Positions 1 to 24,000 of a DNA stretch of 24,000 bases are shown here, piece after piece. The notes beneath the pieces were generated by a model. The model saw only the letters and a program-made list of their open reading frames with translations, did not search any database and was not told the DNA's origin. Both the position numbers and the translations under genes were made by a program. Within the stretch, counting starts at the first letter, position 1. Each line of letters opens with the position of its first letter. Where the stretch lies: positions 2,508,760 through 2,532,759 of the forward strand of contig NZ_CP006569.1 in the NCBI RefSeq assembly GCF_000517425.1. The letters are read 5' to 3'. The DNA is from Sodalis praecaptivus (GTDB lineage: Bacteria > Pseudomonadota > Gammaproteobacteria > Enterobacterales > Enterobacteriaceae).

Positions 1-385
1 GGGTGAACATTTGCTCCGCACCGCCCGCTTTGCGGGATTCGGCCCACTGCTCCAGCGAAACTTTTAATGCGGCACGCAACACGCCTTCATGCATAAAAAT
101 CCGTGGCCAGGCGAACGCCAGCAGCGCGCGAACCCGTTCATCGGCGCTGTTCTGCGTCGGTTGCCACTTCATCACCGGCCCCAGGCTCTCTTCAACCATC
201 GCCATGACCAGCGCGTTCTGGGTGGGAAAATAACGATAGGCTGTCGAACGGGACACCCCGGCCTTTTCCGCTACTTCAGCGACGCCCGGCTCTAGCCCCT
301 GGGCAAATAGCGCCATCGCCTGCTCCACCATCAATGCCCGGGTTTTCATTTGCTTACGCGAAACAAAAATGACTTTATCGCTCAT
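1..385 (-). CDS. TetR/AcrR-family transcriptional regulator (N-terminal part; C-terminus lies beyond the window edge)
   Basis: Absent from the ORF track because it runs off the edge. The reverse complement from ATG (383-385) reads MSDKVIFVSRKQMKTRALMVEQAMALFAQGLEPGVAEVAEKAGVSRSTAYRYFPTQNALVMAMVEESL... This is a typical TetR N-terminal HTH (VAEKAGVSRSTAYRYFPT). The frame stays open to position 1. It is divergent from the 608-2666 operon. Confidence 0.85.
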   Translation of the reverse strand, partial: MSDKVIFVSRKQMKTRALMVEQAMALFAQGLEPGVAEVAEKAGVSRSTAYRYFPTQNALVMAMVEESLGPVMKWQPTQNSADERVRALLAFAWPRIFMHEGVLRAALKVSLEQWAESRKAGGAEQMFT

Positions 386-461
386 ACCGCCCTCAGCCCC
401 TCGCAGAAGGGAGAGAATACCCGCTACGACAGGCAAAAAATAGCCGACAACAAAAAATAAG

Positions 462-491
462 ACATAAGTACCAAAATTTTGGGACTTATGT
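462..491. promoter_or_regulatory. 30-bp near-perfect palindrome, candidate TetR operator in the divergent promoter region
   Basis: ACATAAGTACCAAAATTTTGGGACTTATGT: 14 of 15 symmetric pairs match (the only mismatch is 470/483), centred on AAAA|TTTT. A third half-site copy, GTACCAAAATT, recurs at 490-500, 22 bp after the copy at 468-478. It lies 77 bp upstream of the TetR ATG and 117 bp upstream of the UPF0261 ATG. Confidence 0.6.
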
Positions 492-607
492 ACCAAAATT
501 GCCTTAGACGGCTTGCCGCTTGTAGCAAAAAGCCGAATGATAAAACGGCACAAGACAGCAGCATGACAAGATGCCGCCCCATAATACTACCCTACAGGAG
601 TGCTCAC

Positions 608-1846
608 ATGACGCTGAGACCTTCAACGAAAGCGGCTTGGATCGCCACGACGGCGGATACTAAAGGTCGCGAATTACAGTTTGTCAGCGAGATTATCCGC
701 AACGCCGGCGTGCCCACCCAGACCGTAGATCTGTCCACCCGTCCCTACACGGCACCCGGCGATATTGACTTCACGCCACAGGATATAGCCCGTTATCATC
801 CCCAGGGGCCGGAAGCGGTGTTTTGCGGCGATCGCGGTCAAGCGATAGCAGCGATGTCCCTGGCTTTTCGCCATTTTCTGGCGACCCGTAACGATGTCGG
901 CGCCCTGCTCGGTTTAGGCGGCTCCGGCGGAACAGCGCTTATTACCCCGGCCATGCAAGACCTGGCGATCGGCATCCCTAAATTGATGGTGTCTACCATG
1001 GCCTCCGGCGATATCGCCGGCTATATCGGCGCCAGCGATATTGCCATGCTCTACTCGGTAACCGATGTCGCGGGCATTAACCGTATTTCACGCAAGGTAC
1101 TGACCAATGCCGCGGCGCAAATAGCCGGCGCGATGACATTTATGCCGCAAGAGAGCGTGGAAGATAAACCGGCCCTGGCGCTCAGCATGTTTGGCGTCAC
1201 GACCCCCGCCGTTTCGCAAATTAGCGCGCTGCTGGGCGAGAACTATGACAGCCTGGTGTTCCATGCTACCGGTAGCGGCGGCAACGCCATGGAAAACCTT
1301 GCCCGCCAGGGATTACTGGACGGGATTATGGATATCACCCTGACAGAGATTGGCGATCTGTTATTTGGCGGCGTTCTGGCCTGTTCGCCCGAGCGTCTGG
1401 ATGTGATAGCACACCATGCCATTCCCTGGGTGGGTTCGTGCGGCGCGCTGGATATGGTCAACTTTGGCGCCCGCGACAAAGTGCCGGAAAAGTACCGCCG
1501 GCGTCAGTTAGTCACCCACAACGCGCAGGTCACGCTGATGCGCACCCTGCCGGAAGAGAACGCCATTATGGGACGCTGGATAGCGGAAAAACTCAACCGC
1601 TGCCGGGGCGACGTCCGCTTTTTGATTCCTTTACGCGGCTTCTCCGCGCTGGATGATGAAGGTCAGGCGTTCTGGTCTCCCGCCGCCGACCAGGCATTTA
1701 TTGCCAGTTTTGAGCAACATTTCCAACCCTCGGCGACCCGCCGAGCGATAAAACTTGACTGCCATATTAACAGCGCGCCGTTTGCCGCTGCCGCCGTCCG
1801 CGAAATGAATAGCCTTCTAAACACAGGAACAGCCCATGACAACTAA
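608..1846 (+). CDS. UPF0261 / Tm-1-like ATP-binding domain protein (homologous to the N-terminal half of plant Tm-1)
   Basis: I start the track ORF 479-1846 at the in-frame ATG 608, which is preceded by AGGAG (596-600) at 7 nt. The N-terminus [21 protein letters not shown] matches the G/T-x-DTKG-x-E start I recall for the UPF0261 family. It overlaps the next gene by 11 nt. Confidence 0.8.
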
Positions 1847-2666
1847 CCGTAGAACAGAATTACTTGCCCGTTTCCGACAAATGATGAGCCGCCAGGAACC
1901 GATCATTGGCGGCGGCGCCGGGACCGGATTGTCGGCCAAATGTGAAGAAGCCGGGGGTATCGATCTTATTGTGATTTATAACTCGGGACGTTATCGCATG
2001 GCGGGACGGGGTTCGCTGGCCGGTTTACTGGCTTACGGCAATGCCAACGAGATAGTTCTCGAGATGGCAAAAGAGGTGATCCCGGTGGTCAAATCCACGC
2101 CGGTACTGGCCGGCGTCAACGGCACCGATCCGTTCTGTCAGTTCGATAGCTTCTTGGATGAGCTGGCCCGCAAGGGCTTTGCCGGTGTGCAGAATTTTCC
2201 AACGGTGGGGCTGATTGACGGTAAATTTCGCCAAAACCTGGAGGAGACAGGGATGGGGTATGCTCTGGAGGTGGATATGATCCGGCTGGCGCACCAGAAA
2301 GGATTACTCACCACGCCTTATGTCTTCAGTAAAGAGGATGCTATCGCCATGACCGAGGCCGGAGCGGATATCCTGGTGCCGCACATGGGCCTGACCACCG
2401 GCGGCAATATCGGCGCCGAAACGGCGACCACCCTGAACGATTGTGTCGCCATGATCACCGAATGGGCCGCCGCCGCCAGAGCCGTTCGTGACGATATCAT
2501 TATCCTGTGCCACGGCGGTCCTATCGCTACGCCGGAAGATGCTGCCTATATCCTGCGCCACTGCCCGCTGGTGAATGGTTTTTACGGCGCCAGCTCCATG
2601 GAGCGCCTGCCGACGGAAATTGCCCTGACCGAGACAACGCGGCAGTTTAAAGCCCTCCGCCGTTAA
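1836..2666 (+). CDS. Phosphoenolpyruvate-hydrolase-like TIM-barrel protein (homologous to the C-terminal half of Tm-1)
   Basis: 276 aa. [49 protein letters not shown] is characteristic of the PEP_hydrolase / COG5564 family, which regularly pairs with UPF0261. The start is coupled to the upstream stop. Confidence 0.8.
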
Positions 2667-2707
2667 GGGCGGCAGGACCAACACCTGGGATAAAGGGGTT
2701 TCGTGCT

Positions 2708-2776
2708 CCGACCCGCGCCGGGTCTGGCCGCGCTTTATTAATGCGCGGGTAGCGCCCGGCGAGTCACGGGCGCTAC
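2708..2776. terminator. Three consecutive GC-rich stem-loops between convergent genes (probable bidirectional terminator or REP-like element)
   Basis: 2708-2727: GACCCG/CGGGTC stem. 2728-2748: CCGCGC-TTTATTAAT-GCGCGG. 2749-2776: perfect 10-bp stem GTAGCGCCCG / CGGGCGCTAC with an 8-nt loop. No clear U-run follows, so an intrinsic-terminator call is tentative. Confidence 0.4.
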
Positions 2777-2853
2777 GCTTCCCGTGAGCGACATCTTGGC
2801 GACATCGCGCACGGCGGTCTGTGTTGCCAGCGAGCATCAACATAAGCGAACCG

Positions 2854-3147
2854 TTACTGACCCGCGTTCTCATGGTTCATGTCATTCTTTTTCATCATCA
2901 TTGATCCCTGCTGAGCTTGGTTCGGTTTCATCATCATCGTGCCGTCATGCTTATCAGATTTCATCATGGACTGCGGGGCGTCCCCGTTTTTCATGCAGTT
3001 CGGATCCTTGCCATTACCCTGGTGTTGCACACAGGTCTGGGTCTGAGCCGCGGCTGCGTTCTGGGTCGTCGCGTCTGCCGCAAAGACCGACCCCGTAGTG
3101 ACCAGTGAACAGGCGGCGGACAGGGCCAGCATGATTAATTTTTTCAT
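2854..3147 (-). CDS. Secreted methionine-rich small protein (MXKDX-repeat-like / MrpX-like)
   Basis: 97 aa. AAGGAG lies 6 nt upstream of the ATG. Sec-type signal MKKLIMLALSAACSLVTTGSVFA|AD. The mature C-terminal 47 aa contain 10 Met in MMK / MMMK / MMMKK blocks, plus one Cys pair (C-x12-C). Confidence 0.8.
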   Translation of the reverse strand: MKKLIMLALSAACSLVTTGSVFAADATTQNAAAAQTQTCVQHQGNGKDPNCMKNGDAPQSMMKSDKHDGTMMMKPNQAQQGSMMMKKNDMNHENAGQ

Positions 3148-3311
3148 CGCGTTCTCCTTGAGGGGGTGAATACACTGACTGTAACCCTGTCATTGTCCGG
3201 CATACGTGTTCCCCAAAGCCTCGCGTAAACTTAAACAATATGTGATATCTCAACGACGGTAGATGGGGTTGTGTAAACTGCAACAGACAGAAGGCAAAAC
3301 AGAGGGGCATC

Positions 3312-4034
3312 ATGGCCGGGGACACGTTAAAAAAAATCCTGATTGTGGAAGATGATGGCGATATCGCTCATCTTCTTACGCTGCATCTGCATGATGAAGG
3401 ATTTGACATTACGCATGCGCCTGATGGTCATCAGGGCGTCGCCCTGCTGGAACAAGGCGGCTGGGACGCGCTGATTCTCGACCTGATGCTGCCCGGGGTG
3501 GACGGGCTGGAAATATGCCGCCGGGCGCGCAATATGGCGCGCTATACGCCAATCATTATTATCAGCGCCCGCGCCAGCGAAGTGCACCGCGTACTCGGGC
3601 TGGAGCTGGGGGCCGATGATTATCTGGCCAAGCCTTTTTCCATGTTGGAATTGGTGGCGCGCGTTAAGGCGCTGTTTCGCCGTCAAGAAGCCATGATCCG
3701 CAATATGAAAATAGATGCGGGTACCCTGAGTTTTTCCGGTCTGGTTATCGACCCCCTCGCCCGCGAAGTCCATCTGGATAAACGGCCCGTGGAGCTGACG
3801 CCGCGCGAATTCGATCTCCTCTATTTTTTCGCCAAACATCCCGGCAAAGTGTTTTCACGCCTGAGCCTGCTCAATCACGTTTGGGGCTATCAGCATGAGG
3901 GTTATGAGCATACCGTCAACACGCACATTAATCGGCTGCGGCTCAAAATAGAACGCAATCCGGCGGAGCCGGAACGCCTGCTGACCGTCTGGGGCATGGG
4001 GTATAAATTCGCTCCCGCAATTGACAATACATAA
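3312..4034 (+). CDS. OmpR/PhoB-family two-component response regulator
   Basis: 240 aa. Receiver domain (ILIVEDDGDI...LILDLMLPGVDG...ADDYLAKPF) plus winged-helix output domain (LTPREFDLLYFF...VWGMGYKF). Confidence 0.95.
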   Translation: MAGDTLKKILIVEDDGDIAHLLTLHLHDEGFDITHAPDGHQGVALLEQGGWDALILDLMLPGVDGLEICRRARNMARYTPIIIISARASEVHRVLGLELGADDYLAKPFSMLELVARVKALFRRQEAMIRNMKIDAGTLSFSGLVIDPLAREVHLDKRPVELTPREFDLLYFFAKHPGKVFSRLSLLNHVWGYQHEGYEHTVNTHINRLRLKIERNPAEPERLLTVWGMGYKFAPAIDNT

Positions 4035-4044
4035 GAAGCCCGCC

Positions 4045-5550
4045 ATGAACAATATGACTCTCTCCCGGCGTCTGGTGCTGGCCTTTACCGCGCTGCTGTT
4101 GGCCAGCTGCTTTATTTCCGGTTTTTTGCAGGTGCGCTCCGCCAATGAATACAGCCAGGGCGTTATACAGCGCCTATCGGCCAATCTGGCCGCACAGATT
4201 GCCAGCAATAACCCGCTGCTGAGCGAGGACGGGCTGAATCAAGCCTCGGTCCATTCCCTGTTTGGCCAGTTGATGTCGGTGAATCCGAGCGTGGAAGTTT
4301 ATCTGTTGGATCAACAGGGCAACATCATCAGCAGCGCCGCGCCAGCAGGGAAAATTCAGCAAAAAACCGTTGACCTACGGCCGATTCAGGCGCTGCTCGC
4401 CGGCGCGCAGATGCCGGTATATGGCGATAACCCGCGCGATCCCAAGACCCGCCAGGTCTTTAGCGTGGCGCCGCTGAAAATGGGCGATAGGGTCAAAGGC
4501 TACGTCTACATCGTGCTGCTCGGCGAGCATTACACAATGCTCTCAAGCCAGGCGCAATATCTGTCGGCGATAGGGATAACCCTGCGCTCGATGGTGCTGG
4601 TCATCATCTTCGGCACGCTGGCGGGGATCCTTGCCTTTCGTTGGGTCACCAAACCGATGCGCCAGCTGGCGGCGCAAATCGCCACCTTAGATAAAGGGGG
4701 AATGGGGGCTATTCAGGCGCTGGCGCAAAGCACCCCGTCCGCCGATGCGCCGCGCGATGAGATAGCCCTGATCCAGCAGGCGTTTGTCAGCCTCGCTCAG
4801 CGTATTGATCAACAGTGGCAAAGCCTGAAGACCCAAGATCGGCTGCGTCGGGAATTTATCGCAAATGTCTCGCACGATCTGCGCACGCCGCTGACGTCGT
4901 TGCAGGGTTATCTGGAAACGCTGTCGGTAAAATCCTTAAGCCTCAGCGAAGCGGAGCGCCAGCGCTTTTTGGATATCGCCGTGCATCAGAGCCGAAAAGT
5001 GAGCCGGCTGGCGCAAGAGCTGTTCGAGCTGGCGCGGTTGGAATACGGGGTGGTCGAACCCAAAAAAGAGGCATTCTCCCTGGGTGAACTGGTTCAGGAT
5101 GTGTTAGAGAAATTTGCCCTGACCGCCGAGGCACGCCAGCAGCGGCTGGTGGCCGCCATGCAGCCGGGTCTGCCGCTGGTCTATGCCGATTTGGGCATGA
5201 TCGAGCGGGTCCTGACCAATTTATTGGATAACGCCGTCCGCCATACGCCAAAAAATGGCCAGATTGATATCCGCCTTTCGACGCGGCAGGATGAGGTAAT
5301 AGTGCGCCTCCAGGACAGCGGGCCGGGGATTGCTGATGAGCTCAAAGAGAGTTTATTCGTTCGTCCGTCGGTTCTCAGTCAGCAACGCTACCGTCCCGGT
5401 GGGCTCGGGCTGATGATTGTGCAACGTATGTTGCTGCTGCATAACAGCGTTGTCTCGCTGGTGGATGCCCCGCAAGGGGGCGCCTGTTTCGAGTTTGCTC
5501 TTACCGCACTGAGTCAGAAAAACAGCGGGCCGACCCGTCTTGAAAGGTGA
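4045..5550 (+). CDS. Sensor histidine kinase (two TM segments, ~150-aa periplasmic domain, HAMP, HisKA, HATPase_c)
   Basis: H-box FIANVSHDLRTPLTSLQGY, N-box LLDNAVRHTP, G1 DSGPGI, G2 GGLGLMIV. TM1 is around LVLAFTALLLASCFISGF and TM2 around MVLVIIFGTLAGILAF. The start is placed at ATG 4045. The track start, TTG 4021, would overlap the regulator gene. Confidence 0.9.
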   Translation: MNNMTLSRRLVLAFTALLLASCFISGFLQVRSANEYSQGVIQRLSANLAAQIASNNPLLSEDGLNQASVHSLFGQLMSVNPSVEVYLLDQQGNIISSAAPAGKIQQKTVDLRPIQALLAGAQMPVYGDNPRDPKTRQVFSVAPLKMGDRVKGYVYIVLLGEHYTMLSSQAQYLSAIGITLRSMVLVIIFGTLAGILAFRWVTKPMRQLAAQIATLDKGGMGAIQALAQSTPSADAPRDEIALIQQAFVSLAQRIDQQWQSLKTQDRLRREFIANVSHDLRTPLTSLQGYLETLSVKSLSLSEAERQRFLDIAVHQSRKVSRLAQELFELARLEYGVVEPKKEAFSLGELVQDVLEKFALTAEARQQRLVAAMQPGLPLVYADLGMIERVLTNLLDNAVRHTPKNGQIDIRLSTRQDEVIVRLQDSGPGIADELKESLFVRPSVLSQQRYRPGGLGLMIVQRMLLLHNSVVSLVDAPQGGACFEFALTALSQKNSGPTRLER

Positions 5551-5573
5551 AAAAGCGCCAGCGCAAGTGACGC

Positions 5574-6293
5574 TTAACCTTTCACCAAGACCGGCGCGGT
5601 GCTCCACAGCGCCGGGAACGACTTTTTCAATTGCTGAAGCTTTGGCAGATCGTTGATGACGATGTAGGGATAGTCCGGGTGGTTATTCAGGAAGTCCTGA
5701 TGGTCGTTTTCCGCGGGATAGAACGTCGCATTTTCCTCTATCGTTGTCACCAGCGGTGCGCTAAAACGGTGGCTCTGGTTGAGCTCGGCAAGATACGCCT
5801 TTGCAACTTTCCCCTGCGCAGCACTCAGCGGAAATAACGCCGAGCGGTATTGCGTGCCGTAATCCGGGCCCTGACGGTTGAGCTCCGTCGGGTTGTGCGC
5901 CACGGAGAAGAATATATGCAGCAGTTGGCCGTAGGTGACCCGTTGCGGGTCAAAGGTAACTTGAACCGATTCTGCGTGTCCGGTCAGCCCGGTACTTACG
6001 CTGTCGTAGTACGCGGTGCGGGCCTTACCGCCGGTATAGCCGGACGTGGCGCTGATCACCCCTTTGACGTGCTGGAAGACGCCCTGCACGCCCCAGAAAC
6101 AGCCGCCGGCAAACACGGCGGTTTCCCTTTGCGCCGTCCCCGGCGCTTCGTCCTGCAATGGCGCCGGAATGGCAACGGCGGGTTCGGCTTCAGACCAGGC
6201 GACGGGGTGGAACCCCAGTGCGGCGATAACCAGAACCGACGCGCCGATGCTGAGGATCCGGCGGGAAAAACCAGAGCCGGTCGCTATTTTCAT
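5574..6293 (-). CDS. msrA: Exported peptide-methionine (S)-S-oxide reductase MsrA (single-Cys type)
   Basis: Catalytic motif GGCFWGVQG. N-terminal signal MKIATGSGFSRRILSIGASVLVIAALGFHPVAWSEA. There are three consecutive ATGs at 6299, 6296 and 6293. GAGGAG immediately precedes 6299, so 6293 has the best spacing. The mature protein has only one Cys. Confidence 0.9.
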   Translation of the reverse strand: MKIATGSGFSRRILSIGASVLVIAALGFHPVAWSEAEPAVAIPAPLQDEAPGTAQRETAVFAGGCFWGVQGVFQHVKGVISATSGYTGGKARTAYYDSVSTGLTGHAESVQVTFDPQRVTYGQLLHIFFSVAHNPTELNRQGPDYGTQYRSALFPLSAAQGKVAKAYLAELNQSHRFSAPLVTTIEENATFYPAENDHQDFLNNHPDYPYIVINDLPKLQQLKKSFPALWSTAPVLVKG

Positions 6294-6306
6294 CATCATC
6301 TCCTCG

Positions 6307-8055
6307 CTAACCAAAGGTGAAGGCGTAGGCGTTCACCCCCGCCTCGTCAAACTCAATACTAAAGGTGTGTTCACCGCTGCCGTCGGGCTGACGAATCAGC
6401 TGATACAAGCGCTGTTCCGTCACCGTGCCGCCGCCATCGGCAGCCACATCGGCGCCGTGCATCTCACCCGGCGCACGGCCGTCAATCAGCACTTTAAAGC
6501 GGACGGGATTGCCCGCTTGACTCGGCCCGAGGACCAAATGCAGGTCACGGGCGTGGAATCGATAGATAATCTTGCCGCGCTCGCTATTGAGCGTGATACG
6601 CTCATCGTTGATGGTCCAGCGCCCCGCCAGTCCCCATGCATTGAGCGGTAGCGTAGCCGGTTTGACATAATCCGCCGCCCTGTCCGCCCTCACCTCGCCG
6701 GAGGCGAAATTTTCCGCCCGGCTATAGCCGAGATAGGTTTCCGGCGAAATGTCGTACTGGCCGCTGGCCGCCTGCTCTACCCCCGTAGCCGAGACCTGGC
6801 TGATGCTATCAGTGACGTTTTTCGCCCCCGCCTGACGCAACAGCGCCTGGATCACCCGCTCCGATTGGTCATCATCACCTTCGCCAAAATGCGTGTAGCG
6901 GATATGGCCAAAGGCATCAATAAAATAGTGCGCCGGCCAATATTGGTTGTTGAACGCCCGCCAGATGCGGTAGTCGTTATCGATCGCTACCGGGTAGGTG
7001 ACGCCCAGTTTTTTCGCCTCTTTGGCCACGTTATCACTATCTCTTTCAAAGGCGAATTCTGGGGCGTGCACGCCTATCACCACCAGCCCTTGATCGCGAT
7101 ATTTCTCCGCCCAGGCTTTGACATAAGGCAGCGAACGTAAACAGTTAATGCACGAGTAGGTCCAGAAGTCGACCAGCACCACTTTGCCGCGCAGCGACGC
7201 CGTCGTCAGCGGCGGCGAATTCAGCCAGCGCACGGCGCCGTCCAGCGACGGCATCAAGCCCTCATCCGTCAGCGCCGGCGCCTCACCGGCAACGGTTTGG
7301 GCGCTGGCGGGCGCCGGCACGGTTTCCGTCGCGCCGGGCGAGAGTTTTTGCACCAGCGTCTGTTCAATCCCGCCGGTTGAGCTGGTGGAAAGCCGCGCCA
7401 GCACGCCGGTATCCAGCCCAAAGGCGATGGCGACGACGCCCAGCAGCATACCCGCGCCAAGGACACGGCGGATCCACTCCCCGACGCCCAGAGAACGCTT
7501 CATGGCCTTGAAAACCTTGCCGCCTATCAGCAACGCCAACGCAAGCGAGGTCGCGGCGCCTGCCGCATAGGCCAGCAGCAGCAGCGTCGAATTGAGGTTT
7601 GCGCCCTGTAGCGCGGCGCCGGTCAATACCAGCCCCAGGATCGGCCCGGCGCACGGCGCCCATAACAGCCCGGTGGCAATCCCCAGTAAAAACGCGCTGC
7701 CCGCCCCGGCCGATTGACCCGCGGTTATCCGGTTTGACAACGCGTTACCCGCGGACACCAGCGGATGCATTACCCGCTCCGCCAGCCGCGGCAACAGCAG
7801 GGTCACGCCAAACAGCGCCATCAGAATAAGCGCCGCACCGCGTCCGTACTGGTTCGCCGCCACAACCCATCCCCCGCCGACGGCAGCAAGGGTGGCAAAT
7901 AGCGTAAACGTCAGCGCCATACCCGCCAGCAGCGGCAGGCCGCTGCGGATAAAGGGCCTGTCGGCGCGGGCAAAAACAAACGGCAGCACCGGTAAAATAC
8001 AGGGGCTGGCAATGGTCAGCAGACCGCCCAGATACGCAAGAAAGACAACCAGCAT
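6307..8055 (-). CDS. dipZ: DipZ-type protein: CcdA/DsbD membrane electron-transfer domain fused to a periplasmic thioredoxin-fold CxxC domain and a C-terminal DipZ domain
   Basis: TM-domain cysteines in IASPCILPVLPF and LWAPCAGPILG. TlpA/ResA-like motif FWTYSCINCLRSLPYV. ATG 8055 has AAGGA 8 nt upstream; the track start is TTG 8061. Confidence 0.9.
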   Translation of the reverse strand: MLVVFLAYLGGLLTIASPCILPVLPFVFARADRPFIRSGLPLLAGMALTFTLFATLAAVGGGWVVAANQYGRGAALILMALFGVTLLLPRLAERVMHPLVSAGNALSNRITAGQSAGAGSAFLLGIATGLLWAPCAGPILGLVLTGAALQGANLNSTLLLLAYAAGAATSLALALLIGGKVFKAMKRSLGVGEWIRRVLGAGMLLGVVAIAFGLDTGVLARLSTSSTGGIEQTLVQKLSPGATETVPAPASAQTVAGEAPALTDEGLMPSLDGAVRWLNSPPLTTASLRGKVVLVDFWTYSCINCLRSLPYVKAWAEKYRDQGLVVIGVHAPEFAFERDSDNVAKEAKKLGVTYPVAIDNDYRIWRAFNNQYWPAHYFIDAFGHIRYTHFGEGDDDQSERVIQALLRQAGAKNVTDSISQVSATGVEQAASGQYDISPETYLGYSRAENFASGEVRADRAADYVKPATLPLNAWGLAGRWTINDERITLNSERGKIIYRFHARDLHLVLGPSQAGNPVRFKVLIDGRAPGEMHGADVAADGGGTVTEQRLYQLIRQPDGSGEHTFSIEFDEAGVNAYAFTFG

Positions 8056-8088
8056 TGACAAGTTCCTTGTTCTGGCTAGGAAAAAATT

Positions 8089-8610
8089 TTAGGCGTTATC
8101 CGCCGTAAACAGCATTGCCTGGCCATTCATACAATAGCGCAGCCCGGTCGGCGGCGGGCCGTCGGCAAAGACGTGGCCCAGATGTCCCCCGCACCGGCGA
8201 CAATGCACCTCATCCCGCACCACGCCAAACGACGTGTCGCGGCGCGTAGCGACGGCATTTTCCAGCGGCTGCCAAAAGCTGGGCCAGCCGGTATGGCTGT
8301 CGAATTTCGCGGCGGAGGAGAAAACAGGAAGATGACAGCCCGCGCAGGCAAACACGCCCCGGCGATGTTCATCATTCAACGGGCTCGAGTAGGGGGTTTC
8401 CGTGCCCTGTTTACGCAATATGAGGTATTGCGCGGATGTCAGCTGCCGCCGCCACTGCGCATCGGTATGGGTAATGGCAAATTTTTCATCCACCGGCGCC
8501 GCGCCTGTTCCCACGTCAGCGGCAAACAGCGAGGGCAAGCGCCCCGCCGCCGCCAGCCCGAGGGCGAAAACGCCGCCGCCCACCAAAAAATGTCGTCGAT
8601 TTAACATCAT
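8089..8610 (-). CDS. msrB: Tat-exported peptide-methionine (R)-S-oxide reductase MsrB (zinc type, single catalytic Cys)
   Basis: Twin-arginine signal MMLNRRHFLVGGGVFALGLAAAG...LFA|AD. Two CxxC zinc motifs (CAGC, CRRC). Catalytic RYCMNG. HTGWPSF sits where two-Cys MsrBs have GCGWPSF. GGTGAGG precedes ATG 8610; ATG 8607 is also possible. Confidence 0.9.
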   Translation of the reverse strand: MMLNRRHFLVGGGVFALGLAAAGRLPSLFAADVGTGAAPVDEKFAITHTDAQWRRQLTSAQYLILRKQGTETPYSSPLNDEHRRGVFACAGCHLPVFSSAAKFDSHTGWPSFWQPLENAVATRRDTSFGVVRDEVHCRRCGGHLGHVFADGPPPTGLRYCMNGQAMLFTADNA

Positions 8611-8738
8611 CGCCTCACCCATAAAATAAGCAATGATGTCAACTTACAGAGAAAATGCTTACCAAATCCTCCGCAAATGTTCACTTTTTCGTGATAACTT
8701 CTCGGCGGTTTACCGGTGCGTTGCAGGACGCGGCGGCG

Positions 8739-9485
8739 TCAGGGGGCGACCGTACACTGCCAGCGACCGTCGCTGGTGATTTGGCGGGCGTCGATCGTAA
8801 GGGAAAGCTCTGCGTCGGCGAGGTGAAATTGGCTGTATTCCAGTATCGCACCCTCGGCGTTGGCGGCGCGGCGTTCGAGGCGCAGCAGCGGACTGCCCTC
8901 CGGCAGCGACAGGATCCGGGCCAGCCGGGCGCTGCACAATGCCGGCACCACGCTGTCGCAGGCCTTGACCGGTGAGAAACCGTAGCTTTCGCACAGCTGG
9001 GCATAAAGCGAGCGTCCCTCTTCAATATGGCTCAGGCCGCTATAGGCGCTACCGTCCAGCCAGGTGACGCCATGACCCACCACCCGCCCGTCCTGCTTTA
9101 CATACCGCTCAAGGCGCTGCAGCTGGCTGCCGATGGCCAGACCCATTTTCACGCCGATATCGCCATCGGCCATGGTTGGCATCAGCGACTCGATTTCAAG
9201 GGCGACCGGCGCGCTGCCGGTAAAGCGCAGCAAGAGATCGGGTAAGTTGCTGTAGTAATGTTGCAGAATATCGCGATTGATAAAGGTGCCCCGGCCCTGT
9301 TCGCGAAACAGAATGCCGGTCTGCACCAGCGCATCGATGGCCTGTTTGACCGTGCCGCGCGCCACGTTGAACTCCCCGGCCAGTACCAGCTCGCCGGGCA
9401 GTTTTTCAACATAAGAAAAAGCAATAATCCGTTCCAGAATGATGTTTTTTATCCGCAAGTAAAGCGGTAGGCCCAGAGGCTCCAT
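8739..9485 (-). CDS. GntR-family (HutC subfamily, UTRA effector domain) transcriptional regulator
   Basis: I start the track ORF 8739-9620 at ATG 9485 (MEPLGLPLYLRIKNIILERI...LPGELVLAGEFNVARGTVKQAIDALVQTGILFREQGRGTFI). The length of 248 aa is typical of HutC-type regulators. The upstream extension would overlap the SIS gene. Confidence 0.9.
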   Translation of the reverse strand: MEPLGLPLYLRIKNIILERIIAFSYVEKLPGELVLAGEFNVARGTVKQAIDALVQTGILFREQGRGTFINRDILQHYYSNLPDLLLRFTGSAPVALEIESLMPTMADGDIGVKMGLAIGSQLQRLERYVKQDGRVVGHGVTWLDGSAYSGLSHIEEGRSLYAQLCESYGFSPVKACDSVVPALCSARLARILSLPEGSPLLRLERRAANAEGAILEYSQFHLADAELSLTIDARQITSDGRWQCTVAP

Positions 9486-9498
9486 GCTGTCGCCTTCA

Positions 9499-10239
9499 TC
9501 AAAGATAGTGGATCTGGCTGTGATAGCGGTTAAATATATCCTGATTGATCTTCTGATTGCCGTCAATGTTGGCGCTGGCCAATACCGGCGGCGGTTGCCG
9601 GTGGGCCAGCATGATTTCACTGATGCGGATCACCAAGAGATTGCCGATAGTCGCCCCCATAACTGTAGAGAGCGGCGCCACTTTTTGGTCAAGGGACGGC
9701 AGGCTTACGGCCGCGTCGCCATAGTCGCACAGGTTATCGATAACCACCTCCGCCACCTCGCATAATAGCTTGCCCGACGCGTGGCGCGGGCTGACCCGTT
9801 CGGCGGTCGCCAGGCTGGTAATGGCAATGACATGGGCCCCGCGCGCGCGCGCGCTTAGCGCCACATCGAGCGGCACCGCATTGCGGCCGGATACCGAATG
9901 GATAAGCACCACGTCCCCCGCCGCTATCGGCGACGCCTGCACCAGCTCGCGTCCGAGCCCTTCCACGTTCTCCAGCGCGCTGGTCAAGGGTAGCGGCCTG
10001 ACGTTTAACATTAGCGCGGGGCAAAACAGCGGATTGACGATCGCCAGTCCGCCGGCGCGATAACACAGCTCTTCGGTTAGGATACCCGCATGGCTGGCGC
10101 CAAAAACAAACAGCTTGCGGCCGTTGAGGGCGGCATCGGCCATCAACGCGGCGGCCGCGTCTAAAGAGGGGGCGCTACTCTCGAGCCGATCCAGCCTGGT
10201 GCGGATGGCCTGCACATAAGCGTCGGTTGCTTTACTCAT
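9499..10239 (-). CDS. SIS (sugar-isomerase / phosphosugar-binding) domain protein, UPF0309-like
   Basis: 246 aa. NGRKLFVFGASHAGILTEE and VVLIHSVSGRNAVPLDVALSARARGAHVIAITS are SIS-fold signatures. Confidence 0.8.
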   Translation of the reverse strand: MSKATDAYVQAIRTRLDRLESSAPSLDAAAALMADAALNGRKLFVFGASHAGILTEELCYRAGGLAIVNPLFCPALMLNVRPLPLTSALENVEGLGRELVQASPIAAGDVVLIHSVSGRNAVPLDVALSARARGAHVIAITSLATAERVSPRHASGKLLCEVAEVVIDNLCDYGDAAVSLPSLDQKVAPLSTVMGATIGNLLVIRISEIMLAHRQPPPVLASANIDGNQKINQDIFNRYHSQIHYL

Positions 10240-10256
10240 CCTGTTTCCCCTGCGGC

Positions 10257-11567
10257 TTAAAAGGTGAGAAATTTACCGATGAAGGCAATCAACGGCGCCA
10301 GCACGAACATGTCGCTGTCGCCGGCCCATAGCGCGGTATCGGGGATAGTGTTATTGATAAGATAGCTCACGCAGAAATACTGCCCCCATGCCACCAGCGT
10401 GGAGGTAAAAAACCCCGCCAGCAGCGCGCCTTTATAGCCCCCTGTCACGTTACCGAACACCCCGGCGGTGCCGGCATGGAAAAAAATCACGATCATACTG
10501 GGGATAAAGACATATCCGGTGGTGGTACCGATAACCATCAGCCACAGCAGGGAGCCGGCGAACGCGCCGATAAACCCCAAGACTACGGCGTTGGGGGCAA
10601 AATTGAAAATAATCGGACAGTCCAGCGCCGGTCGCGCGCCCGGCACCAGCCGCGTTCCGATGCCGTTAAACGCGGGCACCATTTCGCCGATAAACATGCG
10701 CACCCCGAGCAACACCACCGCGATCCCGCCGGTAAACAGCAGCGACTGCTTGAGCGCGAAGATATAAAAGCTCAGATCGCCGGACTCGCCCAGGATTTCC
10801 TGCGCTTTAGGCGAACCTTTAATTTGCAGCAGCAAGGTGCCAATAAAAAACAGCAGCGTCATGGTCAGGGCGGTCACCACGTTCGAGTCGCGCAAAAAGC
10901 CCAGGTTTTTCGGCACCTTAATATCTTCGGCGCTCACCTTGTGGCGGGCGAAAAGATTGCCCGCCAGCGCGCCGAGCAGCGCCACCGAGGCGGATGAGTG
11001 GCCGAGCGCCACGTTATCGTTGCCGGTAATGCGCCGTACCCAGGGCTGTACCAGCGCCGGCTGGAAGGTCCAGTAAACGCCCAGGATCAGCGACAGCGCA
11101 AGCGTAAGCGTCACCGGCGATACGTCCGGCCGCTTGTTGACAATGACCCCGGCGAAGATCATGGCAGTCCAGAACATCATATGTCCGGTCAGGTAAATGT
11201 ATTTAAAGCGCGTCAGCCGCGCCAGCAGCAGGTTAATGGCAAAACCCGCGGCAATGGCGATGGTCACACTGCTGCCGTAACGCTCGCTGAAATGCGTCTG
11301 TCCCATGATATGGGTCAGGCTCATTTGCTGCAGGCCAAACACCTCCGTCCAGATGGGCTGGAATATCAGCAGCGCAGCAACGATAATGCTGGCGCCCGCG
11401 CCGATTATCAAAAATCCCAGGATGCCTTTTAACGTGCCGGAGACGATATCCGCCAGCGGCTTATGTTGCAGCACCAGGCCCAACAGCACGATAAGCCCTA
11501 TCAGTATTGAGGCCTCGCCGAAAATATTGACCGTTATCCAGTGCAGAACATGAATGAAATCGCTCAT
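10257..11567 (-). CDS. PTS ascorbate-family (UlaA/SgaT-type) EIIC permease
   Basis: 436 aa polytopic membrane protein. The N-terminus (IFGEASILIGLIVLLGLVLQHKP...TLKGILGFLIIGAGASII) resembles E. coli UlaA. Its ATG overlaps the EIIB stop (ATGA at 11564-11567). Confidence 0.9.
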   Translation of the reverse strand: MSDFIHVLHWITVNIFGEASILIGLIVLLGLVLQHKPLADIVSGTLKGILGFLIIGAGASIIVAALLIFQPIWTEVFGLQQMSLTHIMGQTHFSERYGSSVTIAIAAGFAINLLLARLTRFKYIYLTGHMMFWTAMIFAGVIVNKRPDVSPVTLTLALSLILGVYWTFQPALVQPWVRRITGNDNVALGHSSASVALLGALAGNLFARHKVSAEDIKVPKNLGFLRDSNVVTALTMTLLFFIGTLLLQIKGSPKAQEILGESGDLSFYIFALKQSLLFTGGIAVVLLGVRMFIGEMVPAFNGIGTRLVPGARPALDCPIIFNFAPNAVVLGFIGAFAGSLLWLMVIGTTTGYVFIPSMIVIFFHAGTAGVFGNVTGGYKGALLAGFFTSTLVAWGQYFCVSYLINNTIPDTALWAGDSDMFVLAPLIAFIGKFLTF

Positions 11568-11848
11568 GACGCGTCTCCCTTGAACAGCCCGGAAGCGACC
11601 AGCGCGCGCTCGATTTCTTGTTGATCAATGAAGTTATTGACCACGACCACCGGGCAGGCGAGATGGCGCAGACCGGCGACAAACTCGCTATGGGTCACCA
11701 CCAGGTCGGCGCTGGCCGACGCCGCGGAGGAAACGTCCATATGCTCGACGGAGGCACCGTGCCCCAGCTTGCGCAATACCGTTTCCACGTTCATTTTCAG
11801 GATTAGGCTGGAGCCCATCCCTAAACCACAGACGGTTAAAATTTTCAT
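11564..11848 (-). CDS. PTS EIIB component (UlaB-like)
   Basis: 94 aa. MKILTVCGLGMGSSLILKMNVE carries the phospho-accepting Cys in the C-G-x-G-x-G-S-S loop. A GAGGAAAG RBS is present. Confidence 0.85.
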   Translation of the reverse strand: MKILTVCGLGMGSSLILKMNVETVLRKLGHGASVEHMDVSSAASASADLVVTHSEFVAGLRHLACPVVVVNNFIDQQEIERALVASGLFKGDAS

Positions 11849-11898
11849 ACGCTGCTTTCCTCAGTAACGGCAAACTCGCCGGCAATAGCGCCTAGGCA

Positions 11899-12330
11899 TC
11901 AAGATGTTTGAAACAGGTGTAACAGGTCGTCGCGCTCACGGCTGGTCATCAAAATAGTTCGTTTTGACGTTTCGCCCAGCACGGTAACAACGCGCTGTAT
12001 CAGCGCAATATGACTGTCGCCGTCGGTCGCCGACAATCCGATAAGCACCGACACCGGGTCGTTTTCGTCGTGGCCGAACGTGAGCGGGGTGGCCAGACGC
12101 ACCAGGCTTATCTGCGCCCGCCGTGCGCCCTGCTGCGGGCGCGCATGCGGCATGGCCAACCCCGGCGCGATGACAAAGTAGGGACCGAACTGATGGTAAT
12201 TTTCCACCATCGCCCGCACGTAGGCGTCATTGCAGGCCCCTACGTCCTTTAAGGCGTCCCCCGCCGCGGCGATCGCCTGCTCAGGCGTGGCGGCGTCGCA
12301 ATGGGTGACGACAGCGTTAGGATCTATCAT
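11899..12330 (-). CDS. PTS EIIA component (mannitol/fructose/ascorbate EIIA-2 type, UlaC-like)
   Basis: Started at ATG 12330 (MIDPNAVVTHCDA...). The active-site His context is FVIAPGLAMPHARP. The track extension to 12387 overlaps the creatininase gene. Confidence 0.85.
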   Translation of the reverse strand: MIDPNAVVTHCDAATPEQAIAAAGDALKDVGACNDAYVRAMVENYHQFGPYFVIAPGLAMPHARPQQGARRAQISLVRLATPLTFGHDENDPVSVLIGLSATDGDSHIALIQRVVTVLGETSKRTILMTSRERDDLLHLFQTS

Positions 12331-13060
12331 GGGCCGTTTCCTCCAGGTGCCGCGTGAGTGACGCCAAGGTGGCATGGAAAGCGGCATCCACCAGCGCCCG
12401 GCCTTTTTCCGCGCTGGCGGCGGTAGGGTCGCCCAGCACCGCGTAATCTGAAAACTCGGTCCAATGTATCGGCCGGGCGTTGAAATTGTCAGGGAAGTCA
12501 GGATAGTGCGCGCGGGCTTGACGCATATCGACGTGTTCCTCGGCTAACGCCAGCATCAGCGAGGTTTCTATCTCTTCGGCATGCATGTAGCCGGCACGGG
12601 CGGTTTTACTCTCTTGCAAGCGGGCCACGGCCTCCGCCATGCCCGCCCAGCTGTAGCTCAGCAGATGCATATCGTGCTCCTTCAGGTGGCGCGCGGCGCT
12701 TTTGATGGCGTCGAAGTTGCCGTAGTGCGCATTGATAACGGCCATGCTGGTAATGCCGTAACCCTGCATATTGCGCGCCAGCGCTATCAGCAACGCCGTG
12801 AGCAGATCGTTACCGAGATCGATCGCGCCCGCATGACCGCGTAACGACCAGACCTGGCCATAGGGCACCGCCGGCAACGTGAGCGCAACCTCCCCTAGCG
12901 CGGCATCCAGCCTGGCGCAAAAGCGTTCCGCCAGTAGATTATCGGTCGCCAGCGGCAGATGATCGCCATGGGGTTCGGTCGCGCCGAGGGGCAGCAGAGC
13001 AATACGCGCCCGCGTCAGCGCCTGCTTTGCCTGGCTTTCGTTAAGGAGATCGAGTCGCAT
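12317..13060 (-). CDS. Creatininase-family metal-dependent amidohydrolase
   Basis: Started at ATG 13060 with an AAGGA RBS, directly after the upstream stop at 13071. Motifs LLPLGATEPHGDHLPLATD, INAHYGN and MHAEEIETS match creatininase-family metal and catalytic signatures. Confidence 0.85.
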   Translation of the reverse strand: MRLDLLNESQAKQALTRARIALLPLGATEPHGDHLPLATDNLLAERFCARLDAALGEVALTLPAVPYGQVWSLRGHAGAIDLGNDLLTALLIALARNMQGYGITSMAVINAHYGNFDAIKSAARHLKEHDMHLLSYSWAGMAEAVARLQESKTARAGYMHAEEIETSLMLALAEEHVDMRQARAHYPDFPDNFNARPIHWTEFSDYAVLGDPTAASAEKGRALVDAAFHATLASLTRHLEETAHDRS

Positions 13061-13070
13061 GGTGTTATCC

Positions 13071-14042
13071 TTAACCAAAAGAGAAATAGCGGGCCGGATT
13101 ATCCACGAAGAACGCCTGCAACAGCGCTTCCCCGTCCATGCCCGCCGCGTGGGCTTCCTCAATGAAGCGCGGCCGCCAATCGGTTAAGATAAACTTCAGC
13201 CCCAGCCCGCCCAGCCCGTAGTGCGCGCTCATCGATTTACGGGCAAAATCACCGCCGATCACGATGCGATCTTGATAGCCTTTGCGGCACAACGAGAGAA
13301 TCGCCTCGGTGCGCACGTTCTCCGGGTGATACTTAATACGCGTCATGCCGTCGAACAGGATAAAAGCACCGGTTTTTGCCACCTGATGATGCAGCCAAGG
13401 GTCGGGATTGCGATCCAGATGGGCAAAGCACAGACGCGACAAATCCAGGCCGAGATGCTTGAAAATAGCGGCCTGCTCCAGCGCCATGGTGCCCATTTCG
13501 GTATGGGTATGCATCGGCGCGCCGGTGTGTTGCTGGGCGCGGACGATAACCTCCATGGTTTTCCGCTCCAGCCGGGAGATGGTGTTGTAGCCGGTGCCGC
13601 ATTTCACCACGCCGGCGCGCTGTGAGGTGCCGTCAATGCCGTGAAGCACCTCGTTGCACACCTGCTCGACCAGCGCGTCCACCGGCGTCGCGTCTATCCA
13701 CTCGGCGAAGGTGTGATCCTGTCCCGGTCGCGGGCTACTCCACAGAAAACCCTTATTGAAGCCGGCGGTGGCAATCACCTGCACCTGTTGCCGTTCGGCC
13801 ATCGCCGCCACCTCAGCGGCCCGGCGGCCGTAATCGGGCGCGGTGGCATCGTAAAACGAGCGCCCGCCCGCCTGGGCAAAATCGGCCAGCTCCCGCTCTG
13901 ACGCGGCCAAATCATCAAGCAGTAAATCGTCATCCTGGCGCTGCTGCCAGTAGGGGGGGATGCAGTAGACATGGTCGTGACTGTAGGTGACACCCAGCGC
14001 ACGGCTGTCGATATCACCGTGAAGCGTACGGATAACTCCCAT
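13071..14042 (-). CDS. Phosphotriesterase-homology protein (PTE/PHP family, amidohydrolase superfamily); probable lactonase or esterase
   Basis: Started at ATG 14042 with a strong GAGGAGG RBS. Metal-ligand motifs are SHDHV (HxH), MHTHTE, FAHLD and GGDFA. 323 aa, similar in size to E. coli Php. Confidence 0.9.
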   Translation of the reverse strand: MGVIRTLHGDIDSRALGVTYSHDHVYCIPPYWQQRQDDDLLLDDLAASERELADFAQAGGRSFYDATAPDYGRRAAEVAAMAERQQVQVIATAGFNKGFLWSSPRPGQDHTFAEWIDATPVDALVEQVCNEVLHGIDGTSQRAGVVKCGTGYNTISRLERKTMEVIVRAQQHTGAPMHTHTEMGTMALEQAAIFKHLGLDLSRLCFAHLDRNPDPWLHHQVAKTGAFILFDGMTRIKYHPENVRTEAILSLCRKGYQDRIVIGGDFARKSMSAHYGLGGLGLKFILTDWRPRFIEEAHAAGMDGEALLQAFFVDNPARYFSFG

Positions 14043-14089
14043 CGTTTCCTCCTCAGGTCGGCGGGAAATGGCGAGATTGATAATGGCAT

Positions 14090-14115
14090 TGACCAGATGA
14101 CCAGACAAGTGATCA
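14090..14115. promoter_or_regulatory. Candidate operator upstream of the PTE-PTS operon: TGACCAGA-TGACCAGA-caag-TGATCA
   Basis: A perfect tandem 8-mer (14090-14097 and 14098-14105), then the related self-complementary hexamer TGATCA (14110-14115). It lies 48-73 bp upstream of the first start codon. TGGTCA/TGACCA resembles the GGT-x-x-ACC-type half-sites of HutC-family operators. Confidence 0.35.
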
Positions 14116-14292
14116 AGTTCATATTTTAATCTTATGACGGCGCGGAGAATTCCTTTTTGCGAGGCGCGTCAATAAGCGTCGCGGGGGATGAAGAAGGCAA
14201 GCGGAAAACAAGGTGAGCGTGACGCGATACCGGGCAAGACCGACGACGACGGCCTGAGAGCAGCGTCACGACAAAATTGACATCATCACCCT

Positions 14293-14554
14293 GCCCGCCT
14301 GACGCCTTATGCCAGACGAGATACGCACGACGAAATGCCCGCCCGACGCCCCTGGCAGGCAAAATGAGCCCGACGAAATGTTCGCCCGACGCCCCATGGC
14401 AGGCAACATGGGCCCGACTGCATGCTGCCCGACGCCGCTGGCAGGCAAAACGGGGCCGACTACATGCCCGCCCGACGCTCCATGGCAGGCAATATGGGGC
14501 CGACTACATGCCCGCTCGACGCCCCATGGCAGCTAAAACGCGGTCGGGTAGCGG
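14293..14554. repeat. Intergenic tandem repeat, about 6 copies of a 43/44-bp unit
   Basis: Units start at 14293 (degenerate, 48 bp), 14341, 14384, 14427, 14470 and 14514. The consensus is roughly GCCCGACGCCCCATGGCAGGCAAnATGGGGCCGACTACATGCC. The cores GCCCGACGCC, TGGCAGGCAA and G(G/C)CCGAC are conserved. The unit length is not a multiple of 3. Confidence 0.9.
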
Positions 14555-14601
14555 TTTATGCGTGGCGCTATCCTTATTGACCTACCCCTCCGCCGCACGA
14601 C

Positions 14602-15771
14602 CTAAGCCTGTGCCCGGGGGGAGTGCGCCCAAGGAATGTCGCGCACGATGTCGGCCGTCACAGCCGCCACATCGGTTCTGCCGCAAAAAGCCATCGACAG
14701 ATCCAACTCATTACGCAGAATAGTCAGCGCGGTAGTAACGCCGCGCTCACCCATCGCGCCAAGGCCGTACAACATGCTGCGCCCGATATAGGTGCCCTTT
14801 GCGCCTAATGCTAGCGCTTTCAGCACATCTTGCCCGGAGCGAATCCCGCCATCGAAATGCACTTCGGCCTGGCGGTTTACCGCCTCGACGATCGACGGTA
14901 GCATGGAAATCGACGAGGAGACGCCATCGAGCTGGCGACCGCCGTGGTTGGACACAATCACCGCATCCGCCCCCGCGGCCACCGCCAGCCGCGCGTCGTC
15001 AGGATCCATGATCCCTTTGACGATCACCTTGCCGCCCCACCGCTGTTTAATCCACTCAATATCGTGCCATGACAAGCCGGGATCGAACTGCTGCCGGGTC
15101 CATTCCACCATTGCATCAATATTATCCACGCCGCGGGCATGGCCGATAATATTGCCAAAATGACGATGCGGCGTGGCCAGCATTTGGCGGCACCACCGCG
15201 GTTTGCCGGCCATATTGAGCAAGTTGTGCAGCGTCAGTTTGGGGGGCGCCGTCAGCCCATTTTTTATGTCCTTATGCCGCTGGCCAAACACCTGCAAATC
15301 CAGGGTCACCACCAGCGCCCCGCAGTTGGCCGCTTTGGCGCGTTCAATTAAGTTGGCGACAAAGTGACGATCGCGCATCACATACAGCTGGAACCAAAAA
15401 GGATGAAACTGCGTGGCGCGCGCTACCGCTTCGATTGAGCAAATACTCATGGTCGAGAGTGTGAAAGGGATGCCGACGCTTTTCGCCGCGCGCGCGGCCA
15501 GGATCTCGCCATCAGCGTGTACCATGCCGGTCAGGCCGGTGGGCGCAATCGCTATCGGCATGGAAACGGCGTGCCCCACCATTGTGCTGGCGGTACTGCG
15601 CCGCGAAATATCTACCGCCACCCGCTGGCGAAATTCGAGACGCCGTAAATCGGCTTCGTTGGCCCGATAGCTATATTCCGTCCACGACCCGGCGTCGACA
15701 TAATCATAAAACATTTTTGGCACTCTTTTGCGCGCCAGCAAACGTAGCTCTTCAATACAGGTAATCGTCAC
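14602..15771 (-). CDS. FMN-dependent alpha-hydroxy-acid dehydrogenase/oxidase (LldD-like)
   Basis: 389 aa, collinear with my recollection of E. coli LldD (KMFYDYVDAGSWTEY, PFTLSTMS, WFQLY, IVSNHGGRQLDG, GIRSG.DV.KALALGA). The start codon is GTG (15769-15771), with GGAG upstream. Confidence 0.9.
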   Translation of the reverse strand: MTITCIEELRLLARKRVPKMFYDYVDAGSWTEYSYRANEADLRRLEFRQRVAVDISRRSTASTMVGHAVSMPIAIAPTGLTGMVHADGEILAARAAKSVGIPFTLSTMSICSIEAVARATQFHPFWFQLYVMRDRHFVANLIERAKAANCGALVVTLDLQVFGQRHKDIKNGLTAPPKLTLHNLLNMAGKPRWCRQMLATPHRHFGNIIGHARGVDNIDAMVEWTRQQFDPGLSWHDIEWIKQRWGGKVIVKGIMDPDDARLAVAAGADAVIVSNHGGRQLDGVSSSISMLPSIVEAVNRQAEVHFDGGIRSGQDVLKALALGAKGTYIGRSMLYGLGAMGERGVTTALTILRNELDLSMAFCGRTDVAAVTADIVRDIPWAHSPRAQA

Positions 15772-15855
15772 TGATGCTACTCCGGCCCTTTACGCGACAG
15801 GCGGAAAATATAACCTTTTCCCGTTGGCACTTTCATCAAAGTAAATAGAGAAAAT

Positions 15856-17106
15856 TCACGGCTTACTGTAGTCGTTATAGGCCTGCTGCAACGCTATATG
15901 GTCCGCAATATATTTTGCATCATGCCATACACCATAAATAAACGACGACGCTCGGTTCACCAGATTCGGCAGTCCCAGGAAATAAATACCGCGTTCAGCG
16001 GAAATGCCGCGTTTGTGGAAGGGCAAGCCTTTTTCATCGAAAGCGTCAACCTTGAGCCAGCTGAAATCAAATTGAAAGCCCGTCGCCCAAATAATCGTGG
16101 TAATTCCCGCAGCAGTCAGATTCAGCTCAGACAGGGGGTTAATCAAACATGCCGGATCCGGCAGTAAATCCCACGCTTCTGGCTCTGGCGGTAAATCCAG
16201 GCCGTTACGTTCAATATACGCATCCGCATCGCGCAACACATCAAAATAGGCTTTGTCGCCGTCCTCGATATTGTCCCGGAGACCTTCAGCAAAGCGTATC
16301 ACGCCATCGTTCCAGCTTTGCGTGATCCCCACCAAGGTGATGCCCATGTGCGCCAGACGGCGAAAATCAACGGTTTTACCGCCTTCATAGCCGCTTACCG
16401 CAAAAGCGACATGCGCCTTCTTCGGTTTGATTTTGACTTCATCCCACAACCCTAACGCCCCGAGCCACCAGCAATAATCGCGATCGCGATAAGAGCGCGG
16501 GGGGCGGTAATGTTCTCCCACCGACAGAAAGACTTCGCGGCCAGACTTTCTCAACTCTTCAGCGATTTGCGTACCGGATGCCCCGGCGCCGACCACTAAC
16601 ACGCCCCCCGCCGCCAGCTGCTGCGGGTTCTTATAGACGCTAGAGTGAATCTGATGCACCCCGCTCGCCGCCGGTACGATGTGCGGGAAAGCGGCCTTTT
16701 GGAATGGCCCGGTCGCCGCCACCACGTTATCGGCTTCAAACTCGCCCGCTGAGGTGGTGATCTTGAAACCACGGCGGCCGGCCAGACGCTCCACCCGCTG
16801 CACGTCCACGCCGGTACGAATGGGCGCCGCGAGCATCCTGGCGTAATCCTCAAAATATTGCGCCATCCGTTCTTTCGCAGGAAAGGTTTCTTGGGGAATG
16901 TTATCGAACTTGAGCGACGGAAAGCGATCGTGCCACGCGGGTCCGTTGGCCACCAAGGAATCCCAGCGTTCCGAACGCCAGCGTTCAGCTATGCGGCTGC
17001 GCTCCAAGACAATATGGTCCACGCCCATTAATGCCAAGTGTTCGCTCATCGCAATACCCGCCTGACCGGCACCCACTATTACGGTATTCATTTTTTCTAA
17101 TGACAT
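15856..17106 (-). CDS. Flavin-containing monooxygenase-like NAD(P)/FAD-dependent oxidoreductase (COG2072 type)
   Basis: 416 aa. Two dinucleotide-binding motifs are present: VIVGAGQAG near the N-terminus and VVGAGASG mid-protein. The GC content is visibly lower than in neighbouring genes. Confidence 0.85.
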   Translation of the reverse strand: MSLEKMNTVIVGAGQAGIAMSEHLALMGVDHIVLERSRIAERWRSERWDSLVANGPAWHDRFPSLKFDNIPQETFPAKERMAQYFEDYARMLAAPIRTGVDVQRVERLAGRRGFKITTSAGEFEADNVVAATGPFQKAAFPHIVPAASGVHQIHSSVYKNPQQLAAGGVLVVGAGASGTQIAEELRKSGREVFLSVGEHYRPPRSYRDRDYCWWLGALGLWDEVKIKPKKAHVAFAVSGYEGGKTVDFRRLAHMGITLVGITQSWNDGVIRFAEGLRDNIEDGDKAYFDVLRDADAYIERNGLDLPPEPEAWDLLPDPACLINPLSELNLTAAGITTIIWATGFQFDFSWLKVDAFDEKGLPFHKRGISAERGIYFLGLPNLVNRASSFIYGVWHDAKYIADHIALQQAYNDYSKP

Positions 17107-17232
17107 GTGACATCCCTAAAGTTTATCGACATTGATCTTTTTCACTGCTGAGGATCATCAGGTTGCGTGTTAAAGATAATTCGGTTTCGCTGATGGCATT
17201 GATCGGGTCAATGGCCAATATGTGGCAAACCC

Positions 17233-18051
17233 CTAGTGCCCGCGATCGCTGTGCATTATTTTCCCCAAGCCTAAATATCTATTGGCAATAATTAGAATCA
17301 CGGCGGTCACGACGATATAAATTACCGAAAGCGCAGCCAGGGTAGGATCGGCAAATTCACGCACGTAGTTGTACATCGCCACGGGTAAAGTCTGTGTCGC
17401 TTGCGTGGTAATAAACAGCGAGGCGGTGAATTCGTTAAAGGAGAGAATGGCCGCAAACAGCCACCCGCCCAACAGCCCGGGTAAAATCAGCGGCACGGTG
17501 ATAGTCCACACGACGCGCAAGGGCGAAGCGCCGAGGCTGGCGGCCGCCAATTCAATGCGCTGCTCCAGGTTTTGTAACGATACATAGACGCTTTGCAGCA
17601 CAAACGGCAGCATCAGCACGATGTGGCAAAAGATAACCAAGGGATACCCACGGCCGAGATGTAACTGCGACACCAGCATCAGCAGGCCCAGCCCAATGGT
17701 AAAATGGGGAATAAACAGCGGCGACAGCAGCACCCCTTCCAGCACCCGTTTGCAGGGGAAGGCATAACGCTCAATGGCAATCGCCAGCGTGGTGCCGATG
17801 ATTGCCGCCAGCGTTGATGCCCAGGCGGTAACGGTCAGCCCGGAGAAAAGGCCGTGGCGGAAATCAGCGTAATTCACCGCGCGCGTAAACCAGCGCAGCG
17901 ACCAGCTCTTGGGCGGGAAAAACAGCACCGACGTGCCGCTAAAAGCGGAAATAAACACCACCACGGTGGGCAGCAGCACGAAAATCAGAATGGCCGCCAC
18001 CAGCAGGCGCCCGGCCAGGGTAATCAATCTATCGTTTAATGAACGGGTCAT
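17233..18051 (-). CDS. ABC transporter permease (PotC/PotI-like)
   Basis: Started at ATG 18051 (MTRSLNDRL...), 1 nt after the upstream stop. Six predicted TM segments. EAA-loop motif ELAAASLGASPLRVVWTITVPLILPGL. Confidence 0.9.
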   Translation of the reverse strand: MTRSLNDRLITLAGRLLVAAILIFVLLPTVVVFISAFSGTSVLFFPPKSWSLRWFTRAVNYADFRHGLFSGLTVTAWASTLAAIIGTTLAIAIERYAFPCKRVLEGVLLSPLFIPHFTIGLGLLMLVSQLHLGRGYPLVIFCHIVLMLPFVLQSVYVSLQNLEQRIELAAASLGASPLRVVWTITVPLILPGLLGGWLFAAILSFNEFTASLFITTQATQTLPVAMYNYVREFADPTLAALSVIYIVVTAVILIIANRYLGLGKIMHSDRGH

Positions 18052-18052
18052 C

Positions 18053-18907
18053 TTACTGCTCCCCCAACGCGCGCAAGACACGGGTCATGCGTTTGATGGC
18101 CATCAGCAGCACCACCGTCAGGATTAGGCCGGCGATGCTCAGCGCGGCGGCAAACGGGAAGTTCATGGACGAAAATCCCAGTTGATAAACAAGCGTTGCC
18201 ACCGTACTGACGCGACCGCCGCCAATAAGCTGGGGCGTGGCGAAGGCGCTAAACGTCCAGGCAAAAGCGGTAGCCAAGCTTGAGACAATGCCTGGAATCG
18301 ACAGCGGGATCGTGACCGTCAAAAGCGTGCGTATCGGGCCTGCGCCCAGACTGGTCGCGGCTTTTTCATAGTCCGGGTCGATATGGGACAGCGCGGCGGC
18401 CAGCATCAGGACCATGATAGGCATGGTGACATGGACCAGCGCGACCACGACACCTATCTGCGTGAACATAAACTGGAACGGGGTGTGAATAATGCCGAGC
18501 CCCAACAGCAGGCTATTCAGAAAGCCGCTGTTGCCCAGCACGATAATCCACGAATAGGTGCGCACCACTTCCCCAAGAAAAAGCGGCGAGATGGCGATAA
18601 TCATGATGGTGGATTTCATCAGGGTGGTGCGGGCGCGAATGAAACCATACGCCAGCGGATAGCTCATCAGAAGGCCAAATACCGCCGTTTTTGCGCTCAG
18701 CGCCACCGTGGTCATAAAGGCCTCGGCATAAAGGGATTTAAACAGGCCAGTGAAGTTAGCCAAGGTCAATCCGCCCACGTCCAGCGAACCCGGGATATAG
18801 GCCCGCACGCTGAATTGCATCACGGCGAACATGGCCACAATCAGCCCAAGCGCGGTCAGCGCGGCGGGAATAATGAACCAGGGTAGAAATGCCGGATTTC
18901 TTGTCAT
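18053..18907 (-). CDS. ABC transporter permease (PotB/PotH-like)
   Basis: EAA loop YEKAATSLGAGPIRTLLTVTIPLSIPGI. The start is placed at ATG 18907 (MTRNPAFLPWFII...), with GAGG upstream. In-frame alternatives at 18946 and 18973 have poorer RBS geometry. Confidence 0.8.
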   Translation of the reverse strand: MTRNPAFLPWFIIPAALTALGLIVAMFAVMQFSVRAYIPGSLDVGGLTLANFTGLFKSLYAEAFMTTVALSAKTAVFGLLMSYPLAYGFIRARTTLMKSTIMIIAISPLFLGEVVRTYSWIIVLGNSGFLNSLLLGLGIIHTPFQFMFTQIGVVVALVHVTMPIMVLMLAAALSHIDPDYEKAATSLGAGPIRTLLTVTIPLSIPGIVSSLATAFAWTFSAFATPQLIGGGRVSTVATLVYQLGFSSMNFPFAAALSIAGLILTVVLLMAIKRMTRVLRALGEQ

Positions 18908-18978
18908 CAACGAAGCTACCTCAATTAATCTGTCGCGGCCCGCCATCGCGCGCGGGCGGCTAAGGCCGACCATGCCTC

Positions 18979-20010
18979 TTAATGGGACATGATGTTTTCC
19001 GAAAACCATTGGCGCCATTCCGCCGTTTTTTCAGCACGCAGTTGCGGGTCGGTATTGATAGTGGCATCCCATTGGGCGGCGGTGGTCAACATGCCCGGCA
19101 GTTTCGCCAGTTCCGGGTCGATATGCGCGTTGTTCACCGTGGGACTACCGCGGTAGATTTTCGCCACCTGTTCTTGGATCTCCGGCTTGAGGGCGATATT
19201 GATAAACCGGTAGGCCAGCTCGGCACGGGGGCTGCCTTTATTGATAGCGACAGTGTCCACGCCGAGGATGGCTCCCTCTTTCGGCACGGCAAGCTTAATG
19301 TCAACGCCTTCCGCCATCATGCTATAGGCGTTCATCGACAACATCACTTGTACCGGCGTTTCCCCGGTCGAGATCAGCTGCTGACTATTGGCGTCATTGG
19401 TATAAAAGGATTTAATGTTGGGAATCAACGCTTTCAATTTTTCTTGGCCTTGTTGCCAATGCGCGGCATCGGCGCCAGAGAGTTTCGCCGCCACGGCGAT
19501 AATATGGCTCGGATCCCAATCCGGTAGCGCCAGCGTGCCCTTGAGTTCGGGTTTCCACAGATCATTCCAACTGCCGAAGGTTTCGCCCTTTGGCACCAAA
19601 TCGGGACGATAGCCGATGGTGTAAACGTAGCCCCACACGCCAAGGTGATACGGACTGACTTTGGCCTGCTGCACCAAATTGGCCCCGTTGGGGATTTTAG
19701 TCATATCCAGTTTTTCAAACAGGCCGCTATTGGCATACAAGTAGCCGACATGTGCAGTGGTAAAGGTAACGTCGCTTTCCGGTGATGGGCCCGCCAGTTT
19801 GGCTTTATTCAACCGGTCTATGGTGCCCCCGGTGACAAACTGCACCTCCGCGCCGGTTTCTTTGGTGAATTCCTTGGCAATGGTTTCATCAATCAGATCT
19901 TTAAAACTGCCGCCCCAGGTGCTGACGATCAATTTATCCGCGGCCTGGGTATTGCCTGCACTAGCAACACTTGCCGTCAACAAGGTTAACGCCCAAATCT
20001 TACGCAACAT
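18979..20010 (-). CDS. ABC transporter periplasmic substrate-binding protein (PotD/PotF polyamine-type family)
   Basis: Started at ATG 20010 with a GGGAG RBS. Signal peptide MLRKIWALTLLTASVASAGNTQA|AD. LIVSTWGGSF... is typical of the family. Confidence 0.9.
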   Translation of the reverse strand: MLRKIWALTLLTASVASAGNTQAADKLIVSTWGGSFKDLIDETIAKEFTKETGAEVQFVTGGTIDRLNKAKLAGPSPESDVTFTTAHVGYLYANSGLFEKLDMTKIPNGANLVQQAKVSPYHLGVWGYVYTIGYRPDLVPKGETFGSWNDLWKPELKGTLALPDWDPSHIIAVAAKLSGADAAHWQQGQEKLKALIPNIKSFYTNDANSQQLISTGETPVQVMLSMNAYSMMAEGVDIKLAVPKEGAILGVDTVAINKGSPRAELAYRFINIALKPEIQEQVAKIYRGSPTVNNAHIDPELAKLPGMLTTAAQWDATINTDPQLRAEKTAEWRQWFSENIMSH

Positions 20011-20375
20011 ATTCTCATCTCCCATAAATGAAACGGCTGACGCAAATGCATCCCTCCCCCGCCGGCTTGCGCCGCGCCAAAGCACGGCGTAAGCGGAAGC
20101 TTTGCATGGAGGGGATTCTGCCGTTGCGGCGCCAGGGGGTAAAACAGTATTTCCCTCGCTCTTGCGTCGGAATTTCTGATGCTAAAAACACGCCGCGACA
20201 TCAAGGTTTTTTCAGCGTTGGGTTAAACGCGATATCTTGGCGGCGGTGAATCCCTCTGCGGCGAATGATGCGAGAATGTTATTGTGCGGTTTTCGGCATG
20301 ATAAATGCATGTTAATCGACACTTGCAAAATGACTGGCGCGACACGAGCGCGTCAGCGCTATCGGGAGAACCTGC

Positions 20376-21338
20376 ATGCTCAGTCGCATCACTCAGCGTC
20401 AGCTGGAATATTTTGTCGCTTCCGGGGAAGCGGGCAGCATCATCGGCGCATCGGAACGCATTCACGTATCATCGCCGTCGATTTCCGCCGCCATTACCCA
20501 TATCGAATCCGAACTCGGCGTCCAGCTGTTTGTACGCCACCATGCGCAAGGCGTGTCGCTCACCGCTATCGGCCATCAGGTACTCAAAGAGGCCAAGCTG
20601 ATTTTGGAGCAAATGTCGAACCTGTACACCATTGCGTCGGAATCGCTGAATAACGTGCGCGGTCCGCTGCGCGTTGGCTGTCTTGATACCTTGGCGCCAA
20701 TGTTGACGCCGGAGCTGGTCTTCGGCTTTGGCCGCTCCTTTCCCGGCGTGCGTATCACGTTGGTCGAGGGCAATCATGAACAATTGCTAAAACAGTTGCG
20801 CTCGGCCGATATCGACATCGCGCTGACCTATGATCTGGTCCCCGCCAGCGATATTGCTTTTGCCTCTTTGGCGCAGTTGCCGCCGTATTTGATGGTCGGC
20901 GAGCATCATCCCCTCGCCACGCAATCGGCGGTGACGCTCCAGGATTTGGCCGATTTGCCGATGGTGCTGCTGGATATCCCGTGGAGCCGCGAATACTTTC
21001 TCGGCCTGTTTAGCGAAGCGGGCGTGGCGCCCAATATCGTGATGCGTTCAAGCAATTTGGAGGTGGTACGCGCCATGGTGGCGAACGGCGTCGGTTTTGG
21101 CATCGCCAACGTGCGGCCGAAAGCCAATTTGTCCCAGGATGGTAAACGCGTGATACGTGTCCGCCTGGCCGGGGTCAATAAGCCCATGCAGTTGGGTTAT
21201 GCCACCGTGGCGCACGTCCAGCATTCGATGGTGGTAAATGCCTTCGCGGAACGCTGCCGCATGTTTATCTCGAACCAGTATATTCCCGGTATGGCGGCGC
21301 CAAGCTATTTTGATCCGCAAGTGGTGAAGGTGGCGTAA
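20376..21338 (+). CDS. LysR-family transcriptional regulator
   Basis: 320 aa. N-terminal HTH ITQRQLEYFVASGEAGSIIGASERIHVSSPSISAAITHIESELGVQLFVR, followed by a LysR substrate-binding domain. It is divergent from the ABC operon. Confidence 0.95.
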   Translation: MLSRITQRQLEYFVASGEAGSIIGASERIHVSSPSISAAITHIESELGVQLFVRHHAQGVSLTAIGHQVLKEAKLILEQMSNLYTIASESLNNVRGPLRVGCLDTLAPMLTPELVFGFGRSFPGVRITLVEGNHEQLLKQLRSADIDIALTYDLVPASDIAFASLAQLPPYLMVGEHHPLATQSAVTLQDLADLPMVLLDIPWSREYFLGLFSEAGVAPNIVMRSSNLEVVRAMVANGVGFGIANVRPKANLSQDGKRVIRVRLAGVNKPMQLGYATVAHVQHSMVVNAFAERCRMFISNQYIPGMAAPSYFDPQVVKVA

Positions 21339-21374
21339 TCCGCGGATTGCTCCTCTGATTATCGCGGCGCTGGG

Positions 21375-22304
21375 TTAATACCCGCGCTGCGGCAACACCT
21401 GATTGACCACCGCCTCACCGCGCGCAACGCGCTGGATATTGTCAGCCACCTGACGCGCGGCGGAAGCGGGATTCGCCACCGAGGCCAAATGCGGCGTAAT
21501 AAGCACATTTTCCATTCCCCAGAGGGGATCGTCCGGCGGCAGAGGCTCGCTGTCGAACACGTCCAAGGTGGCTTCGGCGATCCGGCCGTGGCTTAAGGCC
21601 TGCGTCAGCGCCGTTTGGTCGACAATCGCCCCGCGCGAGACATTGATAAACGCACAACCTTGGGGCAATTGCGCCAGCCTGTCGGCGCTCAGCAACCCTT
21701 GCGTTTGCGGGGTCAAGGGCAACATCACCACCAAAATGTCGCTGTTTGCAAGGAAATCCCCCAGCGCCGGCAAGCCACTGTGGCATAAAATACCCGTCAG
21801 GTGTTTTTGCGAACGCGACCAACCGCGCACATCAAAGCCCTGGCGCGCCAATTCCAATGCCGCATGGGCCCCGAGCTCCCCTAACCCCAGCACGCCCACG
21901 CGAACGCTATGCGGCGGGCGCGGATGCAAATAATGCCAGCGACGGGCACGCTGCGCGCGTTCAAACGCGGGGATATCGCGCGCATAACGGAGTACCGCGA
22001 ACAGCACGTAACCCGCCATCATGCGCGCCATATCCGGATCGGAGAGACGGATAATGGGGATATCGGGAAGATCGTCACGCCCCAGGAGCGAATCGACGCC
22101 GGCGCCGAGATTGACCAGCAGTTTTAAGTTGCGATAAGGGGCGAAAAAGCCGTGGGGCGGTCTCCACACCAACGCATAATGCACCGTGTCGACATGTTGC
22201 ACGTCTTGCGCGCGACAAAGCGCGACCCCCGGTAGATGCGGTTGCAGCAGCGCCGACCACGCCTCGAAACTGTCGTACTCGCTATAGAACACTAATGTGC
22301 TCAT
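21375..22304 (-). CDS. ghrA: D-2-hydroxyacid dehydrogenase, glyoxylate/hydroxypyruvate reductase A-like
   Basis: 309 aa, collinear with my recollection of E. coli GhrA/YcdW (YALVW.PP, LGAGVDS, GVLGLGELG, NLLP.TP.T.G, DVF..EPLP...PLW, ITPH.A, ...RGY C-terminus). Its ATG overlaps the aroQ stop (ATGA at 22301-22304). Confidence 0.85.
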   Translation of the reverse strand: MSTLVFYSEYDSFEAWSALLQPHLPGVALCRAQDVQHVDTVHYALVWRPPHGFFAPYRNLKLLVNLGAGVDSLLGRDDLPDIPIIRLSDPDMARMMAGYVLFAVLRYARDIPAFERAQRARRWHYLHPRPPHSVRVGVLGLGELGAHAALELARQGFDVRGWSRSQKHLTGILCHSGLPALGDFLANSDILVVMLPLTPQTQGLLSADRLAQLPQGCAFINVSRGAIVDQTALTQALSHGRIAEATLDVFDSEPLPPDDPLWGMENVLITPHLASVANPASAARQVADNIQRVARGEAVVNQVLPQRGY

Positions 22305-22750
22305 GACGCTTTCGCCTGGATCAGCGCGACGATCGCCTCAATGGCCAATTCGTACCCCAGTACGCCAAGCCCGGCGATCACCCCGGTGGCGGCTTTTGAC
22401 ACCATCGAATGGTGCCGGAACGGTTCGCGCTGCCAGATGTTGCTCATATGCGCTTCGATTATCGGCCCGTCATACATCAGCAAACCATCCAGAATGGGGA
22501 CGGAGCTGTAGGTTAACCCGGCGGCATTGATTATCAGCCCATCGGCCTGCTGGCGCGCCTCTTGGATCCAGTCAACGATGACGCCTTCATGATTACTTTG
22601 GCGAAATTGCAGTTCGACGCCCAAGGCCTGCGCGCGACGCTGGCAGCGCTCGCCAATGCTGGCAAAGCTTTCACGACCATAGGTTCCGCCCTTGTCCATG
22701 CCGTACAGGTTAGCGTTGGGACCATTGAGGAAAAAAATCTGTGATGACAT
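22301..22750 (-). CDS. aroQ: Type II 3-dehydroquinate dehydratase
   Basis: 149 aa. Signature motifs FLNGPNANLYG, RQSNHEG, IINAAGLTYSSV and EAHMSNIWQREPFRHHS. A GGGAGAT RBS is present. Confidence 0.95.
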   Translation of the reverse strand: MSSQIFFLNGPNANLYGMDKGGTYGRESFASIGERCQRRAQALGVELQFRQSNHEGVIVDWIQEARQQADGLIINAAGLTYSSVPILDGLLMYDGPIIEAHMSNIWQREPFRHHSMVSKAATGVIAGLGVLGYELAIEAIVALIQAKAS

Positions 22751-22762
22751 AGGATCTCCCGA

Positions 22763-23377
22763 TTACGCGTGCGGATGTGTGGCCGCCATCGCGGGATGGG
22801 CAGCGAACCTGGCGAACCAGGCGGCGGTCAAGGGATAGGCTTTGCGCCAGTTGAGATCGGCGAAACGAAAATCGAGATAGCCGAGGCCGCAACCCAGGGT
22901 GATAAGCCCGATCTCTTCGGGCTCAGTGTTAAACTGCGCAGCGTGGCGCTCTATTTCCGCAAGCGTGGCGGCCACTTTCGTTAGCTGCGCGTCAGCCCAC
23001 GGTGACCACTGCCTGTCGGCCGGACGCGCGCTGTATTCGTAACGCGCAAGCAATGCGGCATCGAGCAGCCCGTCCCCCAACGCCTGACGCGTCAGGCATC
23101 GCCAGCGCGCGTCACCGGCTGGGGGAAACAGCGTGCCGTGGGCATAGGCATTGAGGTATTCACAAATCACCCGGCTGTCATACAGGCACAAACCGGCCGC
23201 GGTGCGCAGTGCCGGGACTTTCGCCAGGGGATTAAAGGCGGCAATGCGCTCATCGCGTTCAATGGGATGCGCCGCGCAATCAAGCCACTCAATGTCTTGC
23301 GCCAGCCCAAGACAATGGGCGGTGACCATGACTTTACGCACATAGGGGGACGTGCTGGCGTAATAGAGCTGCATCAT
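22763..23377 (-). CDS. Glutathione S-transferase family protein
   Basis: Started at ATG 23377 (MMQLYYASTSPYVRKV...), with GGAG 8 nt upstream and an ATGA overlap with the qor stop. GST N-domain motifs NPLAKVPAL and YDSRVICEYL. The track extension to 23542 lies inside the upstream gene. Confidence 0.85.
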   Translation of the reverse strand: MMQLYYASTSPYVRKVMVTAHCLGLAQDIEWLDCAAHPIERDERIAAFNPLAKVPALRTAAGLCLYDSRVICEYLNAYAHGTLFPPAGDARWRCLTRQALGDGLLDAALLARYEYSARPADRQWSPWADAQLTKVAATLAEIERHAAQFNTEPEEIGLITLGCGLGYLDFRFADLNWRKAYPLTAAWFARFAAHPAMAATHPHA

Positions 23378-24000
23378 GCTGCTTTCTCCAGATGATCCAC
23401 CGCGAGCAGGACCTTGCCGATGTTCGCATTGGATTCCAAAATACGATGCGCCTGCGCGGCGTCTGCCAGGGGCAGAGTGCGGTGGATAACCGGCGCAAGT
23501 CTGCCCTCCGCCAGCAGCGGCAGCAAATGGGTGTGAAGACACTGCGCCAAGCGCGCTTTTTCCGCCGGGCTTTTAGGGCGCAGCGTCGAGGAGGTTAACG
23601 TCAAACCTTTGCGCATCACCTGTTGCAGGTCGAGCTCGATTGTCGCCCCCTGCATGAAAGACAGGCTGATATGCCGCCCGCCAGGCGCCAGCACGCTCAG
23701 ATTGCGCGCCACCCCCTCGCCGCCGACGTTATCGAGCACCACATCGACGCCGCGTCCCTGCGTCTGCGCCAGGGTCACCGCCACGAAATCTTCCTCGTGT
23801 CGGTCTATCGCGCGCCAGACACCGAGACGCGCGAGCGCGGCGATTTTGTCCGCCCCGCCCGCCACGGCGATGACGCGTGCGCCGCAGCGTCTGGCACATT
23901 GGATCGCAAAGGTACCGACACCGCTGGCGGCCCCGTGGATCAACACCGTTTCCCCCGGCATCAACCTGCCACGTTCAAAAAGGTTGTGCCAGACGGTGAA
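23374..24000 (-). CDS. NADPH:quinone oxidoreductase / zeta-crystallin-like MDR protein (C-terminal part; N-terminus lies beyond the window edge)
   Basis: The frame is open to position 24000 (...FTVWHNLFERGRLMPGETVLIHGAASGVGTFAIQ...). The AxxGxxG NADPH motif and GKVLL near the C-terminus are typical of Qor-type enzymes. Confidence 0.9.
   Translation of the reverse strand, partial: FTVWHNLFERGRLMPGETVLIHGAASGVGTFAIQCARRCGARVIAVAGGADKIAALARLGVWRAIDRHEEDFVAVTLAQTQGRGVDVVLDNVGGEGVARNLSVLAPGGRHISLSFMQGATIELDLQQVMRKGLTLTSSTLRPKSPAEKARLAQCLHTHLLPLLAEGRLAPVIHRTLPLADAAQAHRILESNANIGKVLLAVDHLEKAA

What the first reader, a model, noticed from the sequence alone, without database searches (positions are those of the whole stretch)
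2854..8610. Candidate thiol-driven periplasmic methionine-oxidation scavenging/repair system: Met-rich peptide, two-component sensor and exported MsrB-DipZ-MsrA
Three transcription units are juxtaposed. (i) 2854-3147(-) encodes a Sec-signal peptide whose mature C-terminal 47 aa hold 10 Met. (ii) 3312-5550(+) encodes an OmpR-type regulator and a periplasm-sensing HAMP kinase, divergent from (i) across a 164-bp shared control region. (iii) 8610-5574(-) is msrB-dipZ-msrA, convergent on the kinase gene. Both reductases carry export signals. DipZ combines a CcdA/DsbD-type membrane electron channel with a periplasmic CxxC thioredoxin-fold domain. Together these are all the parts needed to oxidise and re-reduce methionine outside the cytoplasm using cytoplasmic thiol reducing power. 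Known systems each cover only part of this: Azospira suillum MrpX (a Met-rich periplasmic peptide acting as a hypochlorite sink, recycled by the molybdoenzyme YedY/MsrP), E. coli MsrPQ under the HprSR two-component system, the pneumococcal CcdA-Etrx-MsrAB system, and Neisseria PilB with DsbD. To my knowledge the combination here is not an experimentally described system in Enterobacterales-like bacteria: a sacrificial Met-rich peptide, thiol-based rather than molybdenum-based exported MsrA and MsrB, a dedicated DipZ and a dedicated sensor pair. My inference is an inducible envelope oxidant (HOCl, chloramine, H2O2) scavenging cycle.
Basis: partly seen in the sequence, partly recalled or inferred. 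Interest (0 to 1): 0.8.

Follow-up and report, generated by a model that had tools for sequence, protein, structure and literature searches.

The report
Envelope methionine-repair regulon with thiol reductases
In this Sodalis praecaptivus segment, a two-component sensor related to the oxidant-sensing OrhK/OrhR pair of uropathogenic E. coli appears to control two things: a secreted methionine-rich peptide, and an exported thiol-powered MsrB-DipZ-MsrA operon that should repair oxidised methionine outside the cytoplasm. This pairing is not described in the papers I could search, and it recurs in many other bacteria.

Summary
In detail: all six genes and their domains are present as described.

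- **Known precedent.** The sensor pair plus Met-rich peptide is a published Enterobacterales module. The regulator is 65% and the kinase 45% identical to UPEC OrhR/OrhK, which activate an MsrQ-like/MsrP-like/Met-rich-peptide operon in response to peroxide (PMC8550376). About 70 of 80 orthologous loci keep that molybdenum-type operon. The window has lost it and keeps only a diverged peptide.
- **Adjacency is lineage-specific, but the regulatory link is not.** None of those 80 loci has msrB-dipZ-msrA within 10 kb. A weight matrix built from the family's operator gives only two hits in the 24-kb window: the peptide/regulator control region and the msrB promoter. None of 300 simulated windows reached the msrB-promoter score.
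- **The operator recurs.** It lies upstream of unlinked msrB-dipZ-msrA or dipZ-msrA operons in Serratia, Cedecea and Buttiauxella. In 24 of 35 metagenomic msrB-dipZ loci the same sensor family sits next to the operon.
- **The full three-part set recurs** in three other loci.

Verdict: a new variant of a known kind. Its function has not been tested experimentally.

The parts
2854..3147 (-). Secreted Met-rich peptide: 97-aa precursor, 74-aa mature form with 10 Met, 7 Lys and 2 Cys. It is the positional counterpart of UPEC C3568 and the MXKDX peptides, but of a diverged 'MMMK' type.
   Evidence: ORF. Composition. 26-32% identical to canonical peptides and 43-48% to the L091 and L088 peptides. No match to TIGR02953.
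3192..3197 (-). Putative -10 hexamer (GACAAT) of the peptide promoter. Inferred only.
   Evidence: It occupies the same column as the conserved AATACT, TAAGTT and TAnGCT hexamers in the aligned promoter classes.
3208..3252 (.). Operator box 1 (core 3219-3249: CCTCGCG-N-TTAAAC-N-TGTGATATC), shared by the divergent peptide and RR promoters.
   Evidence: Top weight-matrix hit in the window at 41.3 bits. It contains the counterpart of the published OrhR inverted repeat TCACA-N15-TGTGA.
3274..3279 (+). Putative -10 (TAAACT) of the RR-HK promoter, within the conserved TTGTGTAGACT element. Inferred only.
   Evidence: The element is conserved in all orthologous loci, including those that lost the divergent operon.
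3312..4034 (+). OmpR-family response regulator of the OrhR type.
   Evidence: Pfam. 65% identical to UPEC OrhR. 83-87% identical to most of the Yersiniaceae/Erwiniaceae orthologues among the 80 loci, falling to 73-81% in Hafnia, Buttiauxella, Cedecea and other more distant ones. Below the cutoff of every named NCBIfam RR model, including HprR.
4045..5550 (+). Sensor histidine kinase of the OrhK type: periplasmic sensor domain between two TM helices, then HAMP, HisKA and HATPase.
   Evidence: Pfam. 45% identical to UPEC OrhK over its full length. Sensor-domain conservation.
5560..5574 (-). Weak hairpin with a T-rich tail after msrA, in the 23-nt gap between the convergent msrA and HK genes.
   Evidence: Consensus scan only.
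5574..6299 (-). Exported MsrA (241 aa) with a Sec-type signal and a single Cys (Cys67, in GCFWG).
   Evidence: PF01625 184 bits and TIGR00401 167 bits. N-terminal comparison. Cys count.
6307..8055 (-). DipZ (582 aa): CcdA-like six-segment membrane domain (Cys19, Cys135), periplasmic Trx-fold domain (C302-INC-305) and a DipZ C-terminal domain.
   Evidence: Pfam. M. tuberculosis DipZ 2HYX at 8e-64 and CcdA 5VKV/2N4X. Cys positions and hydropathy. 100% identical to the S. praecaptivus protein.
8089..8610 (-). Exported MsrB (173 aa) with a twin-arginine signal, two CxxC zinc-type pairs, the catalytic Cys160 (RYCMN) and no resolving Cys.
   Evidence: PF01641 154 bits and TIGR00357 161 bits. Conserved start and RR motif. 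Cys positions.
8641..8646 (-). Putative -10 hexamer (TAAGTT) of the msrB promoter. Inferred only.
   Evidence: Same position relative to the operator as in the other promoter classes.
8657..8701 (.). Operator box 2 (core 8668-8698), oriented so that msrB takes the place of msrQ or the peptide gene.
   Evidence: Second-best weight-matrix hit in the window at -3.2 bits, with the third-best at -41.4. None of 300 simulated windows reached it: maxima -39.7 +/- 5.6, best -21.5. Homologous boxes lie upstream of msrB or dipZ in L085, L086, L088, L090, L091, L093, L094 and L095.

Best explanation
The region is one oxidative envelope-stress regulon of Sodalis praecaptivus, run by a two-component system of the OrhK/OrhR family.

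**Sensing and activation.**
- The kinase senses a periplasmic oxidative cue. This is inferred from the UPEC orthologue, which responds to peroxide.
- It phosphorylates the OmpR-type regulator.
- The regulator binds an operator of about 30 bp (CCTCAC-N6-GTTAA-N6/7-GTGATAAC) that abuts the -35 position of its targets.
- It thereby activates two promoters here. One drives the secreted Met-rich peptide and shares its operator with the regulator's own promoter. The other drives msrB-dipZ-msrA.

**Repair pathway.**
- MsrB is exported folded through Tat, and MsrA through Sec.
- DipZ takes electrons from cytoplasmic thioredoxin across the membrane through its CcdA-like cysteine pair (C19/C135) to its periplasmic CxxC (C302/C305).
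- That CxxC directly reduces the sulfenic acid formed on the single catalytic Cys of MsrA (S-sulfoxide) and of MsrB (R-sulfoxide).
- Together these proteins replace the molybdenum MsrP/MsrQ-like pair that most relatives keep under the same regulator.

**Peptide.** It most likely acts as an oxidant sink that these reductases recycle.

**What is shown here:** gene content, family membership, the shared operator, and its conservation and association across genomes.

**What is inferred:** the inducing signal, regulator binding, export, the electron path, and the peptide being a substrate.
For: **Regulator family.**
- RR 65% and HK 45% identical over full length to UPEC OrhR/OrhK.
- OrhR binds the c3566 promoter region in an EMSA, and OrhK/OrhR activate c3566-c3568 on tert-butyl hydroperoxide exposure.

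**Family context.**
- 70 of 80 orthologous loci have MsrQ-like and MsrP-like genes divergent from the RR.
- 71 of 80 have a Met-rich peptide ORF.

**Operator.**
- It is conserved across these loci and includes the published inverted repeat.
- The weight-matrix scan of the window gives only two outliers: 3208-3252 (41.3 bits) and 8657-8701 (-3.2 bits), with the next hit at -41.4. None of 300 simulations reached the second.

**Independent loci.**
- S. proteamaculans: 15.1 bits upstream of msrB. S. marcescens: 23.4. Cedecea dipZ-msrA: -7.8. Buttiauxella: -19.2. Background in these loci is -37 to -45.
- The same architecture with two boxes occurs in L088 and L091.
- Pseudomonas sp. L094 has the TCS directly divergent from msrB-dipZ-msrA, with a 27.7-bit box.

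**Metagenomes.**
- 24 of 35 msrB-dipZ loci have the OrhR-like RR adjacent, and 25 of 35 have the box.
- Only 1 and 2 of 34 DipZ loci without an upstream msrB do so (Fisher p = 4.6e-9 and 1.2e-8).
- L126 carries peptide, TCS and msrB-dipZ-msrA with two boxes.

**Promoter geometry.** A -10-like hexamer lies at a fixed distance from the operator in all promoter classes.

**Enzymes.**
- Domain matches.
- Minimal cysteine complement.
- Conserved Tat motif in MsrB and Sec-type signals in MsrA.
Against: - There is no expression, binding or biochemical data for this organism.
- Box 2 in the window is among the weaker copies. Its left half reads CCTCCG rather than CCTCAC, and its absolute score is negative because the matrix was built from very similar sites.
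- 0 of 80 orthologous TCS loci in species genomes have the msr operon nearby.
- Some dipZ-msrA or dipZ-only loci lack the box: Sodalis ligni, Ewingella and Rouxiella.
- The peptide does not match the MXKDX model and has a lower Met density, 13% against 18-21%. It could be a decaying remnant.
- In UPEC the tested phenotypes were assigned to c3566/c3567, not to the peptide.
- The Tat-signal model score is below its cutoff.
- The DsbD_TM Pfam match is below its gathering score.
Confidence: 0.65

Rival explanations
1. Co-regulated repair only. The sensor pair controls the exported MsrB-DipZ-MsrA pathway, which repairs oxidised envelope proteins in general. The Met-rich peptide is not a recycled sink. 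It would be a remnant left when the MsrQ/MsrP-like genes were lost, or it has another role, such as a chaperone-like one or involvement in signalling to the kinase.
For: - The peptide fails the TIGR02953 model, while relatives score 35-104 bits.
- Its Met density is lower than in canonical peptides.
- Nearly all Pseudomonas-like TCS-msrB-dipZ-msrA loci have no peptide at all, so the enzymes do not need it.
- The UPEC phenotypes were mapped to c3566/c3567.
Against: - The ORF, its signal peptide, the MMMK blocks and the operator are conserved in three species at 43-48% identity.
- Peptide-only loci arose repeatedly (L009, L064, L084), which suggests the peptide is useful on its own.
- The Azospira homologue is described as a sacrificial HOCl sink, as quoted in PMC8550376.
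Confidence: 0.2
2. Metal (copper or silver) stress module. The kinase senses Cu/Ag, the Met-rich peptide binds Cu(I) through its thioethers, and DipZ with the reductases protects or repairs periplasmic thiols and methionines during copper stress.
For: - The kinase aligns over its full length to the heavy-metal sensor model TIGR01386, but at 139 bits against a cutoff of 293. The RR scores 162 against 279 on TIGR01387.
- Met-rich motifs are typical Cu(I) ligands (general knowledge).
- A paper found (PMC9302797) links periplasmic MsrPQ repair to copper stress in E. coli, judged from its title and abstract only.
Against: - The scores are far below the family cutoffs.
- The periplasmic sensor domain has no conserved His or Cys and only one conserved Met across 108 family members. 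I recall CusS binding metal through His, Met and Phe residues. That is from memory and was not checked here.
- The characterised orthologue responds to peroxide.
- The conserved targets are methionine sulfoxide reductases of two unrelated chemistries.
Confidence: 0.1
3. Chance juxtaposition. The msr operon and the sensor/peptide module are functionally unrelated neighbours, and DipZ serves cytochrome c maturation, as its database name suggests.
For: - 0 of 80 orthologous TCS loci have the msr operon nearby.
- Many sources name the protein 'cytochrome c biogenesis protein DipZ'.
- GC content is higher over the msr operon (0.61-0.64) than over the TCS (0.55-0.58).
Against: - The operator upstream of msrB is far beyond chance.
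- It is conserved upstream of unlinked operons.
- TCS adjacency occurs in 24 of 35 metagenomic loci, p about 5e-9.
- dipZ is packed tightly between msrB and msrA, with gaps of 33 and 7 nt.
Confidence: 0.03

Closest known systems
UPEC CFT073 OrhK/OrhR (C3564/C3565) with c3566-c3567-c3568 (Gu et al. 2021, PMC8550376)
   Same: - The same sensor/regulator family: 45% and 65% identity, the same domain order, and the same operator with the TCAC...GTGA repeat next to the -35.
- A divergent target promoter.
- A Sec-exported Met-rich peptide as a target.
- An envelope methionine sulfoxide repair theme.
   Different: - The UPEC target enzymes are an MsrQ-like cytochrome b and an MsrP-like molybdoenzyme. 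Here they are absent from the locus.
- A Tat/Sec-exported thiol system, MsrB-DipZ-MsrA, carries the operator instead.
- There is no link to hemolysin.
- The peptide here is a diverged MMMK type.
Azospira suillum MrpX with YedY/YedZ (Melnyk et al. 2015, PMC4436054; known to me through its title and abstract and its citation)
   Same: The concept of a periplasmic Met-rich peptide as an oxidant sink, encoded together with a periplasmic methionine sulfoxide reductase.
   Different: - It is controlled by an ECF sigma factor, not a two-component system.
- Its reductase is the molybdoenzyme.
- The window peptide is not detectably a member of the MXKDX family.
E. coli HprSR with MsrPQ
   Same: A two-component system that induces periplasmic methionine sulfoxide repair in response to oxidants.
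   Different: - A different regulator lineage: the HprR model scores 152 bits against a cutoff of 353.
- A molybdenum enzyme.
- No peptide.
Extracytoplasmic thiol-based Msr systems: Neisseria Trx-MsrAB with DsbD, Haemophilus influenzae MsrAB with Trx/CcdA under RpoE2, Streptococcus pneumoniae CcdA-Etrx-MsrAB2, Fusobacterium nucleatum MsrAB with Trx/CcdA under a two-component system (review PMC13488963; PMC3914529)
   Same: - The same logic: an exported Msr fed by a CcdA/DsbD-type membrane electron transporter and a Trx-fold protein.
- The DipZ Trx domain matches the Etrx and PilB Trx structures.
   Different: - Those systems use fused MsrAB proteins with a separate Trx, or a Trx fused to the Msr.
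- Here MsrA and MsrB are separate single-domain, single-catalytic-Cys enzymes with different export routes (Sec and Tat).
- CcdA and Trx are fused in one DipZ protein.
- The regulator is of the OrhKR type, and a Met-rich peptide belongs to the regulon.
Mycobacterium tuberculosis DipZ (PDB 2HYX, 5CYY)
   Same: The same architecture of the soluble part (Trx-fold plus C-terminal domain) at E = 8e-64, with a CcdA-like membrane domain.
   Different: I found no evidence that the mycobacterial protein serves Msr enzymes. Here the gene sits between msrB and msrA.

Membership tests
OrhK/OrhR-type two-component regulon | OmpR-family RR and periplasm-sensing HAMP kinase closely related to C3565/C3564 | tested here: met
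   65% (RR) and 45% (HK, full length including the sensor domain) identity. Sensor-domain motifs are shared across 108 family members.
OrhK/OrhR-type two-component regulon | Operator with the inverted repeat TCACA-N15-TGTGA next to the -35 of the target promoter | tested here: met
   The window has TCGCG-N15-TGTGA inside a 45-nt conserved block scoring 41.3 bits. A second, diverged copy lies upstream of msrB.
OrhK/OrhR-type two-component regulon | Divergent target operon encoding an MsrQ-like cytochrome b, an MsrP-like molybdoenzyme and a Met-rich peptide | tested here: not met
   Only the peptide gene follows the promoter. The 164-bp intergenic region leaves no room for remnants. 70 of 80 relatives have the full operon.
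OrhK/OrhR-type two-component regulon | Induction by peroxide and direct RR binding | not testable with these tools
   Shown only for UPEC.
Pentapeptide MXKDX repeat / MrpX-like peptides (TIGR02953) | Match to the family model above its cutoff (41 bits) | tested here: not met
   No hit at E <= 10. The Rahnella-type peptide scores 104.5 bits and UPEC C3568 scores 35.2.
Pentapeptide MXKDX repeat / MrpX-like peptides (TIGR02953) | Sec signal, Met/Lys-rich low-complexity mature part, and a position under the same promoter | tested here: met
   Signal ending VFA|AD, 10 Met and 7 Lys in 74 residues, two conserved Cys, same position relative to the operator.
Pentapeptide MXKDX repeat / MrpX-like peptides (TIGR02953) | Acts as an oxidant sink that an Msr re-reduces | not testable with these tools
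   Needs biochemistry.
DipZ (CcdA-Trx-DipZ_C fusion) | CcdA/DsbD-type membrane domain with one Cys in each of two helices | tested here: met
   DsbD_TM scores 21.6 bits, below the gathering score of 27.1. Supported by CcdA structures 5VKV/2N4X at E about 2e-5, about six hydrophobic segments, and the SPC/APC motifs, which are invariant in 11 orthologues.
DipZ (CcdA-Trx-DipZ_C fusion) | Periplasmic Trx fold with CxxC, plus the DipZ C-terminal domain | tested here: met
   Redoxin 48 bits, Thioredoxin_10 170 bits. M. tuberculosis DipZ 2HYX at 8e-64. The CINC motif is invariant.
MsrA / MsrB | Family models above cutoff and catalytic motifs present | tested here: met
   TIGR00401 scores 167 (cutoff 108) and TIGR00357 scores 161 (cutoff 113). 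GCFWG and RYCMN are present.
MsrA / MsrB | Extracytoplasmic location | tested here: inconclusive
   MsrB has a conserved RR-x-F-L motif with a hydrophobic region and an AxA site, but TIGR01409 is below its cutoff. MsrA has a Sec-like N-terminal extension with GCFWG at about residue 55-77. No signal-peptide predictor was available.
HprSR-MsrPQ | RR and HK are HprR/HprS equivalogs | tested here: not met
   The HprR model scores 152 bits against a cutoff of 353.
Heavy-metal sensor systems (CusRS, CopRS, SilRS) | Match to TIGR01386/TIGR01387 above cutoff | tested here: not met
   139 against 293 bits and 162 against 279 bits. No conserved His or Cys in the sensor domain.

The most novel reading that the evidence does not exclude
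A widespread and so far undescribed third route of periplasmic methionine sulfoxide repair exists in Gram-negative bacteria. It consists of single-domain MsrB (Tat-exported) and MsrA (Sec-exported) fed by a DipZ CcdA-Trx fusion. It is a primary and possibly ancestral target of the OrhK/OrhR sensor family in Pseudomonas-like bacteria and in many Enterobacterales. In the Sodalis group it has taken over from the molybdenum MsrP/MsrQ-like enzymes as the partner of a secreted Met-rich sacrificial peptide, which gives a molybdenum-independent, thioredoxin-driven oxidant-scavenging cycle in the envelope.
Probability: 0.45. Interest if true: 0.7.

Novelty: new variant of a known kind. Interest (0 to 1): 0.58.

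Why it matters
- **A different periplasmic repair route.** Periplasmic methionine repair in enterobacteria is usually credited to the molybdoenzyme MsrP. A 2026 review says single-domain MsrA and MsrB are mostly cytoplasmic and lists only fused MsrAB proteins as exported. This locus, with the comparative data around it, points to an exported thiol-based MsrA/MsrB/DipZ pathway. Orthologues occur in Serratia, Cedecea, Buttiauxella, Sodalis and Pseudomonas-like bacteria.
- **A larger regulon for a known virulence-linked sensor.** The pathway appears to be wired to the same sensor family that controls a virulence-linked oxidant defence in uropathogenic E. coli. That gives the sensor family a second and probably broader regulon, and a defined operator to test.
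- **A natural experiment.** In one clade the molybdenum enzymes are replaced by thiol enzymes while the Met-rich peptide is kept. That bears on whether such peptides really work as recyclable oxidant sinks.
- **Host association.** Sodalis praecaptivus is the free-living relative of insect symbionts, so envelope oxidant defence may matter for its association with hosts.

Tried and rejected
- **HprSR identity.** Rejected: the HprR model scores far below its cutoff.
- **Heavy-metal sensor identity.** Rejected as family membership, and the sensor domain has no conserved His or Cys. It is kept only as a low-probability rival.
- **Neighbourhood test with the kinase sensor domain in species genomes**. 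It returned no msr operon next to any of 80 TCS loci. On its own this would have refuted the link, so I turned to operator analysis and to searching from the DipZ side.
- **Window's own species.** It was absent from the genome collection (best hit 68%). P0001 could not be located by the look-up of encoding contigs.
- **Plasmid search.** It gave the first lead (Kacie_13 plasmid) but no msr-linked locus.
- **Literature searches.** Searches for DipZ with MsrA and MsrB, for periplasmic MsrA/MsrB, and for twin-arginine with MsrB found no description of this operon. The Barnum preprint on chlorine biology had nothing specific.
- **Search for a C3567-type MsrP-like protein of S. praecaptivus**. No Sodalis-named hit was in the top 120, but most entries are unnamed, so this is inconclusive.
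- **GTAAACT direct repeats.** An early reading of these repeats in the control region as the binding site was dropped in favour of the conserved operator.
- **Consensus promoter scan.** It found nothing useful in the two control regions, as expected for activator-dependent promoters.
- **Structure prediction.** Not used, because it would not discriminate between the hypotheses.

Full report
**1. What is in the sequence**

The window comes from Sodalis praecaptivus: its DipZ protein is 100% identical to the public S. praecaptivus protein on a 4.7-Mb contig.

- **Peptide.** 2854-3147(-) encodes a 97-aa precursor with a Sec-type signal ending VFA|AD. The mature part has 74 residues, with 10 Met (all within the last 47 residues), 7 Lys and 2 Cys.
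- **Regulator.** 3312-4034(+) is an OmpR-family response regulator.
- **Kinase.** It is a HAMP/HisKA/HATPase protein with a periplasmic sensor domain. Its conserved start is ATG 4045.
- **Reductase operon.** On the minus strand, msrB (8089-8610), dipZ (6307-8055) and msrA (5574-6299) are packed with gaps of 33 and 7 nt.
- **DipZ.** It has a CcdA-like membrane domain, a Trx fold and the DipZ C-terminal domain. It matches M. tuberculosis DipZ at 8e-64 and CcdA structures. It has exactly four cysteines: SPC, APC and CINC.
- **MsrA and MsrB.** MsrA has a single Cys (GCFWG). MsrB has two CxxC pairs plus the catalytic RYCMN Cys. Neither has a resolving Cys.
- **Export signals.** MsrB starts MMLNRRHFL, and this twin-arginine motif is conserved in essentially all orthologues. 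MsrA orthologues carry variable Sec-type signals.

**2. The sensor pair and peptide are a known module**

A plasmid of an Enterobacteriaceae isolate has the same sensor pair, 74% identical in DNA. There it is divergent from a cytochrome b gene, a molybdopterin oxidoreductase gene and a 'pentapeptide MXKDX repeat protein' gene.

This is the layout of the UPEC OrhK/OrhR locus. In UPEC, OrhR bound the c3566 promoter region in an EMSA. OrhK/OrhR activate c3566 (MsrQ-like), c3567 (MsrP-like) and c3568 (a Met-rich peptide homologous to MrpX) on exposure to tert-butyl hydroperoxide and inside macrophages (PMC8550376). The window's regulator is 65% identical to OrhR, and its kinase is 45% identical to OrhK over the full length.

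I scanned species genomes with an alignment of the sensor domain and obtained 80 orthologous loci from Rahnella, Ewingella, Rouxiella, Serratia, Erwinia, Buttiauxella, Cedecea and others.
- 70 have the MsrQ/MsrP-like pair divergent from the regulator.
- 71 have a Met-rich peptide ORF.
- Peptide-only loci like the window also occur in Sodalis sp. dw_96, Hafnia paralvei and a Buttiauxella MAG.

The window peptide itself does not match the MXKDX model. Relatives score 35-104 bits. It belongs to a diverged 'MMMK' type shared with two related loci.

**3. Is the msr operon part of it?**

By neighbourhood alone the answer looked negative: none of the 80 loci has msrA, dipZ or an exported msrB within 10 kb.

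The divergent control regions, however, share a strongly conserved block, GTTCCCCAAGACCTCACGCAAAGTTAAATAAAATGTGATAACTC, which contains the published OrhR inverted repeat. I built a weight matrix from 64 distinct copies and scanned both strands of the window.
- Top hit: the peptide/regulator control region (3208-3252, 41.3 bits).
- Second: 8657-8701, immediately upstream of msrB (-3.2 bits).
- Third: -41.4 bits.
- In 300 simulated windows the maximum averaged -39.7 +/- 5.6 and never exceeded -21.5.

The msrB-proximal copy is oriented so that msrB occupies the place of msrQ or the peptide gene.

**4. Independent confirmation from other genomes**

DipZ orthologues (70-85% identical) occur in many Enterobacterales.

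| Locus | Organism and arrangement | Box score (bits) |
|---|---|---|
| L085 | Serratia proteamaculans, msrB-dipZ-msrA between speA and speB, far from the sensor genes | 15.1 |
| L090 | Serratia marcescens, same position | 23.4 |
| L086 | Cedecea, dipZ-msrA | -7.8 |
| L093 | Buttiauxella, dipZ-msrA | -19.2 |
| L087, L089, L092 | Rouxiella silvae (dipZ alone); Sodalis ligni and Ewingella (dipZ-msrA) | none |
| L088 | [Pantoea] beijingensis, same architecture as the window | 45.8 and -6.9 |
| L091 | Metagenomic contig, same architecture as the window | 41.1 and 14.8 |
| L094 | Pseudomonas sp., sensor pair directly divergent from msrB-dipZ-msrA | 27.7 |

Background scores in these loci were about -37 to -45. 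L088 and L091 repeat the window exactly: msrB-dipZ-msrA convergent on the kinase and regulator genes, with a divergent MMMK-type peptide.

A metagenome scan with a DipZ alignment generalised this.
- Of 35 msrB-dipZ loci with enough upstream sequence, 24 have the OrhR-like regulator adjacent (69-75% identical) and 25 have the box.
- Of 34 DipZ loci without an upstream msrB, only 1 and 2 do.
- Fisher p values are 4.6e-9 and 1.2e-8.

One contig, L126, has an MXKDX peptide, the sensor pair and msrB-dipZ-msrA in a different order, with two boxes.

**5. Mechanism**

All promoter classes share the core CCTCAC-N6-GTTAA-N6/7-GTGATAAC. A -10-like hexamer lies at a fixed distance on the target side: GACAAT for the peptide and TAAGTT for msrB in the window. 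This places the operator against the -35 position, which is the usual geometry for activation by OmpR/PhoB-type regulators. It also agrees with the UPEC report that the repeat lies immediately upstream of the -35.

The proposed pathway is as follows. All of it is inferred.
1. An oxidative cue in the periplasm activates the kinase.
2. The phosphorylated regulator switches on the peptide gene, its own operon and msrB-dipZ-msrA.
3. MsrB is exported by Tat, which is plausible for a zinc-binding protein that folds before export. MsrA is exported by Sec.
4. DipZ carries electrons from cytoplasmic thioredoxin through C19/C135 to C302/C305.
5. The Trx domain reduces the sulfenic acid on the lone catalytic Cys of each reductase.
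6. MsrA (S-sulfoxide) and MsrB (R-sulfoxide) together cover both diastereomers. From title and abstract alone, a preprint listed (10.1101/243626) reports that MsrP reduces both diastereomers, so the pair can stand in for the missing MsrP-like enzyme.

Whether they recycle the peptide is not shown.

**6. Rivals**

- **Metal-sensing role.** Disfavoured. Scores against the heavy-metal sensor models are far below cutoff. The sensor domain has no conserved His or Cys and a single conserved Met. Copper and HOCl were never tested in UPEC, so the signal remains open.
- **Repair-only reading**, in which the peptide is a remnant or has another role. This is the main alternative, because the Pseudomonas-like loci have no peptide.
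- **Chance juxtaposition.** Effectively excluded.

**7. Novelty**

Known elements:
- the OrhKR family and its Met-rich peptide;
- MrpX as an oxidant sink;
- thiol-based extracytoplasmic MsrAB systems with CcdA or DsbD in Neisseria, Haemophilus, Streptococcus and Fusobacterium;
- DipZ.

Not found in the searchable literature:
- an exported pair of single-domain MsrA and MsrB with DipZ;
- its control by the OrhKR family;
- its combination with a Met-rich peptide in place of the molybdoenzyme.

I class it as a new variant of a known kind, of moderate-to-good interest. The comparative evidence is strong, but nothing has been tested experimentally in this or any related organism.

Noticed in passing
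window 6000-8500: GC content is 0.61-0.64 over msrB-dipZ-msrA, against 0.55-0.58 over the sensor genes and the peptide gene. This could reflect foreign origin of the operon or simply the composition of membrane-protein genes.
   Followed up: no
window 2854-3147 and peptide ORFs in L005-L084, L088, L091: The Met-rich peptides keep two cysteines about 10-20 residues apart in the mature N-terminal half (window residues C39 and C51 of the precursor). This holds even though the rest of the sequence is low-complexity and diverges quickly. No explanation so far.
   Followed up: partly
L037; protein P0050: A contig labelled Pseudomonas lundensis I31 carries a locus laid out like the Serratia loci and with near-identical percent identities to the window proteins. 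A DipZ protein labelled P. lundensis also looks like the Serratia DipZ proteins. This is probably contamination or a mislabel.
   Followed up: no
L045 14375-15710; L055 14357-15710: Serratia bockelmannii and S. ureilytica have a second MsrQ-like/MsrP-like pair about 5 kb downstream of the sensor genes, in addition to the divergent one.
   Followed up: no
L066, L074, L075 (upstream of the RR at about 9100-9290): These Buttiauxella, Enterobacter and Dryocola loci keep the sensor pair but have neither the peptide nor MsrQ/MsrP-like genes. An SDR-type gene ends right at the control region. Only the regulator-proximal half of the operator and the TTGTGTAGACT element survive.
   Followed up: partly
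L003 (E. coli ETEC H10407 plasmid p666); one search counts: In E. coli the sensor/MsrQP-like/peptide module is found in 349 of 5426 complete genomes, 71 places on plasmids. In ETEC H10407 it lies a few kb from the heat-stable enterotoxin gene sta1 and is flanked by IS elements.
   Followed up: no
window 4045-4600 (kinase sensor domain): Across 108 family members the periplasmic domain conserves LM.VNPSVEVYLLD, P.YGD.PR, VFS.APL and GY.Y.VLLGE. It has one conserved Met (M85 in ORF numbering) and no conserved His or Cys. The single Met is a candidate oxidation sensor, but this is speculation.
   Followed up: partly
window 8739-12387: Upstream of msrB lie a GntR/UTRA-type regulator gene (by synteny with L091) and further ORFs whose families I did not check. 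The GntR gene also neighbours msrB in L091. No operator copy was found there, so these genes are probably not part of the system.
   Followed up: no
L085 and L090 (Serratia), about 5300-5490 and 7300-7490: In Serratia the msrB-dipZ-msrA operon is inserted between speA and speB, which I recall as adjacent genes in E. coli (from memory, not checked here). A speA terminator-like hairpin lies just before the operator.
   Followed up: no

Follow-up and report, generated by a model that had tools for sequence, protein, structure and literature searches.

A predicted secreted methionine-rich protein of Sodalis praecaptivus as a probable rechargeable oxidant sink, encoded beside an OrhR/OrhK-type two-component system and an msrB-dipZ-like-msrA operon

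The methionine-rich gene and its product

Sodalis praecaptivus encodes a small methionine-rich protein back to back with a two-component system, beyond which lie genes for a predicted exported MsrA, a DipZ-like membrane electron shuttle and a predicted exported MsrB, all within the 24-kb window (the whole stretch of DNA that was analyzed). The gene and its immediate signals are:

2854..3147, minus strand: gene for the methionine-rich protein (97 aa; mature part 74 aa, with 10 Met in MM, MMM and MMM runs and the pair C39/C51)
3079..3147, minus strand: predicted signal-peptide coding part, 23 codons (MKKLIMLALSAACSLVTTGSVFA followed by AD), read from the sequence, with small -3 and -1 residues kept across the family
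3154..3159, minus strand: ribosome-binding site AAGGAG, 6 nt 5' of the ATG
2846..2865, minus strand: weak hairpin resembling a terminator (7 pairs, T-poor tail), which overlaps the gene's stop codon and was recognized by consensus match only

This is a real gene, as its product matches exactly a hypothetical protein of S. praecaptivus (WP_025422361.1), its reading frame is kept in at least five diverged loci, and its dN/dS is 0.48 against the orthologue at locus L001, its nearest relative, with smaller values for those more distant pairs whose dS can still be estimated. The corresponding value for the adjacent response regulator is 0.13. Four other open reading frames are probably shadows: 2304-2873 (minus strand) because it is mostly antisense to a PEP-hydrolase-like gene, and 2784-3098 (plus), 2917-3108 (plus) and 3014-3325 (minus) because they run across the conserved 97-aa frame or into the promoter region.

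An earlier note on this DNA had quoted a translation of the 97-aa frame, which agrees with the product of the minus-strand gene described here, and had described a signal peptide, a methionine-rich C-terminal half, an AAGGAG ribosome-binding site, a Cys pair and no other recognizable fold; apart from one spacing, these points hold. The predicted signal peptide consists of an n-region (MKK), a hydrophobic region of ~20 residues and a small-x-small site at which, on rule-based grounds, cleavage would fall between VFA and AD, and this AxA-type site is kept in the family as VSA or SYA before AD. A third Cys, C13, lies within the signal peptide. A lipoprotein reading of this residue was rejected, as it is too N-terminal, has a non-canonical -3 residue, is followed by a hydrophobic stretch and gives way to Trp in the Raoultella relative P0036. 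The mature part does contain one Cys pair, spaced C-x11-C and not C-x12-C as had been stated.

The ten Met residues amount to 13.5% of the mature 74 aa, in which charged residues make up 19% and a single residue belongs to the set I/L/V/F/W/Y. They are grouped in MMK, MMMK and MMMKK blocks toward the C-terminus, with all ten in the last 47 residues (the 21% of the earlier note) and nine in the last 37 (24%). Against a background of 2.5% Met in the 19 long open reading frames of the window, the chance of at least 10 Met in the mature part is P ~1e-5 (calculated with 73 residues, one fewer than the VFA/AD cut gives), and that of 9 Met in the 45 residues past the second Cys is P ~1e-6. The AF2 model has a mean pLDDT of 51 and leaves the mature part free of secondary structure. 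Metal-binding families of Pfam, NCBIfam and PDB give no match to the protein, and a PDB sequence search with the peptide profile found nothing. Judging by this model, the mature protein is likely to be intrinsically disordered, with its methionines exposed to solvent. Weak matches to Asr, ExtJ, JUQZ and DUF7155 were set aside, as they score below cut-off, lie in the signal peptide and the N-terminal region, and each occur in at most two family members.

Distribution and evolution of the family

The family is very small: a search of 1.8 billion representatives yielded four Sodalis-type clusters and six Raoultella-type proteins. All of these relatives are encoded divergently from an orthologous OmpR-type response regulator, a linkage kept in 7/7 distinct loci examined, and every locus has an intact open reading frame, signal peptide and promoter box, as well as an intact ribosome-binding site, of which the last base alone varies. 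When neighbors are tabulated, msr against cop or cus genes, five of the seven distinct loci also carry msrB or the whole msrB-dipZ-msrA set, and copper or silver genes are found inside the conserved module in none. Raoultella terrigena retains the response regulator and the peptide at a locus from which the kinase and the local msr genes are absent, indicating that the peptide is not strictly dependent on this Msr set. The more distant two-component system loci L010 and L011 have no Met-rich gene; a 98-aa open reading frame 3' of msrA in L011 was considered and is not Met-rich. The sole return of a scan of the genome collection, from a member of the Verrucomicrobiales (L002), was likewise rejected, being an off-frame QHQGNGKD match inside another gene.

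Among the mature peptides it is the composition, not the sequence, that is conserved. Every one of them contains 9-12 Met, in a variable number of runs, and is nearly devoid of hydrophobic residues; in the relatives Met accounts for 15-18% and charged residues for 22-36%. A His recurs three residues ahead of the Met runs (H-x-G-S/T-M-M), and the Cys pair is conserved. A conserved composition, a drifting sequence and an unstructured model together fit a bulk chemical scavenger.

The two-component system and its putative binding boxes

The divergent operon and the regulatory elements are:

3312..4034, plus strand: OmpR-family response regulator, OrhR homologue, with phospho-acceptor Asp57 aligned with OrhR Asp55
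4021..5550, plus strand: sensor histidine kinase, OrhK homologue, true start probably the ATG at 4045
3213..3247, minus strand: candidate OrhR-type box TATCACATATTGTTTAAGTTTACGCGAGGCTTTGG, midway between the divergent starts (83 and 82 bp from the start codons)
3192..3197, minus strand: candidate -10 element GACAAT, 25 nt past the first base of the box's GAGG
8662..8696, minus strand: second candidate OrhR-type box TATCACGAAAAAGTGAACATTTGCGGAGGATTTGG, 5' of msrB, with candidate -10 element TAAGTT at 8641-8646

Judged by sequence, the two-component system is a homologue of OrhR/OrhK of uropathogenic E. coli (UPEC). The response regulator shares 65% identity with OrhR of strain CFT073, 69% with the p666 copy and 85% with the Raoultella regulator, and the kinase is 45% identical to CFT073 OrhK over its full length, sensor domain included. 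The H-box and Asp57 are conserved, and the kinase has the layout of two transmembrane helices around a periplasmic domain of ~150 aa, followed by HAMP, HisKA and HATPase domains. Its sensor domain contains the invariant motif LF..LM..NPSVE.Y; a PDB sequence search with this domain found nothing. A separate search with the sensor domain returned mostly gene fragments, and the Hafnia hit P0012 is an isolated remnant without the module. OrhR/OrhK of CFT073 is peroxide-responsive and directly activates an operon encoding an msrQ-like gene, an msrP-like gene and a Met-rich peptide (PMC8550376).

The 24 kb contain the pattern TATCAC-N19-GAGGnTTTGG exactly two times, where 0.03 occurrences would be expected by chance, and the two boxes lie 5' of the Met-rich gene and 5' of the msrB-dipZ-like-msrA operon with identical architecture and spacing. 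The msrB box is also present in L001, L003, L006 and L015 and in the Steroidobacteraceae MAG L010. In CFT073, the published OrhR site is an inverted repeat, TCACA-N15-TGTGA, supported by EMSA and located just upstream of the -35 region (PMC8550376). The Met-rich gene has a promoter that can be aligned with the Pc3566 region of CFT073, in which this site lies, and by position and alignment the candidate box is homologous to it. The repeat reads TCACA-N15-CGCGA in S. praecaptivus, with two substitutions, and has a perfect TGTGA right half in L001. The distance of GACAAT from the box equals that of CATAAT in both E. coli promoters and that of TAAGTT at msrB. A sigma-70 consensus scan of 2500-3400 gave no promoter, and no -35 element is recognizable at GACAAT, as expected for an activator-dependent promoter.

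The msrB-dipZ-like-msrA operon

The operon under the second box runs on the minus strand:

8089..8622, minus strand: predicted exported MsrB (TIGR00357, 161 bits; PF01641), with twin-arginine leader MMLNRRHFLV and two CxxC zinc motifs
6307..8061, minus strand: DipZ-like membrane electron shuttle (PF02683, PF08534, PF17991)
5574..6314, minus strand: predicted exported MsrA (TIGR00401, 167 bits; PF01625), with a leader containing SRRILS and a start probably among the ATGs at 6293-6299

Orthologues of this MsrA are 239-240 aa long. The DipZ-like protein (584 aa) combines a CcdA/DsbD-type transmembrane domain, a CxxC thioredoxin-like domain and a Thioredoxin_10 domain, and matches Mycobacterium tuberculosis DipZ (PDB 2HYX) with E=8e-64. 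Export leaders on both Msr proteins, together with a DipZ homologue, indicate that a complete periplasmic recycling chain is encoded next door to the Met-rich gene. Pfam scans of all long open reading frames agree with the earlier observation that MsrA and MsrB are encoded in the 24 kb and that cop and cus genes are absent from it.

Comparison with known systems

The closest parallel is C3568 of UPEC CFT073, which has a paralogue on the ETEC plasmid p666. The two-component systems are homologous (65-69% identity for the regulators, 45-47% for the kinases), as are the divergent promoters with the OrhR site, and both peptides are small and secreted, with 10-11 mature Met, a Cys pair, an AxA site before AD and a C-terminal Gln. 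The CFT073 module lies on an island, as does the Sodalis-type module, and the Raoultella copy is found at the yqgA/speC side of CFT073's pheV site. In contrast, C3568 is encoded by the third gene of an msrQ-like/msrP-like operon, whereas the Sodalis gene stands alone directly 3' of the promoter, and its partners, thiol-type MsrA/MsrB and a DipZ-like protein, form a second operon that has a box of its own. The Met residues of C3568 stand singly in MxKDx pentapeptides where the Sodalis protein has MM and MMM runs (M-x-K-D-x motifs: 4-5 in C3568 and the p666 peptide, one in Sodalis), and no sequence similarity past composition can be detected. Homology of the two peptide types could not be demonstrated (BLASTP E=37; hhalign probability 1.4%; shuffle-controlled Smith-Waterman z of -1.4 to 3.5, against 7-14 within the family). 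For UPEC, only mutants of c3566 and of c3567 were reported as sensitive, and no oxidant phenotype was reported for C3568 (PMC8550376).

The resemblance to the MXKDX-repeat class seen in the earlier note does not amount to membership, since the model TIGR02953 (cut-off 41 bits) gives no match even at E<=10 for 4/4 Sodalis-type members; the E. coli counterparts score 35-36 bits (C3568, 35 bits). In UniRef the [Pantoea] beijingensis orthologue carries the name MXKDX repeat protein, for which this model gives no support.

Two peptides of established systems are also similar in design. MrpX of Azospira suillum PS is oxidized by HOCl, and its recycling has been proposed (PMC4436054); BcrX of Brucella melitensis is a Met-rich periplasmic peptide paired with a periplasmic Msr and an oxidant-responsive regulator (PMC8315932). 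As appears to be the case in Sodalis, a Met-rich peptide with a signal peptide is induced together with a periplasmic Msr by an oxidant-responsive regulator. MrpX is denser, with 20% Met and 44% charged residues (PMC4436054) against 13.5% and 19% in the Sodalis protein, of which the C-terminal half reaches 24% Met. MrpX and BcrX depend on ECF sigma/anti-sigma pairs (SigF/NrsF, BcrS/AbcS) and on the molybdoenzyme MsrP/YedY with MsrQ, whereas Sodalis has a two-component regulator and MsrA plus MsrB that would be fed by a DipZ-type thiol relay.

Extracytoplasmic Msr systems of the thiol type are known elsewhere, Neisseria PilB and CcdA-Etrx-MsrAB2 of Streptococcus pneumoniae being further examples. 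The ModRS-MsrAB system of Fusobacterium nucleatum (PMC9239216) shares with Sodalis extracytoplasmic thiol Msr enzymes with a CcdA/DsbD-type and thioredoxin-like electron supply and, as predicted for Sodalis, is induced by peroxide through a two-component system. The abstract on the F. nucleatum locus lists no dedicated Met-rich substrate peptide, and MsrA and MsrB are fused there (PMC9239216), while in Sodalis they are separate and it is CcdA and Trx that are fused, as in DipZ.

A rechargeable oxidant sink and its alternatives

The best explanation of the locus, and a fairly probable one, is that the disordered periplasmic protein would serve as a sacrificial, rechargeable sink for oxidants (HOCl, chloramines, peroxides) that is recycled by MsrA/MsrB. 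The earlier note had preferred such an MrpX-like sink to Cu(I)/Ag(I) binding in view of the msrA/msrB context, and this preference gains considerably from the OrhR/OrhK-type two-component system, the box common to the Met-rich gene and the msrB operon, and the conserved linkage. These three features and the anatomy of the gene can be read from the sequences; we infer the inducing signal, export, oxidation and recycling of the peptide, and envisage the following cycle. The OrhK-like kinase would sense oxidant and phosphorylate the OrhR-like regulator, which would bind TATCAC-N19-GAGGnTTTGG at two promoters and thereby turn on the Met-rich gene and msrB-dipZ-like-msrA together. The exported peptide would be oxidized to Met-sulfoxide, sparing essential envelope proteins, and would be reduced again in the periplasm, the S epimer by MsrA and the R epimer by MsrB. 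Both enzymes would in turn be re-reduced by the DipZ-like protein through its thioredoxin-like domain, with electrons imported from cytoplasmic thioredoxin, the net effect being a catalytic drain from oxidant to NADPH. Most likely, the Sodalis peptide would thus represent an MrpX-like sink with thiol-type MsrA/MsrB instead of MsrP, a known idea with a different repair machine.

Several observations were counted against the sink. Met and charge content are below those of MrpX, and homology to C3568 or MXKDX peptides is not demonstrable. The recurrent His before the Met runs and the conserved Cys pair would be superfluous for a pure Met sink. The R. terrigena peptide occurs without kinase or local msr genes, the S. 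praecaptivus repeat carries the CGCGA substitutions, and C3568 itself is without a reported oxidant phenotype.

SilE and PcoE are small, secreted, disordered metal sponges rich in Met and His, and their genes lie beside a two-component system. The Met-rich protein, being small, predicted to be disordered and secreted, and encoded next to such a system, recalls them, and could be a periplasmic sponge or metallochaperone for Cu(I)/Ag(I) of the SilE/PcoE or CusF-motif type, with MsrA/MsrB keeping its ligand Met reduced in the manner of MsrP and CusF. In E. coli, where CusF is a substrate of MsrP, copper stress is tied to Met oxidation (PMC9302797), a link that favors this reading, as do the His residues beside Met runs (KHDGTMMM in Sodalis; HSGSMM, HPGTMM and HGDAMAM in Raoultella; 1-4 HxxxM per protein). 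An RcnB-family gene adjoins the orthologue in [Pantoea] beijingensis, but this neighbor is not kept in the other loci, and cop, cus, sil, pco and efflux genes are absent from the 24-kb window and from the module in seven loci. The motifs also differ: the repeated HxxM/MxxH of SilE/PcoE is absent from the Sodalis protein, which has neither form, MxxH being found in 0/7 members and a single HxxM in 1/7, and linkage to efflux or oxidase genes is likewise missing, as is any match to a metal-binding family. Nor does the two-component system belong to the CusRS/SilRS family. Regulator and kinase fall far under the cut-offs of the heavy-metal models (TIGR01387, 162 vs 279 bits; TIGR01386, 139 vs 293 bits), the regulator scores better on MtrA- and PhoB-type models, and the kinase sensor domain has one invariant Met and no invariant His or Cys. 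A role in metal binding is, on this balance, unlikely.

The cpxP-cpxRA and zraP-zraSR pairs are classic cases of a divergent layout, and the Met-rich gene, divergent from the regulator-kinase operon with a box midway, is arranged in the same way; moreover, the tightest linkage kept is that of peptide and regulator, not of peptide and Msr. These points would suit a periplasmic accessory protein or co-sensor following the logic of CpxP-CpxA and ZraP-ZraS, in which the kinase reads the redox state of the peptide and MsrA/MsrB reset it. Such a role is nevertheless distinctly unlikely, as Raoultella retains the peptide where the kinase gene is lost, the mature sequence evolves quickly with a variable number of repeats, unlike a specific protein-protein interface, and the distant two-component system members L010 and L011 lack such a gene. 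There is also no CpxP/Spy-like fold or LTXXQ motif, as judged from the absence of a Pfam match and of helix in the AF2 model of the mature part. A bolder version, in which the oxidized peptide (Met-sulfoxide) is itself the signal, read by the OrhK-type kinase or tuning the regulator via another partner where the kinase is lost, and erased by MsrA/MsrB, has a slim chance of being right; if true, the peptide would be a secreted "methionine redox messenger" that enzymes reset, taken up independently by two chemically unrelated Msr systems, MsrPQ in E. coli and MsrA/B-DipZ in Sodalis.

Finally, some other envelope role within the regulon, as a holdase or as an Asr-like disordered protein protecting against acid or stress, with Met richness incidental or the gene decaying, is very unlikely: the weak Asr match (22.4 bits, E=1.6e-4), the quick evolution (dN/dS 0.48) and the very narrow taxonomic range are in its favor, but this match (NF033636) is far under the 50-bit cut-off, covers the signal peptide plus the N-terminal region and occurs in 1/4 members, each peptide keeps 9-12 Met as the remaining sequence drifts, and the gene with its signals is intact in all loci with dN below dS.

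Significance

The sink peptides described from Azospira, Brucella and UPEC are all paired with MsrP, whereas the Sodalis locus suggests a rechargeable oxidant sink coupled to a thiol-based MsrA/MsrB-DipZ chain under regulators of the OrhKR-type family, which in uropathogenic E. coli drives the version with MsrP. If this is true, the combination of a peptide sink and a recycler would be a modular design in which recyclers are swapped, and the peptide would offer a natural dedicated substrate for studies of exported MsrA/MsrB. The candidate box TATCAC-N19-GAGGnTTTGG could be used to map OrhR regulons in the gammaproteobacterial genomes that carry it. For Sodalis, a free-living relative of insect symbionts, an inducible antioxidant module of the envelope may be relevant to survival of the oxidative bursts of a host.

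The methionine-rich gene and its product

The 97-aa open reading frame (ORF) for which the earlier note favoured an MrpX-like oxidant sink over Cu(I)/Ag(I) binding lies on the minus strand, and the translation given there is exact.

Features of the locus (window coordinates, strand)
2854-3147, minus: Met-rich gene, 97-aa ORF
3213-3247, minus: box 1, candidate regulator motif upstream of the Met-rich gene
3312-4034, plus: OmpR-family response regulator (RR), divergent from the Met-rich gene
4021/4045-5550, plus: sensor histidine kinase (HK), with the RR, divergent from the Met-rich gene
5574-6314, minus: msrA, convergent with the HK gene
6307-8061, minus: 584-aa fusion of a CcdA/DsbD-type membrane domain, a CxxC thioredoxin-like domain and a Thioredoxin_10 domain
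8089-8622, minus: msrB, on the convergent side with msrA and the fusion gene
8662-8696, minus: box 2, upstream of msrB

The ribosome-binding site described as strong, AAGGAG, does sit 6 nt 5' of the ATG. A rule-based reading predicts a Sec signal peptide (MKK, about 20 hydrophobic residues) ending at VFA, before AD, as had been proposed, and all relatives keep small residues at -3 and -1. The mature peptide of 74 aa contains 10 Met (13.5%), with 9 in the last 37 residues (24%), an enrichment of P ~1e-5 to 1e-6 against the 2.5% Met of 19 long ORFs of the window. Its runs (MM, MMM and MMM) are each directly followed by Lys, and only 1 residue is I, L, V, F, W or Y. One Cys pair exists, spaced C-x11-C (C39/C51) rather than C-x12-C. 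A third Cys falls within the signal peptide, and one relative has Trp in its place, which makes a lipoprotein unlikely. Over its whole length the protein matches WP_025422361.1, a Sodalis praecaptivus entry labelled 'hypothetical protein', without a difference, and searches of Pfam, NCBIfam and the PDB gave zero matches over family thresholds. An AlphaFold2 model built from a shallow, 8-sequence alignment (mean pLDDT 51, pTM 0.14) has no secondary structure in the mature part, which fits an intrinsically disordered peptide.

When 1.84 billion representatives were scanned exhaustively with phmmer, only four real clusters came back, namely Sodalis, comparison locus L001 (51% identity), [Pantoea] beijingensis and an enterobacterial contig (L006); a fifth match was an unrelated repetitive protein. 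The Raoultella group, joined by profile search, has the same signal peptide as the Sodalis type, three or four MMK(A/K)-type blocks and an AMAMKKK tail, without the Cys pair. Throughout the family the signal peptide is kept, each mature peptide has 9-12 Met in runs after G-S/T, and hydrophobic residues are few; His is often placed three residues ahead of a Met run. The gene is under weak purifying selection, with a dN/dS of 0.48 in the Sodalis/L001 pair versus 0.13 for the adjacent RR gene. The Met-rich gene is real, conserved and probably regulated.

A predicted periplasmic repair chain

The context claimed previously is upheld: MsrA and MsrB are encoded nearby, and no cop, cus, sil or pco genes occur in the 24-kb window. 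The 584-aa fusion protein is a DipZ homologue (PDB 2HYX, E=8e-64). Their twin-arginine motifs (N-terminal MMLNRRHFLV in MsrB; SRRILS before a hydrophobic stretch in MsrA) indicate that both reductases are probably exported via Tat, and msrA, the dipZ-like gene and msrB together are predicted to encode a full thiol-based periplasmic methionine-sulfoxide repair chain. The msrA ORF opens at 6293-6314 with MVSEEMMMKIATG, a TTG followed by three consecutive ATGs that overlaps the dipZ-like stop codon; as orthologues are 239-240 aa long, one of these ATGs is suggested as the start.

Adjoining the Met-rich gene, 479-2666 holds an overlapping pair, a UPF0261-family gene (NF002673, 624 bits) and a PEP-hydrolase-like gene (PF09370), which is outside the Met-rich/Msr module; in L001, what comes right after the Met-rich gene resembles the end of this PEP-hydrolase-like gene. 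The genes at 8739-14108 (GntR/UTRA regulator, SIS-domain protein, ascorbate-type PTS with EIIC-GAT, IIB and IIA, creatininase-family and phosphotriesterase-family proteins) resemble a cluster for the use of sugar acids or lactones, the GntR gene being the neighbour upstream of msrB in L001 too. Outside the module, the window carries PTS, ABC-transport and dehydrogenase genes.

Relation to OrhKR and a shared regulator box

A DNA search of E. coli genomes located a related two-component system (TCS) in 349 of them. The copy in UPEC CFT073, c3564/c3565 beside hlyCABD, is the published OrhK/OrhR (PMC8550376); OrhR and the Sodalis RR share 65% identity, and OrhK and the Sodalis HK share 45% from end to end, the periplasmic sensor domain included. 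The stress to which OrhKR responds is peroxide (tert-butyl hydroperoxide or the ROS of macrophages), and OrhR binds the promoter of c3566-c3568, which encode MsrQ-like and MsrP-like proteins and C3568, 'a small methionine-rich peptide' homologous to MrpX; the site proposed for OrhR, immediately 5' of the -35, is the inverted repeat TCACA-N15-TGTGA (PMC8550376). No OrhKR orthologues were reported in ETEC (PMC8550376). An OrhKR-like TCS is found on E. coli plasmids, such as ETEC H10407 p666 (L008 3071-7053), and in about 70 other plasmid places, with genes for a cytochrome b, a Mo-oxidoreductase and an MXKDX peptide; it is a diverged paralogue of the CFT073 copy, and the Sodalis RR and HK are 69% and 47% identical to the p666 version. 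In the HK periplasmic domain (window 4045-4700), aligned for seven orthologues, a single Met is invariant, within the motif LF..LM..NPSVE.Y, and no Cys or His is. Sensing by HprS is Met-based, and by analogy this Met is a candidate oxidant-sensing residue.

The OrhR-type motif TATCAC-N19-GAGGnTTTGG has exactly 2 matches in the 24-kb window, boxes 1 and 2, both mismatch-free; allowing up to two mismatches adds none, and shuffles predict 0.03 per window. The promoter region of the Met-rich gene, in Sodalis and relatives, aligns with the CFT073 promoter holding TCACA-N15-TGTGA, a repeat verified in the CFT073 sequence. In S. praecaptivus the right half-repeat reads CGCGA in place of TGTGA, which may weaken RR binding. 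A -10-like hexamer lies 25 nt after GAGG (GACAAT for the Met-rich gene, TAAGTT for msrB, CATAAT in both E. coli promoters); a scan for consensus sigma-70 promoters detected zero, as expected where promoters depend on an activator. The msrB-side box is kept in L001, L003, L006, L015 and a Steroidobacteraceae MAG. As the box is common to both promoters and kept before msrB elsewhere, we infer that the peptide gene and the Msr operon are switched on together by a single regulator, and an OrhKR-type regulon appears to include the Met-rich gene. The block GGGTTGTGTAAACTGCAA (3262-3279), which lies in the stretch from the box to the RR start codon, is kept in 4/4 Sodalis-type loci, is not conserved in E. 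coli, and may be the RR-HK promoter, with TAAACT as the -10.

Conserved linkage and mobility

The Met-rich gene is divergent from the orthologous RR in every family member examined. L001 and [Pantoea] beijingensis (L003-5) have the complete Sodalis arrangement; L006 and L007 carry msrB, HK, RR and peptide genes between rpoS and mutS; Raoultella L015 combines msrB-dipZ-msrA, an orphan RR and the peptide, the kinase gene being absent; and R. terrigena L013, adjoining yqgA/speC, keeps RR and peptide only, having lost msrB-dipZ-msrA along with the kinase gene. The orphan RR of Raoultella is 85% identical to that of Sodalis (L015 7999-8835; L013 8110-9237). In [Pantoea] beijingensis only, an RcnB-family gene (periplasmic Ni/Co/Cu homeostasis; L003 10383-10847) directly follows the Met-rich gene and is encoded on the other strand; other loci have not kept it. 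Since the loci of more distant kinase relatives (the Steroidobacteraceae MAG L010, and L011) have msrB-dipZ-msrA divergent from RR-HK without a Met-rich gene, the TCS and the MsrA/B-DipZ module form an old pair, with the peptide an add-on seen in Enterobacterales. The module occupies different classic island sites (L006 5735-13022; L013 9001-13794; L009 10413-22190), which suggests that it is horizontally mobile. The yqgA/speC site in Raoultella is the pheV site, home of orhKR in CFT073.

A probable sacrificial sink and its alternatives

A Cu(I)/Ag(I) sponge would accord with the His that recurs before Met runs, and in E. coli copper stress is bound up with the oxidation of Met (PMC9302797). 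It is nevertheless unlikely: linked metal genes are absent from every locus (the [Pantoea] beijingensis RcnB-family gene aside), the TCS falls outside the CusRS/SilRS type, the HK sensor domain offers its single invariant Met and no invariant His or Cys, and SilE-type motifs are nearly absent (MxxH 0 in the family, HxxM 1 in one member). Somewhat less probable again is a CpxP/ZraP-like co-sensor of the TCS, a notion in keeping with the divergent gene layout but weakened because the Raoultella peptide persists without the kinase and the mature sequence drifts fast. An unrelated role or decay is the least probable, as Met count, ORF, RBS and promoter are all maintained.

The comparative evidence supports the earlier preference, and a sacrificial sink like MrpX is the model with the most support. 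The inducing signal would act through the OrhKR-type regulator on the peptide and Msr operon; the exported peptide would have its Met oxidised and then be re-reduced by MsrA and MsrB, which together cover both sulfoxide epimers, with the DipZ-like protein predicted to pass them electrons from the cytoplasm. Composition-preserving evolution, a varying number of Met runs and disorder fit such a bulk chemical role. In Azospira, hypochlorite is a strong inducer of MrpX (20% Met, 44% charged, signal peptide) and quickly oxidises it, and its regeneration by the periplasmic reductase YedY/MsrP has been proposed (PMC4436054); Brucella BcrX is an MXKDX protein encoded in bcrXQP, an operon induced by HOCl (PMC8315932). 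The Sodalis locus shares its regulatory logic and the design of its peptide with these systems, whereas the recycler differs, here being MsrA/MsrB and the DipZ-like protein; by analogy, the Sodalis peptide may work like MrpX, BcrX and C3568.

The MXKDX-repeat resemblance noted earlier does not extend to family membership, which was rejected: the Sodalis protein gives zero TIGR02953 matches and lacks pentapeptide periodicity, whereas C3568 scores 35 bits (cut-off 41). One possible origin of the Sodalis-type peptide is a C3568-type gene, kept in highly diverged form after loss of msrQ/msrP-like genes, as the homologous promoters hint, and the other is independent invention; similarity to C3568 beyond composition is not demonstrable. 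What appears to be new, from the genes encoded, is a sequence-distinct Met-run peptide joined, under a regulator of the OrhKR type, to a periplasmic Msr chain that is thiol-based, a combination not found described in full-text literature searches. Although the principle itself is not new, the locus is a clean, testable case for a modular sink-plus-recycler design.
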